64,000 bases of DNA from Pseudomonas sp. Lineage in GTDB: Bacteria; Pseudomonadota; Gammaproteobacteria; Pseudomonadales; Pseudomonadaceae. The position numbers and the translations under genes were made by a program. The stretch is from contig NZ_JBOFQE010000012.1 in the NCBI RefSeq assembly GCF_051660785.1, positions 347 to 64,346 of the forward strand, given 5' to 3'. Shown piece by piece: positions 1 through 64,000 of the stretch. The notes beneath the pieces were generated by a model, which searched no databases, was not told the DNA's origin, and was given only the letters and a program-made list of their open reading frames with translations. Within the stretch, counting starts at the first letter, position 1. Each line of letters begins with the position of its first letter.

Positions 1-382
1 CCGGGTCGATGTAACGACCGCCCGCCGCGACTTTGCGGATCGCCGTCAGCAGCAGCGCCGGATCGCTGTCCTTGGTCGCGTAACCCGCAGCGCCAACCTT
101 CAGCGCCCGGGCGGCCATTTGCGCTTCGTCGTGCATCGACAGCACCAGGATGGCCGGCGGATTGTTCAGCGCACGAATCCGCGGGATCGCTTCCAGGCCA
201 TTGACGCCCGGCATGGAGATGTCCAGCAACACCACTTCGCAGGGCACATGCCGCAGGGTCTCGAGCAACTGCTCGCCATTGCTCGCCTCCCCTACCACCA
301 GCAAGTCCTTGGCCAGGCCAATCAATTGCTTGATGCCTTCACGGACGATGGTGTGGTCTTCGGCTACCAGTACACGGATCAC
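1..382 (-). CDS. agtR: NarL/LuxR-family response regulator (AgtR-like), C-terminal part runs off the window
   Basis: Manual translation of the minus strand from GTG at 382 gives MIRVLVAEDHTIVREGIKQLI...LLDISMPG...GYATKD, a receiver domain. There is a GGAGA RBS. It lies downstream of the sensor kinase, and synteny matches P. aeruginosa PA0600-0601 as recalled. Confidence 0.8.
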   Translation of the reverse strand, partial: MIRVLVAEDHTIVREGIKQLIGLAKDLLVVGEASNGEQLLETLRHVPCEVVLLDISMPGVNGLEAIPRIRALNNPPAILVLSMHDEAQMAARALKVGAAGYATKDSDPALLLTAIRKVAAGGRYIDP

Positions 383-406
383 AAGTTTCTCCAGATTCAA
401 GATCAT

Positions 407-479
407 TCGCGAGCAGGCTCGCTCCCACAGGGGTTTTGTAAACGCCGCAGATCCAATGTGGGAGCGAGCCTGCTCGCGA
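407..479. repeat. REP doublet (REPIN)
   Basis: TCGCGAGCAGGCTCGCTCCCACA ... TGTGGGAGCGAGCCTGCTCGCGA, inverted arms typical of Pseudomonas REPs. Confidence 0.92.
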
Positions 480-505
480 AGGCGTCAGTACAGACAACAA
501 ATACC

Positions 506-2902
506 TCAGGCCTCATTCACCGGTACTCGCACACTCAACGTCGTGCCCTCCCCCGGCTCACTCTCCAGCGACAACTGCCCACCCATGATCAACACCCGCT
601 CGCGCATGCCGACCACCCCGAAGGAAGTCGCCCTGCCGGTAGCGGGGACAAATCCTACGCCATCATCACTGACCGTCAGACACAACTCGTCGCCTTCCAG
701 CGCCAGCGTCAGTTCAACAGTATGCGCCTGGGCATGGCGCATGACATTGGTCAGCGCTTCCTGAAGGATCCGGAACAGACCGATTGCCTTGGCGTCACTG
801 AGCACCGGCAGATTTTCCGGCACCTGCACCAGACACGGAATCTGCGTGCGCGACTCGAAGCGCCGGGCCTGCCACTCGATGGCCGAGGCGATCCCGGCAT
901 CGAGAATCGGCGGGCGCAACGCGGTCGCCACATCGCGCACCAGCTGGAACAGTTGAGCAATCAGCCGTTTCATGCTGTTCAACCGTTCATTCAGACCGGG
1001 GTCGAGCTGAGCGTAGGCCAATTCGCACATGGAAGTTTCCAGTTTGAGCACGGTCAACATCTGACCCAACTCATCGTGCACTTCCCGGGCGATGCGCGCT
1101 TTCTCCTCTTCCCGCACGCTCTCCAGGTGAGCGGACAGCTCACGCAGTTGTTCGCGGGAGCTGGCCAATTCCAGTTCGATACGCTTGCTCTCGCTGATGT
1201 CCCAGACAATCCCGTCCCAAACGTAGGCGCCGTCTTCGAGCCGGCGGGTGATGGCCTTGATCTCGGCCCAGCGTTGCTCACCCGAACGGGTGAGTATTCG
1301 CCCCTGCCACGACCAGTCACTGTCCGTATCCAGCGCGTGGTCCTGAGTCTGGTGATAGCTGGCCTTGTCGTCCGGATGCACCAGACTGCGCAGGCCTTTG
1401 TCGCGATGGGCCAGGGTCGCCGGCGAGTAGCCCACCAGACTCTCGCTGCCTTCACTGATGTAGGCAAAGTCGATCTGCCCTGTCACCGGAGCCCGTTCCA
1501 GGCGGAAGACCAATCCGGGAACGTTGGCGGCAATCCCCTGTAACCGCGCTTCGCTTTCCTGCAACGCGGCCAAGGCGCGACGACGCTCGGTGACGTCGTT
1601 GAGATAGACCACCAGGTATTCACCGCCGCGAAAGCGCATGAAGCTCAACGAGACATCGGTCGGCAGGATGCTGCCATCGGCCCGTACACAGTTGGTTTCG
1701 AAACTTTGCGGCCCCTCTTCGCTGGCCCGGGCGCGCTTCCACAGGTTCAGCCAGCGGTCCATGTGCAGGCCCGGCTCGAAGTCGATCAATGGCCGATCGA
1801 TGATTCCGCCTGACGGATAACCGAGCATGGTTTCCGCCGCGCGATTGGCGTAGCGCACGTGGCTGTCCCAGTTGACCCAAAGGATGCCGACGGTGCTTTG
1901 ATCGATGGAGAACTGCGTCAGGCGCAATGCCTCTTCACTGGCCTCGCGCAGGGCAATGTCTTCGCGGGCAGCCAATAGACGCTGCTCCAGACTGTGCTGC
2001 TGGCGGCGTTGCCAGAACACGATGGCCATGCTGCTCAGCATCAGCACCGCCATCAGCAGGCAGAGGTTTTGCCAGAATCCCGGGGACTCGGTCAGGCGCG
2101 GGTATTTCGGTTGCAGCCATTGGTTGTGCAGGTGCTCCAGGTCCTTGGCCGGGATCGCCCGCAGTGCGCTTTCGACGATGCCGGCCAGTTCCGGCAAGTC
2201 CCGGCGTGTGGCCACACGCAGCAATTGCGGCAAGCCGATGTCGCCCACCACGACAAGCCCGGCGAACTCAGGCTCGACAGACAGACGCCCCAATTGCGCT
2301 TCATCGACCACGGCGTAACCGGCCTGCTGGCTCAGCAATAGCTGCAATGCCTGGCGCTCCATCGGGACGCCTTGCAGGTTCAGATGGGGATAGTTGCCGC
2401 GCAGATAGTCGGCCGTCGCACTGGGCATGCGCACCGCGACACGGGTTTGGCTGTCGAGTTTTTCCAGCTCTACAACACCGGTGCTTTTCTGGTCGCTGAC
2501 CACCAGTTGCGGCACCCGCATGTAAGGGTCGGAGAATTGCCAGAGTCGCAGTCCCGCAGGGGTTTGGGTCAGCCCGGGGGCGATGTCGATTTCGCCCTCG
2601 CGTGCGGCGGCTTCCAATTGCTCAAGGTCAGGAAAATTACGCCAGCTCAGCTCGACCTTGAGAGCCTTTGCCAGCCATTTCATCAACTCGACATTCACCC
2701 CGGACAAGCGCTGCAAGCGGCGATCGTATTGCGCGTACGGTGCCTGCAACACCAGCCCCACGCGCAATTCGCCATGGTCTGCCAGCCACTGTTGCTGCTT
2801 GGGCGACAAGGGTGCGACGTGCGTCGGTGGCGCGGAAGCCGCCCAACTGATCAAGGGAAACCACAAACAGCCGATAACCCACAGGCAGCGAAAACGCATC
2901 AT
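506..2902 (-). CDS. agtS: Periplasmic-binding-domain / PAS sensor histidine kinase (NarX/UhpB-type HisKA_3; AgtS-like)
   Basis: Signal peptide, SBP domain, TM segment, two PAS domains, H-box IAREVHDELGQ, and QEALTNVMRHA plus DDGVGF of the HATPase domain. Start trimmed to the ATG-ATG at 2902/2899. Confidence 0.8.
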   Translation of the reverse strand: MMRFRCLWVIGCLWFPLISWAASAPPTHVAPLSPKQQQWLADHGELRVGLVLQAPYAQYDRRLQRLSGVNVELMKWLAKALKVELSWRNFPDLEQLEAAAREGEIDIAPGLTQTPAGLRLWQFSDPYMRVPQLVVSDQKSTGVVELEKLDSQTRVAVRMPSATADYLRGNYPHLNLQGVPMERQALQLLLSQQAGYAVVDEAQLGRLSVEPEFAGLVVVGDIGLPQLLRVATRRDLPELAGIVESALRAIPAKDLEHLHNQWLQPKYPRLTESPGFWQNLCLLMAVLMLSSMAIVFWQRRQQHSLEQRLLAAREDIALREASEEALRLTQFSIDQSTVGILWVNWDSHVRYANRAAETMLGYPSGGIIDRPLIDFEPGLHMDRWLNLWKRARASEEGPQSFETNCVRADGSILPTDVSLSFMRFRGGEYLVVYLNDVTERRRALAALQESEARLQGIAANVPGLVFRLERAPVTGQIDFAYISEGSESLVGYSPATLAHRDKGLRSLVHPDDKASYHQTQDHALDTDSDWSWQGRILTRSGEQRWAEIKAITRRLEDGAYVWDGIVWDISESKRIELELASSREQLRELSAHLESVREEEKARIAREVHDELGQMLTVLKLETSMCELAYAQLDPGLNERLNSMKRLIAQLFQLVRDVATALRPPILDAGIASAIEWQARRFESRTQIPCLVQVPENLPVLSDAKAIGLFRILQEALTNVMRHAQAHTVELTLALEGDELCLTVSDDGVGFVPATGRATSFGVVGMRERVLIMGGQLSLESEPGEGTTLSVRVPVNEA

Positions 2903-2975
2903 TGAAGTCTCACACACTGACAAATACTGACCAACCCATTAGGCTGCCGGAATAACTTCTGGCCTGGAATATCCG

Positions 2976-3968
2976 ATGCCCCCTGTCTACCGCCTGGCAC
3001 TGCCAGCATTGTGCCTGTCGCTGATCCTGCCTTGTGCCTTTTCCGTCGAGGCGGCCGATCCGGCACCTGCCGCTGCGGAAAAACCCGCGGAAGAAAAACC
3101 GGTCGAACGCCAGCCACTGCTTGAGCGTAGTCAGGAAGAAGCGACAGCACTTGAGCGAAAAATCCCGGCGCAGGAACAGCAACAACTGCAAGCCGGTGCC
3201 GACACTTTTCTTGCCTTGTGGAAACCGGCCAACACCGCCGAGCCCAAAGGCGCGGTGATTATCATCCCGGGCGCAGGTGAAACCGTTGACTGGCCGCAAG
3301 CAATCGGCCCGTTGCGCAACAAATTGCCCGACGCGAAGTGGAGCAGCCTGAGTATCACCTTGCCGGACCTGCAAAGCGATGCCATTGCGCCACGCGTCGT
3401 GGAAATGCCGCCAACGCTCAAGGCGCCGGAAACCGGCAGCAAGGACTCGACCACGGCAGCACCCATCGAACAAGCCGCTGGTGGCGAAGCGGAAGTTGCC
3501 GACAAGGCCATCGCCGAAACCACAGAAGAGCAAGCGAAGGCTGACGCCGATCGAATCTTTGCGCGGATTGACGCTGCCGTCGCTTATGCCGAACAGCAAA
3601 GCGCTCGCAGCATCGTCGTGCTGGGCCATGGCACCGGCGCTTACTGGGCTGCGCGTTATCTGAGCGAGAAGCAGCCGTCGCAAGTGGAGAAGTTTGTGAT
3701 GGTGGCGGTGCAGACACCCGCTGCGGCGAAACCCGAACTGGCGCAATTGACGCCAACGTTGAAGCTGCCGACCGTCGATATTTTCTATATGGATAAACCG
3801 CTGGATCGCAATGCAGCGCTGGAGCGGATGCAGGCCAGCAAACGCTTGAAGACTTCGGCGTTCAGCCAGGTATCGCTCAAGGCGTTGCCCGGTAATGCCA
3901 AGGCTGAGCAAGAGCAGCTGGTGCGCCGGGTACGCGGGTGGTTGAATCCGCAGAAGGCGGCGGACTGA
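2976..3968 (+). CDS. Exported alpha/beta-hydrolase-fold protein (DUF3530-like)
   Basis: 330-aa ORF with a signal peptide and an SIVVLGHGTGAYW nucleophile-elbow-like motif, at a conserved position in this locus. Confidence 0.75.
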   Translation: MPPVYRLALPALCLSLILPCAFSVEAADPAPAAAEKPAEEKPVERQPLLERSQEEATALERKIPAQEQQQLQAGADTFLALWKPANTAEPKGAVIIIPGAGETVDWPQAIGPLRNKLPDAKWSSLSITLPDLQSDAIAPRVVEMPPTLKAPETGSKDSTTAAPIEQAAGGEAEVADKAIAETTEEQAKADADRIFARIDAAVAYAEQQSARSIVVLGHGTGAYWAARYLSEKQPSQVEKFVMVAVQTPAAAKPELAQLTPTLKLPTVDIFYMDKPLDRNAALERMQASKRLKTSAFSQVSLKALPGNAKAEQEQLVRRVRGWLNPQKAAD

Positions 3969-3985
3969 CAGACCGCGTCGCCCCC

Positions 3986-4078
3986 ATCGCGAGCAGGCTC
4001 ACTCCCACATTTGATCTTCACTGGACACAGAATGTGTGTGCAACCGGGATCAAGTGTGGGAGTGAGCCTGCTCGCGAT
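3986..4078. repeat. REP doublet (REPIN) between convergent genes
   Basis: ATCGCGAGCAGGCTCACTCCCACA ... TGTGGGAGTGAGCCTGCTCGCGAT; inner TTGATC/GATCAA extends the stem. Confidence 0.92.
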
Positions 4079-4110
4079 ATGGGGCTTACAGACAACACAT
4101 TTCTTTACCG

Positions 4111-4878
4111 CTACCGAAAATCCCGCCGCTCACGTATCAAACTGTACGCCGTATGCAGTTCGCGAGTCTTGTCAGTCGCCTCACGCACCTGCAACGCCGT
4201 CGCACCGCTGCCGGCTATCTTGTCCGGGTGATGACGACTGAGCAGGCGTCGATAGGCACGCTTGATCTGCGCCGGCTCGCTGGTTGCCGACACCCCCAAA
4301 AGCCGCAAGGCATCTTGATAAGTCAGGGCACTGCTGACTGGCGGCCGCAGATGTGGCTCATAGTCCGCCGCGAGCGCCTGCACCTGATGTCGGTTCCAGC
4401 CCAGCCACTTGCCCCATTGCGCAATCAGTTCACGCTCGGCATTGCCCGCACGGCCATCGGCCCAGACCATCCGCCAACATGCGCGCAACACGCCTTCCGC
4501 TGCATGGGGCTGAGCGCTCAAGCGACGCAGATAGCCGCGTAACCGGTCGTTGCCGGACTTGCCGCGATTGAATGCAGCAATCGCCCGGCGCCTTGCCGGC
4601 TCGGTCATCTCCAGCGCGTGCATTTCCTGGCGCGCCTGCTGGATATGTCCCTCTCCCACGCGCCCGTCGCTCTTGGCCAGCCGCCCCAGCAACACGAACA
4701 ACAGCTCATCGTTGCGCAGCATCGGGCGACCGCCGAGCTTTTCACGTAAATGCCCCCAGCTTTGCAGGTGCAAGCGCCGATCCAGCGCCTGTCCCAATAA
4801 AGCGCCGAGCATGGCCCCCGGAATGCTGGCTATGGCAAAGCCCGCTCCGGCTCCAATCAGAGTCCCTGGCCACAACAT
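4111..4878 (-). CDS. djlA: DjlA-like co-chaperone (N-terminal TM, TerB-like domain, C-terminal J domain)
   Basis: N-terminal glycine-rich TM helix; C-terminal J domain with an HPD motif (RHHPDK). Confidence 0.8.
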   Translation of the reverse strand: MLWPGTLIGAGAGFAIASIPGAMLGALLGQALDRRLHLQSWGHLREKLGGRPMLRNDELLFVLLGRLAKSDGRVGEGHIQQARQEMHALEMTEPARRRAIAAFNRGKSGNDRLRGYLRRLSAQPHAAEGVLRACWRMVWADGRAGNAERELIAQWGKWLGWNRHQVQALAADYEPHLRPPVSSALTYQDALRLLGVSATSEPAQIKRAYRRLLSRHHPDKIAGSGATALQVREATDKTRELHTAYSLIRERRDFR

Positions 4879-4879
4879 G

Positions 4880-6567
<1,688 letters not shown>

Positions 6568-6697
6568 TGCAAGGGTCTCCGACGGCGCTAGCCGTCAAGC
6601 GGGTCATGCTTTATTATCCAGCATCTTTTTCAGACCATCGAGAGGCGTGCGGCCCACACCGCGGGCAGATGGCACGCAGGAAGCCCGGACTAATAAG

Positions 6698-9511
6698 ATG
6701 GCATTGAAATCCCCCGCGTTTCGTAAAAAATTTCCGTTGTTGGTTACCGGCAGTCTGCTGGCCCTGCAACCTCTAGCCACTTCATTCGTGGTCGCCGCGG
6801 AACAGTATGACTGCTCAGTCTCTGCTTCGGGTGCCTGGGACTGTGCGCCAAAAGCGCCAGCGGCGGCATTGCCTCCGCGTCCCGTCCATGACGGCAGCGC
6901 AGTTTCCGCCACCGGCGAACCTGCGACCGAGAGTGGCACCAGTGAAGACACCGGCGCCAAACCCGTGCTGGTTACCGAGTCCAAAGGCCGCGGCCTGAAG
7001 TCGCGTAGTGCAGACTACAGTCACCTCGACTGGGTTCCGCGCGAGAACCTCACGGCAGCGCAACTGGCCGAGACTGGTCCTTACTGCTCTGGTTCCTATA
7101 TCGAACCAATTCGTCCTGGCATGAATGACAAGACGAATAAAAGCGACGCTCCAACCTTTATCGGCGCCAAAGCTTCCCGCTATAAGCAGGATGAGCAAGT
7201 TGCGACCCTGGCCGGTGACGTCGTCATGCGTCAGGGCAGCATGCAGGTCGAAGCCGACGAAGCGAACCTGTACCAGGCTGAAAGCCGTGGCGAACTGAGC
7301 GGCAACGTGCGCATTCGCGACAACGGCGCGCTGATCGTGGGCGACCACGCCGACGTGCAGCTCGATACCGGTGAAGCCAAGGTCGATAACGCCGAATACG
7401 TGATGCACAAGTCCCGTATCCGCGGTAACGCGCTGTACGCCAAACGTGCAGAAAACGCGATCATCCGTCTCAAGGATGGTACGTACACCACGTGCGAACC
7501 GAACAGCAACGCCTGGCAGCTCAAGGGCAACAACATCACCTTGAACCCGGCGACCGGCTTCGGCACCGCGACCAACGTGACACTGCGGGTCAAGGACATT
7601 CCAGTCCTGTACACGCCATACATCTACTTCCCGATCGATGACCGTCGCCAGTCCGGCTTCCTGCCGCCGACTATCGGCACCGGCAGCGATACCGGCTTCA
7701 TGCTGGTAACACCGTACTACTTCAACCTGGCGCCGAATTACGATGCCACGTTGTATCCGCGTTACATGGCCAAGCACGGTTTGTTGATGGAAGGCGAATT
7801 CCGCTACCTGACCAAGTCCAGTGAAGGTCAGTTCGGCGCAGCGTACCTCAACGACGAAGACACTGATCGCAGCAATCAGACCGACTACCAGAAAAACCGC
7901 TACATGTATAACTGGCAGCACAAGGGCGGTCTGGATTCGCGTGTATTCACGAAAGTGGACTACACAAAAATCAGCGATCCTTACTACTTCCAGGACCTGG
8001 AAACTGACCAGATCGGCGTGAAAAGCGCTGACTATGTGAATCAGCAGGGTTTGGTCAGCTACCGTGGCGACAGCTACACCGCAACGCTGAACGCCCAGGC
8101 TTATCAACTGGCAACCGTTACGAACATCACGCCGTATGATCGCTTGCCGCAGATCACCTTCAACGGCCAGCTGCCCACGCATCCAGCCGGCCTGGATTTC
8201 GATTACGAAACCGAGCTAGTACGGTTCGATCGCGACCTGAAGGACGGGGACTTCATCAATGAAGACGGCACCGCCGAGTCCCGTCTTGATAACAACGTCG
8301 CTGGCCTGGCTCGCGCCAACGGCAACCGTCTGAACCTCAAGCCGGGGGTCAGCCTTCCGCTGGACTGGACCTATGGCTTCATCAAGCCATCGCTCAAATA
8401 CCAGTACACCCAGTACGATCTTGATCTGGACCGCACCGGCAAGGATCAAATCGTTGCCCAGGAGAATTTCGCTGCGGCAACGGGTACCGACAACGTCAAC
8501 GGTACGTTCAGCCGCAATCAGAACCGCGGCGTGCCGATCGCCAGCATCGACAGTGGCCTGTACTTCGATCGCAATACCCAATGGTTCGGCAAGAACTATC
8601 GCCAGACCCTGGAACCGCGTCTGTACTACCTCTACGTTCCAGAAGAAAATCAGGAAGACATTCCGGTTTTCGACACCGGCGAATACACCTTCAACTATGC
8701 GTCGCTGTTCCGTGACAACCGTTTTTCCGGCTCCGACCGTGTCGGCGACGAGAACAAGCTGTCCCTGGGCGTTACCAACCGCTGGATCGAAGAAGACGGT
8801 TTCGAACGTCAACGGATCAGTGTTGGCCAGGCGTTGTACTTCAAGGACCGCGAAGTCCAGTTGCCGGGTATCGATGCAAAAACCCGCGACGACGCGCACT
8901 CCAACGTTTCACCGTATGCGCTGGAATACGAATATCGCTGGAACCGCGATTGGCGCACCACGGCCGACTACAACTGGGACCCGGACAGCCGCAGCCCTCG
9001 CTCAGGCAGCGCGATGTTCCACTACCAGCCTGAAGACAACCCGAACAAGGTCATCAACGCCGGCTATCGCTATCGTAATGACCAGGTCCGTTATGACCAG
9101 AACACCGGTAAGTGGTCGGTAGGCGGCGGTGACTATGGCACCCCTGGCCAGCCTAACTACGTGAAGGACTACTACAAGATCGAACAGCACGACTTCTCGG
9201 TGATCTGGCCGATCGTGCCGCAATGGAACGCTATCAGCCGCTGGCAGTACGACTACAACCGCAACCGTACCCTGGAAGCCTTCGGTGGTTTCGAGTACGA
9301 CAACTGCTGCTGGAAACTGCGCCTGATCAACCGTTACTGGGTTTCCTATGACGAATTCAGTCAGAACGCCCCTGAAAACGAAAAAGGCGACCACGGCATC
9401 TTCCTACAAATTGTTCTGAAGGGACTCGGCGGCCTCACCGGCGCCAAAGTAGAGAGCTTCCTCGACAAAGGCATCCAAGGTTATCGTGAACGTGAAGACC
9501 AAGCTTTCTGA
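6698..9511 (+). CDS. lptD: LPS-assembly outer-membrane protein LptD
   Basis: Start trimmed to ATG 6698 ([15 protein letters not shown]). OstA-like N-domain, beta-barrel and the YDNCCW motif. Confidence 0.95.
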
Positions 9512-10808
9512 TTGTCTGCGCCCGCTAGTGCTGGGCGCGCTGTTCCTGGGTACTGCGGCGAACGCCGCAGTACAGTCCATCGATAAAGTGGTGGCCATCG
9601 TCGACAACGACGTGGTCATGCAGAGCCAACTGGACCAGCGTGTTCATGAAGTTCAGCAAACCATCGCCAAGCGCGGTGCCGCAGTACCTCCTGCCGGCGT
9701 GCTGGACCAGCAGGTACTTGAGCGTCTGATCGTCGAAAACCTGCAATTGCAGATCGGCGAGCGTTCCGGCATCCGCATCACCGATGAAGAACTGAACCAG
9801 GCCGTCGGCACCATTGCCCAGCGCAATAACATGTCGCTTGATCAATTCCGCGCCGCCCTGACTCGCGACGGTCTGTCTTACGACGACGCCCGCGAACAGA
9901 TCCGTCGCGAAATGATCATCAGCCGTGTGCGTCAGCGTCGGGTGGCAGAGCGCATCCAGGTATCTGAACAGGAAGTGAAGAACTTCCTGGCTTCCGACCT
10001 CGGCAAAATGCAGCTGTCGGAAGAATTCCGCCTGGCCAACATCCTGATCCCTACGCCGGAAAGCGCCAACTCCGACGCGATTCAGAATGCGGCCAAACAG
10101 GCTGATGCGGTTTACCAGCAACTCAAGCAAGGCGCTGACTTCGGTCAGTTGGCAATCGCCAAATCCGCCAGCGAAACCGCACTGGAAGGCGGCGACATGG
10201 GCTGGCGCAAAGCCGCTCAACTGCCTCCTCCGTTCGATCGCCTGCTGAGCACCATGACGGTTGGCGACATCACCCAGCCAATGCGTACGCCGGGCGGCTT
10301 CATCATCCTGAAGATCCTCGACAAGCGTGGCGGCGAGACCCAGACGCGTGACGAAGTGCACGTGCGTCACATCCTGGTGAAACCGAGCCCGATCCGCGAC
10401 GAAGCGAAAACCAAGGCCCTGGCCCAGTCGCTCTACACCCGTATCGAAGCGGGCGAAGATTTCAGCGAGCTGGCGAAAAGCTTCTCGGAAGATCCGGGTT
10501 CCGCCCTCAACGGTGGCGACCTGAACTGGATCGACCCGAATGCATTGGTGCCTGAATTCCGCGAAGTGATGGCCAAGACCCCGCAAGGTCAGCTGTCCAA
10601 GCCATTCCAGACCCAATACGGCTGGCACGTTCTGGAAGTCCTTGGCCGCCGCGCCACCGACAGCACCAGCCAGGCCCGTGAGCAGCAAGCGATGACCGTA
10701 CTGCGTAACCGCAAATACGACGAAGAGCTGCAAACCTGGCTGCGTCAGATCCGTGACGAAGCGTACGTAGAGATCAAACTCCCTGGTGCAGACCAGGCAG
10801 CGCAGTGA
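9492..10808 (+). CDS. surA: Periplasmic chaperone / PPIase SurA
   Basis: [18 protein letters not shown] and two parvulin domains (GGDMGW, GGDLNW); probable GTG start at 9492. Confidence 0.95.
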
Positions 10809-11794
10809 AACCCAAGCGTTTCGCGCTGACACCCGGCGAACCGGCCGGCATAGGCCCTGACCTGTGCCTGCTGCTCGCCTCGCAAGCCCAGCCGCACCCC
10901 CTGATTGCCATTACCAGCCGCGACCTGCTCCTTGAGCGGGCCGCGCAGCTGGGTGTGGTCGTCGATTTGCTGACGGTTACGCCGGACAGCTGGCCGGATG
11001 TTCCGGCACCCGCCAACAGCCTGTACGTCTGGGATACACCGCTTAATGCACCGGTCAGCGCCGGGCAACTGGACAAGGCCAATGCGGCTTTCGTTCTGGA
11101 AACCCTGACCCGTGCGGGCCAAGGCTGCCTGGACGGGCATTTTGCCGGCATGATCACCGCCCCTGTGCACAAAGGCGTGATCAATGAATCCGGGATTGCC
11201 TTCTCCGGACACACCGAATTTCTTGCTGACCTGACCCATACCGCGCAAGTGGTGATGATGCTTGCCACCCGCGGTTTGCGCGTGGCGCTGGTCACCACTC
11301 ACCTGCCCCTTCGGGAGATTGCCGATGCGATCACGCCAGAGCGTCTGGAACGGGTCACACGCATCCTGCACACCGATCTGCAACAAAAATTCGGCATCGC
11401 CCAGCCACGTATCCTGGTTTGCGGACTAAACCCGCACGCCGGTGAAGGCGGACACCTGGGCCATGAAGAAATCGACATCATCGAACCTACATTAGAGCGC
11501 CTGCGCGGCGAGGGCATGGACCTTCGCGGCCCCCTGCCCGCCGACACTCTGTTTACCCCAAAATATCTGGAGCACTGCGACGCGGTGCTGGCGATGTACC
11601 ACGACCAGGGCCTGCCTGTGCTGAAATACAAAGGCTTCGGCGCGGCAGTCAACGTGACCCTGGGCTTGCCGATCATCCGCACGTCAGTCGACCACGGCAC
11701 CGCCCTGGATCTGGCCGGCAGCGGCAACATCGACACCGGCAGCCTTCAAGTCGCCCTGGAAACCGCCTACCAGATGGCCGAGACCCGTTTATGA
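10805..11794 (+). CDS. pdxA: 4-hydroxythreonine-4-phosphate dehydrogenase
   Basis: [26 protein letters not shown] and RTSVDHGTA motifs. Confidence 0.95.
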
Positions 11795-12609
11795 CCGAGC
11801 ATTACCAACACCGGGCGCGCAAGCGTTTCGGCCAGAACTTCCTGCACGATGCCGGCGTTATCGACCGCATCCTGCGTTCCATCCACGCCAAGCCTGAGGA
11901 CCGTCTGCTGGAAATCGGCCCGGGCCAGGGTGCGTTGACCCAAGGCCTGCTCGGCAGCGGCGCGCAACTGGACGTGGTGGAGCTGGACAAGGACCTGATT
12001 CCGATCCTCAATCAGCAGTTCGCCGGCAAGAGCAATTTCAACCTGCATCAGGGTGACGCGCTGAAGTTCGACTTCAACAGCCTGAACGCAGCGCCGGGCA
12101 GCCTTCGGGTCGTCGGCAACCTGCCGTACAACATCTCTACGCCGCTGATCTTTCACTTGCTGCATAACGCCAGCCTGATTCGCGACATGCACTTCATGCT
12201 GCAAAAGGAAGTGGTCGAGCGCATGGCGGCAGGCCCGGGCGGCGGTGACTGGGGTCGCCTGTCGATCATGGTTCAGTATCACTGCCGTGTAGAACACCTG
12301 TTCAACGTCGGCCCGGGCGCGTTTAACCCGCCTCCGAAAGTCGATTCGGCGATCGTGCGCCTGGTGCCTCACACAGTCCTGCCGCACCCGGCCAAGGATC
12401 ACAAACTGCTGGAGCGAGTGGTGCGCGAAGCCTTCAACCAGCGCCGCAAGACCCTGCGCAACACCCTGAAATTGCTGCTGAGCAACGACGAAATCACCGC
12501 AGCCGGAGTCGACGGCAGCCTTCGTCCAGAGCAGCTCGACCTTGCCGCTTTCGTGCGCCTGGCCGACAAGCTCAGTGAACAAGTTCCGCACTCCCCCGCC
12601 GTCGACTGA
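11791..12609 (+). CDS. rsmA: 16S rRNA m6,2A dimethyltransferase (KsgA)
   Basis: [16 protein letters not shown] and [11 protein letters not shown] motifs. Confidence 0.95.
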
Positions 12610-12732
12610 CAGGCGACGAGCGTTATCGGGTAGGACACCAGCGCCCATGTCTGGTTTACTACCCGGTACTTGGCCTAGACTGAATTCAATCAGCTACGCC
12701 CCGCGTCCCGCTTCGTTTTTAAGGCCTCTCGC

Positions 12733-13113
12733 ATGTCCGATCCTCGTTATCAGGTCGACGTCAGCGTCGTCACCCGCTATCTGGCAGAACAATCGCAACC
12801 CGAGCAAGACCGCTTTGCCTTCGCCTACACCATTACTGTGCAGAACAACGGCGAGCTGCCGGCCAAGTTGCTGTCACGGCACTGGGTCATTACCGATGGC
12901 GACGGGCATGTCGAAGAGGTTCGCGGTGCGGGCGTTGTTGGCCAGCAACCGTTGATCGAACCGGGCAAGAGCCACACCTACAGCAGCGGCACCGTCATGA
13001 CCTCCAAGGTCGGCACGATGCAAGGCACTTACGAAATGATCGCCGACGACGGCAAACATTTTGATGCCATCATCGCTCCATTCCGCCTGGCGGTGCCCGG
13101 AGCCCTGCACTGA
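12733..13113 (+). CDS. apaG: ApaG protein
   Basis: RHWVITDG and [12 protein letters not shown] motifs. Confidence 0.95.
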
Positions 13114-13997
13114 TGGCAACGTACGCCGTTGGCGACCTTCAAGGCTGCCTTGAAGCCCTGCAATGTCTGCTAAAAAAAGTCGCGTTCGATCCGGCAAAGG
13201 ATCGTCTGTGGCTGGTGGGCGATCTGGTCAACCGTGGCCCGCAGTCGCTGGACACCTTGCGTTTCCTCTACAGCATCCGCGAATCGCTGGTGTGCGTGCT
13301 CGGCAACCATGACCTGCATTTGCTGGCCGCCGGGAAGAACATCGAACGCCTGAAGAAAACCGATACCCTTCGCGAGATTATCGAAGCCCCCGATTGCGCC
13401 GAACTGCTGGAATGGTTACGCCAGCAAAAACTCATGCACTACGACGAGCAACGTAACGTTGCGCTGGTGCATGCCGGTATTCCGCCGCAATGGTCGCTGC
13501 GCAAAGCCCTGAAATGCGCCGCCGAGGTCGAGACGGCGTTGCGCGACGATAATCTGCTGCCGCCCTACCTCGACGGCATGTATGGCAACGATCCGGCGAA
13601 ATGGGACAGCGATCTCCAGGGCATCACGCGCCTTCGGGTGATCACCAACTATTTCACCCGCATGCGTTTCTGTACGGCGCAAGGCAAGCTGGACCTCAAG
13701 AGCAAGGAAGGCGTGGGCACTGCGCCACCCGGCTACAAACCCTGGTTCCAGCACAAGGAACGCAAGACCAAGGGCGTGAAAATCATATTCGGGCACTGGG
13801 CCGCGCTTGAAGGCCAGTGCGACGAGCCGGGCATCTCTGCCCTCGACACTGGTTGCGTCTGGGGCGGTGCCCTGACGATGATGAATGTCGACAGCGGGGA
13901 ACGCCTGTCCTGCAAATGCGACGAGCATGGCCATGCTGCCACGCCACCAGTCGCCCCACGAACTTGCGAACAAACGCCAGCCAGCGCCCAGCGCTAG
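13113..13997 (+). CDS. apaH: Symmetrical bis(5'-nucleosyl)-tetraphosphatase
   Basis: [23 protein letters not shown] and LDTGCVWG motifs. Confidence 0.95.
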
Positions 13998-14030
13998 ACT
14001 GCGCTTTCAGCCGAGCCACAGGAGCCCGCC

Positions 14031-14360
14031 ATGAGCGAATTCAAACGTATCCCCCCAGAACAGGCACAGGCCCTGCGCGAACAAGGCGCTGTGGTGGTTG
14101 ATGTCCGCGACCCTGCTACTTTTGCCGCGCTGCACATCAGCGGCTCGAAGCATCTGGACAATCATTCGTTGCATGCCTTTATTCAGGCTGCCGATCTGGA
14201 CGCACCGACCGTCGTGGTGTGCTACCACGGCAATTCCAGCCAGGGTGCCGCCGCCTACCTGATCAGCCAGGGCTTTTCCGACGTGTACAGCATGGATGGC
14301 GGTTTTGAGCTGTGGCGTACGACTTACCCTGCGGAAACAGCGCAAGGCACGTCCGAATAA
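14031..14360 (+). CDS. glpE: Thiosulfate sulfurtransferase (single-domain rhodanese)
   Basis: [10 protein letters not shown] active-site loop; DGGFELW. Confidence 0.9.
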
Positions 14361-14403
14361 TTTTTTTGTAACGTGCAAGCCCCGGCCCCCGCGGGCTCGC
14401 ACG

Positions 14404-14426
14404 GTGGCAGACGAACGGTCTGCCAC
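14404..14426. other. Perfect 9-bp inverted repeat after glpE (hairpin or operator)
   Basis: GTGGCAGAC-gaacg-GTCTGCCAC; no strong U-tract, so its function is unassigned. Confidence 0.5.
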
Positions 14427-14466
14427 AACTAATTACGTATCTCGCCTTTACCTCCCGAATAAGCAA

Positions 14467-14473
14467 CTATCCT
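14467..14473 (+). promoter_or_regulatory. Putative RpoS-type -10 element of the prkA operon
   Basis: CTATCCT, close to the CTATACT consensus, about 185 bp upstream of the prkA ATG; yeaG orthologues are known to be RpoS-dependent. Confidence 0.4.
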
Positions 14474-14656
14474 TAAGCGCAGGCCATCCAAAACAGGGGA
14501 GAGCCGGTACACCGGCGCGCGGATCATCGGGAGTAGCTTTCGAGGTAGTCAGCTTCGAAAGAGTTCTGGGGGGTAAACAGCGACTGCATATCCGGTTGCT
14601 GCCAGCATCGACTGAATGATCCGGCGTCGGCTCCACGTATCGAGCGAGGTGACGTC

Positions 14657-16579
14657 ATGAGTATCTTTAGCCACTTCCAACAACGCTTCGAGTCCACACG
14701 CCAGGAAGAACTCTCGCTGCAAGAGTATCTTGAGCTGTGCAAACAGGACCGCAGCGCCTACGCCTCCGCCGCCGAGCGTCTATTGCTGGCCATCGGAGAA
14801 CCGGAGCTGCTCGACACCTCGACCAACTCGAGGCTGTCGCGAATCTTCTCCAACAAGGTGATCCGCCGCTATCCGGCCTTTGAAGACTTCCACGGGATGG
14901 AAGAATGCATTGACCAGATCGTGTCGTATTTCCGCCATGCCGCTCAGGGCCTGGAAGAGAAGAAACAAATCCTCTACCTGCTCGGTCCCGTCGGTGGCGG
15001 TAAATCGTCCCTGGCCGAGAAGCTGAAACAACTGATCGAAAAAGTGCCCTTCTACGCCATCAAGGGCTCGCCGGTATTCGAGTCGCCACTGGGTCTGTTC
15101 AACGCCACCGAAGATGGCGCGATCCTTGAGGAAGACTTCGGTATTCCACGGCGCTACCTCAACACCATCATGTCGCCATGGGCCACCAAGCGCCTGGCCG
15201 AATTCGGCGGCGACATCAGCCAGTTCCGCGTGGTGAAACTCTATCCGTCGATCCTCAATCAAATCGCGGTGGCCAAAACCGAACCGGGCGACGAGAACAA
15301 CCAGGACATCTCGGCGCTGGTGGGCAAGGTCGATATCCGCAAACTGGAGGAATACCCACAGAACGACGCCGACGCCTACAGCTATTCGGGCGCACTGTGC
15401 CGGGCCAACCAGGGCCTGATGGAATTCGTCGAAATGTTCAAGGCGCCGATCAAGGTGCTGCACCCATTGCTGACCGCCACTCAGGAAGGCAACTACAACA
15501 GTACCGAAGGCCTCGGGGCGATTCCGTTCACCGGGATCCTGCTGGCTCACTCCAACGAATCGGAATGGCACACCTTCCGTAACAACAAGAACAACGAAGC
15601 GTTCATCGACCGGATCTACATCGTCAAAGTGCCGTACTGCCTGCGGGTCAGCGACGAAGTGAAGATCTACGACAAGCTTCTGTTCAACAGCTCCCTGGCC
15701 AAGGCCCATTGCGCGCCCGACACCCTGAAGATGCTTGCCCAGTTCACTGTGCTCTCGCGACTCAAGGAGCCGGAAAACTCCAACATCTACTCCAAGATGC
15801 GCGTGTATGACGGCGAGAATCTCAAGGACACGGATCCAAAAGCCAAATCGATCCAGGAATACCGCGACAACGCTGGCGTAGATGAAGGCATGAACGGTCT
15901 GTCGACCCGGTTTGCGTTCAAGATCCTGTCCAAGGTCTTCAACTTTGACCCGCACGAAATCGCCGCCAACCCGGTGCACTTGCTCTACGTGCTGGAACAA
16001 CAGATCGAACAGGAACAATTCCAGGCCGAAACCCGCGAACGGTACCTGCGCTTCCTCAAGGAATACCTGGCACCGCGTTATATCGAATTCATCGGCAAGG
16101 AGATCCAGACCGCCTACCTCGAGTCTTACAGCGAGTATGGCCAGAACATCTTCGATCGCTACGTGCTGTATGCGGACTTCTGGATTCAGGACCAGGAATA
16201 CCGCGATCCGGAAACCGGCGAAATTCTCAACCGCGTCGCATTGAACGAAGAGCTTGAGAAAATTGAAAAACCGGCTGGCATCAGCAATCCGAAGGATTTC
16301 CGCAACGAAATCGTCAACTTCGTCTTGCGCGCCCGGGCCAACAACAATGGCAAGAACCCGACCTGGCTCAGCTACGAAAAACTGCGGGTGGTCATCGAGA
16401 AGAAAATGTTCTCCAACACCGAGGACCTCCTGCCAGTCATCAGCTTCAATGCCAAGGCCAGCAAAGAGGACCAGCAGAAGCACAACGACTTCGTCACACG
16501 GATGGTCGAGCGGGGCTACACCGACAAACAGGTACGACTGCTGTCCGAGTGGTACCTGCGGGTCAGAAAATCACAATAA
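14657..16579 (+). CDS. prkA: PrkA/YeaG family AAA+ serine protein kinase
   Basis: Walker A LLGPVGGGKSS; 640 aa; first gene of the yeaG-yeaH-spoVR cluster. Confidence 0.95.
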   Translation: MSIFSHFQQRFESTRQEELSLQEYLELCKQDRSAYASAAERLLLAIGEPELLDTSTNSRLSRIFSNKVIRRYPAFEDFHGMEECIDQIVSYFRHAAQGLEEKKQILYLLGPVGGGKSSLAEKLKQLIEKVPFYAIKGSPVFESPLGLFNATEDGAILEEDFGIPRRYLNTIMSPWATKRLAEFGGDISQFRVVKLYPSILNQIAVAKTEPGDENNQDISALVGKVDIRKLEEYPQNDADAYSYSGALCRANQGLMEFVEMFKAPIKVLHPLLTATQEGNYNSTEGLGAIPFTGILLAHSNESEWHTFRNNKNNEAFIDRIYIVKVPYCLRVSDEVKIYDKLLFNSSLAKAHCAPDTLKMLAQFTVLSRLKEPENSNIYSKMRVYDGENLKDTDPKAKSIQEYRDNAGVDEGMNGLSTRFAFKILSKVFNFDPHEIAANPVHLLYVLEQQIEQEQFQAETRERYLRFLKEYLAPRYIEFIGKEIQTAYLESYSEYGQNIFDRYVLYADFWIQDQEYRDPETGEILNRVALNEELEKIEKPAGISNPKDFRNEIVNFVLRARANNNGKNPTWLSYEKLRVVIEKKMFSNTEDLLPVISFNAKASKEDQQKHNDFVTRMVERGYTDKQVRLLSEWYLRVRKSQ

Positions 16580-16783
16580 CCCGCTGCCGGTCAGACCGGT
16601 TGTCGTCAGCCAGAGACCTGTGCGTGCTTTTTCTGATACACAGGCCTCTGGAAGGTGTTCGAAAGTCGGTAGCGAGTTCAGGCAGCATCCAAAGCGCTTG
16701 GGGGAGCGTTGAATATCCCTTGGCACTCGGTCCGATGCTGCATCACCGCTCGCCCCTTTCAGGACAGCTTCTAAGGAGCAGTC

Positions 16784-18055
16784 ATGAGCTATGTGATCGA
16801 CCGACGTCTCAATGGCAAGAACAAGAGCACGGTTAACCGTCAGCGGTTTCTGCGGCGTTATCGTGATCACATCAAAAAAGCCGTCGAAGAGGCGGTCAGT
16901 CGGCGTTCCATTACCGATATGGAACACGGCGAACAAATCAGCATACCCGGCCGCGACATCGACGAGCCGGTGCTTCACCACGGACGCGGTGGCAAGCAGA
17001 CCGTCGTGCACCCCGGCAACAAGGAATTCACCAGCGGCGAGCACATTGCCCGTCCACCCGGCGGTGGTGGCGGCAGAGGCCCGGGCAAGGCTGGCAATTC
17101 AGGCGAAGGCATGGACGAGTTCGTCTTCCAGATTACCCAGGAAGAATTTCTCGAATTCATGTTCGAGGACCTCGAGCTGCCGAACCTGGTCAAGCGCAAT
17201 CTGACCGGCACCGACACCTTCAAGACCGTGCGCGCGGGCATCAGCAACGAAGGTAACCCGTCGCGAATCAACATCATCCGAACCCTGCGCTCGGCCCATG
17301 CCCGACGGATCGCCCTGTCCGGCAGCAGCCGGGCAAAATTGCGTGAAGCCAAAGACGAACTGCTGCGACTCAAGCGGGATGAACCGGATAACTTCGGCGA
17401 TATTCAGGAAATCGAAGCAGAAATCGAAAAACTTAGTGCGCGCATCCATCGCGTACCTTTTCTCGACACCTTTGACCTCAAGTACAACCTGCTCATCAAG
17501 CAGCCGAACCCAAGCTCCAAAGCGGTGATGTTCTGCCTGATGGACGTGTCCGGCTCCATGACCCAGGCGACCAAGGACATCGCAAAGCGCTTCTTCATCC
17601 TGCTGTACCTGTTTCTCAAGCGTAACTACGACAAGATCGACGTTGTGTTCATCCGCCACCACACCAGCGCCCGCGAAGTGGATGAGGAAGAGTTCTTCTA
17701 CTCCCGGGAAACCGGCGGCACCATTGTCTCCAGCGCCTTGAAATTGATGCAGGAAATCATGGCCGAGCGTTATCCGAGCAATGAATGGAATATCTACGCG
17801 GCCCAGGCGTCCGACGGCGATAACTGGAACGATGACTCACCGATCTGCCGCGACATCCTGATCAACCAGATCATGCCGTTCGTGCAGTACTACACTTACG
17901 TTGAGATTACCCCGCGTGAACACCAGGCCCTGTGGTTCGAGTACGAACGCATTGCCGAAGCCTTCTCTGACACTTTTGCCCAACAGCAACTGGTCTCGGC
18001 CGGGGATATCTACCCGGTCTTCCGTGAACTCTTCCAGCGCAGGTTAGTGACATGA
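16784..18055 (+). CDS. yeaH: YeaH/YhbH family (vWA-like) protein
   Basis: [20 protein letters not shown] and QASDGDNW motifs. Confidence 0.92.
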
Positions 18056-19614
18056 CCGCCAAAGAGCAGAAGCGCCAACCCATTTCCACCGGCTCCGAAT
18101 GGACGTTCGAGCTGATCCAGGCCTACGACAAGGAAATCAGTCGCCTGGCGGCTCGCTACGCACTCGATACGTATCCCAACCAGATCGAAGTGATCACCGC
18201 CGAGCAGATGATGGACGCCTACGCCTCCGTCGGCATGCCGCTGGGTTATCACCATTGGTCCTACGGCAAACACTTCCTCAGCACCGAGAAATCCTACAGT
18301 CGCGGCCAGATGGGGCTGGCCTACGAAATCGTGATCAACTCCGACCCGTGCATCGCCTATCTGATGGAAGAAAACACCATCTGCATGCAGGCCCTGGTGG
18401 TTGCTCATGCCTGCTACGGCCATAACAGCTTCTTCAAGGGCAATTACCTGTTCCGCACTTGGACCGACGCCAGTTCGATCATCGATTATTTGGTGTTCGC
18501 CAAGCAGTACATCATGCAATGCGAAGAGCGCCACGGCATCGACGCGGTCGAGGACCTCCTGGACTCCTGCCATGCGTTGATGAACTACGGGGTCGACCGC
18601 TACAAACGCCCGTATCCGATATCGGCGGAAGAAGAACGCCGTCGGCAGAAAGACCGGGAAGAACATTTGCAGAAACAGATCAACGATCTGTGGCGCACCA
18701 TTCCCAAGGGCGCGGACAAGTACAGCGACAAGGACAATGCACGCTTCCCCGCCGAACCCCAGGAAAACATTCTGTATTTCATCGAAAAACACGCGCCGCT
18801 CCTGGAGCCCTGGCAGCGGGAAATCGTGCGGATCGTGCGCAAGATCGCTCAGTATTTCTACCCTCAACGCCAGACTCAGGTGATGAACGAAGGTTGGGCG
18901 ACGTTTTGGCACTACACGCTGATGAACGACCTGTATGACGAAGGGCTGGTGACTGACGGCTTCATGATGGAGTTTTTGACTTCGCACACCAGCGTAGTCT
19001 TTCAACCCGGCTTCGACAGCCCCTACTACAACGGCATCAACCCCTACACGCTGGGTTTTGCCATGTACCGGGACATCCGGCGCATGTGTGAACACCCAAC
19101 CGAAGAGGATTACCGCTGGTTCCCGGAAATTGCCGGCACTGACTGGTTATCCAGCATCAAGTTCGCCATGAGCAGCTTCAAGGATGAGAGTTTCATCCTC
19201 CAATACCTGTCACCCCAAGTGATCCGCGACCTGAAACTGTTCAGCATTCTCGATGACGACCAGAAGGACGACCTGCTGGTGCCAGCCATCCACGATGAGC
19301 CGGGCTACCGGACTATCCGTGAAACCCTGGCGGCCCAGTACAACCTCGGCAATCGTGAACCCAATATTCAGATCTACAGCATCGATCGACGCGGCGACCG
19401 CTCTCTAACCCTGCGTCATCAGCAACATGACCGCAAACCGCTGGGCGAGTCCACCGAGGAAGTGCTCAAACACCTGCATCGCCTCTGGGGTTTCGACATT
19501 CACCTGGAAACGCTGCAAGGCGACCAGGTGATGAAAGTTCATCACGTTCCGCCCAGAGGTGAACACGCCGAGGGGGATTACGGCCGGTTGGACCTCGCCG
19601 TCATCCATCTTTGA
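18052..19614 (+). CDS. ycgB: SpoVR/YcgB family protein
   Basis: [17 protein letters not shown] and [12 protein letters not shown] motifs. Confidence 0.92.
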
Positions 19615-19677
19615 TCCTGTTTCTGCCTCCGCAAGTTCGACGCAAAGGTTATTCTGTCGAGCAAACGGAGGTTTTTT

Positions 19678-20907
19678 ATGCGGATTTATAAAGTCGGCGG
19701 AGCGGTACGCGATCGCCTGCTGGGCAAACCTGTCACTGATATCGACTGGGTCGTGGTCGGTGCCACCACCGAAGAAATGCTCGCCAGGGGCTTTCGCCCA
19801 GTGGGCGCTGACTTCCCGGTATTTCTACACCCCAAGAGTGGTGAGGAATACGCCCTCGCCCGTACCGAACGCAAAAGCGGACGCGGTTACGGCGGCTTCA
19901 CCTTTCACGCCAGCCCCGAAGTCACCCTCGAAGAAGACTTGATCCGTCGTGATCTGACGATCAACGCCATGGCCGAAGACGATCAGCAGGACCTGACCGA
20001 TCCTTACCACGGCCAGCGCGATCTCGAAGCCCGGGTGCTTCGTCACGTTTCCCCCGCATTCGCCGAAGATCCGCTCCGGGTCCTGCGCGTTGCCCGCTTC
20101 GCTGCTCGTTATGCCGGGTTGGGTTTCACCGTCGCACCTGAAACACTGGGGCTCATGCGTCAACTCAGTGAGTCAGGCGAACTGGAGGCGTTGACTGCGG
20201 AACGCAGCTGGAAGGAGATTTCCCGGGCGCTGATGGAAGATCAGCCACAGGTGTTCATCGAAGTGCTGCGTGAATGCGGCGCACTCAAGGTGTTGATGCC
20301 GGAAGTCGACGCCCTGTTTGGCGTGCCCCAGCCTGCCGCCCATCATCCGGAAATCGACACGGGTGTGCACACCCTGAGCGTGCTCGAGCAAGCGGCCCTA
20401 CACAAACAGCCACTGACCGTACGCTGGGCGTGCCTGCTGCATGATCTGGGCAAAGGATTAACCCCCGAGGAAGAGTGGCCTCGCCATATCGCCCATGAAC
20501 ACACGGGCCTGAAACTGATCAAAGCGGTCAATGAACGCTTCAAGGCACCGAAGGATTGTCAGGAACTGGCATTGCTGGTGGGCCAATATCACACCCACGG
20601 CCATCGTGCCCTGGAGCTCAAACCCTCGACGTTGCTGGAATTGCTGCAGAGTTTTGACGTGTACCGTCGGCCTCAGCGGTTTGAAGAGTTCATTGCGGCG
20701 TGCGAGATGGACGCGCGGGGCCGCAAAGGGCTGGAGCAGAGAAGTTATCCACAGGCGGATTATTTGCGCGGGGCGGCCACAGCCGCTAGGAGCGTGGCGG
20801 TTCAGCCGTTGCTGGAGAAGGGATTCAAGGGGCCGGAGCTGGGTGAGGCGATAAAGCGTGAGCGGCTGAAGGCGCTGAAGGCCTACAAAGAGGCGGCGTC
20901 TGCCTGA
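19678..20907 (+). CDS. cca: Multifunctional CCA-adding enzyme
   Basis: [30 protein letters not shown] and HD domain (LLHDLGKG). Confidence 0.95.
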
Positions 20908-20911
20908 GAAG

Positions 20912-20977
20912 CTTCGCGAGCAAGCCCGCTCCCACAGGTTTTGCGCTACCCCTGTAGGAGCGAGCCTGCTCGCGAAG
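20912..20977. repeat. REP doublet (REPIN) between convergent cca and folK
   Basis: CTTCGCGAGCAAGCCCGCTCCCACAGG ... CCTGTAGGAGCGAGCCTGCTCGCGAAG. Confidence 0.88.
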
Positions 20978-20989
20978 GCGGCATCCGAC

Positions 20990-21508
20990 TCACAATAAAT
21001 CCGAAGGCGTCAGCTGCTCCCCGCGCCACTCGAACGCCACCGGCGCCAACACCTGATCAATCTGCGCTTCATCCCACAACGTTGCGAAGCTTTTGCCTAC
21101 GCCCGGATGCACTCTGTCCGGCGCAATCAACGACAACGGCCACAACACAAAGGCATTTTTCAGAATCTCTGTCCGCGGCAGGATCAATCCGTCGAAATTG
21201 CCCACCAGATCGCCAAACAGCAGCACATCGATATCCAGCGGCAGACCCTTGCGGTCCGGCGCATAACGGCCATTGTCCGCCTCAATGAATTTCAATCGAC
21301 GGTCCAGCTCCATCAGCGGCAGATCGGTGTAAGCCGAGACCACGAAATTGAAGAACGGGCCGCTCTTGATCCCCACTGGCTGGCTTTCGAACACTGCCGA
21401 GCAACGGATATCCACCAGAAAACCCGCCAGCGCTTCTAGGCCAGCCTGCAAATGGGCTTCGCGCTCGATATTGCTACCGAGCCCGAGATACACCTGAGTC
21501 AGCGACAT
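20990..21508 (-). CDS. folK: 2-amino-4-hydroxy-6-hydroxymethyldihydropteridine diphosphokinase
   Basis: VYLGLGSN and LPLDIDVLLFGD motifs. Confidence 0.9.
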   Translation of the reverse strand: MSLTQVYLGLGSNIEREAHLQAGLEALAGFLVDIRCSAVFESQPVGIKSGPFFNFVVSAYTDLPLMELDRRLKFIEADNGRYAPDRKGLPLDIDVLLFGDLVGNFDGLILPRTEILKNAFVLWPLSLIAPDRVHPGVGKSFATLWDEAQIDQVLAPVAFEWRGEQLTPSDLL

Positions 21509-21855
21509 CCGCGCTCGATCTCCACGCCCACACCACCGGTGGCCGCCGGGACGGCGCCAGGCTTGGTCAGCTTGAGGCGCATCCAGGTGATCTTGAATTC
21601 GCTCATCAACACTTCGACCAGACGCTCGGCGAAGGTCTCGACCAGCTGGAACTGCGCCTGCTCGGCAAAGGCCTGGATGCGCGAAGAAACGCTCGCGTAA
21701 TCGAGCGCCAGGGTCAGGTCATCGCCAGCAGCTGCCGGACGATTGTCCCAGGCGAAGCTCAGATCAAGACGCAGACACTGTCGGATGCCTCGCTCCCAGT
21801 CGTAGGCACCGATCACGGTGTCGACTTCCAGGCCCTCGATAAACACTCTGTCCAA
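21499..21855 (-). CDS. folB: Dihydroneopterin aldolase
   Basis: [28 protein letters not shown] and KPGAV motifs; probable TTG start at 21855. Confidence 0.92.
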
Positions 21856-21929
21856 GCACTTTTCTCCGCTGCACGACAAGGGCGCAATGCGCCGTTAGAA
21901 TCAGGGCGTCCTCGCCCGGAATAGTTAGC

Positions 21930-22499
21930 ATGTTTTGGTTACTGGCGACCCTCGCCTACCTGCTCGGCTCTCTGTCCTTCGCCATATTGCTCAGCCGCCT
22001 GACCGGTAACCCCGATCCGCGAATGAGTGGCTCGGGCAATGCCGGTGCCACCAACATGTTGCGCCTGGCTGGCAAGAAGCTCGCCATCCTGACGTTGATC
22101 GGCGACCTCTGCAAAGGGCTGCTGCCGGTACTGATCGCAGGTCTTGCAGGCCTTTCGCTGCAAGAACAAGCCTGGATCGGCGTCTGTGCCGTTATCGGCC
22201 ACCTGTTCCCGCTGTACTTTCGCTTTCGCGGCGGCAAAGGTGTCGCCACCGCTGCCGGAATGTTAGTGGGACTCTACCCGCCCGCCGCCCTGCTGGCAGT
22301 CTGCGCCTGGCTGCTGACGTTCTACTTGACCCGCACCAGCTCACTCGCCGCACTGATCGCCACGCCCCTGACCCTGCCACTGCTGGCTTGGCAAGAACCG
22401 GCGGCGCTGCTGCCCATGAGTGTCCTCACGGGACTGATCGTCTGGCGTCATCGCGGCAATCTACGCGACCTGTTTGCCGGGCGCGAACGGCATTTTTAA
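21930..22499 (+). CDS. plsY: Glycerol-3-phosphate acyltransferase PlsY
   Basis: [21 protein letters not shown] and HRGN motifs. Confidence 0.95.
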
Positions 22500-22534
22500 A
22501 TACCGGACATGAGCACCGCTCATCCCGCGCGTCG

Positions 22535-23560
22535 TTACAGTGCCGACAACTGCTCCATCGGCCAGCGTGCCTGCACGCTGATCGCCAGACTTTCGTGCTG
22601 ACCGGCCTGCAAGCGCTGGCAACCGGCAAACGCAATCATCGCGCCATTATCGGTGCAGAACTCCGGACGGGCATAAAACACATCGCCTTTCAGGTCACCG
22701 AGCATTTTTTCCAGGGACGTGCGCAATGCTTTATTGGCGCTGACGCCTCCAGCGATCACCAGACGCTTCATGCCGGCCTGTTTCAGGGCACGTTTGCACT
22801 TGATGGTCAAAGTCTCCACCACGGCCTGCTGGAACGCCAGCGAGATGTCGCAACGGGCTTGCTCGCTGTCGTCCCCGGCGCTGACGCTCTGTTGCCAGGT
22901 GTTCAGCGCGAAGGTTTTCAGGCCACTGAAGCTGAAAGCCAGGCCTGGGCGGTCGCACATCGGACGCGGAAAGGTGTAACGCCCTGAAACGCCGCGCTCT
23001 GCCAGCTTGGCGATTTCCGGACCGCCCGGATAATTGAGCCCCATCATCTTCGCCGTCTTGTCGAACGCTTCACCGGCGGCATCGTCGAGGGTCTCGCCCA
23101 ACAGCGTGTATTGGCCGATTCCGTCGACCTGAACGAGCTGCGTATGACCGCCCGACACCAACAAAGCGACGAACGGGAATTGCGGTGGTTGCGCCTCCAA
23201 CATGGGCGCCAGCAGGTGACCTTCCATGTGGTGCACACCGAGGGCTGGAATACCCCAGGCAAACGCCAGCGCCTGGGCGCAGGAAGCCCCTACAAGCAAG
23301 GCACCGACCAGGCCAGGACCCGCGGTATAAGCGATGGCGTCGATCTCGGTCGGCACACAGTCAGCTTCGGCCAACACCTGACGGATCAAGGGCAGCATGC
23401 GTTTGACATGGTCGCGAGAGGCCAGCTCCGGCACCACGCCACCATAGGCGCGATGCAGGTCGATCTGGCTGAACAGCGCGTCGGCCAGCAGGCCGCGCTC
23501 ACTGTCATATAATGCGACACCGGTTTCGTCGCAGGAGGTTTCTAATCCCAGTACTAGCAT
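22535..23560 (-). CDS. tsaD: tRNA t6A biosynthesis protein TsaD
   Basis: [23 protein letters not shown] and [10 protein letters not shown] motifs. Confidence 0.96.
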
Positions 23561-23647
23561 GGGTTTGCGCCTTGTTTAGGCTGAATTCGAAGGCGCGCAT
23601 AATAGTCGCCACGGGATGCCCCGACTAGCGGTTTTCGATCAGAGGCT

Positions 23648-23676
23648 TTGCATTCCGGTCGATGAGGGGTTAACAT
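23648..23676 (+). promoter_or_regulatory. Sigma70 promoter of the rpsU-dnaG-rpoD operon
   Basis: TTGCAT-17 bp-TAACAT followed by a GC-rich discriminator. Confidence 0.65.
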
Positions 23677-23759
23677 CCGCAACCCTTAAAAACCGACGTC
23701 TTCAAGTGCTCTTTTGCCACGAGGATGTTGACCCCGGTAATGAATGAAGGTAGCTCTGG

Positions 23760-23975
23760 ATGCCAGCCGTCAAAGTAAAAGAGAACGAACCCTTCGACGT
23801 AGCTCTGCGTCGTTTCAAGCGCTCCTGCGAAAAAGCCGGTGTACTGGCTGAAGTTCGTAGCCGCGAATTCTACGAGAAGCCTACTTCTGAGCGTAAACGT
23901 AAAGCAGCAGCCGCTGTTAAGCGTCACGCCAAGAAAGTACAGCGCGAACAGCGCCGCGCCGTTCGTCTGTACTAA
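23760..23975 (+). CDS. rpsU: 30S ribosomal protein S21
   Basis: [27 protein letters not shown]. Confidence 0.98.
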
Positions 23976-24000
23976 TACACAGACGTTCGTAGCAAGCTTC

Positions 24001-24036
24001 TGCCAAGCCCGGCCCTCAGCCGGGCTAATGGCATTT
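24001..24036 (+). terminator. Hairpin/attenuator after rpsU
   Basis: AGCCCGGC-cctca-GCCGGGCT, extended by TGCCA/TGGCA; weak U-tract. Confidence 0.6.
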
Positions 24037-24456
24037 GCGGAAAACGCTTGATGCTTCACCGTCAAAGCCGCAGACGCGACCAAGACAAACCTGCTTCACA
24101 GCGTCAGACCTGGCTCTTTTGCCAGCGGTGCACGTCTTTTCTGACGAGCCTTCCAAGGCTACTGACGAGCACACCCACTGATTCCTCTCACGACGATCAG
24201 CCCAAGGCACCTCTTGCGTGCCCGCTTATGAGCTATCCGAGGCCCTTGACTGGCCGCAGCCGGATTCAGCGAAACACTTTCATATAGTCGAATACTGATT
24301 GGTACTAACGTCAGTGGATTTTCGGCAGATACACTTCCCGACAGCGATTACGCAGACGACACCGGTCGAGCCGCACATTTTGCGCGCCTCAAACAACGAC
24401 CCACGTTCGGCCGCTCTTCGTTTTGGATCCATTTAAGCGCAGATGACGAGAACGCC

Positions 24457-26436
24457 ATGGCCGGGCTAATTCCCCAGAGCTTCATTGACGACCTTCTGAA
24501 CCGCACCGACATCGTCGATGTGGTCAGCTCGCGCCTGCAAATGAAAAAGGCCGGGAAGAACTACACCGCCTGCTGCCCTTTTCATAAAGAGAAAACTCCG
24601 TCCTTCAGCGTCAGTCCGGACAAGCAGTTCTATTACTGCTTTGGCTGCGGCGCTGGTGGCAACGCTCTCGGCTTCATGATGGACCACGACAACCTGGATT
24701 TCGTCCAGGCTGTCGAAGAACTGGCCAAAGCCGCCGGCATGGAAATCCCCCGCGAAGAAAGCGGTCGTCCGCACAAACCGCGACAGCCGACCGATTCGCC
24801 GTTGTACCCGCTGCTGACTGCGGCTGCCGACTTTTACCGTCAAGCCCTGAAAAGTCATCCATCGCGCAAGGCCGCTGTGGATTACTTGAAAGGCCGCGGG
24901 CTGACCGGCGAAATCGCCCGGGACTTTGGCCTCGGTTTTGCCCCGCCCGGCTGGGATAACCTGTTCAAGCACCTCAGCAGCGACACCCTGCAGCAGAAAG
25001 CCATGGTCGATGCCGGCCTGCTGATCGAGAACGCCGAATCCGGCAAACGCTATGACCGCTTTCGCGATCGCGTGATGTTCCCGATCCGCGACAGCCGCGG
25101 GCGCATCATCGCTTTCGGCGGACGCGTGCTGGGCGATGACAAGCCCAAATATCTGAACTCGCCGGAAACCCCGGTATTCCATAAGGGCCAGGAACTCTAC
25201 GGCCTTTATGAAGCACGCAAGAACAACCGTAACCTCGACGAAATCATCGTCGTCGAAGGCTACATGGACGTGATCGCCCTTGCCCAGCAAGGGTTGCGCA
25301 ATGCCGTCGCGACCCTGGGCACCGCCACCAGCGAAGAGCATTTGAAGCGGCTGTTTCGCGTCGTGCCCAATGTGCTGTTCTGTTTCGACGGTGACCAGGC
25401 TGGACGCAACGCTGCATGGCGGGCACTGGAGGCCACCTTGCCTTGCCTGCAAGACGGACGGCGCGCGCGCTTTCTGTTCCTGCCCGAAGGAGAGGACCCG
25501 GACACGCTGGTCCGCTCTGAAGGCACTGACGCTTTCCGCGCACGAATCAACCAGCACGCGCAGCCGCTGGCGGATTATTTCTTTCAGCAGCTGACCGAGG
25601 AATCGGATCCGCGCTCCCTCGAAGGCAAGGCTCATATGGCCACCCTCGCCGCGCCGCTGATCGACAAGGTCCCGGGCGCAAACCTGCGCATCCTGATGCG
25701 TCAACGCTTGACCGAAATCACCGGCCTCAGCGGTGAAGCCGTGAGCCAGCTGGTGCAAAGCGCACCTCAGGATGCGCCACCGGCCTACGACCCGGGCATC
25801 GATTACGACGCCATGCCGGATTACAGCGACTACCATCAGCCGCAGGCACAAGAGATGTATGTGCCGCAGCAGGAATGGACGCCGAAGAAACCCGGTGCAG
25901 GCGGCAAGAAATGGGACAAGAAGCCGTGGGACAAGAACGGCAAACGCGGCGGTGATCGCGACCAACACAGCGCACCACGCACACCGATCGCTGTCGAAGC
26001 GCCAACTCTGATAGCGCTGCGCACGCTCATTCATCACCCGGAACTGGCAGGCAAGGTAGAAACCGCCGATCACTTCGCGAATGAGAGCAACACGTACGCG
26101 CAACTGCTGGTAGCCCTCATCGGGGCGGTGCAGAAAAATCCTAAGCTAAACTCTATTCAGTTGATGGCCCGTTGGCATGGGACTGAACAGGGTCGACTGC
26201 TCAAGGCTTTGGCGGAAAAGGAATGGCTGATTGACGGCGACAACCTTGAACAACAGTTTTTAGACACCATTACTAGGTTATCGGCAAGTCAGCACACGGA
26301 TAGCCTGGAAGTACTCATCAGGAAAGCAAGGCAGCCAGGATTGACTGCGGAGGAAGCAAATCAGATCGCAAATCAGATGCGCGACCTATTAAAACGCAAT
26401 ATGGCTGTATCAGACCCGACCTCAACTGGCGCGTGA
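24457..26436 (+). CDS. dnaG: DNA primase
   Basis: Zinc finger CPFH...CFGC; KYLNSPET; TOPRIM VEGYMDV and FDGDQAG. Confidence 0.97.
   Translation: MAGLIPQSFIDDLLNRTDIVDVVSSRLQMKKAGKNYTACCPFHKEKTPSFSVSPDKQFYYCFGCGAGGNALGFMMDHDNLDFVQAVEELAKAAGMEIPREESGRPHKPRQPTDSPLYPLLTAAADFYRQALKSHPSRKAAVDYLKGRGLTGEIARDFGLGFAPPGWDNLFKHLSSDTLQQKAMVDAGLLIENAESGKRYDRFRDRVMFPIRDSRGRIIAFGGRVLGDDKPKYLNSPETPVFHKGQELYGLYEARKNNRNLDEIIVVEGYMDVIALAQQGLRNAVATLGTATSEEHLKRLFRVVPNVLFCFDGDQAGRNAAWRALEATLPCLQDGRRARFLFLPEGEDPDTLVRSEGTDAFRARINQHAQPLADYFFQQLTEESDPRSLEGKAHMATLAAPLIDKVPGANLRILMRQRLTEITGLSGEAVSQLVQSAPQDAPPAYDPGIDYDAMPDYSDYHQPQAQEMYVPQQEWTPKKPGAGGKKWDKKPWDKNGKRGGDRDQHSAPRTPIAVEAPTLIALRTLIHHPELAGKVETADHFANESNTYAQLLVALIGAVQKNPKLNSIQLMARWHGTEQGRLLKALAEKEWLIDGDNLEQQFLDTITRLSASQHTDSLEVLIRKARQPGLTAEEANQIANQMRDLLKRNMAVSDPTSTGA
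26245..26272 (+). promoter_or_regulatory. Putative RpoH (sigma32) promoter for rpoD inside the dnaG 3' end
   Basis: CTTGAA-14 bp-CACCATTA against the consensus CTTGAA-N13-17-CCCCATnT; heat-shock promoters inside dnaG are known for rpoD. Confidence 0.6.
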
Positions 26437-26450
26437 GGTCATAGCTCAGG

Positions 26451-26456
26451 TATAAT
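26451..26456 (+). promoter_or_regulatory. Perfect -10 hexamer upstream of rpoD
   Basis: TATAAT about 48 bp before the rpoD ATG; the -35 is poor. Confidence 0.5.
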
Positions 26457-26503
26457 CCTCGGCTTGTTTTTTGCCCGCCAAGACCTTCAGTGGATAGGGT
26501 GTT

Positions 26504-28351
<1,848 letters not shown>

Positions 28352-28355
28352 TCAC

Positions 28356-28384
28356 AAAACCCCCGGCCCAGGCCGGGGGTTTTG
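28356..28384 (+). terminator. Intrinsic terminator after rpoD
   Basis: AAAACCCCCGGCC-CA-GGCCGGGGGTTTT. Confidence 0.85.
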
Positions 28385-28473
28385 CTTTCTACAGATAAAA
28401 TTCCCCGCACTTCCCTCCCGCCGAATTGCCCGTCTACACTCGAACCATTCCCCCGAGCCATAACGAGACCGTT

Positions 28474-31400
28474 ATGCCCAGACTGCCGACCGTGCTTTTT
28501 TTGCTGTCGCTGATGACCTGGACCGCAACGGCTGGCGCGCTGACTCTGACCGACGAAGAACGTAGCTGGCTTGCGGCTCACCCGGACTTGCGCCTGGGTG
28601 TCGATGCATCCTGGCCACCGTTCGAATTTCGTGATGACCAGGGCCGTTATCAGGGCCTGGCGGCGGACTATATCAACGTGATTCGCCAACGACTGGCCGT
28701 CAAGCTGACGCCCATCGAACCGGTCAGCTGGACCGAAGTCCTGCAGCAGGCCAAACAAGGCAAACTAGACATCCTGCCGGGCATCATGTCGACCCCGGAG
28801 CGCCAGTCGTACCTGTCGTTCACTCGCCCCTATCTGGATTTTCCGATTGTCATCCTCGCCCATGTCGGAGGCCCTCAGCCGCACAAACTCGAAGAGCTCT
28901 ACGGACTGAAAATCGCCGTGGTGGAAAACTATGCCCCCCATGAGTTGTTGCGCACGCACCACCCCGACCTGAATCTGGTGGCAATGCCCAATGTCAGCTC
29001 TGCCTTGCAGGCACTGGCCACCGATGAAGTGGACGCGGTCGTGGGCGATCTTGCCTCCAGCGTCTGGAGCTTGCGTCAGCTTAAGCTCGACGGCCTGTAC
29101 GTCAGCGGTGAAACGCCCTATCGCTACCAATTGGCGATGGCTGTGCCCCCCAACAACAAGATCCTGGTCGGCATCCTGGACAAAGTCCTCGCTGACATGA
29201 CCTCAAGCGAAATCAACGCCATCCAGGAACAGTGGGTCGGCAATGTCCTGGATCATCGAACCTTTTGGTCGGATCTGCTGGTTTACGGCCTGCCCGGGCT
29301 GCTGTTTCTGATGATCATGCTGGCAGTGGTCATCCGGATTAACCGCCGTTTGAGTTCGGAAATTGCCCGGCGGGTCGATCTGGAGCAAGAACTACGCAGC
29401 AGCGAATACCATTACCGCGGGCTGGTAGAGAGCCTTTCCGCGATTGCCTGGGAAGCGCGGATCAGCGATTTCACTTACAGCTATGTGTCGCCACATGCCG
29501 AAGAACTCCTCGGCTATCCCCTGTCCCACTGGCTGATTCCGGGCTTCTGGCGCAACATCATCCACCCGGCGGACCTGACCCGGGCCCAGACATTCTGTGA
29601 TCACGAAGTGCTGGCCGGGCGCGATCACAGCATCGATTATCGGGTCATCACCGCCGACGGCCGCTGTTTGTGGGTGCGCGATATCGTCAGCCTGATCGAG
29701 CACGGTCATGAGCCGGTGATGCGCGGCTTGATGATCGACATCAGCGACGCCAAACGCACCGAGGAGGCCCTGAGCCTTTCCGAGCAAAAGTTCGCCTCCG
29801 TGTTCCAGCAATGCCCGGACATTCTGGTGATCGCACGTCTTTCCGACGGCTGCCTGCTCGAAGTCAACAAAGCGTTCGAAGAACAGATTGGCCTCAAGGC
29901 CGAAGACGTCATTGGCCAGACCGCCACCGACCTGAACATCTGGGGTATCCCCGGTGTGGGTCCGGGTTTGCTGCAGCGCCTGCAGGCCGGCAGCATCCGC
30001 AACCTGGAGATGCCCTTTCGCCGCAACAACGGTCAAGTGTTTACCGGGCTGATTTCCGCCGAGCCCTTCGACCTCGATACGACTCCTGCCCTGGTTGTCG
30101 TGGTACGCGATATCAGTCAGCTGAAAGAAACCCAGCAACAACTGCAAACCTCGGAAGAAAAATTCGCCAAGGCCTTCCACGCTTCCCCGGACGGTCTGCT
30201 GCTGTCCCGACAGAGCGACGGGCTGCTGCTGGAGGTCAATGAAGGCTTCAGCCGCATCACGGGCTTTAACAGCGCGATGTCCGTGGACCGTTCGGCCCTG
30301 GAACTGGGGATATGGGTCAATCTCAACGAACGCAAGCAGATGCTCGATTTGCTGCACCGGGACGGCTTTGTTCGTGACTTCAGCTGCCATATCCGCCGCA
30401 GTGACGGGCAGATCCGCCTCTGCGAGGTCTCAAGCCGTCCGCTGCCCATCGGTGATGAGGACTGCATGCTGACCATTGCCCGAGACATCACCGAACGGCA
30501 CCTGATGCAGGAGAAACTGCAACAGGCCGCCACGGTGTTCGAGAGCACCGCCGAGGGCGTGCTGATCACCGACACCCAACAACACATCAGCGCGGTCAAC
30601 CGGGCTTTCACCGAGATCACCGGCTACAGCGAGAACGAGGCATTGGGCCACACTCCTCGCCTGCTCGCCTCGGGCCTGCACGACAGTGCGTTCTACGCGG
30701 CGATGTGGCACCAATTGACGGACGAAGGGCACTGGCAAGGCGAGATTTCCAACCGGCGCAAGAATGGCGAACTCTATCCGAGCTGGCTGACCATCAGCGC
30801 CGTGCGTAACCGGGAGAAGTTCATCACCCACTTCGTCGCGGTGTTCGCGGACATTTCCAGCCTCAAGCACGCGCAGGCCAAACTCGACTATCAGGCGCAC
30901 CACGATCCGCTGACCGGCCTGCCAAACCGCACGCTGTTCGAGAGCCGTTTGCAGACCGCACTCAACACCCAACAGGAGAACGGCGGCCAGGGCGCGGTGC
31001 TGTTCCTCGACCTGGACCGCTTCAAACACATCAACGACAGCCTTGGCCACCCGGTGGGCGACCTGCTGCTCAAAGGCATCGCCGTGCGCCTCAAAGAGCA
31101 ACTGCGCGATATAGATACCGTCGCGCGCCTTGGCGGTGACGAATTCATCATCCTGCTGCCCGGCCTGCAACAATCCAGCGATGCCGACAACATTGCCACC
31201 AAGCTGCTCAATTGCTTCGCCGCCCCTTTCCAGGCCGGCGAGCACGAGTTTTTCATCAGCGCCAGCATCGGCACCAGCCTGTATCCCAAGGACGGTTGCG
31301 ACGTCGCCACGCTGGTCAAGAACGCCGATGCCGCGATGTATCGCTCCAAGGCCAAGGGCCGCAACCGGGTGGAAAGCTACACCCGCGACCTCACGGCCCA

Positions 31401-32220
31401 GGCCAGCGAGCGCGTGGCGCTGGAACATGAATTACGACGCGCCATCGAGCGCAATGAGCTATTTCTCTATTACCAACCGAAAATCAGCCTCGCCGACCAT
31501 CGACTGGTCGGTGCCGAAGCGCTCATTCGCTGGCATCACCCGACCTTCGGTGCAGTGCCGCCGGAACACTTCATTCCCCTGGCCGAAGAAAACGGCATGA
31601 TCCTGCAAATCGGCGACTGGGTGCTCGAGACAGCCTGCCGGCAGATGTACGAGTGGAATCAGGTCTATGAGTGCCTCGGCCCACTGTCGGTCAACCTCGC
31701 GGGCGCTCAACTGCGCCAGCCAAACCTGCTCGGGCGAATCGAACAACTGCTAAAGGATAACGGCCTGGCGCCCGGTTTTCTGCAACTGGAGATTACCGAA
31801 AACTTCATCATGAGCCAGGCCGAAGAAGCGCTGGCCGTGCTGCACCAACTCAAAAACCTGGGCGTGCAATTGGCGATCGACGACTTCGGTACGGGCTACT
31901 CATCCCTGAGCTACCTCAAGCGTCTGCCGCTGGACATCCTCAAGATCGACCAGTCCTTCGTCCGCGGCCTGCCTGACGATCCCCACGATGCGGCCATCGT
32001 TCGCGCCATCATCGCCTTGGGTCGCAGCATGCAATTCACCATCATTGCAGAGGGCGTCGAGACCGTGGCGCAGCAACAATTCCTTGCCGAAGAAGGCTGC
32101 GAACAGATCCAGGGCTACATCGTCAGCCTGCCTCTTCCCCCCGACGAATTCGCCGCGACGTTTCTTCGTATTGCCGTATCGGATTTTTCGGATAGCACAG
32201 CCGAGAAACCATCGTTATAA
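28474..32220 (+). CDS. SBP-TM-4xPAS-GGDEF-EAL c-di-GMP enzyme (RmcA/PA0575-like)
   Basis: Periplasmic SBP domain, four PAS domains, RDID I-site plus LGGDEF, EALIRW and DDFGTGYSSL; start trimmed to ATG 28474. Confidence 0.9.
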   Translation: MPRLPTVLFLLSLMTWTATAGALTLTDEERSWLAAHPDLRLGVDASWPPFEFRDDQGRYQGLAADYINVIRQRLAVKLTPIEPVSWTEVLQQAKQGKLDILPGIMSTPERQSYLSFTRPYLDFPIVILAHVGGPQPHKLEELYGLKIAVVENYAPHELLRTHHPDLNLVAMPNVSSALQALATDEVDAVVGDLASSVWSLRQLKLDGLYVSGETPYRYQLAMAVPPNNKILVGILDKVLADMTSSEINAIQEQWVGNVLDHRTFWSDLLVYGLPGLLFLMIMLAVVIRINRRLSSEIARRVDLEQELRSSEYHYRGLVESLSAIAWEARISDFTYSYVSPHAEELLGYPLSHWLIPGFWRNIIHPADLTRAQTFCDHEVLAGRDHSIDYRVITADGRCLWVRDIVSLIEHGHEPVMRGLMIDISDAKRTEEALSLSEQKFASVFQQCPDILVIARLSDGCLLEVNKAFEEQIGLKAEDVIGQTATDLNIWGIPGVGPGLLQRLQAGSIRNLEMPFRRNNGQVFTGLISAEPFDLDTTPALVVVVRDISQLKETQQQLQTSEEKFAKAFHASPDGLLLSRQSDGLLLEVNEGFSRITGFNSAMSVDRSALELGIWVNLNERKQMLDLLHRDGFVRDFSCHIRRSDGQIRLCEVSSRPLPIGDEDCMLTIARDITERHLMQEKLQQAATVFESTAEGVLITDTQQHISAVNRAFTEITGYSENEALGHTPRLLASGLHDSAFYAAMWHQLTDEGHWQGEISNRRKNGELYPSWLTISAVRNREKFITHFVAVFADISSLKHAQAKLDYQAHHDPLTGLPNRTLFESRLQTALNTQQENGGQGAVLFLDLDRFKHINDSLGHPVGDLLLKGIAVRLKEQLRDIDTVARLGGDEFIILLPGLQQSSDADNIATKLLNCFAAPFQAGEHEFFISASIGTSLYPKDGCDVATLVKNADAAMYRSKAKGRNRVESYTRDLTAQASERVALEHELRRAIERNELFLYYQPKISLADHRLVGAEALIRWHHPTFGAVPPEHFIPLAEENGMILQIGDWVLETACRQMYEWNQVYECLGPLSVNLAGAQLRQPNLLGRIEQLLKDNGLAPGFLQLEITENFIMSQAEEALAVLHQLKNLGVQLAIDDFGTGYSSLSYLKRLPLDILKIDQSFVRGLPDDPHDAAIVRAIIALGRSMQFTIIAEGVETVAQQQFLAEEGCEQIQGYIVSLPLPPDEFAATFLRIAVSDFSDSTAEKPSL

Positions 32221-32229
32221 TCCGCGGCC
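32216..32229 (+). promoter_or_regulatory. tRNA promoter -10 with a GC-rich (stringent) discriminator
   Basis: TATAAT-CCGCGGCC, overlapping the upstream stop codon, 14 bp before the tRNA. Confidence 0.65.
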
Positions 32230-32235
32230 TACTGA

Positions 32236-32312
32236 GGGCCTATAGCTCAGTTGGTTAGAGCAGAGGACTCATAATCCTTTGGTCCACGGTTCAAATCCGT
32301 GTGGGCCCACCA
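32236..32312 (+). tRNA. tRNA with CAU anticodon, most likely tRNA-Ile2 (lysidine-modified)
   Basis: 77 nt. Acceptor stem GGGCCTA/TGGGCCC, anticodon loop CTCATAA, GGTTCAAATCC T-arm, encoded CCA. It lacks initiator hallmarks and sits near rpoD, like E. coli ileX. Confidence 0.93.
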
Positions 32313-32318
32313 AACAAG

Positions 32319-32347
32319 AAAGCCGCGCTGATGCGCGGCTTTCTTTT
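32319..32347 (+). terminator. tRNA terminator
   Basis: AAAGCCGCGC-TGAT-GCGCGGCTTT followed by CTTTT. Confidence 0.85.
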
Positions 32348-32377
32348 GATTTAACGAATCACGTAAATAGTGCTATC

Positions 32378-32503
32378 GAAGCGACTGACCGGATGAGATG
32401 GAGCGCTTCCCAGCGGCGAAAGCCGTAACCGCGCAAGGCGGTTCGCAAGTGGTGTCCGGATCTGCTTTAGCAAATCGAAGAAGACGCCTAGGGCGTCTTT
32501 TTT
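32378..32503 (+). ncRNA. Candidate structured small RNA of unknown family with its own terminator
   Basis: Stems GAAGCG/CGCTTC, CCGGAT/GTCCGG, GCGGC-GAAA-GCCGT and AACCGC-GCAAG-GCGGTT, then terminator AAGACGCC-TAG-GGCGTCTT-TTTT. Confidence 0.4.
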
Positions 32504-32530
32504 CGTTTCTGGCCTAGCAATACAGTCCTG

Positions 32531-32606
32531 CTCATCATCCTTTGGTCCACGATTCCTCGGTGTGTACCCATCAAACACGAAAGCCGCGCAAATGCGCGGC
32601 TTTTTT
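32531..32606 (+). repeat. Degenerate direct repeat of the tRNA 3' half plus terminator (att-like)
   Basis: CTCATCATCCTTTGGTCCACGATTC...CCATCAAACACGAAAGCCGCGCAAATGCGCGGCTTT versus tRNA CTCATAATCCTTTGGTCCACGGTTC...CCACCAAACAAGAAAGCCGCGCTGATGCGCGGCTTT; the similarity starts at the anticodon loop. Confidence 0.85.
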
Positions 32607-32632
32607 CTGAGACTAACGTTCGGGCTAAGAGA

Positions 32633-32818
32633 TCAGACCAGCCGAACCACCAAGGCAACAGCAACAAAGGTCACGAGCGCCAGTGCGGCACCGAGTCCAA
32701 ACGGCAGTAGGATTGCTCGGGTCGCGGTGGGGGACGGGCTACGCATGTCTTCGGCCAAGGCAGCCACGTCACGGTGTAACTGTTCAATGCTGGCTTGAAT
32801 CGTGGGAGGTGTGGACAT
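32633..32818 (-). CDS. 61-aa coiled-coil + C-terminal TM microprotein
   Basis: AGGAAG RBS 8 nt before ATG 32818; IEQLHRDVAALAEDM heptad followed by hydrophobic ILLPFGLGAALALVTFVAVALVV. Confidence 0.6.
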   Translation of the reverse strand: MSTPPTIQASIEQLHRDVAALAEDMRSPSPTATRAILLPFGLGAALALVTFVAVALVVRLV

Positions 32819-32943
32819 ACTGCGTCTTCCTGCAGGGATCACGGGTCACGCCTAATGCGCTAACCCTTGTTAGATAAGGTGGGCTGCTAAGCGGTAAAAC
32901 TCAAGCACCTCCGATCATTGGTCGCTTCCGTATGTTAGGGATT

Positions 32944-33138
32944 TTAAAGCTTGGACCACAGTCCGACGGCGGCGACAACGGCGGTCACGAGACCGGCGCC
33001 CACTGCAAACGGATACCAAAAAGCCTCCTGCCTGAGTTTGCTTTCTTCGGCCATAAACTTGCGGGTCTCGGCCATGAATTTCCGGATTTCGACTTGAAGC
33101 CTATCGAGCTCCAGATTATCGCGGTCATTTTGTAGCAT
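32944..33138 (-). CDS. 64-aa coiled-coil + C-terminal TM microprotein
   Basis: AGGAT RBS; heptad repeat RKFMAET-RKFMAEE followed by FWYPFAVGAGLVTAVVAAVGLW. Confidence 0.65.
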   Translation of the reverse strand: MLQNDRDNLELDRLQVEIRKFMAETRKFMAEESKLRQEAFWYPFAVGAGLVTAVVAAVGLWSKL

Positions 33139-33320
33139 CAGTCATCCTGTCGGGGCTCGGGTCGCGTCCAGTGCGCTACTCCGCGGCGGGAAATGCGTTT
33201 TTTCCTGTCTGCCGTCTAGGTTACATTTTGCGCTGACGGCAGATTATCGGATGACGTCTGCCAAGGTTGTAGGCAAACTCCGAGAATTGCGTAGCGGATG
33301 CGTTTGGGCACTTTTCCGCC

Positions 33321-33348
33321 TTGTTGGCGTTCTCTTCGACGGGATACT
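33321..33348 (+). promoter_or_regulatory. Putative sigma70 promoter for the C4/DUF3077 transcript
   Basis: TTGTTG-16 bp-GATACT upstream of the a1/b1 sites. Confidence 0.35.
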
Positions 33349-33458
33349 CTCCGGACGTCGCTGCAAATGTAGCGATCGGGTGTGGTAACCCGGCTAGACA
33401 AAGTGCAGCAGTGCTCCCATCACGGTTTCATGTGTTTTTACGCCTGTAATCCTGAGTT

Positions 33459-33540
33459 ATGGCGGCTGTGCGTGGGAGACCTTCGGGTCTGCCGGTTTCT
33501 TTGCTCTCCCGGTTTACCACCCTGCGTACAGCTGCCACCC
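33459..33540 (+). ncRNA. C4-type antisense RNA (P1 c4 / P4 CI family)
   Basis: Cloverleaf: outer stem GGCGGCTGTGCGTGGG / CCCTGCGTACAGCTGCC, hairpin AGACC-TTCG-GGTCT, hairpin GCCGG-loop-CCGGT. The single-stranded TTACCAC and TTTGCTC have complementary sites both upstream and downstream. Confidence 0.8.
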
Positions 33541-33578
33541 ATTCGTGTGGTAACGAATGCGGCAGCTCCTCGTTTTAA
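33459..33578 (+). CDS. Possible 39-aa ash-like upstream ORF overlapping the C4 RNA
   Basis: MAAVRGRPSGLPVSLLSRFTTLRTAATHSCGNECGSSSF*; its TAA is fused to the SD (TAAGGAG) of the next gene; weak RBS of its own. Confidence 0.3.
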   Translation: MAAVRGRPSGLPVSLLSRFTTLRTAATHSCGNECGSSSF

Positions 33579-33589
33579 GGAGCGAAACA

Positions 33590-33898
33590 ATGAGCAAAAC
33601 CAATTCCTCTGCACCGTCAGACCTGAAAACCATCGGTTTCACCCCACTCATCTACTGCTCGGATCAGGCGTTGTTCAACGTCCGCGCCGGCGTCCCCATC
33701 GTTGATGCATTGTCACAAGCCTCCGATCTGTTGTTCCTCGCAAAATCATTTGCCGAGGACGCAGCCTGCGCAAGAGACACCGACCGCCACGCCTGGGCCG
33801 CGCACTATCTGACGGCGATGGGTAAGGCGGTGATTGATGATGTGGTGAAGGTGCTGACACCGAGACCGCCTCGGACCGCAACGGAGTCTGAAGAATAG
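33590..33898 (+). CDS. DUF3077-like small protein
   Basis: AAGGAG RBS, ATG 33590. The sequence KTIGFTP..CSDQALFNVRAGVP..DAL..ASDLL..AK...AWAAHYL...KAVIDD matches the Pseudomonas DUF3077 pattern from memory. Confidence 0.7.
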   Translation: MSKTNSSAPSDLKTIGFTPLIYCSDQALFNVRAGVPIVDALSQASDLLFLAKSFAEDAACARDTDRHAWAAHYLTAMGKAVIDDVVKVLTPRPPRTATESEE

Positions 33899-33973
33899 CG
33901 ACGAACTATCCCCAAGTAGGCGCCTCGATTTTCTGGAGTCTTTAAATCACGACTGGGATAGCAGCTAGAAAGC

Positions 33974-34007
33974 AAAAAGCCCCGATGCTTTCGTATCAGG
34001 GCTTTTT
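33974..34007. terminator. Bidirectional terminator between convergent DUF3077 and DUF2188 genes
   Basis: AAAAAGCCCCGAT-GCTTTCGT-ATCAGGGCTTTTT. Confidence 0.75.
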
Positions 34008-34087
34008 GTAAATCTGAGTGTTGGCATTTCTATAAAAGCAAAACACAACACCGCCCGCCGCTCTCTCTCACTTGGCGGTCTGTCGAA

Positions 34088-34324
34088 TTAGTGTTTTTTG
34101 TCTTTCGGTGACGACGGATCATTGCCATAGCTATCGCTATCTCGAATTGTTCCGTCCTTTTTGTGAATAACGACTTCAACATGATCGCGCTTTGCTTGTT
34201 CCCGGGCACGATCGATCGCTTGCTGTTGGGTGTCGGTAACAACTCCTGCGCGCCCCGCTCCCTCCTTCTTTGTAGCCCAACCGTCCGGATGCGGAACAAC
34301 ATGAATATCTTTCTTGTCGCCCAT
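34088..34324 (-). CDS. DUF2188-family small protein
   Basis: IHVVPHPDGWATKKEGAGRA...TQQQAIDRAREQAK...VVIHKKDGTIRDSDSYGNDP is the family-typical pattern; GGAG RBS. Confidence 0.85.
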   Translation of the reverse strand: MGDKKDIHVVPHPDGWATKKEGAGRAGVVTDTQQQAIDRAREQAKRDHVEVVIHKKDGTIRDSDSYGNDPSSPKDKKH

Positions 34325-34433
34325 GTAAATTTTGCTCCATAAAGGTTTTCAGATACGTAGCGATGATGTCGCAGATGAAATGTAGTCAAGATCTCGGAAA
34401 CCGTTTTCTCGCTACCTCTCAACTACTCACTGT

Positions 34434-35111
34434 CTACGAATGATGATCGCCATGATGGGAATTGCCAGCCCAAACACTCACCGCCGGAATAGCCTGCACC
34501 AACCCCATCCGCTCAAGCACTTCCCTCGTCAACACGCCCTCATACGTATCCGTCGCCCTGCCCCATTGCTCGACGATACCCAGGCCATCTACCAACGCCT
34601 CACCCAAGCCGCTAATCGTATCGGCCAATGCCTCCACGATGGTTTGAGTGCGTAACCACAGGCGATCCGTAATCTCTTTCAGCTCTGCCGCTATACGGGC
34701 AGACGAAGCCGGATCCGTCTCCGGGTAGGTGATGTTGCGCAGTAAGTGCCGTAATTCCCTTATTTTTGCGTAGTCCTGTTCCGCCCCAAGCTCACCCCTC
34801 AGAATGGCGGTCGCCTTCGGCTTATCGACGCGACTCCCGGACGAATGCTTTAAAGCCAATGCCTGCGCCATAGCGCCAGCAAAGAGGACCATCATCCGGG
34901 CTTCCAGATGCTCCTTCATTGCCTCAATGGAGGAAATCGAACGCGCCAAGGTAATGGAGGCGCCGGCTTGATGCCTCAAGTCCATGGTGATGGTCAGGCT
35001 CACGCCACCCGTTTCAAATCCCAGGGCCCGGGCAACGACGTAGTGGCCCATTTCGTGATTGGCAATCTGCACGGCGTGATCCCGGACAGCGGGAGGCATC
35101 TTCTTCGTCAT
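34434..35111 (-). CDS. Stand-alone peptidase M41 (FtsH protease domain)-like zinc metalloprotease
   Basis: ANHEMGHYVVA (HExxH), LEARMMVLFAGAMAQ resembling FtsH LESQISTLYGGRLAE, and GAEQD resembling FtsH GASND (third ligand). No AAA+ or TM domain. GAGGTG RBS 6 nt before ATG 35111. Confidence 0.75.
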   Translation of the reverse strand: MTKKMPPAVRDHAVQIANHEMGHYVVARALGFETGGVSLTITMDLRHQAGASITLARSISSIEAMKEHLEARMMVLFAGAMAQALALKHSSGSRVDKPKATAILRGELGAEQDYAKIRELRHLLRNITYPETDPASSARIAAELKEITDRLWLRTQTIVEALADTISGLGEALVDGLGIVEQWGRATDTYEGVLTREVLERMGLVQAIPAVSVWAGNSHHGDHHS

Positions 35112-35145
35112 TTTGGTCACCTCGCATCCCTCGATTTCTCATTCG

Positions 35146-35174
35146 ACTATGACTGACAGTGGGTGTCCATCCAA
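35146..35174 (-). promoter_or_regulatory. Putative sigma70 promoter for the M41 gene
   Basis: Minus strand TTGGAT-17 bp-CATAGT; the -35 lies inside the third tRNA-derived repeat. Confidence 0.45.
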
Positions 35175-35206
35175 TAGAAAAAGCCGCGCAATGGCGCGGC
35201 TTTTTC
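35158..35206 (+). repeat. Third, heavily decayed copy of the tRNA 3' end plus terminator (right islet boundary; also a bidirectional terminator)
   Basis: GTGGGTGTCCATCCAATAGAAAAAGCCGCGC-AATG-GCGCGGCTTTTT; the GCCGCGC/GCGCGGC stem is identical to that of the tRNA terminator. Confidence 0.65.
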
Positions 35207-35224
35207 GTACCTGCGATTCAGTCT

Positions 35225-37588
35225 TTACTTGGGTAAGGCGTACGCAATTACATAGTCCCCCCGATCCGGCGACTGACGTGCGCCACCTACCGTCAGCAGG
35301 ATGTACTGCTTACCGGTTTTCGGCGAAACGTAAGTCATCGGGCCGGACTGACTACCCACAGGCAAGCGCGCCTTCCAGATCTCGTTGCCATTGCCGGTAT
35401 CGAAAGCGCGCAGGTAAAAATCCTGAGTGCCCGCGAAGAACAACAGGCCCGACTGAGTCGCCAGCGAAGCGCCGAGGGTCGGCATGCCGATCGGAATCGG
35501 CAGGTGCATGCGGATGCCCAGCGGACCGGTGTCTTGCACCGTGCCGACCGGGACTTGCCACATCAGTTTGTGGGTCTTGAGATCGATGGCCGACATCGTG
35601 CCGAACGGCGGTTTCTGGCACGGAATGCCTGCTGCCGAGAGGAAACGTTCGCGCATCGCACCGAACGGTGTGCCTTCCTGCGGCACCACGCCCATTTCAA
35701 TACCGCTGGCCCCGGCGGCGATCTTGTCGCGCGGGATCATGTAGTTGGCCAGGCCCAGGCGCATGTCGTTGACGAACATGTAATTCGTGTTCGGGTCCAC
35801 CGATACGCTGCCCCAGTTCATGCCGCCCAGCGAGCCCGGAAATTGCAACGCACGATCAAGGCCTGGCGGGGTGTAGACGCCTTCGTGGCGCATGCCTTTG
35901 AACTGGATGCGGCACATCAACTGGTCGAACGGCGTGGCGCCCCACATGTCGGATTCGGTCAGGGTTTTATTGCCGATTGACGGCATGTCCACCGAGAACG
36001 GCTGGGTCGGCGAGTAGCGCTCACCAGGCACGTTGCCTTGCGGCACCTTACGTTCTTCGACGCGGGCGATCGGCACGCCGGTCTCGCGGTTGAGCAGGAA
36101 GATCTCGCCCTGTTTGGTGACTTGCGCCAGGGCTGGCTGCATTCCGCCCTTGTCGTCCGGCACGTCGTACAGCAACGGTTGCGCCGGCAGGTCGAAATCC
36201 CACAGGTCGTGGTGAGTGGTCTGGAAGTGCCAGCGCACCTGACCGGTCTTCACGTCGATGGCGACGATGGACGAGTTCCACTTGTCGTCGAACTCGGTGC
36301 GCTGACCGCCGAAGAAGTCCGGCGTGGCGTTGCCGGTGGGCAGGTACACCAGACCGAGTCTGGCGTCGTAGGACATGGCCGACCAGACGTTCGGCGTGCC
36401 ACGGGAGTACGTCTCGCCAGCGGGCGGGCGTTTGGTGGTGTTCGGGTTGCCCGGATCCCACGCCCAGACCAATTCGCCGCTGCGCACGTCGTAGGCGCGG
36501 ACCACGCCTGGCGGTTCGCCAGTGGAGTAGTTATCGGCCACACGGCCACCGACGATCACCACATCACCGGCGACCAGCGGCGTCGAGGTCTGCTGGTAGT
36601 AACCCGGTTTCACTTCGCCCATGTCGGTGGTCAGATCGACCGTGCCCTGGTTGCCAAACTCTTCACATGGCTTGCCGGTGTCGGCATTGATCGCGATCAG
36701 ACGCGCATCGCCGGTCGGCAGAAACAGACGTTTCGTACAGGCAGTCGGCTGATTGTCCGAAGACGCGGGGGTTTCGGAATAGCCCAGGCCACGGCAACGC
36801 TGCCAGTTCGGCGCGGTGCCTTGCGGGTCGAACTTCCAGCGTTGGGCGCCGGTGTCAGCGTCCAGGGCGAAGACTTTCCCGTAGGCGGTGCAGGTGTAGA
36901 CCGTGTCGCCGATCTGCAGCGGCGTATTCTGGTCTTCGGCGCCGGCGCCCGTGCTTTGCGGGATGTCGCCGGTGCGGAAGGTCCAGGCCACCTGCAACTT
37001 GTCGATGTTGCCTTTGTTAATCTGGTCCAGCGCGGCAAAGCGGTTGCCAGCGGTGGTATTGCCCCAGTGGGCCCAGTCTTTCTGCTCGGAGCCCGGTTTG
37101 ACCGGCGTTACGGCCGGCTCAGTCGTGGCTTCGACAACGTGGGTCGGCACGAACATGTAGGCCATGGTTGCAACAACGCTAACGCCCAAGATGCCGGCCA
37201 AGCCATAAGCCCCACGGCCCGCCGTCGCGCCCGAAGCACGCGCCAGCGCTGGATAAATCAGCGCGATCACCAGGCCGATCACGGCAAAGGTCAACACTCG
37301 CGAAACCAGCGGCCAGTATTCAAAACCGCTGTCCCACACAGCCCAGATCGCCGTCAGGATCAACGCCACGCCATACAACCACGCGCCTTGCGGTTTACGA
37401 CGGGCAATCATCAGCCCGGACACCAACATCGCCAGGCCCATCAGCAGGAAGTACCAGCTCCCGCCAAGCGCCACCAGATAACCACCGCCACCGGCCAGAC
37501 CAAGCCCGATCAAGGCAATCAGGACACCCAGCCCCACCAGTAACCATTTGCCGCCGGTGGCAGCCCCAGAATTATTCATGTCGATCAT
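35225..37588 (-). CDS. Membrane-bound PQQ-dependent dehydrogenase, glucose/quinate/shikimate family (QuiA-like)
   Basis: Five N-terminal TM helices, beta-propeller W motifs, WQRCRGLGY, HHDLWDFDLPAQP and GSLGGMNWGS; probable start ATG 37588. Confidence 0.9.
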   Translation of the reverse strand: MIDMNNSGAATGGKWLLVGLGVLIALIGLGLAGGGGYLVALGGSWYFLLMGLAMLVSGLMIARRKPQGAWLYGVALILTAIWAVWDSGFEYWPLVSRVLTFAVIGLVIALIYPALARASGATAGRGAYGLAGILGVSVVATMAYMFVPTHVVEATTEPAVTPVKPGSEQKDWAHWGNTTAGNRFAALDQINKGNIDKLQVAWTFRTGDIPQSTGAGAEDQNTPLQIGDTVYTCTAYGKVFALDADTGAQRWKFDPQGTAPNWQRCRGLGYSETPASSDNQPTACTKRLFLPTGDARLIAINADTGKPCEEFGNQGTVDLTTDMGEVKPGYYQQTSTPLVAGDVVIVGGRVADNYSTGEPPGVVRAYDVRSGELVWAWDPGNPNTTKRPPAGETYSRGTPNVWSAMSYDARLGLVYLPTGNATPDFFGGQRTEFDDKWNSSIVAIDVKTGQVRWHFQTTHHDLWDFDLPAQPLLYDVPDDKGGMQPALAQVTKQGEIFLLNRETGVPIARVEERKVPQGNVPGERYSPTQPFSVDMPSIGNKTLTESDMWGATPFDQLMCRIQFKGMRHEGVYTPPGLDRALQFPGSLGGMNWGSVSVDPNTNYMFVNDMRLGLANYMIPRDKIAAGASGIEMGVVPQEGTPFGAMRERFLSAAGIPCQKPPFGTMSAIDLKTHKLMWQVPVGTVQDTGPLGIRMHLPIPIGMPTLGASLATQSGLLFFAGTQDFYLRAFDTGNGNEIWKARLPVGSQSGPMTYVSPKTGKQYILLTVGGARQSPDRGDYVIAYALPK

Positions 37589-37753
37589 TTTCCCCGTTTC
37601 TGACAAGCGCGGAATGATGTACTACCTAGTTACTTATGGCAATTTGTCGCAGATGAAAATGTCCCGAACGGTACTGATGCCAGATCACACATCCGCTGTG
37701 CGAGCCGTGCTGTAACATGCCGACTCACTGATTTGTGTTGCCGGAGACGCCCC

Positions 37754-38215
37754 TTGCCTGACACCCGCCCGCCTGTTCTTGACGAAATCGACCGCCAATT
37801 GATCGCGGCGTTGCAGATCAACGCCCGCGAAAGCGTGGCCATGCTTGCTCGCCAATTAGGCATCGCACGGACCACGGTGACTTCACGTCTGGCGCGGCTG
37901 GAGAAGGCCAAAGTCATCACCGGTTACGGTGTGCGTCTGGGTCAACGGGTGGTGGACGGTGGATTGCAGGCGTATGTCGGGATCACGGTGCAACCGCGCT
38001 CGGGCAAGGAAGTGCTGCGTCGGCTCAGCGCCATGGCCCAGGTGCAGCAGTTATGTGCGGTGAGTGGCGAATTTGATTATGTGGCGTGGTTGCGCACGGA
38101 CTCGCCGGAGCAGCTGGATCAGTTGCTGGATCAGATTGGCAGTGTGGATGGGGTGGAGAAGACCACGACTTCGATCATCTTGAGTAGCAAGATAGATCGG
38201 GGGCAGCCGGTTTGA
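37754..38215 (+). CDS. Lrp/AsnC-family transcriptional regulator
   Basis: LDEIDRQLIAALQINARES HTH and AVSGEFDY RAM domain; GGAGA RBS with TTG start at 37754. Confidence 0.9.
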   Translation: MPDTRPPVLDEIDRQLIAALQINARESVAMLARQLGIARTTVTSRLARLEKAKVITGYGVRLGQRVVDGGLQAYVGITVQPRSGKEVLRRLSAMAQVQQLCAVSGEFDYVAWLRTDSPEQLDQLLDQIGSVDGVEKTTTSIILSSKIDRGQPV

Positions 38216-38238
38216 TTTGCAGTGACCTTGAGGGCCTC

Positions 38239-38263
38239 ATCGCGAGCAGGCTCGCTCCCACAG
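38239..38263. repeat. Single REP
   Basis: ATCGCGAGCAGGCTCGCTCCCACAG with no partner arm. Confidence 0.85.
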
Positions 38264-38421
38264 TGGTCAGTATGTAGCAATAGATCGTCATAGTGATCAA
38301 GTAATTGGCAAAACGACGACACATTGCGTCTTATTAACGTGTTCTACGCTCTCTAGAATGGCTGCCATCTTTTCCTATACTCAGATGCGCATTCCGCGTC
38401 GGTTCGCCAGTAAGGTCAGTC

Positions 38422-40104
38422 ATGAACAAGAACAATCGCCATCCTGCAGACGGTAAAAAACCAGTCACCATTTTCGGCCCGGACTTTCCTTTCGCCTTTG
38501 ACGACTGGATCGAACACCCGGCCGGCCTGGGCAGCATTCCGGCGCACAATCATGGCGCCGAAGTGGCGATTGTCGGCGCGGGAATCGCCGGGCTGGTGGC
38601 GGCATACGAGTTGATGAAACTGGGCCTCAAACCAGTCGTCTACGAAGCCTCGAAAATGGGTGGCCGGCTACGCTCGCAGGCGTTCAACGGGACCGATGGC
38701 ATCGTCGCCGAACTGGGCGGCATGCGCTTCCCGGTGTCGTCCACGGCGTTTTATCACTATGTCGATAAGCTCGGTCTCGAGACCAAACCTTTTCCCAATC
38801 CGCTGACGCCGGCCTCTGGCAGCACCGTGATCGACCTGGAAGGCAAAACCCACTACGCACAGAAACTGGCGGATCTTCCTGCACTGTTCCAGGAAGTCGC
38901 TGACGCGTGGGCGGATGCGCTGGAGGCCGGCTCGCAGTTCTCCGATATCCAGCAAGCGATCCGCGACCGTGACGTGCCGCGTCTCAAAGAGCTCTGGAAC
39001 ACGCTGGTTCCGTTGTGGGACGACCGCACTTTCTACGACTTTGTCGCCACCTCCGAAGCCTTCGCCAAGCTCTCGTTCCATCACCGCGAAGTGTTCGGCC
39101 AGGTTGGTTTTGGCACCGGCGGCTGGGACTCGGACTTCCCGAACTCGATGCTGGAAATCTTCCGCGTCGTGATGACCAACTGCGACGATCACCAACACCT
39201 GGTGGTCGGCGGCGTCGAACAAGTGCCGCAAGGCATCTGGCGCCATGTGCCGGAACGTTGCGTGCACTGGCCCGAAGGCACCAGCCTCAAGTCGCTGCAC
39301 AGAGGTGCGCCACGCTCCGGAGTCAAGAAAATCGCCCACGCTGCGGACGGCCGTTTTGCGGTCACCGATAACAACGGCGACACCCGCGAATACGCAGCAG
39401 TGCTGACCACCTGCCAGAGCTGGCTGCTGACCACGCAGATCGAATGCGACGAAACCCTGTTCTCGCAAAAGATGTGGATGGCCCTCGACCGCACCCGCTA
39501 CATGCAGTCGTCGAAAACCTTCGTGATGGTCGACCGCCCGTTCTGGAAAGACAAGGATCCGGAAACCGGCCGCGACCTGATGAGCATGACCCTCACCGAT
39601 CGCCTGACCCGCGGCACTTACCTGTTCGACAACGGCGACGACAAGCCGGGCGTGATTTGCCTTTCGTACTCGTGGATGAGCGATGCGTTGAAAATGCTCC
39701 CGCACCCCGTGGAAAAACGCGTAGAACTCGCGTTGAACGCGTTGAAAAAGATCTACCCGAAAGTCGACATCGCCGCGCGGATCATCGGCGATCCGATCAC
39801 CGTGTCTTGGGAAGCCGACCCGCACTTCCTCGGCGCGTTCAAAGGCGCCCTGCCCGGCCACTACCGGTACAACCAGCGCATGTACGCGCACTTCATGCAG
39901 GACGACATGCCGGCCGAACAACGCGGGATTTTCATCGCGGGCGACGACGTTTCATGGACGCCGGCGTGGGTTGAAGGCGCGGTGCAGACCTCGCTCAATG
40001 CGGTGTGGGGCATCATGAAACACTTCGGCGGTGAAACTCACGCCGAGAACCCGGGTCCAGGTGATGTGTTCAACGAGATCGGTCCGATCGCCCTGCCCGA
40101 GTAA
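38422..40104 (+). CDS. davB: L-lysine 2-monooxygenase (flavin amine oxidase family)
   Basis: GAGIAG FAD motif and GGRLRS; paired with a nitrilase-family amidase and located before pqqF, as in P. putida. Confidence 0.85.
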   Translation: MNKNNRHPADGKKPVTIFGPDFPFAFDDWIEHPAGLGSIPAHNHGAEVAIVGAGIAGLVAAYELMKLGLKPVVYEASKMGGRLRSQAFNGTDGIVAELGGMRFPVSSTAFYHYVDKLGLETKPFPNPLTPASGSTVIDLEGKTHYAQKLADLPALFQEVADAWADALEAGSQFSDIQQAIRDRDVPRLKELWNTLVPLWDDRTFYDFVATSEAFAKLSFHHREVFGQVGFGTGGWDSDFPNSMLEIFRVVMTNCDDHQHLVVGGVEQVPQGIWRHVPERCVHWPEGTSLKSLHRGAPRSGVKKIAHAADGRFAVTDNNGDTREYAAVLTTCQSWLLTTQIECDETLFSQKMWMALDRTRYMQSSKTFVMVDRPFWKDKDPETGRDLMSMTLTDRLTRGTYLFDNGDDKPGVICLSYSWMSDALKMLPHPVEKRVELALNALKKIYPKVDIAARIIGDPITVSWEADPHFLGAFKGALPGHYRYNQRMYAHFMQDDMPAEQRGIFIAGDDVSWTPAWVEGAVQTSLNAVWGIMKHFGGETHAENPGPGDVFNEIGPIALPE

Positions 40105-40116
40105 AAGGAGTTCTAA

Positions 40117-40911
40117 ATGCGCGTAGCCCTTTACCAATGTCCGCCGCTGCCCCTGGATGTCGCCGGCAACCTGCACCGCCTGCATCAATTGGCGCTTGAG
40201 GCCAAAGGCGCAGATTTGCTGGTGCTGCCGGAGATGTTCCTGACCGGCTACAACATCGGCGTCGATGCCGTCAGTGTCCTCGCGGAGGTGCACAACGGTG
40301 AGTCGGCGCAACAGATCGCGCGCATTGCCAAGACGGCCGGGATCGCCATTTTGTACGGCTACCCCGAGCGTACCGAGGGCGGGCAGATCTACAACGCCGT
40401 GCAGTTGATCGACGCCAACGGCGAGCGCCTGTGCAACTACCGCAAGACTCACCTGTTCGGCGACCTCGATCACTCGATGTTCAGCGCCGGTCAAGATCAG
40501 TTTCCGCTGGTGGAGCTCAATGGCTGGAAACTCGGCTTTCTGATCTGCTACGACCTGGAATTCCCGGAGAACGCCCGACGCCTGGCCCTGGCCGGCGCCG
40601 AGCTGATCCTGGTGCCGACGGCGAACATGATTCCCTTCGACTTCGTTGCCGACGTCACCGTCCGTGCCCGCGCCTTCGAAAACCAGTGTTATGTGGCCTA
40701 CGCCAACTACTGCGGGAAGGAAGGCGAGATCAATTACTGCGGCCAAAGCAGCATCGCCGCGCCGGATGGCAGCCGCATCGCCCAGGCGGGCCTGGATGAA
40801 GCACTGATTGTCGGTGAGCTGGATCGTCAGTTGATGGTCGATTCCCGCGCCGCCAATCGTTACTTGATCGATCGCCGCCCAGAGCTTTACGGCGAGCTGA
40901 ACAAGCGCTGA
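40117..40911 (+). CDS. davA: 5-aminovaleramide amidohydrolase (carbon-nitrogen hydrolase)
   Basis: Catalytic triad contexts LPEMF (E), YRKTHL (K) and ICYDLEF (C). Confidence 0.85.
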   Translation: MRVALYQCPPLPLDVAGNLHRLHQLALEAKGADLLVLPEMFLTGYNIGVDAVSVLAEVHNGESAQQIARIAKTAGIAILYGYPERTEGGQIYNAVQLIDANGERLCNYRKTHLFGDLDHSMFSAGQDQFPLVELNGWKLGFLICYDLEFPENARRLALAGAELILVPTANMIPFDFVADVTVRARAFENQCYVAYANYCGKEGEINYCGQSSIAAPDGSRIAQAGLDEALIVGELDRQLMVDSRAANRYLIDRRPELYGELNKR

Positions 40912-40959
40912 TCCATCGTTATCCGCTAGCATTGGCACTTCTCTGCTCTGGAAGTGCTC

Positions 40960-43386
40960 ATGCCTGCGCTGAATCACCCTCGCCCCCACACTGAAACCCT
41001 GGCCGACGGCCTGCGGGTGACGCTGCGTCATGCTCCCGATTTGAAGCGCTGCGCCGCTGCGTTGCGGGTTTTCGCGGGCAGTCACGACGTGCCGCTGGCA
41101 TGGCCCGGCCTCGCGCATTTTCTTGAGCACTTGCTGTTTCTGGGTACGGAGCGCTTTACTGCAGGGCAAGGGCTGATGGCCTACGTGCAAGGCCATGGCG
41201 GCCAGGTCAATGCGCGCACCAGCGAACGCACGACCGACTTCTTTTTCGAACTGCCGCCTCAGGCGTTTAACGGTGGGCTGGAGCGTCTGTCAGACATGCT
41301 CGCTCATCCGCGTATGAATCTGGACGATCAGAAGCGGGAACGGGAAGTGCTGCACGCTGAATTTGTCGCATGGTCCCGGGATGCCACCGCTCAGCAGCAG
41401 TTCGCGTTGTTCGATGGATTGTCGGCCGCTCATCCGCTTCGGGCATTTCATGCAGGCAACCGGTACAGCCTGCCGGTGCCGCAGCCGGAGTTTCAGCAAG
41501 CGTTGAAGGATTTCTATCGGCAGTTTTATCAGACCGGGCAGATGACGTTGAGCCTGACTGGCCCACAAAGTCTCGATGAGTTGAGGGCAATGGCTCAGCA
41601 CTTTGGCGATGCGATTGCCGTCGGGGAAAAGGTCGCGCAACAAGCGCCTGCACCGCTGATGGATTCTTCCGACAAAAGTTATCAACAGGCTGGCGAACAT
41701 CGGCTCGATCTTCTGTTCGCGTTCGAAGCGTTGCCCGACTCATCCCGCGAAGCTTTAGCGTTCCTGTGTCATTGGCTGAACGCCGCGAAACCTGGCGGTC
41801 TGCTGGCTGAATTGCGCGAGCAAGGGCTGGCGGACAGCCTGAAGGCCACGCCGCTGTATCAGTTCGCCGGGCAAGCGTTGCTGCACGTCGAGTTCACCAC
41901 AGATAAACCGGGGAGCACGATCCGCGAGCGGCTTGTGGATTGGCTGGGCTTTTTTGCTGCTCACCAGAACTGGACCGAGTTGCGCAAAGAGTACACCGCC
42001 CTGCTCGACCGTCAGCAACAAGTCAGCAGCGCCCTGCAACGGGTGCGACTGGACAGCGAGCAGCTTGAAGCAGGCTTATCCGAACAGGGCGTCGTAGCGC
42101 TCCAGGACATCCTGAAGAAAATCGGCGCTGTGGATAACTTCAGCAGTGAATGGCAATTGCCAACGCCCAACCCTTTTTTACGTGCTGAAGCGCTAGTGGC
42201 CAATGCCGGGCTGATTCGTGGCCAGACCAGCAAACACCGCGGCCTGCGGACATTTGCCCAGGACCGCTCGCGCAGCCGTCGCGAAAACTCTCCGATGCAG
42301 TTCAGTCAGGCGTTACCGGATAACACCGACGAAGGCGCGATTTATTTGCGCTGGCGATTGCAGGCCAAACCTCACCCTCGTCTTCAATCGAACCTGGAAC
42401 ATCGCCTGCAACCCTTGAGCGAAGATGCCTGTCAGGCGGGCGTCGACTTTTCCTTCAGTGCATCCGGCAATGAATGGCTGCTGAAGATGACAGGACTGCA
42501 GGAGCCGATGCCGACCGTCCTCGAACATGCGCTGAAAGAGCTGACAAAAGCTGACGCCGGTTTCCCACAGGAAGAACCGCCAAGCGTGCCGTTGATGCCG
42601 ATCAGACAGCTGCTGAAGGCGCTGCCCGAGCATTGTCTTGAGCGCACCGCTGAAAGTGATGACGTGCAGCAGCTGTGGACGAGCGCACGCTGGCAAGGTC
42701 TGGCGACGGGCCTGTCGGTACAAACTCAAGCGGCGATGGGCCTGGCTCTGAGCCGCGTGCCAGGTGTTGCGGACGATCAACCGTCGCCGCCCGCCTCGAT
42801 AAACTCTCGGCGTCTGTGGAGCGCGATCGACACCGGCTCCAGCGAACACGCACTGTTGCTGTTTTGTCCGACGGCCACGCCGGACATCGCGGACGAAGCC
42901 GCGTGGCGATTGCTCGCGCACCTGTGCCAGACTCCGTTCTATCAGCGCCTGAGAGTTGAGCTGCAATTGGGTTATGCCGTGTTCAGCGGCCTACGTCAGA
43001 TCAATGGGCAAACCGGGCTGTTGTTCGGCGTTCAATCACCGAGCGTTACTCCTCAGGATCTGCTGCAACACATCGAACGCTTCTTGAGCGAAATGCCTGC
43101 AATGATTGAGGGCATCGATGACGCGACCTTCATCGCCCAGCGACAGGCCTTGGCCGATCAATTCCACTGCACCGCACTGCCCCATCCTCAGGCGGCCGAG
43201 CTGCTTTGGCAGGGGAAACTGGCCGGCCACTCGTCGGATTATCTGGAGCATCTGCCTGAAGCGATTCAGGTGATCGATCGCGAAGAGTTGAAAGCCGCCA
43301 CCCGACGACTGAATCAAGCCGAAGGTGGTTGGCGCTGCTTGGCAAGCAGCGCCTGCACAACGGCGCCCTGGCAAGCGGCAAAATGA
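40960..43386 (+). CDS. pqqF: PQQ biosynthesis M16 peptidase PqqF
   Basis: Inverted zinc motif HFLEH; C-terminal FYQRLRVELQLGY; directly upstream of pqqA. Confidence 0.9.
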   Translation: MPALNHPRPHTETLADGLRVTLRHAPDLKRCAAALRVFAGSHDVPLAWPGLAHFLEHLLFLGTERFTAGQGLMAYVQGHGGQVNARTSERTTDFFFELPPQAFNGGLERLSDMLAHPRMNLDDQKREREVLHAEFVAWSRDATAQQQFALFDGLSAAHPLRAFHAGNRYSLPVPQPEFQQALKDFYRQFYQTGQMTLSLTGPQSLDELRAMAQHFGDAIAVGEKVAQQAPAPLMDSSDKSYQQAGEHRLDLLFAFEALPDSSREALAFLCHWLNAAKPGGLLAELREQGLADSLKATPLYQFAGQALLHVEFTTDKPGSTIRERLVDWLGFFAAHQNWTELRKEYTALLDRQQQVSSALQRVRLDSEQLEAGLSEQGVVALQDILKKIGAVDNFSSEWQLPTPNPFLRAEALVANAGLIRGQTSKHRGLRTFAQDRSRSRRENSPMQFSQALPDNTDEGAIYLRWRLQAKPHPRLQSNLEHRLQPLSEDACQAGVDFSFSASGNEWLLKMTGLQEPMPTVLEHALKELTKADAGFPQEEPPSVPLMPIRQLLKALPEHCLERTAESDDVQQLWTSARWQGLATGLSVQTQAAMGLALSRVPGVADDQPSPPASINSRRLWSAIDTGSSEHALLLFCPTATPDIADEAAWRLLAHLCQTPFYQRLRVELQLGYAVFSGLRQINGQTGLLFGVQSPSVTPQDLLQHIERFLSEMPAMIEGIDDATFIAQRQALADQFHCTALPHPQAAELLWQGKLAGHSSDYLEHLPEAIQVIDREELKAATRRLNQAEGGWRCLASSACTTAPWQAAK

Positions 43387-43541
43387 TCATTACCGACGCT
43401 GCAATTAGCTTTCTCAAAGATTCGCGGCCAATCGCTCTGAAATTTTGAGTAACATAGCCACCTAACTATCTGAACATCTCCGGCTGGAGGTGGACTATAT
43501 GTATAGATCTCAACTGTCTCATCACCTGAAGGAGCGCTCCC

Positions 43542-43616
43542 ATGTCCTGGTCCAAACCCGCTTACACCGACCTGCGTATCGGCTTTGAAGTCACCATGTA
43601 CTTCGCAAGCCGCTAA
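43542..43616 (+). CDS. pqqA: PQQ precursor peptide PqqA (24 aa; absent from the ORF track)
   Basis: MSWSKPAYTDLRIGFEVTMYFASR* with the ExxxY core; AAGGAG RBS. Confidence 0.97.
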   Translation: MSWSKPAYTDLRIGFEVTMYFASR

Positions 43617-43639
43617 GGTCTGTCGTTGTCATGATGTGC

Positions 43640-43671
43640 AACGCCTCGGTTTACCGGGGCGTTTTTATTTT
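43640..43671 (+). terminator. Hairpin plus U-tract between pqqA and pqqB
   Basis: AACGCCTCGG-TTTA-CCGGGGCGTT-TTTATTTT. Confidence 0.75.
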
Positions 43672-43695
43672 CAGCGTTGAAATGATGGAGCGTCC

Positions 43696-44607
43696 ATGTT
43701 TGTCCAGATTCTAGGTTCCGCCGCCGGCGGCGGTTTCCCCCAGTGGAACTGCAACTGCGTGAACTGCGCCGGTTTTCGCAACGGCAGCCTGAACGCCAAG
43801 GCGCGGACCCAGTCGTCCATCGCCATTTCCGATGACGGCGTGAACTGGATTCTGTGCAACGCATCGCCGGACATCCGCGCCCAACTCCAGAGTTATACCC
43901 CGATGCAACCGGGCCGCGCCCTGCGCGATACCGGCATCAGTGCGATCATCCTGATGGACAGCCAGATCGACCACACCACCGGCCTGCTCAGCCTGCGTGA
44001 AGGTTGCCCGCATCAGGTCTGGTGCACCGATATGGTCCACGAAGACCTGAGCACCGGTTTTCCGCTGTTCAAAATGCTCACCCACTGGAATGGCGGGTTG
44101 ACCTGGAACCGCATTGAACTCGACCGCAGCTTCACCATCCCCGCGTGCCCGAGCCTGCGCTTCACCCCGCTGCCCCTGCGCAGCGCTGCGCCACCGTACT
44201 CGCCGCACCGCTTCGACCCGCACCCGGGCGACAACATCGGCCTGATCGTCGAAGACCTGAACACCGGCGGCAAACTGTTCTATGCCCCGGGCCTGGGCAG
44301 AGTCGATGCGCCGTTGCTGGACATCATGGCCGGCAGCGATTGCCTGCTGGTGGACGGCACGATGTGGGATGACGACGAAATGCAGCGCCGTGGCGTCGGC
44401 ACGCGTACCGGACGGGAAATGGGCCATCTGGCGCAAAACGGCCCCGGCGGCATGCTCGAAGTGCTGGAACAGTTGCCCAAGCAGCGCAAGGTGCTTATCC
44501 ACATCAACAACACCAATCCGATTCTTGATGAGGATTCGCCGGAACGGGCCGAGCTGGTTCGGCGCAAGGTTGAAGTGGCTTATGACGGCATGAGTATAGT
44601 GTTGTAG
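43696..44607 (+). CDS. pqqB: PqqB (metallo-beta-lactamase-fold hydroxylase)
   Basis: [17 protein letters not shown]; HINNTNPIL. Confidence 0.97.
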
Positions 44608-44631
44608 GGCAACGAGACCGCTGCGCGGTCT

Positions 44632-44695
44632 ATCGCCAGCAGGCTGGCTCCCACAGGGGAATGCGATCAACTGTGGGAGCCAGCCTGCTGGCGAT
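44632..44695. repeat. REP doublet (REPIN) inside the pqq operon
   Basis: ATCGCCAGCAGGCTGGCTCCCACAG ... CTGTGGGAGCCAGCCTGCTGGCGAT, a perfect pair of a variant REP. Confidence 0.92.
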
Positions 44696-44746
44696 GAGGC
44701 CGGTCCAGACACGACAAAATCCACCGGTCGTCCCCGGAGAACCGCA

Positions 44747-45499
44747 ATGACTGACACCCCAATGTCCCCCGCCGAATTCGAAGCGGCCCTGCGCGCCAAG
44801 GGCGCCTATTACCACATCTACCACCCCTATCACGTGGCGATGTACGAAGGCCGGGCGAGCCGCGAGCAGATCCAGGGTTGGGTCGCCAACCGCTTCTACT
44901 ATCAGGTGAACATCCCCCTGAAGGACGCGGCCATCCTCGCCAACTGCCCGGATCGCGAGATCCGTCGCGAGTGGATTCAGCGCCTGCTCGATCACGACGG
45001 CGCCCCCGGTGAAGACGGCGGCATCGAAGCCTGGTTGCGTTTGGGCCAGGCGGTCGGCCTCGACCCGGATCAGCTACGGTCGCAGGAATTAGTGCTGCCC
45101 GGCGTGCGATTTGCCGTGGACGCCTACGTCAACTTCGCCCGCCGGGCCAGTTGGCAGGAAGCTGCCAGCAGCTCACTGACCGAATTGTTTGCGCCGCAGA
45201 TCCACCAGTCACGCCTGGACAGCTGGCCGCAGCATTACCCGTGGATCGACCCGACCGGCTACGAGTATTTCCGTACCCGCCTGGGTCAGGCGCGCCGGGA
45301 TGTCGAGCACGGTCTGGCCATCACCTTGCAGCACTACACGACGCGGGAAGGCCGGGAGCGCATGCTGGAAATTCTCCAGTTCAAACTGGACATCCTTTGG
45401 AGCATGCTCGATGCCATGAGCATGGCCTACGAATTGAACCGCCCGCCGTATCACAGCGTGACCGACCAGCGGGTCTGGCATAAAGGAATCACCTTATGA
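44747..45499 (+). CDS. pqqC: PQQ synthase PqqC
   Basis: [17 protein letters not shown] and RFAVDAY motifs. Confidence 0.97.
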
Positions 45500-45771
45500 G
45501 TTTTGATCGCAGCAAGATCCCGACCTGGCGTCAGGGCTACCGCTACCAGTACGAACCGGCACAGAAAGGCCATGTGCTGCTCTACCCGGAAGGCATGATC
45601 AAGCTCAATGAAAGTGCCGCATTGATTGGCGGTTTGATCGATGGCCAGCGTGATGTTGCGGCGATCATCGCCGAACTGGACACGCAGTTCCCCGGCGTAC
45701 CCGAGCTCGCTGAGGACATCGAGCAGTTCATGGAGGTTGCCCGTGCTCAGCACTGGATCGAACTTGCCTGA
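45496..45771 (+). CDS. pqqD: PqqA-binding chaperone PqqD (RRE)
   Basis: [14 protein letters not shown] motif. Confidence 0.95.
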
Positions 45772-46918
45772 TTCCATGTCAGGCAAGTTACCGCCCAAAC
45801 CGGAAATCGGCCTGCCCTTGTGGCTGCTGGCCGAGCTGACCTATCGCTGCCCGCTGCAATGCCCGTACTGCTCCAATCCGCTGGACTTCGCTGAGCAAGG
45901 CAAAGAGTTGAGCACCGAACAGTGGATCAAGGTGTTCCGCGAAGCGCGGGAAATGGGCGCCGCGCAATTGGGCTTTTCCGGTGGTGAACCGCTGGTGCGC
46001 CAGGACCTCGCCGAGCTGATCGCCGAGGCGCGCAAACTGGGTTTCTACACCAACCTGATCACCTCCGGCATTGGTCTCACCGAACAGAAAATCAGCGATT
46101 TCAAAAAGGCTGGCCTGGACCATATCCAGATCAGTTTTCAGGCCAGCGACGAGCAAGTGAATAACTTGCTGGCCGGGTCGAAAAAAGCCTTCGCGCAGAA
46201 GCTGGAAATGGCACGCGCGGTGAAGGCCCACGGTTATCCGATGGTGCTGAACTTCGTCACCCATCGGCACAACATCGACAAGATCGACCGGATCATCGAG
46301 CTGTGCATCGCCCTTGAGGCCGACTTCGTCGAACTCGCCACCTGCCAGTTTTACGGTTGGGCGCAGCTCAATCGGGTCGGCCTGCTTCCGACCAAGGAAC
46401 AACTGGTCCGCGCCGAACGCATCACCAACGAATACCGCGCCAAGCTGGAAGCCGAAGGGCATCCGTGCAAGCTGATTTTCGTCACACCGGACTACTACGA
46501 AGAACGCCCGAAAGCCTGCATGAATGGCTGGGGCAGCATCTTTCTGACCGTCACGCCGGACGGCACTGCCCTGCCCTGCCACGGCGCCCGACAAATGCCG
46601 GTGCAGTTTCCCAACGTGCGCGACCACAGCATGCAGCACATCTGGTACGACTCGTTCGGCTTCAACCGCTATCGCGGTTACGACTGGATGCCCGAGCCGT
46701 GCCGCTCCTGCGACGAGAAAGAAAAAGACTTCGGCGGCTGTCGCTGCCAGGCGTTCATGCTCACGGGTGACGCGAGCAACGCCGACCCGGTGTGCAGCAA
46801 GTCGGAACATCACGGCGTGATTCTCAAGGCCCGCGAAGAAGCCGAGCACGCGACCCAGACCATCGAACAACTGGCCTTTCGCAATGAACGAAACTCACGC
46901 CTCATCGCCAAAAGCTGA
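45743..46918 (+). CDS. pqqE: Radical SAM PqqA peptide cyclase PqqE
   Basis: CPLQCPYC (CxxxCxxC) and SPASM cysteines; GGAGG RBS with GTG start at 45743. Confidence 0.97.
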
Positions 46919-48710
46919 ACCCTTCAGCGCCTCCCGGGCCGTCGCGGCCGGTATCGACTTCGCCGAGTTGCTGGTCGGCCAGCATGGCCTGTTCTGGAAC
47001 GAATACCGACCCGAAGATGCCGCGTGCAGGATCTGGCATTGGCGCGACGGTCAGGCCCGTTGCCTTACGCCGGCCGGCTTCAGCGTCCGCAGTCGAGTGT
47101 ACGAATATGGCGGTGGCGCGTTTTGTCTGACCGATGACGGGATTGTTTTCGTCAACGAGGCGGACCAACAGCTCTATCGGCAATCCCTGGCGGGCGAGAC
47201 ACCTGAGGTACTGACCTCGAGTGAATGCCGTTTCGGCGATCTGCAATTTACCAATGGCCAGGTGCTCGCGGTTGAAGAGAACCGTGACCGGCATCGTCTG
47301 GTCGCGATCGATGTGGCTGACGGCCGGCGTCATCTGCTGGCCGAAGGCGCCGATTTCTATGCTGCGCCGACGCTGAGTCCCGACGCGCAACGATTGGCGT
47401 GGATCGAATGGAGCCGCCCGGATCAGCCATGGACCGCGACTCGGCTGATGGTTGCCGAACGCCGGGACGATGGAGGCTTTGCTCAACCGCGTTGTGTGGC
47501 GGGCGAAGGTATTCAGGAGTCGCTGCAACAACCTCGTTTCGACAGCGACGGCCGTCTGTTTTGCCTGACGGATCGTGCCGGCTACTGGCAGCCTTGGGTG
47601 GAATCCGCAGAAGGCCTGAGCCCGTTGCCGAGCGCCGCCGCTGATCACGGTCCGGCGCCGTGGCAGCTGGGTGGCAACACCTGGATGCCGCTGGGCGAAG
47701 GCAACTATCTGGCCAGTTGGACCGAAGACGGGTTTGGCAAACTGGGCATTTGCGGTGACGCCGCTGAAGATTTCACCGCTGATTACAGCCGCTTTCGCCA
47801 TCTCGCACTGGATGAGCGATTCATCTACTGCATCGCGGCATCACCCGTCAGTTCTTCGGCGGTGATCGCGATCGAGCGCGATACCCGACAGGTCAAAATC
47901 CTCGCCGGGGGCATTGCACCGTTACCCGCCGAGCAGATCAGCGTCCCGCAAACCCTGCGCTACCCGAGCGGTTCGGGCGAGGCCCACGGTTTCTTCTATC
48001 CGGCGATGACCGGCGAGGCGAAACCGCCGCTGGTGGTGTTCATCCACGGCGGCCCGACCTCAGCCTGCTACCCGATGCTCGATCCACGTATTCAATACTG
48101 GGCGCAGCGCGGCTTCGCCGTGGCCGATCTCAATTACCGCGGCAGCAGTGGTTATGGCCGGGCTTATCGCCAGGCGCTGCATTTGAGTTGGGGCGAAGTC
48201 GATGTAGAGGATGCCTGCGCCGTAGTCGCTCATCTCTCCGAACGGGGATTGATCGACGGCGAAAAGGCCTTTATCCGCGGTGGCAGTGCCGGCGGTTACA
48301 CCACCCTTTGTGCGTTGGCCTTTCACAACGTCTTCCGCGCGGGTGCCAGCCTTTATGGTGTAAGCGACCCAGTAGCACTCGGCCACGCAACCCATAAGTT
48401 CGAAGGCGATTACCTGGATTGGCTGATCGGCGACCCGATACAGGATGCCGAACGCTACGCCGCACGCACACCGTTGCTGCACGCGAGCAACATCAGTGTT
48501 CCGGTGATTTTCTTTCAGGGCGAACTGGACGCCGTGGTCGTGCCGCAACAGACTCGCGACATGGTCAAGGCGCTACAGGGCAACGGCATTCTGGTTGACG
48601 CGCATTACTACGCGGACGAACGTCATGGCTTTCGCAAGGCGGGGAACCAGGCCCATGCGCTGGAGCAGGAGTGGTTGTTTTATCGGCGGGTGATGGAGTT
48701 GTCGGACTGA
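46884..48710 (+). CDS. S9 (prolyl oligopeptidase) family peptidase associated with the pqq operon
   Basis: IHGGP, GGSAGG nucleophile, D(ELDAVV) and H(ERHGF) triad; overlaps pqqE by 35 bp. Confidence 0.9.
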
Positions 48711-48746
48711 ATTTCTGCGATCTGTGCAGATAATTGCGGTGCCTCC

Positions 48747-48821
48747 ATCGCGAGCAGGCTCGCTCCCACAGGGGATTTGCGTCGTTTACACATCCAATGT
48801 GGGAGCGAGCCTGCTCGCGAT
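48747..48821. repeat. REP doublet (REPIN) between convergent genes
   Basis: ATCGCGAGCAGGCTCGCTCCCACA ... TGTGGGAGCGAGCCTGCTCGCGAT. Confidence 0.92.
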
Positions 48822-48846
48822 GGCGATCTATCTAATGCTGCAGAGC

Positions 48847-49005
48847 TCAGCGCTTGGCGATGATGTACACCGCATGCACGATCCCCGGGATGTAACCGCA
48901 CAACGTCAGCAGGATATTCAGCCAGAACGCGCCGGCGAAACCGACTTGCAGAAACACACCCAGTGGTGGCAACAGAATAGCAATGATGATGCGAATGAAA
49001 TCCAT
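48847..49005 (-). CDS. yqaE: YqaE/Pmp3 family membrane proteolipid (52 aa)
   Basis: MDFIRIIIAILLPPLGVFL...NILLTLCGYIPGIVHAVYII; start trimmed to ATG 49005. Confidence 0.9.
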   Translation of the reverse strand: MDFIRIIIAILLPPLGVFLQVGFAGAFWLNILLTLCGYIPGIVHAVYIIAKR

Positions 49006-49121
49006 GGGGCAGCTCCTGATTTGAAGTGGGCTCGTGTGAGTCCTACTGTTAATCGACCTGCGCCGTTCGTCAGGGTTCACTAGGAACCTGGCCGAATACC
49101 GGGACCTAATGAATCGCAGAC

Positions 49122-49160
49122 AAAAAAACGCCCCACGCGAAAAGAATCAAACGTGGGGCG
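49122..49160 (-). terminator. Intrinsic terminator after the aminotransferase
   Basis: CGCCCCACG/CGTGGGGCG stem with a T7 tract on the minus strand. Confidence 0.7.
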
Positions 49161-49210
49161 ATGCGTTATTACCGCGAGACGGTTCTGGATTTCGTGCGGG
49201 AAAGGTCTGA

Positions 49211-50452
49211 TCAGACCGCAATCCCTTTACGGCACTGCAGCTGCGCGGTGCGTACGCGGGAAAAGGCGCGGGACAGGCGCAGGAGCATTTCGTCGATGTT
49301 GGCTTTGCTGACGGTGAGGGCCGGGGTGAAGCGCAGGCAATCGGGTTGCGGGGCGTTGAGCAACAAGCCTTCGTACAATGCTGATTTGACTACGGCATCA
49401 GCTGAATCGTCGGACAGGGTCAGTCCCCAGAGCAGTCCTTGCCCGCGCAGTTCGCCGTGACCGTAGCGATGGGACAACCGAGTCAGTCCTTCGCGCAGGT
49501 GCTGACCGGTCTCGCTCACATGATCGAGAAAACCCTTGTCCTGAATCGTGTTGAACACGGCAAGACCGGCAGCCGTCATCAGGGCATTGCCATGATGAGT
49601 TCCGCTCAGTTCGCGCACCTCGAAGCAGCAAGCCTTGCCTCTCGCCATCAACGCAGCCAATGGCACGCCGCCGCCAAGCCCTTTGCCGAGGGCGACGATA
49701 TCGGCTCGAACGCCATAGGATTGCTCGGCAAGCAAGGTGCCGCAGCGACCGATACCGGTTTGTACTTCGTCAAGGATCAGCAAAATACCCAGTTCTCGGC
49801 ACAGGTGTTCGACACCCTTGAGGTAAGACTCGGTGGCCGGAATCACCCCGGCTTCGTTCTGGATCGGTTCGAGCATGATGGCCACGGTCCGGGCATCGAC
49901 CGCCGCGTGCATCGCCGCAAGATCATTGAAGGGAACGTGGTGCAAGTCCGACGTTGAAATCGTCTCGGGACTACGGCCATGGCAGCCGTTGCTCGCAACG
50001 ATGATCCGCGAAGCCCCGCCACGATGTCGTCGACCCCATTTACGACCCAGTTTGATCGCTGCTTCACAGGCTTCGGTGCCACTGTTGAGCAGGTACGCCT
50101 GATCACTGCCAGTGCTGCTACACAGCCGCTCGGCAAGGTTGAGCATGCCGCGGTTATGCAGGCCACAACCGGGGTTGATCAGCGATTGAGCCTGCTCCGA
50201 AATCGCATTGACCAGCACCGAAGGGCTGTGGCCCAGGCTATTGGCGCCGCCACCCTGCGAAAAATCCAGATAAGCGCGGTCATCGCTGTCCCACAACCAT
50301 GAGCCCTGGCCGCGGACGAAAATCTGTTTCGGCCGCTCGACACTAGGCATCAGGCACTCGCTGGAAAGGCTGTCGCTTCTGGACGACTGATAAGTATCTG
50401 CGACCAAGTCATCGAGACTCGGTGGACTGCGGCGCAAACTGAACAAATTCAT
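49211..50452 (-). CDS. Class-III PLP aminotransferase (ArgD/AstC-like)
   Basis: LEPIQNEAG, ILDEVQTGIGRCG and catalytic Lys in LGKGLGGG. Confidence 0.88.
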   Translation of the reverse strand: MNLFSLRRSPPSLDDLVADTYQSSRSDSLSSECLMPSVERPKQIFVRGQGSWLWDSDDRAYLDFSQGGGANSLGHSPSVLVNAISEQAQSLINPGCGLHNRGMLNLAERLCSSTGSDQAYLLNSGTEACEAAIKLGRKWGRRHRGGASRIIVASNGCHGRSPETISTSDLHHVPFNDLAAMHAAVDARTVAIMLEPIQNEAGVIPATESYLKGVEHLCRELGILLILDEVQTGIGRCGTLLAEQSYGVRADIVALGKGLGGGVPLAALMARGKACCFEVRELSGTHHGNALMTAAGLAVFNTIQDKGFLDHVSETGQHLREGLTRLSHRYGHGELRGQGLLWGLTLSDDSADAVVKSALYEGLLLNAPQPDCLRFTPALTVSKANIDEMLLRLSRAFSRVRTAQLQCRKGIAV

Positions 50453-50621
50453 CGGGACAAACCTCGTTTGAGGTTTTTTGCCTTACCTATGTAAACACCA
50501 TTGCTGCAAACGGTATTCATCGTGCGCTCTGGCCCTGTAAGCCTTGTGAATGCGGTTAGACTAGGGTCAAGCACGGCGTTGAGCCATTTCGATTTCCCAG
50601 CATTTTCGATAAGCGCACCTT

Positions 50622-51536
50622 ATGGATTTCAAGCAACTGCGTTATTTCGTCGCGGTCTACGAAGAGGGCCACGTAGGCCGGGCAGCCGAGCGACTCTCAA
50701 TTTCCCAGCCGGCACTGTCCCAGCAGATCCGCCAGCTCGAACAGAACCTCGATGTGAGCCTGTTCGAACGCAGCAGCAAGCGCCTGCTGCCCACCCTGGC
50801 CGCCCATACTTTGTACAACCACGCCCTGCCCTTGCTCGATGGCTTGCAACGGGCACGCGAAGCGTTGGGCAATTTCAAAGGCCAGGCTTTACGCACCTTG
50901 GCCATTGGCGTGTTGCAGACGGTCCACACCAGCCTGGTGCCGCAGATGCTTGAACGCGTGCGCAAGGCGCAGCCACATCTGGTGGTGCAGATCTATGAAC
51001 TGACGGGCCTGGAAATCGAGCGGCGGCTGCTTAATGGTTCACTCGACATCGGCATCAGCTACCTGCCGCCCCGTCAGCCGGGTTTGCATGGCGTCATGTT
51101 GTACGAAGATGAACTGACCCTGGTCATCCCGGCAGACCATCCGCTGCGTGAATTCAAGAAAGTCTCGATGAGTCAGGCCGCCGAGTTGCCCATGCTGTTG
51201 CTGGGTGAAGAATTTCAGGTGCGGCAGATCTGGCAGACACAACTGGCCAATCTGGGACGACGCCCGCAGGTGCAGGCAGAACTGAACAACATGGCGGGGA
51301 TTCTCGACAGTCTGCCCCACACCCGGCTGGCCACTGTCCTGCCCGGGCGCTCGCAAAAAGCGCTCGGCAACAATGAACTGCTGTGGAAACCACTAACCGA
51401 GCCGCGAGTGCCGCTCAAAGTCGGGTTGGTGTGTCGGGATGTGCAACGGCAACAAGCCTCGCTGGCCTTGTTACGTACGCTGTTGGAGGAAGTGATGAAC
51501 CGGCCGGACGAGCGCTTGAGCAACTCGACGGGTTGA
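50622..51536 (+). CDS. LysR-family transcriptional regulator
   Basis: MDFKQLRYFVAVYEEGHVGRAAERLSISQPALSQQIRQLE; divergent from the aminotransferase. Confidence 0.95.
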   Translation: MDFKQLRYFVAVYEEGHVGRAAERLSISQPALSQQIRQLEQNLDVSLFERSSKRLLPTLAAHTLYNHALPLLDGLQRAREALGNFKGQALRTLAIGVLQTVHTSLVPQMLERVRKAQPHLVVQIYELTGLEIERRLLNGSLDIGISYLPPRQPGLHGVMLYEDELTLVIPADHPLREFKKVSMSQAAELPMLLLGEEFQVRQIWQTQLANLGRRPQVQAELNNMAGILDSLPHTRLATVLPGRSQKALGNNELLWKPLTEPRVPLKVGLVCRDVQRQQASLALLRTLLEEVMNRPDERLSNSTG

Positions 51537-51562
51537 GCTGAATACTTTTCTCGAGGCAAAAG

Positions 51563-51680
51563 AAAACCCCGCCGAAGCGGGGCTTTGCAGACTGTTTCCC
51601 TGACATCCATTTCACTCCGCCGTCCTGGCAGAATCCTACGTGTCCGTGTTGTTGCTTTGCGCTTCCTGCGCGACGTCCAT
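51563..51680 (-). ncRNA. rsmY: RsmY small RNA (RsmA/RsmE sponge)
   Basis: 118 nt starting ATGGACGTCGCGCAGGAAGCGC, with multiple GGA motifs, ending GCAAAGCCCCGCTTCGGCGGGGTTTT; GacA box upstream. Confidence 0.95.
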
Positions 51681-51732
51681 GTGAAGTAGATTAGCTCTGG
51701 ATCCAATCTTCGCCTATGGGAGAACGGCAGCA

Positions 51733-51760
51733 CGTCATGTAAGAGAATGCTTACATGACG
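51733..51760. promoter_or_regulatory. GacA box (upstream activating sequence) of rsmY
   Basis: TGTAAG-N6-CTTACA at 51738-51755, inside the longer palindrome CGTCATGTAAG-agaatg-CTTACATGACG. Confidence 0.92.
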
Positions 51761-51768
51761 CGCCTTTG

Positions 51769-53547
51769 TCAGAACTGTGCAGCGTCCAGCAGGAACAGCG
51801 ACTCGCTCCCCGCCTTCACCGATGCACTCAGCGAGTGAATACGCGGCAGCAGACGGGCGAAATAGAACCGCGCCGTGCCCAATTTGCTCGCGTAGAAATC
51901 GTCCTGCGCTTCTTTGCCGAAGGCTGCCTTGGCCATCAGAGCCCACATGTAGGCGTACGCCACGTAACCGAAGGTTTGCAAGTACTCGACTGAGGCCGCG
52001 CCGATTTCGTTCGGGTTGTTTTTTGCCCGGTCCAGCAGCCATGAAGTCAATTCGTCGAGGGTGGTCACGGCATCGTTCAGCGGTTTGGTGAACTCAGCCA
52101 GGTCGGCGCTGGCCGTGGCGGTGAAATGACGGATCTCATCCGCGAACAGGTTGTAGAACGCGCCGCCGGTGCCGACGATCTTGCGTCCTACGAGGTCCAG
52201 CGCCTGAATGCCGTTGGTGCCTTCGTAGATCTGGGTAATGCGCACGTCGCGCACCAGTTGCTCCTGGCCCCACTCGCGGATGTAACCGTGGCCGCCGAAC
52301 ACCTGCTGGCCGTGAACGGTGGTTTCCAGACCGAGGTCGGTGAGGAACGCCTTGGCCACCGGCGTCAGCAATGCCACCAGATCTTCCGCACGCTTGCGGG
52401 TGGTCGCATCTTCGCTGAACTTGGCGGTGTCCAGTTGCATGGCCACGTAAGTAGAAAACGCACGGCCACCTTCGTTCGAGGCTTTCATGGTCAGCAGCAT
52501 GCGACGCACGTCCGGGTGGACGATGATCGGGTCAGCGACCTTGTCTTTGTTCTGCGCGCCGGTCGGCGAACGGCTTTGCAAGCGATCGCGGGCGTATTCA
52601 ACAGCGTTCTGGTAGGAGCGCTCGCCGGTCGCCAGGCCTTGAATACCAACGCCCAGACGCTCGTAGTTCATCATGGTGAACATCGCTGCCAGGCCTTTGT
52701 TCGGCTCGCCGACCAGGTAACCGATGGCTTCGTCAAAGTTCATCACGCAGGTCGCGGACGCCTGGATGCCCATCTTGTGTTCGATCGAACCGCAATTGGC
52801 CGGGTTGCGCGCGCCCAGGCTGCCATCGGCGTTGACCATGAACTTCGGCACCAGGAACAGCGAAATGCCTTTCGGCCCCGCCGGTGCGTCCGGCAGCTTG
52901 GCCAGCACCAAGTGGATGATGTTCTCGGTCAGGTCGTGTTCGCCGCCGGTGATGAAGATCTTGGTGCCGCTGACTTTGTAGGAACCGTCGGCCTGAGGTT
53001 CGGCCTTGGTGCGGATGATCCCCAGGTCCGTACCGGCGTGCGGCTCGGTCAGGCACATGGAACCGGCCCAGATCCCGGCGTACATGTTTGGCAGGTACGC
53101 CGCTTTCAGCTCTTCGCTGGCGTGGGCGTTGATCGACAGGCAGGCGCCGGCGGTCAGCATCGGGTACAGACCGAAGGACAGGCTGGCGGAGTTGACCATT
53201 TCTTCGACTTGCGCGGAAACGGCCTTGGGCATGCCCATGCCGCCGTAGGTCGGATCGCCACCGACACCGACCCAACCGCCTTCGGCATAAGTCTGATAAG
53301 CCTGTGGGAAACCTGCCGGCGTGGTGACGGCACCGTCCGCCCAATGGCAACCTTCTTCGTCAGCCGCGCGGCTCAGGGGTGCGATGCTTTTGCTGGTGAC
53401 CTTGCCGGCTTCTTCGAGAATGGCTTCGACGGTTTCCGCATCGACGGTCTCGGCCAGCGCCGGCAACTCGGCCCAGAGTTTGGCGACCTCGAAAACTTCA
53501 TTGAGGACGAAGCGCATATCGCGCAGGGGCGCTTTGTAGTCAGCCAT
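51769..53547 (-). CDS. Acyl-CoA dehydrogenase (PA0508-like)
   Basis: MCLTEPHAGTDL, GTKIFIT, EHKMGI and IYEGTNGIQA motifs. Confidence 0.93.
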   Translation of the reverse strand: MADYKAPLRDMRFVLNEVFEVAKLWAELPALAETVDAETVEAILEEAGKVTSKSIAPLSRAADEEGCHWADGAVTTPAGFPQAYQTYAEGGWVGVGGDPTYGGMGMPKAVSAQVEEMVNSASLSFGLYPMLTAGACLSINAHASEELKAAYLPNMYAGIWAGSMCLTEPHAGTDLGIIRTKAEPQADGSYKVSGTKIFITGGEHDLTENIIHLVLAKLPDAPAGPKGISLFLVPKFMVNADGSLGARNPANCGSIEHKMGIQASATCVMNFDEAIGYLVGEPNKGLAAMFTMMNYERLGVGIQGLATGERSYQNAVEYARDRLQSRSPTGAQNKDKVADPIIVHPDVRRMLLTMKASNEGGRAFSTYVAMQLDTAKFSEDATTRKRAEDLVALLTPVAKAFLTDLGLETTVHGQQVFGGHGYIREWGQEQLVRDVRITQIYEGTNGIQALDLVGRKIVGTGGAFYNLFADEIRHFTATASADLAEFTKPLNDAVTTLDELTSWLLDRAKNNPNEIGAASVEYLQTFGYVAYAYMWALMAKAAFGKEAQDDFYASKLGTARFYFARLLPRIHSLSASVKAGSESLFLLDAAQF

Positions 53548-53637
53548 GGCAAACCTCGCAAGATCTAAACAGGTGAATCGTGGGAATGATTTTTTCGTTG
53601 GGTCCGAGTGTAACCCAACAACTTTTGCGACACATAG

Positions 53638-53686
53638 GGTCAGCCAGTGACCGTTTTGTAATGTTTAGTCACTGACTATTCAGTCA
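53638..53686. promoter_or_regulatory. Cluster of GTCA/TGAC palindromes upstream of the third acyl-CoA dehydrogenase (candidate TetR-family/PvrA-type operator)
   Basis: GGTCA-N5-TGACC (53638-53652), TAGTCA-C-TGACTA (53666-53678) and TGACT-N4-AGTCA (53673-53686). Confidence 0.45.
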
Positions 53687-53688
53687 TG

Positions 53689-53712
53689 AAAAAGCCCGCA
53701 ACAACGCGGGCT
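53689..53712 (-). terminator. Intrinsic terminator between acyl-CoA dehydrogenase genes
   Basis: AGCCCGC/GCGGGCT stem with a T5 tract on the minus strand. Confidence 0.7.
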
Positions 53713-53734
53713 CCTTTGTCAGTGGATTCAGGGA

Positions 53735-55531
53735 TTAAAGCGCAAACAACTCCGCCGGCAGCTTCATCAGGCAATCGCTGCCCGCTTCAATAGCCGCCCG
53801 ATGAGCGGCCGTGCGCGGGAGCAAACGCTTGAAGTAAAACTCGCTGGTGGCCAGTTTGCCCCGGCAAAAATCGGCATCGCCGCTGCCCGCGTCGAGCTGC
53901 GCCTGAGCCACCAGCGCCATACGCAACCACAGATAGCCGAGGATGATGTAACCGCTGTACATCAAGTAATCCACCGACGCAGCACCTACTTCATCCGGAT
54001 TCTTCATCGCAGCCATGCCGACCTGGGTGGTCAACTCGCCCCACTGCTGATTCAGGCCATTGAGTTGCGCCACATAGCTGCCCAGTTGCGGATGCTCGGC
54101 ATTCGCCGCGCAGAATTTGTGGACGATTTTGGTAAAGCCACGCAGCAGTTTGCCCTGGCTGCCCAGCACTTTGCGCCCGAGCAGATCCAGCGCCTGAATG
54201 CCATTGGTGCCCTCGTAGATCGGCGCGATCCGGCAGTCGCGAACCAACTGTTCCATGCCCCATTCACGGATGAAGCCGTGACCGCCAAACACTTGCATGC
54301 CGTGGTTGGTCACTTCCAGCCCGGTGTCGGTCATGAAGGCTTTGCAGATCGGCGTCAGGAACGCCAGCAGGTCTTCGGCGTCCTGGCGCGCCGTTTCATC
54401 CGGGCTCAGGTGCGCCGCGTCCAGCAGCTGCGCGGTGAAATAGGTCAGCGCGCGGTTGCCTTCGTTGAAGGCTTTCATGGTCAGCAACATCCGGCGCACG
54501 TCAGGATGAACGATGATCGGGTCGGCGGCTTTTTCCGGTGCTTTGGGACCGGTGAGCGAACGCATTTGCAGGCGATCGTTGGCGTACTTGATCGCACCCT
54601 GGAAACTCGCCTCGCCCAGACACAGCCCCTGCATGCCGGTGCCAAGCCGCGCGTGGTTCATCATGGTGAACATGCAGTTCAAGCCCTTGTTCGGCTCGCC
54701 GATCAGGAAGCCCTTGGCCTCGTCGAAGTTCAGCACGCAGGTGGCCGACGCCTTGATGCCCATTTTGTGTTCGATCGAGCCACAGGAAACGCCGTTGCGC
54801 TCGCCGGCTTCACCCTCGGCATCGGGTAGGAATTTGGGAACGATGAACAGGGAAATGCCCTTGGTGCCTGCCGGAGCATCCGGCAGTTTCGCCAACACCA
54901 GATGAATGATGTTGTCGCTCATGTCGTGTTCGCCGGCCGAGATGAAAATCTTGCTGCCGGAAATCGCGTAGCTGCCGTCGGCGGAAGGGACGGCGCGGGT
55001 TTTGATGATGCCCAGGTCCGTGCCGCAATGGGCCTCGGTCAGGCACATGGTGCCGGTCCATTGGCCTGCGGTGAGTTTGCTCAGGTAGGTGTTTTTCTGC
55101 GCTTCGGTGCCGTGGGCGTGGATGGCCGACATCGCACCGTGGGTCAGGCCGGGGTACATGCCCCAGGAGGTATTGCTGGAGCCGACCATTTCACTGATGA
55201 CCAGGCCCAGTGAGCTGGGCAAACCCTGTCCGCCATACGCCGGATCAGCCGCCAGACCATGCCAGCCGCCCTCCACGTATTGTGCGAAGGCTTGCTTGAA
55301 ACCTGTAGGCGTTGTCACCACGCCATTGTCGAAATGGCAGCCTTCTTCGTCGCCGCTGCGATTCAACGGTGCGAGAACGTTCTCGCAGAACTTCGCGCCT
55401 TCTTCGAGGATCGCATTGACCATGTCCGGGCTGGCGTCGGTAGCACCCAGCGCTGCGTAGTTCGTATGGAAGTCGAAGACGTGGTCGATCAGAAAGCGCA
55501 TATCGCGCAGGGGAGCTTTGTACTCGGGCAT
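53735..55531 (-). CDS. Acyl-CoA dehydrogenase (PA0507-like)
   Basis: MPEYKAPLRD start (ATG 55531); MCLTEAHCGTDL; IYEGTNGIQA. Confidence 0.93.
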   Translation of the reverse strand: MPEYKAPLRDMRFLIDHVFDFHTNYAALGATDASPDMVNAILEEGAKFCENVLAPLNRSGDEEGCHFDNGVVTTPTGFKQAFAQYVEGGWHGLAADPAYGGQGLPSSLGLVISEMVGSSNTSWGMYPGLTHGAMSAIHAHGTEAQKNTYLSKLTAGQWTGTMCLTEAHCGTDLGIIKTRAVPSADGSYAISGSKIFISAGEHDMSDNIIHLVLAKLPDAPAGTKGISLFIVPKFLPDAEGEAGERNGVSCGSIEHKMGIKASATCVLNFDEAKGFLIGEPNKGLNCMFTMMNHARLGTGMQGLCLGEASFQGAIKYANDRLQMRSLTGPKAPEKAADPIIVHPDVRRMLLTMKAFNEGNRALTYFTAQLLDAAHLSPDETARQDAEDLLAFLTPICKAFMTDTGLEVTNHGMQVFGGHGFIREWGMEQLVRDCRIAPIYEGTNGIQALDLLGRKVLGSQGKLLRGFTKIVHKFCAANAEHPQLGSYVAQLNGLNQQWGELTTQVGMAAMKNPDEVGAASVDYLMYSGYIILGYLWLRMALVAQAQLDAGSGDADFCRGKLATSEFYFKRLLPRTAAHRAAIEAGSDCLMKLPAELFAL

Positions 55532-55621
55532 GGTCGTTTCTCCGTCAGCAGATTCCTCAAACCTACTGCCGCCCACCCTGCCTCACAATCACAGTCCAGA
55601 CGCTGAATGCGCCATCATCAC

Positions 55622-56911
55622 TCAACCCGCAGCAGCATCCATCCGAACCGCGCCACGACGAGACTGACCGAAAGCCACCACACAATTTCGCCCGGCGCCT
55701 TTGGCGCTATAGAGCGCTTCGTCAGCGGACTTGAGCACCTTTTCGGGGGTTCGCTGCTCCACGCGTTCGGCGACACCGATGCTGACGGTGACCGACACAC
55801 TTGAAGCGCCGGAGCCCGCGCGACGCTGACGCCCCTGTTGATCGTCCTGCGGGCGGGCGTCCTGATTGCGCAATTGGATGTTGTAGGTGGCAATGGACTC
55901 GCGGATGACTTCCAGGTGCGGCATGCACTCTTCGAGGGTCTTGCCCGCGAACACCAGGGCAAATTCCTCACCGCCGTAGCGATATGCCCTACCGCCGCCG
56001 CCGATTTTCGACAGCTTGCTGGCGACCAGTCGCAGGACCTGGTCACCGACATCGTGGCCGTGGGTGTCGTTGAATTTCTTGAAGTGATCGACGTCGCTCA
56101 TGGCCAGCACGTAGTTGCGCCCCAATCGCTGCATCCGCTCGTTCAAGGCGCGGCGCCCCGGCAGGCCGGTGAGCTCGTCGCGGAAGGCCATTTGATAGGC
56201 CTCGTGGGCGACCGCTGCGGCAATCATCAACATCACCTGGCTGCACATGATGTTCAGGGTGAACGGCAGGATGAAGGTTTTCGGCAATGCCCAGAACAAC
56301 CCGAGCAAACCCACCAGTTGTGCAGCGTGCAAAGGTCTGGGGTTGCGCCAGTATTGCCAGCTCAGCAGCAGGAACGAAGCGATGAATACAGGATAGGAAA
56401 GCTGGATCAGGCTCATCCAGGCGCCATGCAGCGCCGGCCAACGGATTTCCGACAGCCACATCAGCAAGGCCTGGGGATAACTTTGCTCCAGCCCCAACGC
56501 GACACTGCCGACGGCCAGCAATACCGCGAAACGCGCCACCATGTCCTGAAACAAATGAGTGCGTTCCTGCCAGGCCGCGAACACGCCGAACAACAGGGGG
56601 AGCAACAGACAGCAGAGATGGAACACCACGGCCGCGTCATCCCTGACTTTGCCGTTGTCGCGGTAATAGTCGGTCTGGGTATCGAGCAGAAAGTAGGCGA
56701 TGTACACCGTCACCATCAGAAACAACTCGCGCTGACGTCGGTAAACCGCGCAATACGCGCCGCCGAGCAACAGCACCAGGGTTGGCAGTACGTTGAACAA
56801 CGAGGTGAAGAAGACGTTGAGTTCCTTGATGTAGGCGGCCGCAAGCCCCGCAAGTAAAAGCAGTAACGACGGTAGGAAATGGCTGAAACGTACAGCGGAA
56901 GAACGCGGCAA
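55622..56911 (-). CDS. Multi-TM diguanylate cyclase
   Basis: About eight hydrophobic segments, then DELTGLPGRR, DVDHFKKFND and RYGGEEF; probable TTG start at 56911 with a GGAG RBS. Confidence 0.88.
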   Translation of the reverse strand: MPRSSAVRFSHFLPSLLLLLAGLAAAYIKELNVFFTSLFNVLPTLVLLLGGAYCAVYRRQRELFLMVTVYIAYFLLDTQTDYYRDNGKVRDDAAVVFHLCCLLLPLLFGVFAAWQERTHLFQDMVARFAVLLAVGSVALGLEQSYPQALLMWLSEIRWPALHGAWMSLIQLSYPVFIASFLLLSWQYWRNPRPLHAAQLVGLLGLFWALPKTFILPFTLNIMCSQVMLMIAAAVAHEAYQMAFRDELTGLPGRRALNERMQRLGRNYVLAMSDVDHFKKFNDTHGHDVGDQVLRLVASKLSKIGGGGRAYRYGGEEFALVFAGKTLEECMPHLEVIRESIATYNIQLRNQDARPQDDQQGRQRRAGSGASSVSVTVSIGVAERVEQRTPEKVLKSADEALYSAKGAGRNCVVAFGQSRRGAVRMDAAAG

Positions 56912-57097
56912 GGGTAAAGCTCCGACCGTCATGACAATAGATGGCATTATGCCCACCTACTGTAACGGCAGAAATGCCGACTTACTGAGTCAATTGTCTG
57001 GTTTTTTTATCGAGTGCTTCGGTGGCTACAGACGGGATGGGCAGAGCCTGAATCTCATCAAAGAGCGCGGGCGACAGCTTTTACTTTTTCCAAGAAC

Positions 57098-57134
57098 AAA
57101 AAAGCCGCTACCCCCGAAGGGATAGCGGCCTTTT
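57098..57134 (-). terminator. Intrinsic terminator after the PA0506-like gene
   Basis: AAAAAAGCCGCTA...TAGCGGC stem. Confidence 0.75.
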
Positions 57135-57152
57135 GAAGAACCGCGTTATGAC

Positions 57153-58958
57153 TTAGTAGCCCAGCGCGAAGTTCTCTTCTTTCATGTCCATCAAGTTGTT
57201 GGCACCCGACAGCATGGTTGCAACGTGAGTGCGGGTACGCGGCAGGATGCGCTGGAAGTAGAAGCGCGCAGTCTGCAGCTTGGCGGTGTAGAACGCCTCT
57301 TCCGAAGTGCCGGCAGCCAGTTTCTCGGCAGCCAGGCGCGCCATGTCAGCCCAGAAGTAGGCCAGGCAGGCGTAACCGGAGTACATCAGGTAGTCCACCG
57401 ACGCCGCGCCGACTTCTTCGCGATCTTTCATGGCCGCCATACCGACCTTCATGGTCAGCTCGCCCCACTCTTTGTTCAGTGCAGCCAGCGGTGCGACGAA
57501 CTCTTGAACGGCTTCGTTACCTTCGTTGGTCTGGCAGAACTTGTGGACGATCTTGGTGAAGCCTTTCAGGGCCTCGCCTTGAGTCATCAACACTTTACGG
57601 CCCAGCAAGTCGAGTGCCTGGATACCGGTGGTGCCTTCGTACAGCATCGAAATACGGCTGTCGCGAACGTTCTGCTCCATGCCCCACTCGGCGATGAAGC
57701 CGTGGCCGCCGTAGATTTGCACGCCGTGGTTGGCGGATTCGAAGCCGACTTCAGTCATGAAGGCTTTGGCGATTGGAGTCATGAAGGCCAGCAGTGCGTC
57801 GGCTTTCTTTTTCTCTTCTTCGTCTACGCCGTATTTGACGATGTCGACTTGCTTGGCGGTGAAGTAAACCATCGCGCGGTTGCCTTCGGCGAACGCCTTC
57901 ATGGTCAACAGCATGCGACGTACGTCAGGGTGCACGATGATCGGGTCAGCGGCTTTTTCCGGCGCTTTCGGGCCAGTCAGCGAGCGCATTTGCAGACGAT
58001 CACGAGCGTACTTCAGGCCGCCCTGGAAGCCGATCTCGGCGTGGGCCAGACCTTGCAGCGCGGTGCCCAGACGTGCGGTGTTCATGAAGGTGAACATGCA
58101 GTTCAGGCCTTTGTTCGCCGGGCCGATCAGGTAACCGGAGGCCGCGTCGAAGTTCATCACGCAGGTGGCGTTACCGTGGATGCCCATCTTGTGTTCCAGG
58201 GAGCCACAGGTCACGGCGTTGCGAGCGCCGATCGAACCGTCAGCGTTCGGCATGAACTTCGGCACGATGAACAGCGAAATGCCTTTGGTGCCCGCCGGTG
58301 CATCCGGCAGACGTGCCAGCACGATGTGGACGATGTTGTCGGCCATGTCATGTTCACCGGCCGAGATGAAGATCTTGGTGCCGGAGACTTTGTAGGAACC
58401 GTCGGCCTGAGGTTCAGCCTTGGTGCGCAGCATGCCCAGATCGGTGCCGCAATGCGGTTCGGTCAGGCACATGGTGCCGGTCCATTCGCCGGAAACCAGC
58501 TTGGTCAGGTAAGCCTCTTGCTGCTCAGGCGTGCCGTGCTCGGAAATGGTGTTCATCGCGCCGTGCGACAGGCCTGGGTACATGCCCCACGACCAGTTGG
58601 CTTCGCCAACCATTTCGCTGACCGCCAGACCCAGAGACTCCGGCAGGCCTTGGCCGCCGTGCTCTACGTCGTGGGCCAGGCTCGGCCAGCCGCCTTCAAC
58701 GAATTGCTTGTAGGCTTCTTTGAAACCAGTCGGGGTTTTAACGCCGGACTCGCTCCAGGTACAGCCTTCGGTGTCACCCACGCGATTCAGCGGAGCCAGC
58801 ACCTGCTCACAAAACTTGGCGCCTTCTTCGAGAATGGCGTCAACCATGTCTGGAGTTGCGTCTGCACAAGCCGGAAGGCTCTGATAGTGCGCTTCGTAGC
58901 CGAGCAGTTCGTCACGAACGAAGCGAATATCACGCAAGGGGGCCTTGTAGTCAGGCAT
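57153..58958 (-). CDS. Acyl-CoA dehydrogenase (PA0506-like)
   Basis: [10 protein letters not shown]; [12 protein letters not shown]; [10 protein letters not shown]. Confidence 0.93.
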
Positions 58959-59019
58959 AGCGATAAACCTCTGCTGATGTAACCGGGAATGAACGACCGT
59001 GTTGATTTGTTGTGACGGT

Positions 59020-59046
59020 CAAACAGTTGTTTGAAACATACGTTTA
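59020..59046. promoter_or_regulatory. PsrA-type operator(s)
   Basis: CAAAC-AGTT-GTTTG (59020-59033) and the overlapping GAAAC-ATAC-GTTTA match the PsrA consensus (G/C)AAAC-N2-4-GTTT(G/C); PsrA is known to repress the PA0506 orthologue. Confidence 0.7.
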
Positions 59047-59186
59047 CGCCCAAATCTTGTCAAGCGCCGATCCTTTGCCATTCGTCATCGCGATACGCAA
59101 ATGCCGGACACGCAGCCGCGCTGCCACCGTTGACAACGCAACAGGCCATGCAGGAAAGATTAGTTGAGGGGGAAGGACTTACGCAC

Positions 59187-59213
59187 AAAAACGCCGCGAA
59201 TATTCGCGGCGTT
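59187..59213 (-). terminator. Intrinsic terminator
   Basis: AACGCCGCGAA-T-ATTCGCGGCGTT with a T-tract on the minus strand. Confidence 0.75.
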
Positions 59214-59237
59214 GGCAGGACGGATTCAACGGGGGGA

Positions 59238-59534
59238 TCAAGCGAAGGTATCGATCAACGTTCCGAGCATTTCATCGGAAGCCTTGGCGACTTTGACGCC
59301 GGCCTCAACCTGAAACTTGCCCTGTGCCATTTCGACCATGTTGCTGGCCAGGTCCGATTGTTGACTGCGGTCTACCGAACGCAGGCGGTCGACTTGTAAC
59401 TCGGAAGACTGGCTAGTCGCCGAACGTTCGATGGTGCTGCTGGCGATCAGGCTTGAAGATTGATCGACACGGTTCTGCCCCGTCTGAATAGTGCTCAGAC
59501 CGGCATAGAAAGCGGTGTTTCCTGAGATTTCCAT
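59238..59534 (-). CDS. Small conserved hypothetical protein with a flagellar basal-body-rod C-terminal-like tail (PA0505-like)
   Basis: Ser/Thr-rich 98 aa ending DLASNMVEMAQGKFQVEAGVKVAKASDEMLGTLIDTFA. Confidence 0.7.
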   Translation of the reverse strand: MEISGNTAFYAGLSTIQTGQNRVDQSSSLIASSTIERSATSQSSELQVDRLRSVDRSQQSDLASNMVEMAQGKFQVEAGVKVAKASDEMLGTLIDTFA

Positions 59535-59642
59535 AGGCGGCACTCGTCCTGCAAAGGATCAATGACGGCCATTGAACCAGACCTGATGGCAAAAGGCCCG
59601 ACAAAAACACTAATGGCACAGTGCCTTGTCATAGGCAAAATC

Positions 59643-60323
59643 TCAATCCAGCAGATCCAGTTGCAGATGTTCCGCCACCGCTTCTGCGGTTATCGATTTG
59701 AGTTTGGGTACTCGTCCAAGACAAGGCGCAGGAATCCGCTCGGCAAGAGTTGCGAGGTTCTCCTCCAGGCGCGAGGTCTTAGGATCGATGATATTGGCCA
59801 CCCACCCCGCCAGCTGCAAACCGTCCTGAGCAATCGCCTCGGCCGTCAGCAGCGCATGATTGATGCAACCCAACCGCACGCCGACCACCAGGATCACCGG
59901 CAGATCCAGCGCCATCGCCAAATCCGAAAGATTGTCCTGATCCGCCAACGGCACGCGCCAGCCTCCCGCCCCTTCAATCAAAGTGAAATCCGCCTGCATG
60001 TCGAGAATCTCGAGCATCGGCGTCAACAGTGATTGCACCGTCAGCGCCACGCCGGCTTCCCGAGCGGCCAGGTGCGGAGCGATCGGCGGTTCGAACGCCA
60101 CCGGATTGACCTGTGCGTAAGTCAAAGGCACCGAGCATTCGGCCAGCAGCGCCAGCGCATCGGAATTGCGCAAGCCCTTGGGCGTCACATCACAACCGGA
60201 TGCGACCGGCTTGCCCGCCGCCGTACTCATGCCCGCCGACCGCGCGGCGTGCAGCAAGCCCGCAGCGATGGTGGTCTTGCCGACATCAGTGTCCGTGCCG
60301 GTGATGAAATAGGCAGCGCTCAT
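59643..60323 (-). CDS. bioD: Dethiobiotin synthase
   Basis: [17 protein letters not shown] and IEGAGGW motifs. Confidence 0.96.
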
Positions 60324-61132
60324 ACGGGTTTCTCCAACACGGCGTAGACCACCTGATAAGTCGCCGGCAATCCTTCGACCTGACGAAACTGCTCATAAGC
60401 CTCGATCAAGCCGAGGATCCGCGCCCGGCCGGTCAAACCACCCGGCCGACCAGGGTTCAAGTTGTGCGCGCCCAGCGCTTTGAGTTCATGCGTCAGGCTG
60501 CGCACGTCCGGGTAATGCAGCACATGTGGACGGGTTTGCAGACTGACCACCTTCATGCCACTGGATGCGCACAGCTGTTGATAAACACCCGACTCGCGGA
60601 AGCGATTGACGTGCACCATGCCGTCCACCTGGCGCCAGCTGTCACGCAACTCAAACAACGTCCCTACGCAAAGACTAGCAAACGCGAAAATCCCGCCCGG
60701 TTTCAGTGCCCGATACGCCTCACTGAGCACCGACTCAAAATCCGCGCACCACTGCACCGCCAGGCTGGAGAAGATCAAATCACAGGTCGAATCCTGCAGC
60801 GGCAAACGCTCCGCATCCCCAGCGATGAAATGCGTGGCACCACCCAATGGCTGAGCGTGATTGAGCATGCCTTCGGCGATGTCCATTGCCAGTCCATGAC
60901 CGACAGGAAAGCGTTCGCTCAATGCCCGGCTGAAATGCCCGGTGCCGCAACCCAGGTCCAGCCAGACACCCGGCACAAAATCACCGGGCAAACGGCTTAA
61001 CAACTGGCTGCCAACGTCGCGCTGCAACTCAGCCACGCTGTCGTAGCTCGCCGCTGCGCGGGAAAAGGACGCCGCTACCTGACGCTTGTCCGGCAAACCG
61101 CCGGACAAATTGGGAAAGGATAAATCAGTCAT
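60320..61132 (-). CDS. bioC: Malonyl-ACP O-methyltransferase
   Basis: [13 protein letters not shown] and LDLGCGTG; start trimmed to ATG 61132. Confidence 0.93.
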
Positions 61133-61856
61133 CACCGGACTCGTGCAAAAAGGCCTGAATCGCCCCCGCCACACCGTGGGGGTCTTCCAGAAGAAACGCA
61201 TGACTGGCCTGCTCGATCAGGCCGATTTCGACATCAGGCAGCAGCGCCAGCAACTCCCCCGCCGCTTCAGCCGGGACCAGTCCGTCGAGGCCGGCGAACA
61301 AATGCAGTTGCGGACCACGAAATGCCTGCAACGCCTGACGGGTATCCAATTGTGCGAGCACTTCCAGCCCGCTCATCAGCACCGCTTCAGAGGTATGCGG
61401 CGCCCCGCCGAGCAATAACCGCGACAGCCCGCGAGGATCTTCCGAACCTTGGGCGCAAAGGAGTGAAAAGCGCTTCAACGTCATCCGCGGGTCGGCTTTG
61501 CAACCGGCGAGAAACGCATCGAAGGTTTCGCCAGGCATCGCGCTCGGCCATTGCTCATGGGCGACAAAAGAAGGATTGCTGGCCAGGGTCAGCAAGCCGC
61601 AGCAACGATCACCACGACGCGCCGCCAGCTCAGACGCCAGCATGCCGCCGAGGGACCAGCCACCGAGCCAGGTATCTTGCGGGATCGTCGAGTCCAGCTC
61701 ATCGAGCCACTCTTCAAGCTCGCTCGATTGCAGTTCCGGCAACGGCTCAATCTCGACCCGCAGATGCTCATCCAGCCCCTGCAACGCGGCTGCCAAAGGC
61801 TCCAGCGGTGAAATTCCGAGGCCCCAACCGGGCAACAGAATCAGTCGATCACGCAT
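61125..61856 (-). CDS. bioH: Pimeloyl-ACP methyl ester esterase
   Basis: LLPGWG, GWSLGG nucleophile, and D/H triad residues; start trimmed to ATG 61856. Confidence 0.9.
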
Positions 61857-63027
61857 GGCTCGGCTCCGGTCCAAGTTGTTGGAAACAATCGGCCAGTCCA
61901 TTCAACAATAGCTGCACCTGCGCCTCGCTGTGGGCAGCGGTCAGGGTCACGCGCATACGAGCACTGCCGGCAGGCACGGTCGGCGGACGAATCGCCGTGA
62001 CCATCAGGCCGCGCTCGCGCAGCATCTGTGACAGCCGCACCGCACGCCCGGCATCGCCGATCATGATCGGCTGGATCGGTGTGAAGCTGTCCATCAACTC
62101 CAGGCCAATCTGCTCGGCACCGTGGCGGAACTGGCGGATCAACGTCTTCAGGTGCTCGCGTCGCCAGTGCTCGGTGCGCAGCAACTCGAGGCTTTTCAGC
62201 GTCGCGCAGGCCAAGGCCGGCGGTTGGCTGGTAGTGTAGATGTAGGGGCGGGCAAACTGGATCAGGCTTTCGATCAGTTCTTCGCTACCCGCCACAAAGG
62301 CACCCGCGGTGCCGAACGCCTTGCCAAGGGTGCCGACCAGTACCGGCACGTCTTCCTGACTCAGGCCGAAATGCTCGACGATCCCGCCACCATTGGCGCC
62401 CAACGGACCGAAGCCGTGGGCGTCATCGACCATCAGCCACGCGCCTTTGGCCTTGGCTTCCCGGGCCAGCGCCGGCAGGTCGGCGATATCGCCGTCCATG
62501 CTGAACACGCCGTCGGTGACCACCAGTGTATTACCGGTGGCCTTCTCAAGACGTTTGGCCAGACTGGCCGCATCGTTGTGCAGATAACGATTGAAACGCG
62601 CGCCTGACAACAAACCGGCATCCAGTAACGAAGCATGATTGAGGCGGTCTTCCAGCACCGTATCGCCCTGCCCGATCAACGCGGTGACCGCGCCGAGGTT
62701 GGCCATATAACCGGTGGTGAACAGCAGCGCACGCGGGCGACCGGTCAGGTCGGCCAAGGCTTCTTCCAGCTCATGATGCGGCGTGCTGTGGCCGATGACC
62801 AGGTGCGACGCCCCGCCACCGACGCCCCAGCGGGCAGCGCCAGCGCGCCAGGCTTCGATCACTTGTGGGTGATTGGCCAGGCCCAGGTAGTCATTGTTGC
62901 AGAACGCCAGCAACGGCTGGCCGTCGACCACCACTTCCGGGCCTTGAGGGCTTTCGAGCAGGGGACGCTGGCGGTAGAGGTTTTCGGCACGACGGGCAGC
63001 AAGGCGTGCGGCGAGATCGAAAGACAT
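61849..63027 (-). CDS. bioF: 8-amino-7-oxononanoate synthase
   Basis: [23 protein letters not shown] and GTLGKAFG motifs. Confidence 0.96.
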
Positions 63028-63047
63028 GCAGGCCTCAAAGGTCAGAT

Positions 63048-63147
63048 TGTAGGAGCCGGCTTGCTGGCGATAGCATCTCCTCGGTATTCAGACAGACCGC
63101 AGTGATGCCATCGTCGGAACGCCGCCCGCAGCAAGCCGGCTCCTACA
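63048..63147. repeat. REP doublet of a variant class, in the opposite arm arrangement, between bioB and bioF
   Basis: TGTAGGAGCCGGCTTGCTGGCGA ... GCAGCAAGCCGGCTCCTACA. Confidence 0.8.
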
Positions 63148-63161
63148 GGGTTTCGCGATGA

Positions 63162-64000
63162 TCAGACGGCGGCGTTATAGAACTGCTCGCTGCTCTTCTG
63201 CTCAACCAGCGCCTGTTCGATCGCGGCCTGATGCACCTCGTCCGCGTGCTCTTCGCGCGCTTCCGGCAGGATCCCCAGGCGCGAGAACAGTTGCATGTCC
63301 TTGTCGGCCTGCGGGTTGGCGGTGGTCAGCAGTTTGTCGCCGTAGAAAATCGAGTTGGCACCGGCGAAGAACGCCAGGGCCTGCATCTGTTCGTTCATCG
63401 CTTCGCGGCCGGCGGACAGGCGCACGTGGGATTGCGGCATCAGGATGCGCGCGACGGCAAGCATGCGGATGAAGTCGAACGGGTCGATGTCTTCGGCATT
63501 TTCCAGCGGCGTACCGGCGACTTTCACCAGCATGTTGATCGGCACCGACTCCGGATGCTCCGGCAGGTTGGCCAGCTGGATCAGCAGATTGGCGCGGTCA
63601 TCGAGGGACTCGCCCATGCCGAGGATGCCGCCGGAGCAGATCTTCATCCCCGACTCACGCACGTAGGCCAGCGTTTGCAGGCGCTCGCTGTAAGTGCGGG
63701 TGGTGATGATGCTGCCGTAGAACTCAGGCGAGGTATCAAGGTTGTGGTTGTAGTAATCGAGGCCGGCGTCAGCCAGAGCGACGGTCTGGTCCTGGTCCAG
63801 TCGACCCAGGGTCATGCAGGTTTCCAGACCCATGGCTTTCACGCCTTTGACCATTTCCAGCACGTAAGGCATGTCTTTGGCCGACGGGTGTTTCCACGCC
63901 GCGCCCATGCAGAAGCGGGTCGAACCGATGGCCTTGGCGCGAGCAGCCTCTTCGAGGACCTTCTGCACTTCCATCAGTTTTTCTTTTTCCAGGCCAGTGT
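63162..64000 (-). CDS. bioB: Biotin synthase (5' part outside the window)
   Basis: [26 protein letters not shown] and VRLSAGR motifs; the frame is open to the window edge. Confidence 0.96.

Follow-up and report, generated by a model that had tools for sequence, protein, structure and literature searches.

Decayed, probably layered island relics without an integrase at the 3' half of a tRNA(CAU) gene in Pseudomonas

The question raised by this locus of Pseudomonas sp. is whether the pieces of tRNA and terminator sequence that follow a tRNA gene record successive integrations at that gene, and what has become of the DNA that they enclose. The window is the whole stretch of 64,000 nucleotides that was analysed, and all positions refer to it. 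The tRNA gene, with anticodon CAU, lies at 32236-32312 on the forward strand (ARAGORN, with the label Met; Rfam tRNA, 73 bits). To its left is the gene for a PAS-GGDEF-EAL signalling protein (28426-32220, forward; Pfam matches), a flank with synteny kept in 23 of 24 relatives from the genus. The conserved right flank starts with the gene for an Lrp/AsnC-family regulator (37733-38215, forward; Pfam matches), and synteny returns at about 37740 in the 16 relatives of one comparison in which the stretch analysed extends that far, as well as in further loci. Among relatives, the distance between tRNA and lrp ranges from about 70-125 bp in three genomes (G117, G126 and G058), measured from the tRNA terminator to the start of the region alignable to lrp, up to more than 16 kb. 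Because so little lies there in those three genomes, the entire 5.4 kb between tRNA and lrp in the present genome is accessory. The G+C content of the interval is 0.48-0.57, compared with 0.60-0.66 in the flanks.

The other CAU tRNAs of this genome are one of the elongator-Met type and four of the initiator type, and the genome contains no UAU tRNA. By elimination, the gene at 32236-32312 is probably tRNA-Ile2 (lysidine). The gene is single-copy and probably essential.

A first-pass annotation had described three copies of a unit made of the 3' portion of the tRNA plus its terminator. The description holds for the first two, but the third consists of a hairpin and 15 nt, with no detectable tRNA part. 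Unit 1 (32268-32359, forward) is the functional tRNA 3' half with its terminator, a hairpin at 32316-32345 with the loop TGAT. Unit 2 (32531-32620, forward) has the loop AAAT; it starts at the opening nucleotide of the anticodon loop (CTCAT), as first described, and continues through the terminator. The two can be aligned as direct repeats with identities of 92% over 25 nt, 83% over 54 nt and 88% over 33 nt. They reach to about 32359 and 32620, somewhat beyond the ends at 32347 and 32606 first assigned to them. Unit 2 is the second-best match in the whole 6.87-Mb genome, which was searched for copies of the unit (E 6.6e-17), and it also matches a profile built on 43 native units taken from relatives (E 1.2e-14). 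Damage to unit 2 includes a 2-nt deletion in the T-loop region, several substitutions and an altered base within the presumed core (CTCATCA). The locus has the layout of a tRNA-integrated genomic island: the insert interrupts the 3' portion of the tRNA, and a second copy of that portion lies in direct orientation at the distal end.

Comparison with relatives distinguishes the copy of the host from that of the element. Two close relatives, G083 and G301, have left flanks with 94% and 92% identity, respectively, to this genome, and their gene order is tRNA, a single unit, then small ORFs. The alignment gap in both is exactly 263 nt, which corresponds to the 183-bp cargo (32348-32530, forward) and one repeat. 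This first cassette is thus gained or lost exactly at the repeats, as anticipated, and the newest insert is indeed the one nearest to the tRNA. Because the single unit of G083 and G301 has the loop AAAT and a tail of the unit 2 type, and differs from unit 1 in its loop, a T-loop base and its tail, unit 2 is the original one, belonging to the host, and unit 1 is imported. The present-day 3' half of the tRNA arrived with the insert. Unit 1 is accordingly attL-like and element-borne, and unit 2 is attR-like, the displaced and decaying original 3' half and terminator of the host. The 183-bp cargo is also found in G006 with 95% identity, together with the same 2-nt deletion in unit 2; therefore, the insertion is older than the split between G006 and the present genome.

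The close spacing and direct orientation of units 1 and 2, in a genus where G+C-rich terminator hairpins are recurrent, might also be explained with no mobile element at all, by slippage during replication or a local tandem duplication at the end of the tRNA, or by chance resemblance between terminators. Local duplication would not be expected to place the differences between the units exactly at the sites where unit 2 is like the native unit of relatives without the insert. The repeat boundary is the same as in integrase-bearing islands, the cargo is a conserved RNA gene present elsewhere in the genus, and chance is excluded for unit 2 by the E-values given above. For units 1 and 2 the pattern of alleles largely refutes such an origin, which is very improbable.

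The tRNA(CAU) gene is an integration hotspot in the genus. Displaced copies with the same CTCAT start are found 4.5-14 kb downstream of the tRNA in other species of the genus (G001, G004 and G017), and a fourth genome, G008, has a displaced copy 1.9 kb downstream that starts further in, in the variable-loop region. In G017, G020 and G021 an intact tyrosine integrase of about 380-410 aa lies immediately beyond the terminator; truncated integrase remnants persist in G001 and G008. Other cargos at the site include a SocA/Panacea antitoxin gene (G309). The proposal that the tRNA is an integration site is thus supported, and the repeat at the present locus starts at the same nucleotide as those of integrase-bearing islands in other species.

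At the present locus, no integrase is found inside the element next to the tRNA. The first-pass annotation had seen no remaining recombinase, none lies in the interval, and the whole contig proves to have no PF00589 match; neither an integrase nor a fragment of one accompanies the 183-bp cargo. The island integrases of the relatives have no tblastn match at this locus. A search for a cognate integrase elsewhere in the genome was unsuccessful: the 12 PF00589 matches are all on other contigs, none of these tyrosine recombinases is orthologous to the island integrases, and the best match to the latter is 28-31% identical, in the catalytic domain only. The sequence immediately to the left of unit 2 is unlike the corresponding arm of the integrase-bearing islands, which counts against attributing this insertion to the integrase of those islands. 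The loop TGAT of unit 1 was considered as a pointer to its donor and rejected, since it is a native allele in distant species and is also found on the terminator of an unrelated gene in three genomes. Given this recurrence, identity of a hairpin alone is weak evidence of common descent, which bears on unit 3 below. The 263-bp insertion is probably the work of an integrase.

Within the 183-bp cargo, nothing is recognisable apart from the gene for a structured RNA of about 130 nt, which has its own terminator (32375-32505, forward). In an alignment of 16 sequences, 97% of the cells of the 37 base pairs are paired, and compensatory change is seen in 19 cells, compared with 5.9 +/- 2.7 in shuffled alignments. 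A search of Rfam gave no family at E<=1 except for a chance-level match to isrK, and hammerhead-like motifs noticed by eye were rejected, as no ribozyme model matched. The RNA points to an uncatalogued structured family. Of 400 other genomes of the genus that were searched, at least 18 have it, and most of its copies lie away from any tRNA and lack such repeats. Its usual partner is a convergent ORF for a protein of 181-184 aa, which has no match in the local Pfam and PHROGs libraries and carries the precomputed label PF27200. The partner is missing here, and the orphan RNA is the most unusual item of the locus.

The first-pass annotation had also raised the possibility that the cassettes are very small passenger elements mobilised in trans, that is, active miniature elements with an att site on either side, still open to excision and transfer by an integrase such as that of an island targeting the same tRNA. 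The 183-bp cargo does lie between repeats of about 80-90 bp, with a left boundary the same as that of integrase-made repeats, and the RNA gene adjoins tRNA(CAU) in G351, G278 and G331, with different neighbours, and is patchy among close relatives. The deletion and substitutions in unit 2, including the mutated core base, speak against current mobility, as does the lack of a cognate integrase in the genome for such elements. With most of its copies away from tRNAs, the RNA module is itself independent of the site. Active mobilisation in trans is therefore unsupported and improbable. A related and scarcely more probable proposal would place the 183-bp insert in a family of micro-elements that have no integrase of their own and hitch-hike on tRNA-targeting integrases, in which the RNA and the convergent 181-184-aa protein could form a new RNA-protein module, of toxin-antitoxin or defence-like type. 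The preferred reading is of relics that are probably immobile now, in the sense of a CIME, because the genome offers no cognate integrase.

Unit 3 (35159-35214) differs in kind from the first two. It is a hairpin with the loop AATGG and a 15-nt tail that together match the other units with 76% identity over 33 nt. It is the conserved terminator of the convergent gene for a gcd-like PQQ-dependent dehydrogenase (35225-37606, reverse strand; Pfam PF01011, E 1e-235), with which it is kept in at least 15 of the relatives' loci that were read. That gene, too, is a module that varies: G006 lacks the stretch 35173-37688, and no gcd homologue was found in G006, G083 or G309. Unit 3 had been taken for a heavily decayed third copy. 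The hairpin and the 15 nt after it do match, but the tRNA portion is undetectable, with a local alignment score of 10 for the upstream sequence against a null of 11.3 +/- 2.0. Unit 3 may nevertheless plausibly descend from the tRNA terminator, or it may not.

Under a fuller version of that descent, unit 3 would be the attR scar of the oldest integration, the content between units 2 and 3 would have entered as a single island, and the tRNA and gcd would once have been convergent neighbours sharing a terminator. The segment 35159-35214 is the best match in the genome to the unit profiles outside units 1 and 2, only 2.6 kb away (full profile, E 2.9e-5; post-tRNA profile, E 3.4e-8, with the next best match elsewhere at 8.3e-7). 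The stem GCCGCGC-N3-7-GCGCGGC occurs at only 7 sites in the genome, and only at units 1, 2 and 3 is it flanked by an A-tract and a T-tract. In G080 just 67 bp separate the tRNA unit from unit 3 and gcd, and a peptidase-like gene is the sole gene between them in G152, G177 and G367. The 15 nt past the hairpin agree with the right-hand end of the attachment site, which is conserved. Against this stand the lack of significant tRNA likeness upstream and the failure of a profile of unit 3 tails to find native tRNA tails, in profile searches that are without power. A likeness of the tail after unit 3 to that after the native tRNA terminator in relatives is suggestive by eye but is not claimed here. 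The unit 3 hairpin also terminates an unrelated gene in G353, G204 and G205, so an independent origin is possible, and in some relatives, such as G003, a REP-like palindrome replaces it after gcd. Moreover, the content between units 2 and 3 varies by module rather than as a block, and in the empty genomes the tRNA faces lrp, not gcd. The three-scar history is accordingly possible but doubtful.

The interval of about 2.55 kb that was read as one cassette does exist, but it does not behave as one unit in relatives. The small ORFs, the C4/DUF3077 genes, the DUF2188 gene and a peptidase-like gene vary separately, so that the stretch is a mosaic of modules gained and lost independently, mostly not at repeats. 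Across the tRNA-to-lrp interval, presence/absence polymorphism has breakpoints at the repeats for the 183-bp cargo only; in the relatives' loci, those of the DUF2188, C4/DUF3077 and gcd indels are not at tRNA repeats. The module nearest to unit 2, restricted to the closest clade, holds two small ORFs of 69 and 64 aa (32633-33138, reverse), of which the latter matches phrog_6330 at 1.4e-9; G006, G083 and G301 have the module, G309 and G245 have part of it, and G128 and G225 lack it. A T-run and tail at 33194-33260 (forward) may be a fourth remnant, consisting of a tail only. By position and by eye, in register at the C4 promoter motif, it corresponds to what immediately follows the native tRNA terminator of relatives in which the C4 module comes after the tRNA; a profile search, without power for this purpose, gave no statistical support. 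A fourth hairpin at about 33160-33190 was considered and rejected, as the sequence there also resembles the leader of the other small ORF.

Further to the right, a c4-a1b1 target element (33344-33396, forward; Rfam RF03163, 47.7 bits against a gathering threshold of 46.7) and a C4 antisense RNA (33455-33542, forward; RF01695, 81.4 bits against 45) both belong to their families by the Rfam thresholds, and are followed by a DUF3077 gene 3' of the C4 RNA (33557-33898, forward; Pfam PF11275, E 1.5e-31). An indel specific to this genome (33913-34461), absent from G006, G083 and G309, holds the DUF2188 gene (34088-34324, reverse; PF09954); its G+C, 0.475-0.49, is lower than anywhere else in the locus, and its ends have no repeats. 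The last gene before unit 3 encodes a protein of 228 aa that weakly resembles M41/M50 zinc peptidases (34434-35120, reverse; Pfam matches below curated cut-offs). This peptidase-like gene is kept at the locus in many relatives, and a strain-level look-up with the exact protein sequence found nothing on record.

The most likely overall history, which is favoured with good confidence, is one of layered tyrosine-integrase insertions at the 3' half of tRNA(CAU), followed by deletions that left integrase-less relics. The attachment site in the genus would comprise the tRNA 3' half from the anticodon loop through the terminator, plus about 15 nt. Such insertions, together with the subsequent deletions, would have brought the short gap between tRNA and lrp to 5.4 kb. 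The newest event would have added 263 bp, made up of the cargo and a single repeat (about 80-90 bp). The incoming DNA would have supplied a new functional 3' half and terminator, and the copy of the host would have been displaced downstream, where, no longer under selection, it is decaying. The older layers, comprising the small-ORF pair, the phage-type C4 RNA/DUF3077 module, the DUF2188 gene, the peptidase-like gene and gcd, are independent of one another and have no tRNA halves at their borders.

Tyrosine-recombinase islands and prophage remnants in tRNA 3' ends, bounded by direct repeats of the tRNA 3' segment, are well established. The present locus resembles them in its target, in a repeat that begins at the anticodon loop, in a gene rebuilt with element-borne sequence, in presence/absence polymorphism, in lower G+C and in phage-like, TA-like and defence-like cargo, and related islands in other species have an integrase next to the tRNA. 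It differs in having no integrase or transfer gene, in a youngest island of merely 183 bp of cargo, and in a repeat that is unusually long, through the terminator to about 15-45 nt past it. CIMEs and tandem accretion were first described for ICESt1-related elements of Streptococcus thermophilus, and described CIMEs are far larger than this insert. The likeness lies in the tandem arrangement at a single target gene, such as integration, decay and renewed integration produce, and in the retention of both repeats, one partly degraded, with the recombinase absent; the host, the integrase family and the target are different. A CIME in the full sense would also descend from an ICE or IME by decay and could be mobilised in cis after accretion with a functional element. 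No larger progenitor carrying the 183-bp cargo was found. The definition of CIMEs, as elements that keep att sites and have lost integration genes, and a three-step accretion model are given in a review (PMC5704250).

The older layer contains a likeness of another kind, to the immI-type module of phages P1 and P7, with a C4 RNA and a1/b1 targets upstream of a protein gene. In P1, the gene downstream of C4 is icd/ant. Here it is DUF3077 instead, no prophage surrounds the module, and the tRNA repeats do not bound it. C4 antisense RNA motifs have been surveyed (PMC2864571). An integron gene-cassette array was considered and rejected, as the repeats are pieces of tRNA and terminator, not attC, and there is no integrase at the locus.

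The locus thus consists of decayed, CIME-like island relics at a hotspot, the product of a known process with no new mechanism. It is a clean and datable example of the build-up and erosion of a tRNA hotspot, in which the host-derived repeat can be told apart from the element-derived repeat at tRNA(CAU). In a single-copy and probably essential tRNA, the 3' half now in use is DNA brought in from outside, and an island is able to shrink to 183 bp with both att repeats retained. The gap between tRNA(CAU) and lrp is a variable region of the genus that collects small defence-like, TA-like and RNA modules.

The window contains one tRNA gene, at 32236-32312 with anticodon CAU (ARAGORN; Rfam tRNA, 73 bits), and its 3' half is repeated downstream together with its terminator. 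The native copy (unit 1, 32268-32359, forward strand) and the displaced copy (unit 2, 32531-32620, forward strand) are 92% identical between 32268-32292 and 32531-32555 and 83% identical between 32296-32349 and 32557-32610 by the repeat finder, which also groups copies at 32310, 32571 and 35171 in a 33-nt family with identities of 100%, 88% and 76%. When the tRNA plus terminator is used to search the 6.87-Mb assembly, unit 2 is the second-best match (E 6.6e-17, 83% identity over query positions 33-114), and every other tRNA ranks below it. Therefore, units 1 and 2 are real. Unit 2 starts with the anticodon loop, at its very first base, exactly where the first-pass annotation had placed the start.

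The 183-bp cargo between the two units (32348-32530) is indeed a site-specific insertion. The same two units, with the cargo between them, are found in G006, a relative with a 93% identical flank, but two other relatives, G083 (flank 94%) and G301 (flank 92%), carry the tRNA and a single unit followed by small ORFs. In a four-way alignment, these two genomes lack exactly 263 columns, which is the length of the cargo plus one repeat, so that this first cassette has indeed been gained or lost at the repeats. Their single unit has AAAT as its terminator loop and shares the tail of unit 2, whereas in the window's genome and in G006 the terminator loop of unit 1 is TGAT, its T-loop carries A where theirs has G, and its tail is of another kind. 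Therefore, the 3' half and terminator that the host had originally are now unit 2, and the present-day 3' half of the tRNA arrived with the insert and is element-derived. Recombination of attP with attB would leave such an imported 3' half in the tRNA if the crossover lay close to the anticodon loop. Unit 2 has lost the same 2 nt of its T-loop region in the window's genome and in G006, and the insertion is therefore older than the split of the two; a loop base is also altered in the window's unit 2 (CTCATCA).

The assembly encodes six CAU tRNAs, which besides this one are of the elongator-Met type (one) or the initiator type (four), and it has no UAU tRNA. By elimination, the tRNA is most likely the lysidine-modified, AUA-reading tRNA-Ile2, an identity that would explain the need for the element to restore a functional 3' half. 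The label given to the gene by ARAGORN is Met.

The 183-bp cargo holds no credible ORF. Rather, it encodes a structured RNA element of about 130 nt (32375-32505, forward strand), with GNRA-capped hairpins and its own terminator at the end. Among 400 other genus genomes searched, at least 18 carry related copies that are 80-95% identical, for instance at L043:2110-2239, L049:6109-6239 and, on the reverse strand, L047:6004-6133. Most copies are not near a tRNA. In an alignment of 16 copies, 97% of the cells of 37 base pairs are paired, as against about 40-48% in slid controls, and compensatory change is found in 19 cells versus 5.9 +/- 2.7 in shuffles, a value reached by none of 500 shuffles. 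The RNA has no match in Rfam, and it is a structured RNA family not included there. Its usual partner elsewhere is a convergent ORF of 181-184 aa with the precomputed label PF27200, for which the local Pfam and PHROGs libraries give no match and whose relatives are annotated as hypothetical in Pseudomonas species. Both are found together beside the same tRNA(CAU) in G351 and G278, and in G351 a 32-nt repeat of the CCA and terminator follows the pair. The RNA occurs once in the window's genome, which lacks the partner ORF altogether, such that the RNA is an orphan there.

The left flank (a PAS-GGDEF-EAL gene) and the tRNA are syntenic in 23 of 24 sampled genus genomes, and conservation on the right restarts only at about 37740, with the gene for an Lrp/AsnC-family regulator (lrp). 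The stretch between is hypervariable among relatives. In G117, G126 and G058, the terminator unit ends only about 70-125 bp before the lrp alignment starts, and the gap between tRNA and lrp is about 1-2 kb in several species, 5.4 kb in the window, and 8 to more than 16 kb in others. The G+C content of the interval is 0.48-0.57 versus 0.60-0.66 in the flanks, which fits acquired DNA. Of the first 20 genus genomes, six have the tRNA 3' half and terminator twice, with the second copy at a distance of 0.26, 1.9, 4.5, 5.6, 14 or about 26 kb, and the displaced copy starts at the same CTCAT in G006, G001, G004 and G017. The block of identity starts at the anticodon loop, spans the terminator and ends with a conserved tail of about 15 nt, beyond which the genomes diverge. 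In G017, G020 and G021, a gene for a tyrosine recombinase of about 380-410 aa (PF00589) starts some tens of bases downstream of the terminator, and only the first 100-150 integrase codons are kept in G001 and G008. Given the repeated second copies and the adjoining integrases in relatives, tRNA(CAU) is a much-used attachment site.

The window itself was described as lacking an integrase at this locus, and none of the 12 PF00589 matches in its genome is on the window's contig. The search for a cognate enzyme elsewhere in the genome gave a best match of 28-31% identity to the relatives' island integrases, over the catalytic domain only, and the sequence immediately left of unit 2 is unlike the corresponding arm of the integrase-bearing islands. 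Therefore, the enzyme behind the 263-bp insertion is not present now. A 2-kb relic in G245 has a right arm as in those islands. The site seems to gather small TA-like or defence-like modules. The G309 locus has the unit-1 allele, a different 1.4-kb cargo (L059:2322-3329) with a SocA/Panacea-domain antitoxin gene and another ORF, a partner of unknown kind, and then a partial unit 2. Other cargos at the site are a three-ORF block of unknown function in G331 (L046:2335-4610) and an XRE-type HTH gene in G278 (L045:6950-7180).

The stretch from unit 2 to unit 3, the hairpin and 15-nt tail at 35159-35214, had been read as a second cassette. It is instead a mosaic, given that its modules are independent in relatives and that their indels do not fall at the repeats, with the left edge of the gcd indel as the sole exception. 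Two paralogous small ORFs with similar leaders (32633-32842 and 32944-33138, reverse strand) occur in the closest clade only, and parts of them are deleted from G309 and G245; the 64-aa ORF of the pair matches phrog_6330, of unknown function. They are followed by a C4 antisense RNA (81.4 bits in Rfam) with its a1/b1 targets (47.7 bits) and a DUF3077 gene (33344-33898), a complete module outside any prophage that is conserved beside tRNA(CAU) in many species. Where it directly follows the tRNA, the post-terminator tail can be traced by eye into window positions 33194-33260, and this resemblance, to which a profile search gave no statistical support, suggests that the small ORFs may also have been inserted next to the terminator. 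In genomes without an insert between the tRNA and the C4 module, a conserved promoter-like motif, TGTAGGCAAACT, follows the tRNA terminator at a distance of about 70 nt. A DUF2188 gene lies in an indel (33913-34461) present only in the window's genome among those read, and a 228-aa, weakly M41/M50-like protein is also encoded between units 2 and 3. The order tRNA unit, peptidase-like gene, unit 3 and gcd (a PQQ-dependent dehydrogenase gene, 35225-37606, reverse strand) is found in G152, G177 and G367, and in G128 and G181 this order is extended by the C4-DUF3077 module between the tRNA unit and the peptidase-like gene; G225 has the latter gene order, with no unit-3 hairpin detected. G006, G083 and G309 lack gcd and unit 3 (35173-37688) at this locus.

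Unit 3 had been described as a heavily decayed third copy, of which the hairpin and tail stand and the tRNA portion does not. The stem GCCGCGC-N3-7-GCGCGGC occurs at only seven places in the genome, and only in units 1, 2 and 3, all within 3 kb, is it preceded by an A-tract and followed by a T-tract. A profile built from 43 native units of relatives and searched genome-wide gives E-values of 2.9e-24 for unit 1, 1.2e-14 for unit 2 and 2.9e-5 for 35159-35214; with a profile made only of the part after the tRNA, the three units score 1.4e-10, 2e-10 and 3.4e-8, and the next best elsewhere 8.3e-7. Thus, the hairpin and its tail of about 15 nt are a significant, co-located match. The tRNA 3' half scores 10 in the 54 nt upstream of the hairpin versus a null of 11.3 +/- 2.0, and a decayed tRNA portion is therefore not demonstrable.

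Homologues of gcd with at least 79% identity occur in about 50 of 400 genus genomes searched, and in the roughly 25 such loci that were read they lie between tRNA(CAU) and lrp. The alignment extends into the unit-3 hairpin in about half of the gcd matches. As the hairpin and tail directly follow the gcd stop codon in at least 15 of the loci read, unit 3 is functionally the gcd terminator. In G080, just 67 bp lie between the hairpin and the terminator of the tRNA, and in G003 a REP-like palindrome takes the hairpin's place. In three other species, G353 (L085), G205 (L086) and G204 (L087), an unrelated gene ends in the exact unit-1 hairpin, TGAT loop included, and this terminator sequence thus recurs without any link to the tRNA. 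Unit 3 could have arisen long ago as a duplicate of the tRNA terminator, left by integration between the tRNA and gcd, or it could be of independent origin, given that the identical hairpin ends the unrelated gene in those three genomes; the odds are about even. The gcd-like PQQ dehydrogenase gene in the variable zone (35173-37688) is the only one in its own genome, and no homologue was found in the three closest relatives, G006, G083 and G309. Many other species have a gcd of 74% identity at a different locus, so gcd has two alternative chromosomal positions in the genus.

In short, the first-pass annotation was largely right in what it observed and partly right in how this was interpreted. 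The locus matches the standard model of a tRNA-linked island, and it agrees with the model of integration, decay to a CIME, renewed integration and accretion reviewed in PMC5704250. It is a known kind of feature, unusual in the very small size of its youngest relic, in a long repeat that includes the terminator, and in its orphan RNA cargo.

Follow-up and report, generated by a model that had tools for sequence, protein, structure and literature searches.

The module and its antisense RNA

The window, a stretch of 64,000 nucleotides of a Pseudomonas sp. assembly (GCF_051660785.1, NZ_JBOFQE010000012.1:347-64346), contains a compact module in which a c4-a1b1 leader, a C4 antisense RNA, two further hairpins and a DUF3077 gene follow one another on the plus strand (Table 1). 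An earlier note on this DNA had read the region as a C4 cloverleaf that exposes the segments TTACCAC and TTTGCTC ahead of a DUF3077-like ORF beginning at ATG 33590, and had advised cmscan and Pfam searches to secure both identities. These searches recover the RNA as a full-length member of the C4 family, with score well above the gathering score, and the ORF as a match to the entire DUF3077 model; the two segments lie where they had been placed, and all the coordinates given earlier proved correct on re-reading of the sequence.

Table 1. Features of the window, with the positions of the corresponding elements annotated in the phage P1 record NC_005856.
Feature	Position in window	Strand	Evidence or remark	Position in P1
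tRNA-Met	32236-32312			
Degenerate copy of tRNA-Met 3′ half and terminator	32531-32610		Bounds the islet	
Putative sigma-70 promoter	33321-33350	+	-35 TTGTTG 33321-26 or TTGGCG 33324-29; -10 TACTCT 33345-50	P1c4 -10 48218-23
c4-a1b1 leader (RF03163)	33344-33396	+	47.7 bits; gathering score 46.7	
a1b1 hairpin 1	33357-33376	+		
a1b1 hairpin 2	33377-33392	+	Loop carries a1	
a1, GTGGTAA	33382-88	+	Exact 7/7 complement of a′, in loop of hairpin 2	48255-61
b1, CAAAG	33399-403	+	Weak pairing with the b′ loop (5 bp); directly 3′ of the a1b1 motif	48269-76
C4 antisense RNA (RF01695)	33455-33542	+	cmscan 81.4 bits; gathering score 45; full-length match to model, 1-87	48343-48419
39-codon ORF (rejected as a gene)	33459-33578	+	Starts at AUG of the conserved AUGG at the C4 5′ edge	
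Predicted mature C4 RNA	~33461-33538	+	~78 nt; 5′ end G33461	
b′ loop of C4	33496-33508	+	13 nt; TTTCTTTGCTCTC as DNA, UUUCUUUGCUCUC as RNA; contains TTTGCTC 33500-06	
a′	33514-33520	+	7-nt junction of the C4 model; TTACCAC (RNA UUACCAC)	
a2 hairpin, CATTCGT/ACGAATG	33540-33559	+	Immediately 3′ of C4	
a2, GTGGTAA	33547-53	+	Perfect 7-nt complement of a′, in hairpin loop	48423-29
SD hairpin and b2 region	33565-33586	+	cis anti-SD GCTCCT 33565-70 pairs with AGGAGC 33578-83	
SD, AAGGAG	33577-82	+	Overlapped by b2	
b2, GGAGCGAA	33579-86	+	8-bp pairing with b′, including 2 G·U; overlaps SD	48452-59
DUF3077 gene (PF11275)	33590-33898	+	E 1.1e-31; 109.3 bits, cut-off 21; model positions 1-77 of 77	icd ATG 48470
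Terminator-like inverted repeat I5	33973-34008		14-nt arms, 93% complementary; A/T runs on flanks	
Third terminator copy	35171-35203			
RsmY	51563-51680		cmscan	

The three-stem fold of the C4 RNA, which consists of a closing stem, a hairpin with the tetraloop CUUCGG and the b′ hairpin, is backed by covariation, with compensatory changes in 14 of the 24 predicted pairs (RNAalifold, 37 paralogues). Among these paralogues the scaffold is conserved, and the variable parts are a′ and b′. The ACC 3′ tail that follows the closing stem resembles a tRNA acceptor end, and, by analogy with data on P1 and Acinetobacter baumannii (PMC5320573), RNase P is expected to cleave between the AU and the GG of the AUGG at the 5′ edge of the C4 RNA. 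Upstream of it, the c4-a1b1 leader scores only 1 bit above its gathering score, a marginal value that we count against the switch model developed below. The description of the motif by Weinberg et al. 2010 (PMC2864571) places a1 inside the two-hairpin motif and b1 just 3′ of it, which is the arrangement of the a1 and b1 given in Table 1. An alternative b1, GCAAA in the loop of a1b1 hairpin 1 (33363-67), was dropped because it would break the a-then-b order and contradict this placement.

Downstream of the C4 RNA, b2 ends 3 nt ahead of the ATG at 33590, and the b′/b2 duplex has a computed energy of -10.2 kcal/mol (RNAduplex). The b pairings of the window module are short, both for b1 and for b2 with its two G·U pairs, and this too counts against the switch model, as does the sequestration of the SD in cis, which bears on how much C4 would add: in 22 of 28 paralogous leaders, the MFE fold pairs the SD with an upstream anti-SD of consensus GCUCC, and the loop of the anti-SD hairpin holds the variable 5′ part of b2. 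Since a2 and b2 are both presented on hairpins, the arrangement would suit loop-loop initiation of pairing. All the elements of a complete P1-type a1/b1-C4-a2/b2 switch wired to the DUF3077 gene, as the earlier note had envisaged it, could be located, and their register is that of P1.

A consensus promoter scan of 32300-35300 called no site. The -35/-10 elements annotated for P1c4 (P51b) of phage P1 align with the putative sigma-70 promoter of the window, such that TATAGT falls on TACTCT, and a TAnnnT hexamer stands at the start of 36 of the 37 a1b1 matches in the genome; on these two grounds we infer that the TACTCT site is the module's own promoter, with transcription starting near 33357. 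At the other end, the module is closed by the inverted repeat at 33973-34008, which separates the convergent genes for DUF3077 and DUF2188; a stricter terminator scan did not call this repeat.

The 39-codon, ash-like upstream ORF that had been proposed to stop at the SD did not stand up to comparison. The frame is present in the window, but from the C4 AUG it runs for anything between 8 and more than 55 codons across the paralogues, five of which have no AUG at all, and we reject it as a gene because its reading frame is not conserved. It is an artefact of the conserved AUG of C4, and the position of its stop beside the SD is coincidental. Real icd-like leader ORFs sit downstream of b2, in other DUF3077 modules.

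A family of C4 cassettes in the same genome

The window module is one of 38 copies in the genome and not a one-off. We found 38 C4 matches in the whole assembly, 37 of them above the gathering score, and an a1b1 motif upstream of 35 of the 38; they make up a multi-copy C4 family, mostly outside prophages, with variable specificity loops. The similarity between the window module and its closest paralogue (on contig C90) is confined to 33245-33895, and apart from the cargo ORFs no recurrent neighbour genes were found around the 38 modules. We therefore take the repeated unit to be a cassette of ~0.65 kb, which typically comprises a promoter, a1b1, C4, the a2 hairpin, b2 over the ribosome-binding site and a small ORF. 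Nearly all copies keep the same spacing relative to C4, with the a2 hairpin at +3 to +16, b2 at about +30 to +47 over the SD and the ATG of the ORF at +41 to +56.

The ORFs behind C4 belong to DUF6124 (PF19619; about 22), DUF3077 (five) and an unnamed family without Pfam match (about five), while two C4 copies precede Bro-N/anti-repressor Ant-like ORFs, one (C87:28089) has no ORF behind it and another is cut by a contig end. Seen from the side of the cargo, a C4 immediately precedes all five strong DUF3077 genes of the genome and 22 of its 28 DUF6124 genes. Two DUF6124 modules without C4 retain the promoter, a1b1 and an intact ORF.

The position of the window module, in a 2.8-kb variable islet between tRNA-Met and gcd, raises the question of whether it is a non-functional remnant left at this tRNA by a prophage or integrative element that has decayed. 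The duplicated tRNA 3′ half and the repeated terminators of the islet agree with such an origin, and the genome also has a classical C4 module with a Bro-N/Ant ORF 4.7 kb from an integrase, on contig C26. None of the other 37 C4 copies, however, comes within 10 kb of an integrase, and collections of phages and plasmids contain practically none of the cargo families: DUF3077 is matched in one of 72,556 plasmids and in none of 50,697 phage records, and the single DUF6124 match falls at the edge of a prophage-like record, with no plasmid matched. The module is moreover conserved at the same site in three other genomes (G006, G003 and G013, at 71-93% identity), and its RNA structure, its target complementarity and its ORF are all maintained by selection (see below). 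We accordingly regard a relic as highly improbable. No phage genes flank the module, which does not lie in a phage or prophage, and contig C12 yields no integrase match; the location outside any prophage that had been claimed for it holds. Separately, the small PHROG 36471 matches DUF3077.

Distribution across Pseudomonas

C4 was found in 22 of 24 sampled genus-mates, with 0-43 copies per genome and at least 20 copies in 13 genomes; 16 other genera of the order yielded a single copy or none. Of 80 genus-mates, 52 have a DUF3077 match. A survey of C4-DUF3077 linkage and of a′/a2 covariation, which had been suggested as a check on the switch, gave the same picture as the window: when the best locus of each of 29 genomes is taken, 27 have a C4 immediately ahead of DUF3077 and on its strand. 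Eleven a′ sequences occur among these 27 loci; the a2 hairpin always holds the perfect complement of the local a′, and b2 matches are found over an SD. The DUF3077 modules come in two layouts. In the first, to which the window belongs, b2 lies on the SD of DUF3077 itself; in the second, it lies on the SD of a leader ORF of 21-38 codons, whose stop overlaps the DUF3077 start (ATGA).

The closest genome, G006, has a syntenic locus with 93% identity overall, in which the changes cluster in b′, b1 and b2, and these segments still match one another. Across 25 related genomes, C4 copy number goes with the combined copy number of DUF6124 and DUF3077 (totals 454 versus 333), at a Spearman coefficient of 0.88 that is descriptive only, because the genomes are related and not independent. 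In one of the genomes, G011, 38 C4s stand against just 3 DUF6124/DUF3077 genes, and further cargo families must therefore exist.

Cognate addresses of the C4 copies

To compare addresses, every C4 was scored against the flanks of every module by the longest antiparallel run, G·U pairs being allowed, over 37 modules and with 10,000 permutations. The mean cognate run exceeds the non-cognate one for a′/a2 (7.05 versus 4.62, with a median cognate run of 7), b′/b2 (8.05 versus 5.74) and a′/a1 (7.14 versus 5.16), the observed mean being reached in 0 of 10,000 permutations for each of them, and also for b′/b1 (7.19 versus 6.54; 13 of 10,000 permutations). The 37 complete modules have 37 distinct (a′, b′) pairs, drawn from 26 a′ and 37 b′ variants, and the a′ of the window is unique in the genome. 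A dual match, with both runs at least 7, is seen in 26 of the 37 cognate pairs versus 13 of the 1332 non-cognate pairs. These patterns suggest that the a′ and b′ addresses diverged together with their own targets, and on that account each C4 would mainly control its own small protein.

The same data bear on the alternative that the C4 RNAs are themselves the functional product and act in trans, as a library that silences the antirepressor or icd of incoming phages or regulates unlinked host mRNAs, with the ORFs as passengers. C4 gives superinfection immunity in P1 and P7, and Weiss et al. (PMC5320573) suggested both functions for the 21 C4-like sRNAs in A. baumannii; the diversity of a′ and b′ sequences in the genome and the copy at C87:28089 that lacks an ORF fit this view. 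Against it, each C4 finds its best match in its own flank, and the b′, b1 and b2 of a locus evolve together, which a purely trans function would not need. The cargo ORFs are also under purifying selection (see below), and they are almost always linked to a C4, both in this genome and at the DUF3077 loci elsewhere. We judge it quite unlikely that a trans function accounts for the cassettes, although C4 RNAs may have a trans role in addition to the cis one.

The DUF3077 protein

The protein encoded by the window module has 102 aa and is acidic (pI 5.25, GRAVY -0.05), with no predicted membrane helix. An AlphaFold2 model (mean pLDDT 67, and 80-91 in the helices) shows the N-terminal third as disordered and, after it, a two-helix hairpin (H37-60 and H65-89); the protein is predicted to be a soluble helical hairpin. 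Purifying selection acts on the ORF, with a dN/dS of 0.155 in comparison with the G006 orthologue and of 0.125 with the C90 paralogue. All 574 DUF3077 homologues with a named source are from Pseudomonas. DUF6124 is predicted to share the structural plan of DUF3077, and the two families are probably related, as both Pfam models match one and the same gene (C20:196268-196459) and the ESM Atlas clusters nearest to DUF3077 are DUF6124; the kinship is drawn from these two observations and not from hhalign, in which the alignments of DUF3077, DUF6124 and the unnamed family are collinear but only at E 0.07-0.2. A Foldseek search of the PDB with the DUF3077 model returned only generic helical hairpins with E above 1, and no functional lead; P1 Icd has no detectable similarity to DUF3077 or DUF6124, and PADLOC has no match for these two families or for the unnamed one. 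In the literature searched, DUF6124 is the subject of no study and DUF3077 appears only in two passing mentions. Our best guess is that DUF3077 is a protein-binding modulator that occupies the 'ant/icd' slot.

The earlier note had also raised the possibility of an RNA-antitoxin system, which would make the module a type I-like toxin-antitoxin or addiction unit, with a toxic DUF3077, the C4 RNA as antitoxin and the cassettes multiplying as selfish elements. Type I toxins are typically small hydrophobic peptides, and the 102-aa DUF3077, as a soluble, acidic protein with a predicted helical hairpin and no membrane segment, is not a small, hydrophobic, membrane-active toxin. The C4 RNA, for its part, is predicted to be stable, tRNA-like and derived from the same transcript as the ORF, the opposite of a labile antitoxin. 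A DUF3077 protein has been detected in growing cells, in the proteome of Pseudomonas sp. UW4 (PMC13515162), from which it also follows that repression is not absolute, a point against the switch model as well, and two DUF6124 modules have lost C4 yet keep an intact ORF. For these reasons the toxin-antitoxin interpretation is unsupported, and the lack of a PADLOC match for DUF3077 or DUF6124 points the same way. It can appeal to an RNA that occludes the SD of a small ORF, to cassettes that are multi-copy, dispersed, autonomous and without conserved neighbours, as in chromosomal type I families, and to the P1 counterpart icd, annotated as a cell-division inhibitor (NC_005856); with these points taken into account we still consider it unlikely.

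A probable RNA-gated chromosomal module

We think it likely that the window module is an autonomous chromosomal antisense switch of the P1 immI type, which gates DUF3077. From its own promoter, a single transcript would run through the a1/b1 leader, C4, the a2 hairpin, the b2/SD hairpin and the DUF3077 ORF, and RNase P together with 3′ trimming would release from it a stable, tRNA-like C4 RNA of ~78 nt. Its a′ junction UUACCAC would pair with the loop of the a2 hairpin, and its b′ loop would next pair with GGAGCGAA across the SD, which the cis anti-SD stem would already half hide. C4 would in this way replace a weak cis block by a stronger trans block, and, because b′ pairs across the SD, translation of DUF3077 would be blocked. 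The a1/b1 segments of the leader may serve as built-in decoy sites that set a threshold. DUF3077 would then be held at a low basal level and rise only when its mRNA outruns C4, as might happen with a fresh copy, in a promoter burst or upon loss of C4; as the earlier note had supposed, it might also be expressed on entry into a naive cell.

More broadly, and with a confidence just short of even, we propose that in the P. fluorescens lineage the immI circuit has been turned into a chromosomal gene-family architecture, in which tens of mutually orthogonal C4 switches gate a superfamily of helical-hairpin proteins (DUF6124, DUF3077 and the unnamed family), while their addresses (a′, b′, a1/b1 and a2/b2) co-diversify. 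If true, such RNA-gated chromosomal modules would form a class not described before, and candidates for their biology are a pulse of expression on acquisition, a kin or immunity role, or a bank of anti-regulators. The RNA family, its mechanism and the existence of a multi-copy chromosomal C4 family in Acinetobacter are already known; the Pseudomonas cassette architecture, the near-obligate link to DUF3077 and DUF6124 and the co-diversifying addresses were not found in the literature searched, which does not treat C4 in Pseudomonas beyond the 2010 study of Weinberg et al. A textbook phage immunity RNA is here a standing feature of the chromosome, in tens of copies with different addresses, and a near-obligate partner of DUF3077 and DUF6124, two families essentially confined to Pseudomonas. 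This corrects the assumption that C4 matches in bacteria mark integrated phages and gives DUF3077 and DUF6124 a first regulatory context, by which the function of these proteins becomes a testable question. The cassettes also offer ~37 natural, mutually orthogonal RNA-target pairs with which antisense specificity could be studied or from which it could be borrowed.

Comparison with known systems

The known counterpart of the module is the immI region of phages P1 and P7, reportedly the subject of work by Citron and Schuster in 1990. P1 immI and the window share the same RNA family, the same order of elements and a near-identical spacing from the -10 to the ATG, and in a pairwise alignment every annotated P1 element is in register with the window (Table 1), with b2 over the ribosome-binding site in both. 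P1 icd/ant1 and the sister DUF3077 modules have in common a short leader ORF that is coupled to the next gene by an ATGA overlap; the window copy differs from P1 in that b2 lies directly on the SD of the cargo gene, without a leader ORF. Unlike P1 immI, the window module lies in no prophage and has no C1 operator, and its cargo is DUF3077 in place of icd/ant. The Bro-N/Ant module on contig C26 of the same genome follows the same switch logic, with b′ over the ribosome-binding site of the next gene, but it belongs to a prophage setting and its cargo is an antirepressor-like Bro-N protein, whereas the window module would gate DUF3077 in a non-phage context.

According to Weinberg et al. 2010 (PMC2864571), the C4/c4-a1b1 motif was first found in intergenic regions of Pseudomonadales, and the authors ascribed its occurrence in bacteria to 'phage integration events'; in the text consulted, they describe neither the DUF3077/DUF6124 cargo link nor how many copies a genome has or how each is addressed to its own flanks. 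The closest parallel to the family as a whole is Group 1 of A. baumannii AB5075, with 21 highly expressed C4-like sRNAs that have a variable specificity loop (Weiss et al. 2016, PMC5320573) and are processed, like phage C4, at a GGW site, for which RNA-seq suggested RNase P. A large chromosomal C4 family in one genome is common to both organisms. The A. baumannii study names no cis-encoded targets or cargo and proposes trans targets (PMC5320573), whereas the Pseudomonas copies each have their own a1/b1 and a2/b2 and would gate DUF6124, DUF3077 or the unnamed family. The Pseudomonas circuit also departs from that of P1 in its number, as a chromosome has tens of copies with different addresses.

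Genomic setting of the C4-DUF3077 module

The module sits within the second of two intervals that are marked in the window by tRNA/terminator repeats. Judged from the sequence, these tRNA 3′-half and terminator repeats look like att-type scars from two insertions in succession. A tRNA gene is found within ~1.5 kb in five of the 30 sampled DUF3077 loci (L079, L074, L084, L088 and L057), hinting that C4-DUF3077 cassettes are often sited at tRNA-linked variable spots. The neighboring DUF2188 gene matches both the PADLOC candidate defense family PDC-S16 (E 7e-32) and phrog_3220, and other sequence takes its place at the syntenic site of the closest genome, G006. The gene for the 228-aa HEMGH protein, whose Pfam matches (M41, M50) are all weak and sub-threshold, adjoins the C4-DUF3077 module also in G006 (89% identity) and in another Pseudomonas genome, G003 (70%).

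Features around C4 and DUF6124 modules
Feature	Position	Strand	Remark
tRNA-Met region	window 32236-32610		duplicated 3′ half
tRNA-Met 3′ half (anticodon loop onward) + terminator hairpin	window 32531-32610		second copy, 83-92% identity
tRNA-Met terminator	window 35171-35203		third copy, adjoins gcd
DUF2188 gene	window 34088-34324	-	convergent with DUF3077
228-aa protein	window 34434-35120	-	HEMGH zinc-peptidase motif
DUF6124 gene	G000 C67:6438-6810		promoter and a1b1 leader kept
DUF6124 gene	G000 C93:41858-42287		promoter and a1b1 leader kept
Third cargo family	L051:429-752	-
Third cargo family	L054:445-765	+
Third cargo family	L026:487-747	-
Third cargo family	L052:436-729	+
Third cargo family	L022:455-745	-
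Phage-type module L018	G000 C26:69141-70327		C4, then 175-aa Bro-N protein

Variation in control regions and cargo

Thirteen DUF6124 modules (e.g., L031, L047, L042), all of one sub-family, carry a strongly conserved segment, TGTTTAA ... GCTACAnnnCCTTGCGCCGTTGCCTACGnCTGCGCCAGAATCCGCCGGCTTGTGCGCC, which lies ahead of the -10, ~110 nt before the a1b1 motif begins. The recurrence within it of CTACA/CCTACG words two helical turns apart suggests a candidate protein-binding site. At two DUF6124 genes, both in the window's own genome (G000), no C4 is detectable between leader and ORF; these natural "C4-less" variants are predicted to be derepressed.

A third family of C4 cargo proteins, ~87-108 aa long and sharing the motif LFVDT..APL...RIRAVTQ.LENL, finds no match in Pfam, PADLOC or PHROG. 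Families other than DUF6124 and DUF3077 must dominate the C4 cargo of the Pseudomonas genome G011, since its 38 C4 copies stand against one DUF6124 and two DUF3077 genes. The window's own genome also holds a classical phage-type module, L018, which lies 4.7 kb from an integrase and whose Bro-N protein matches PHROG anti-repressor Ant families.
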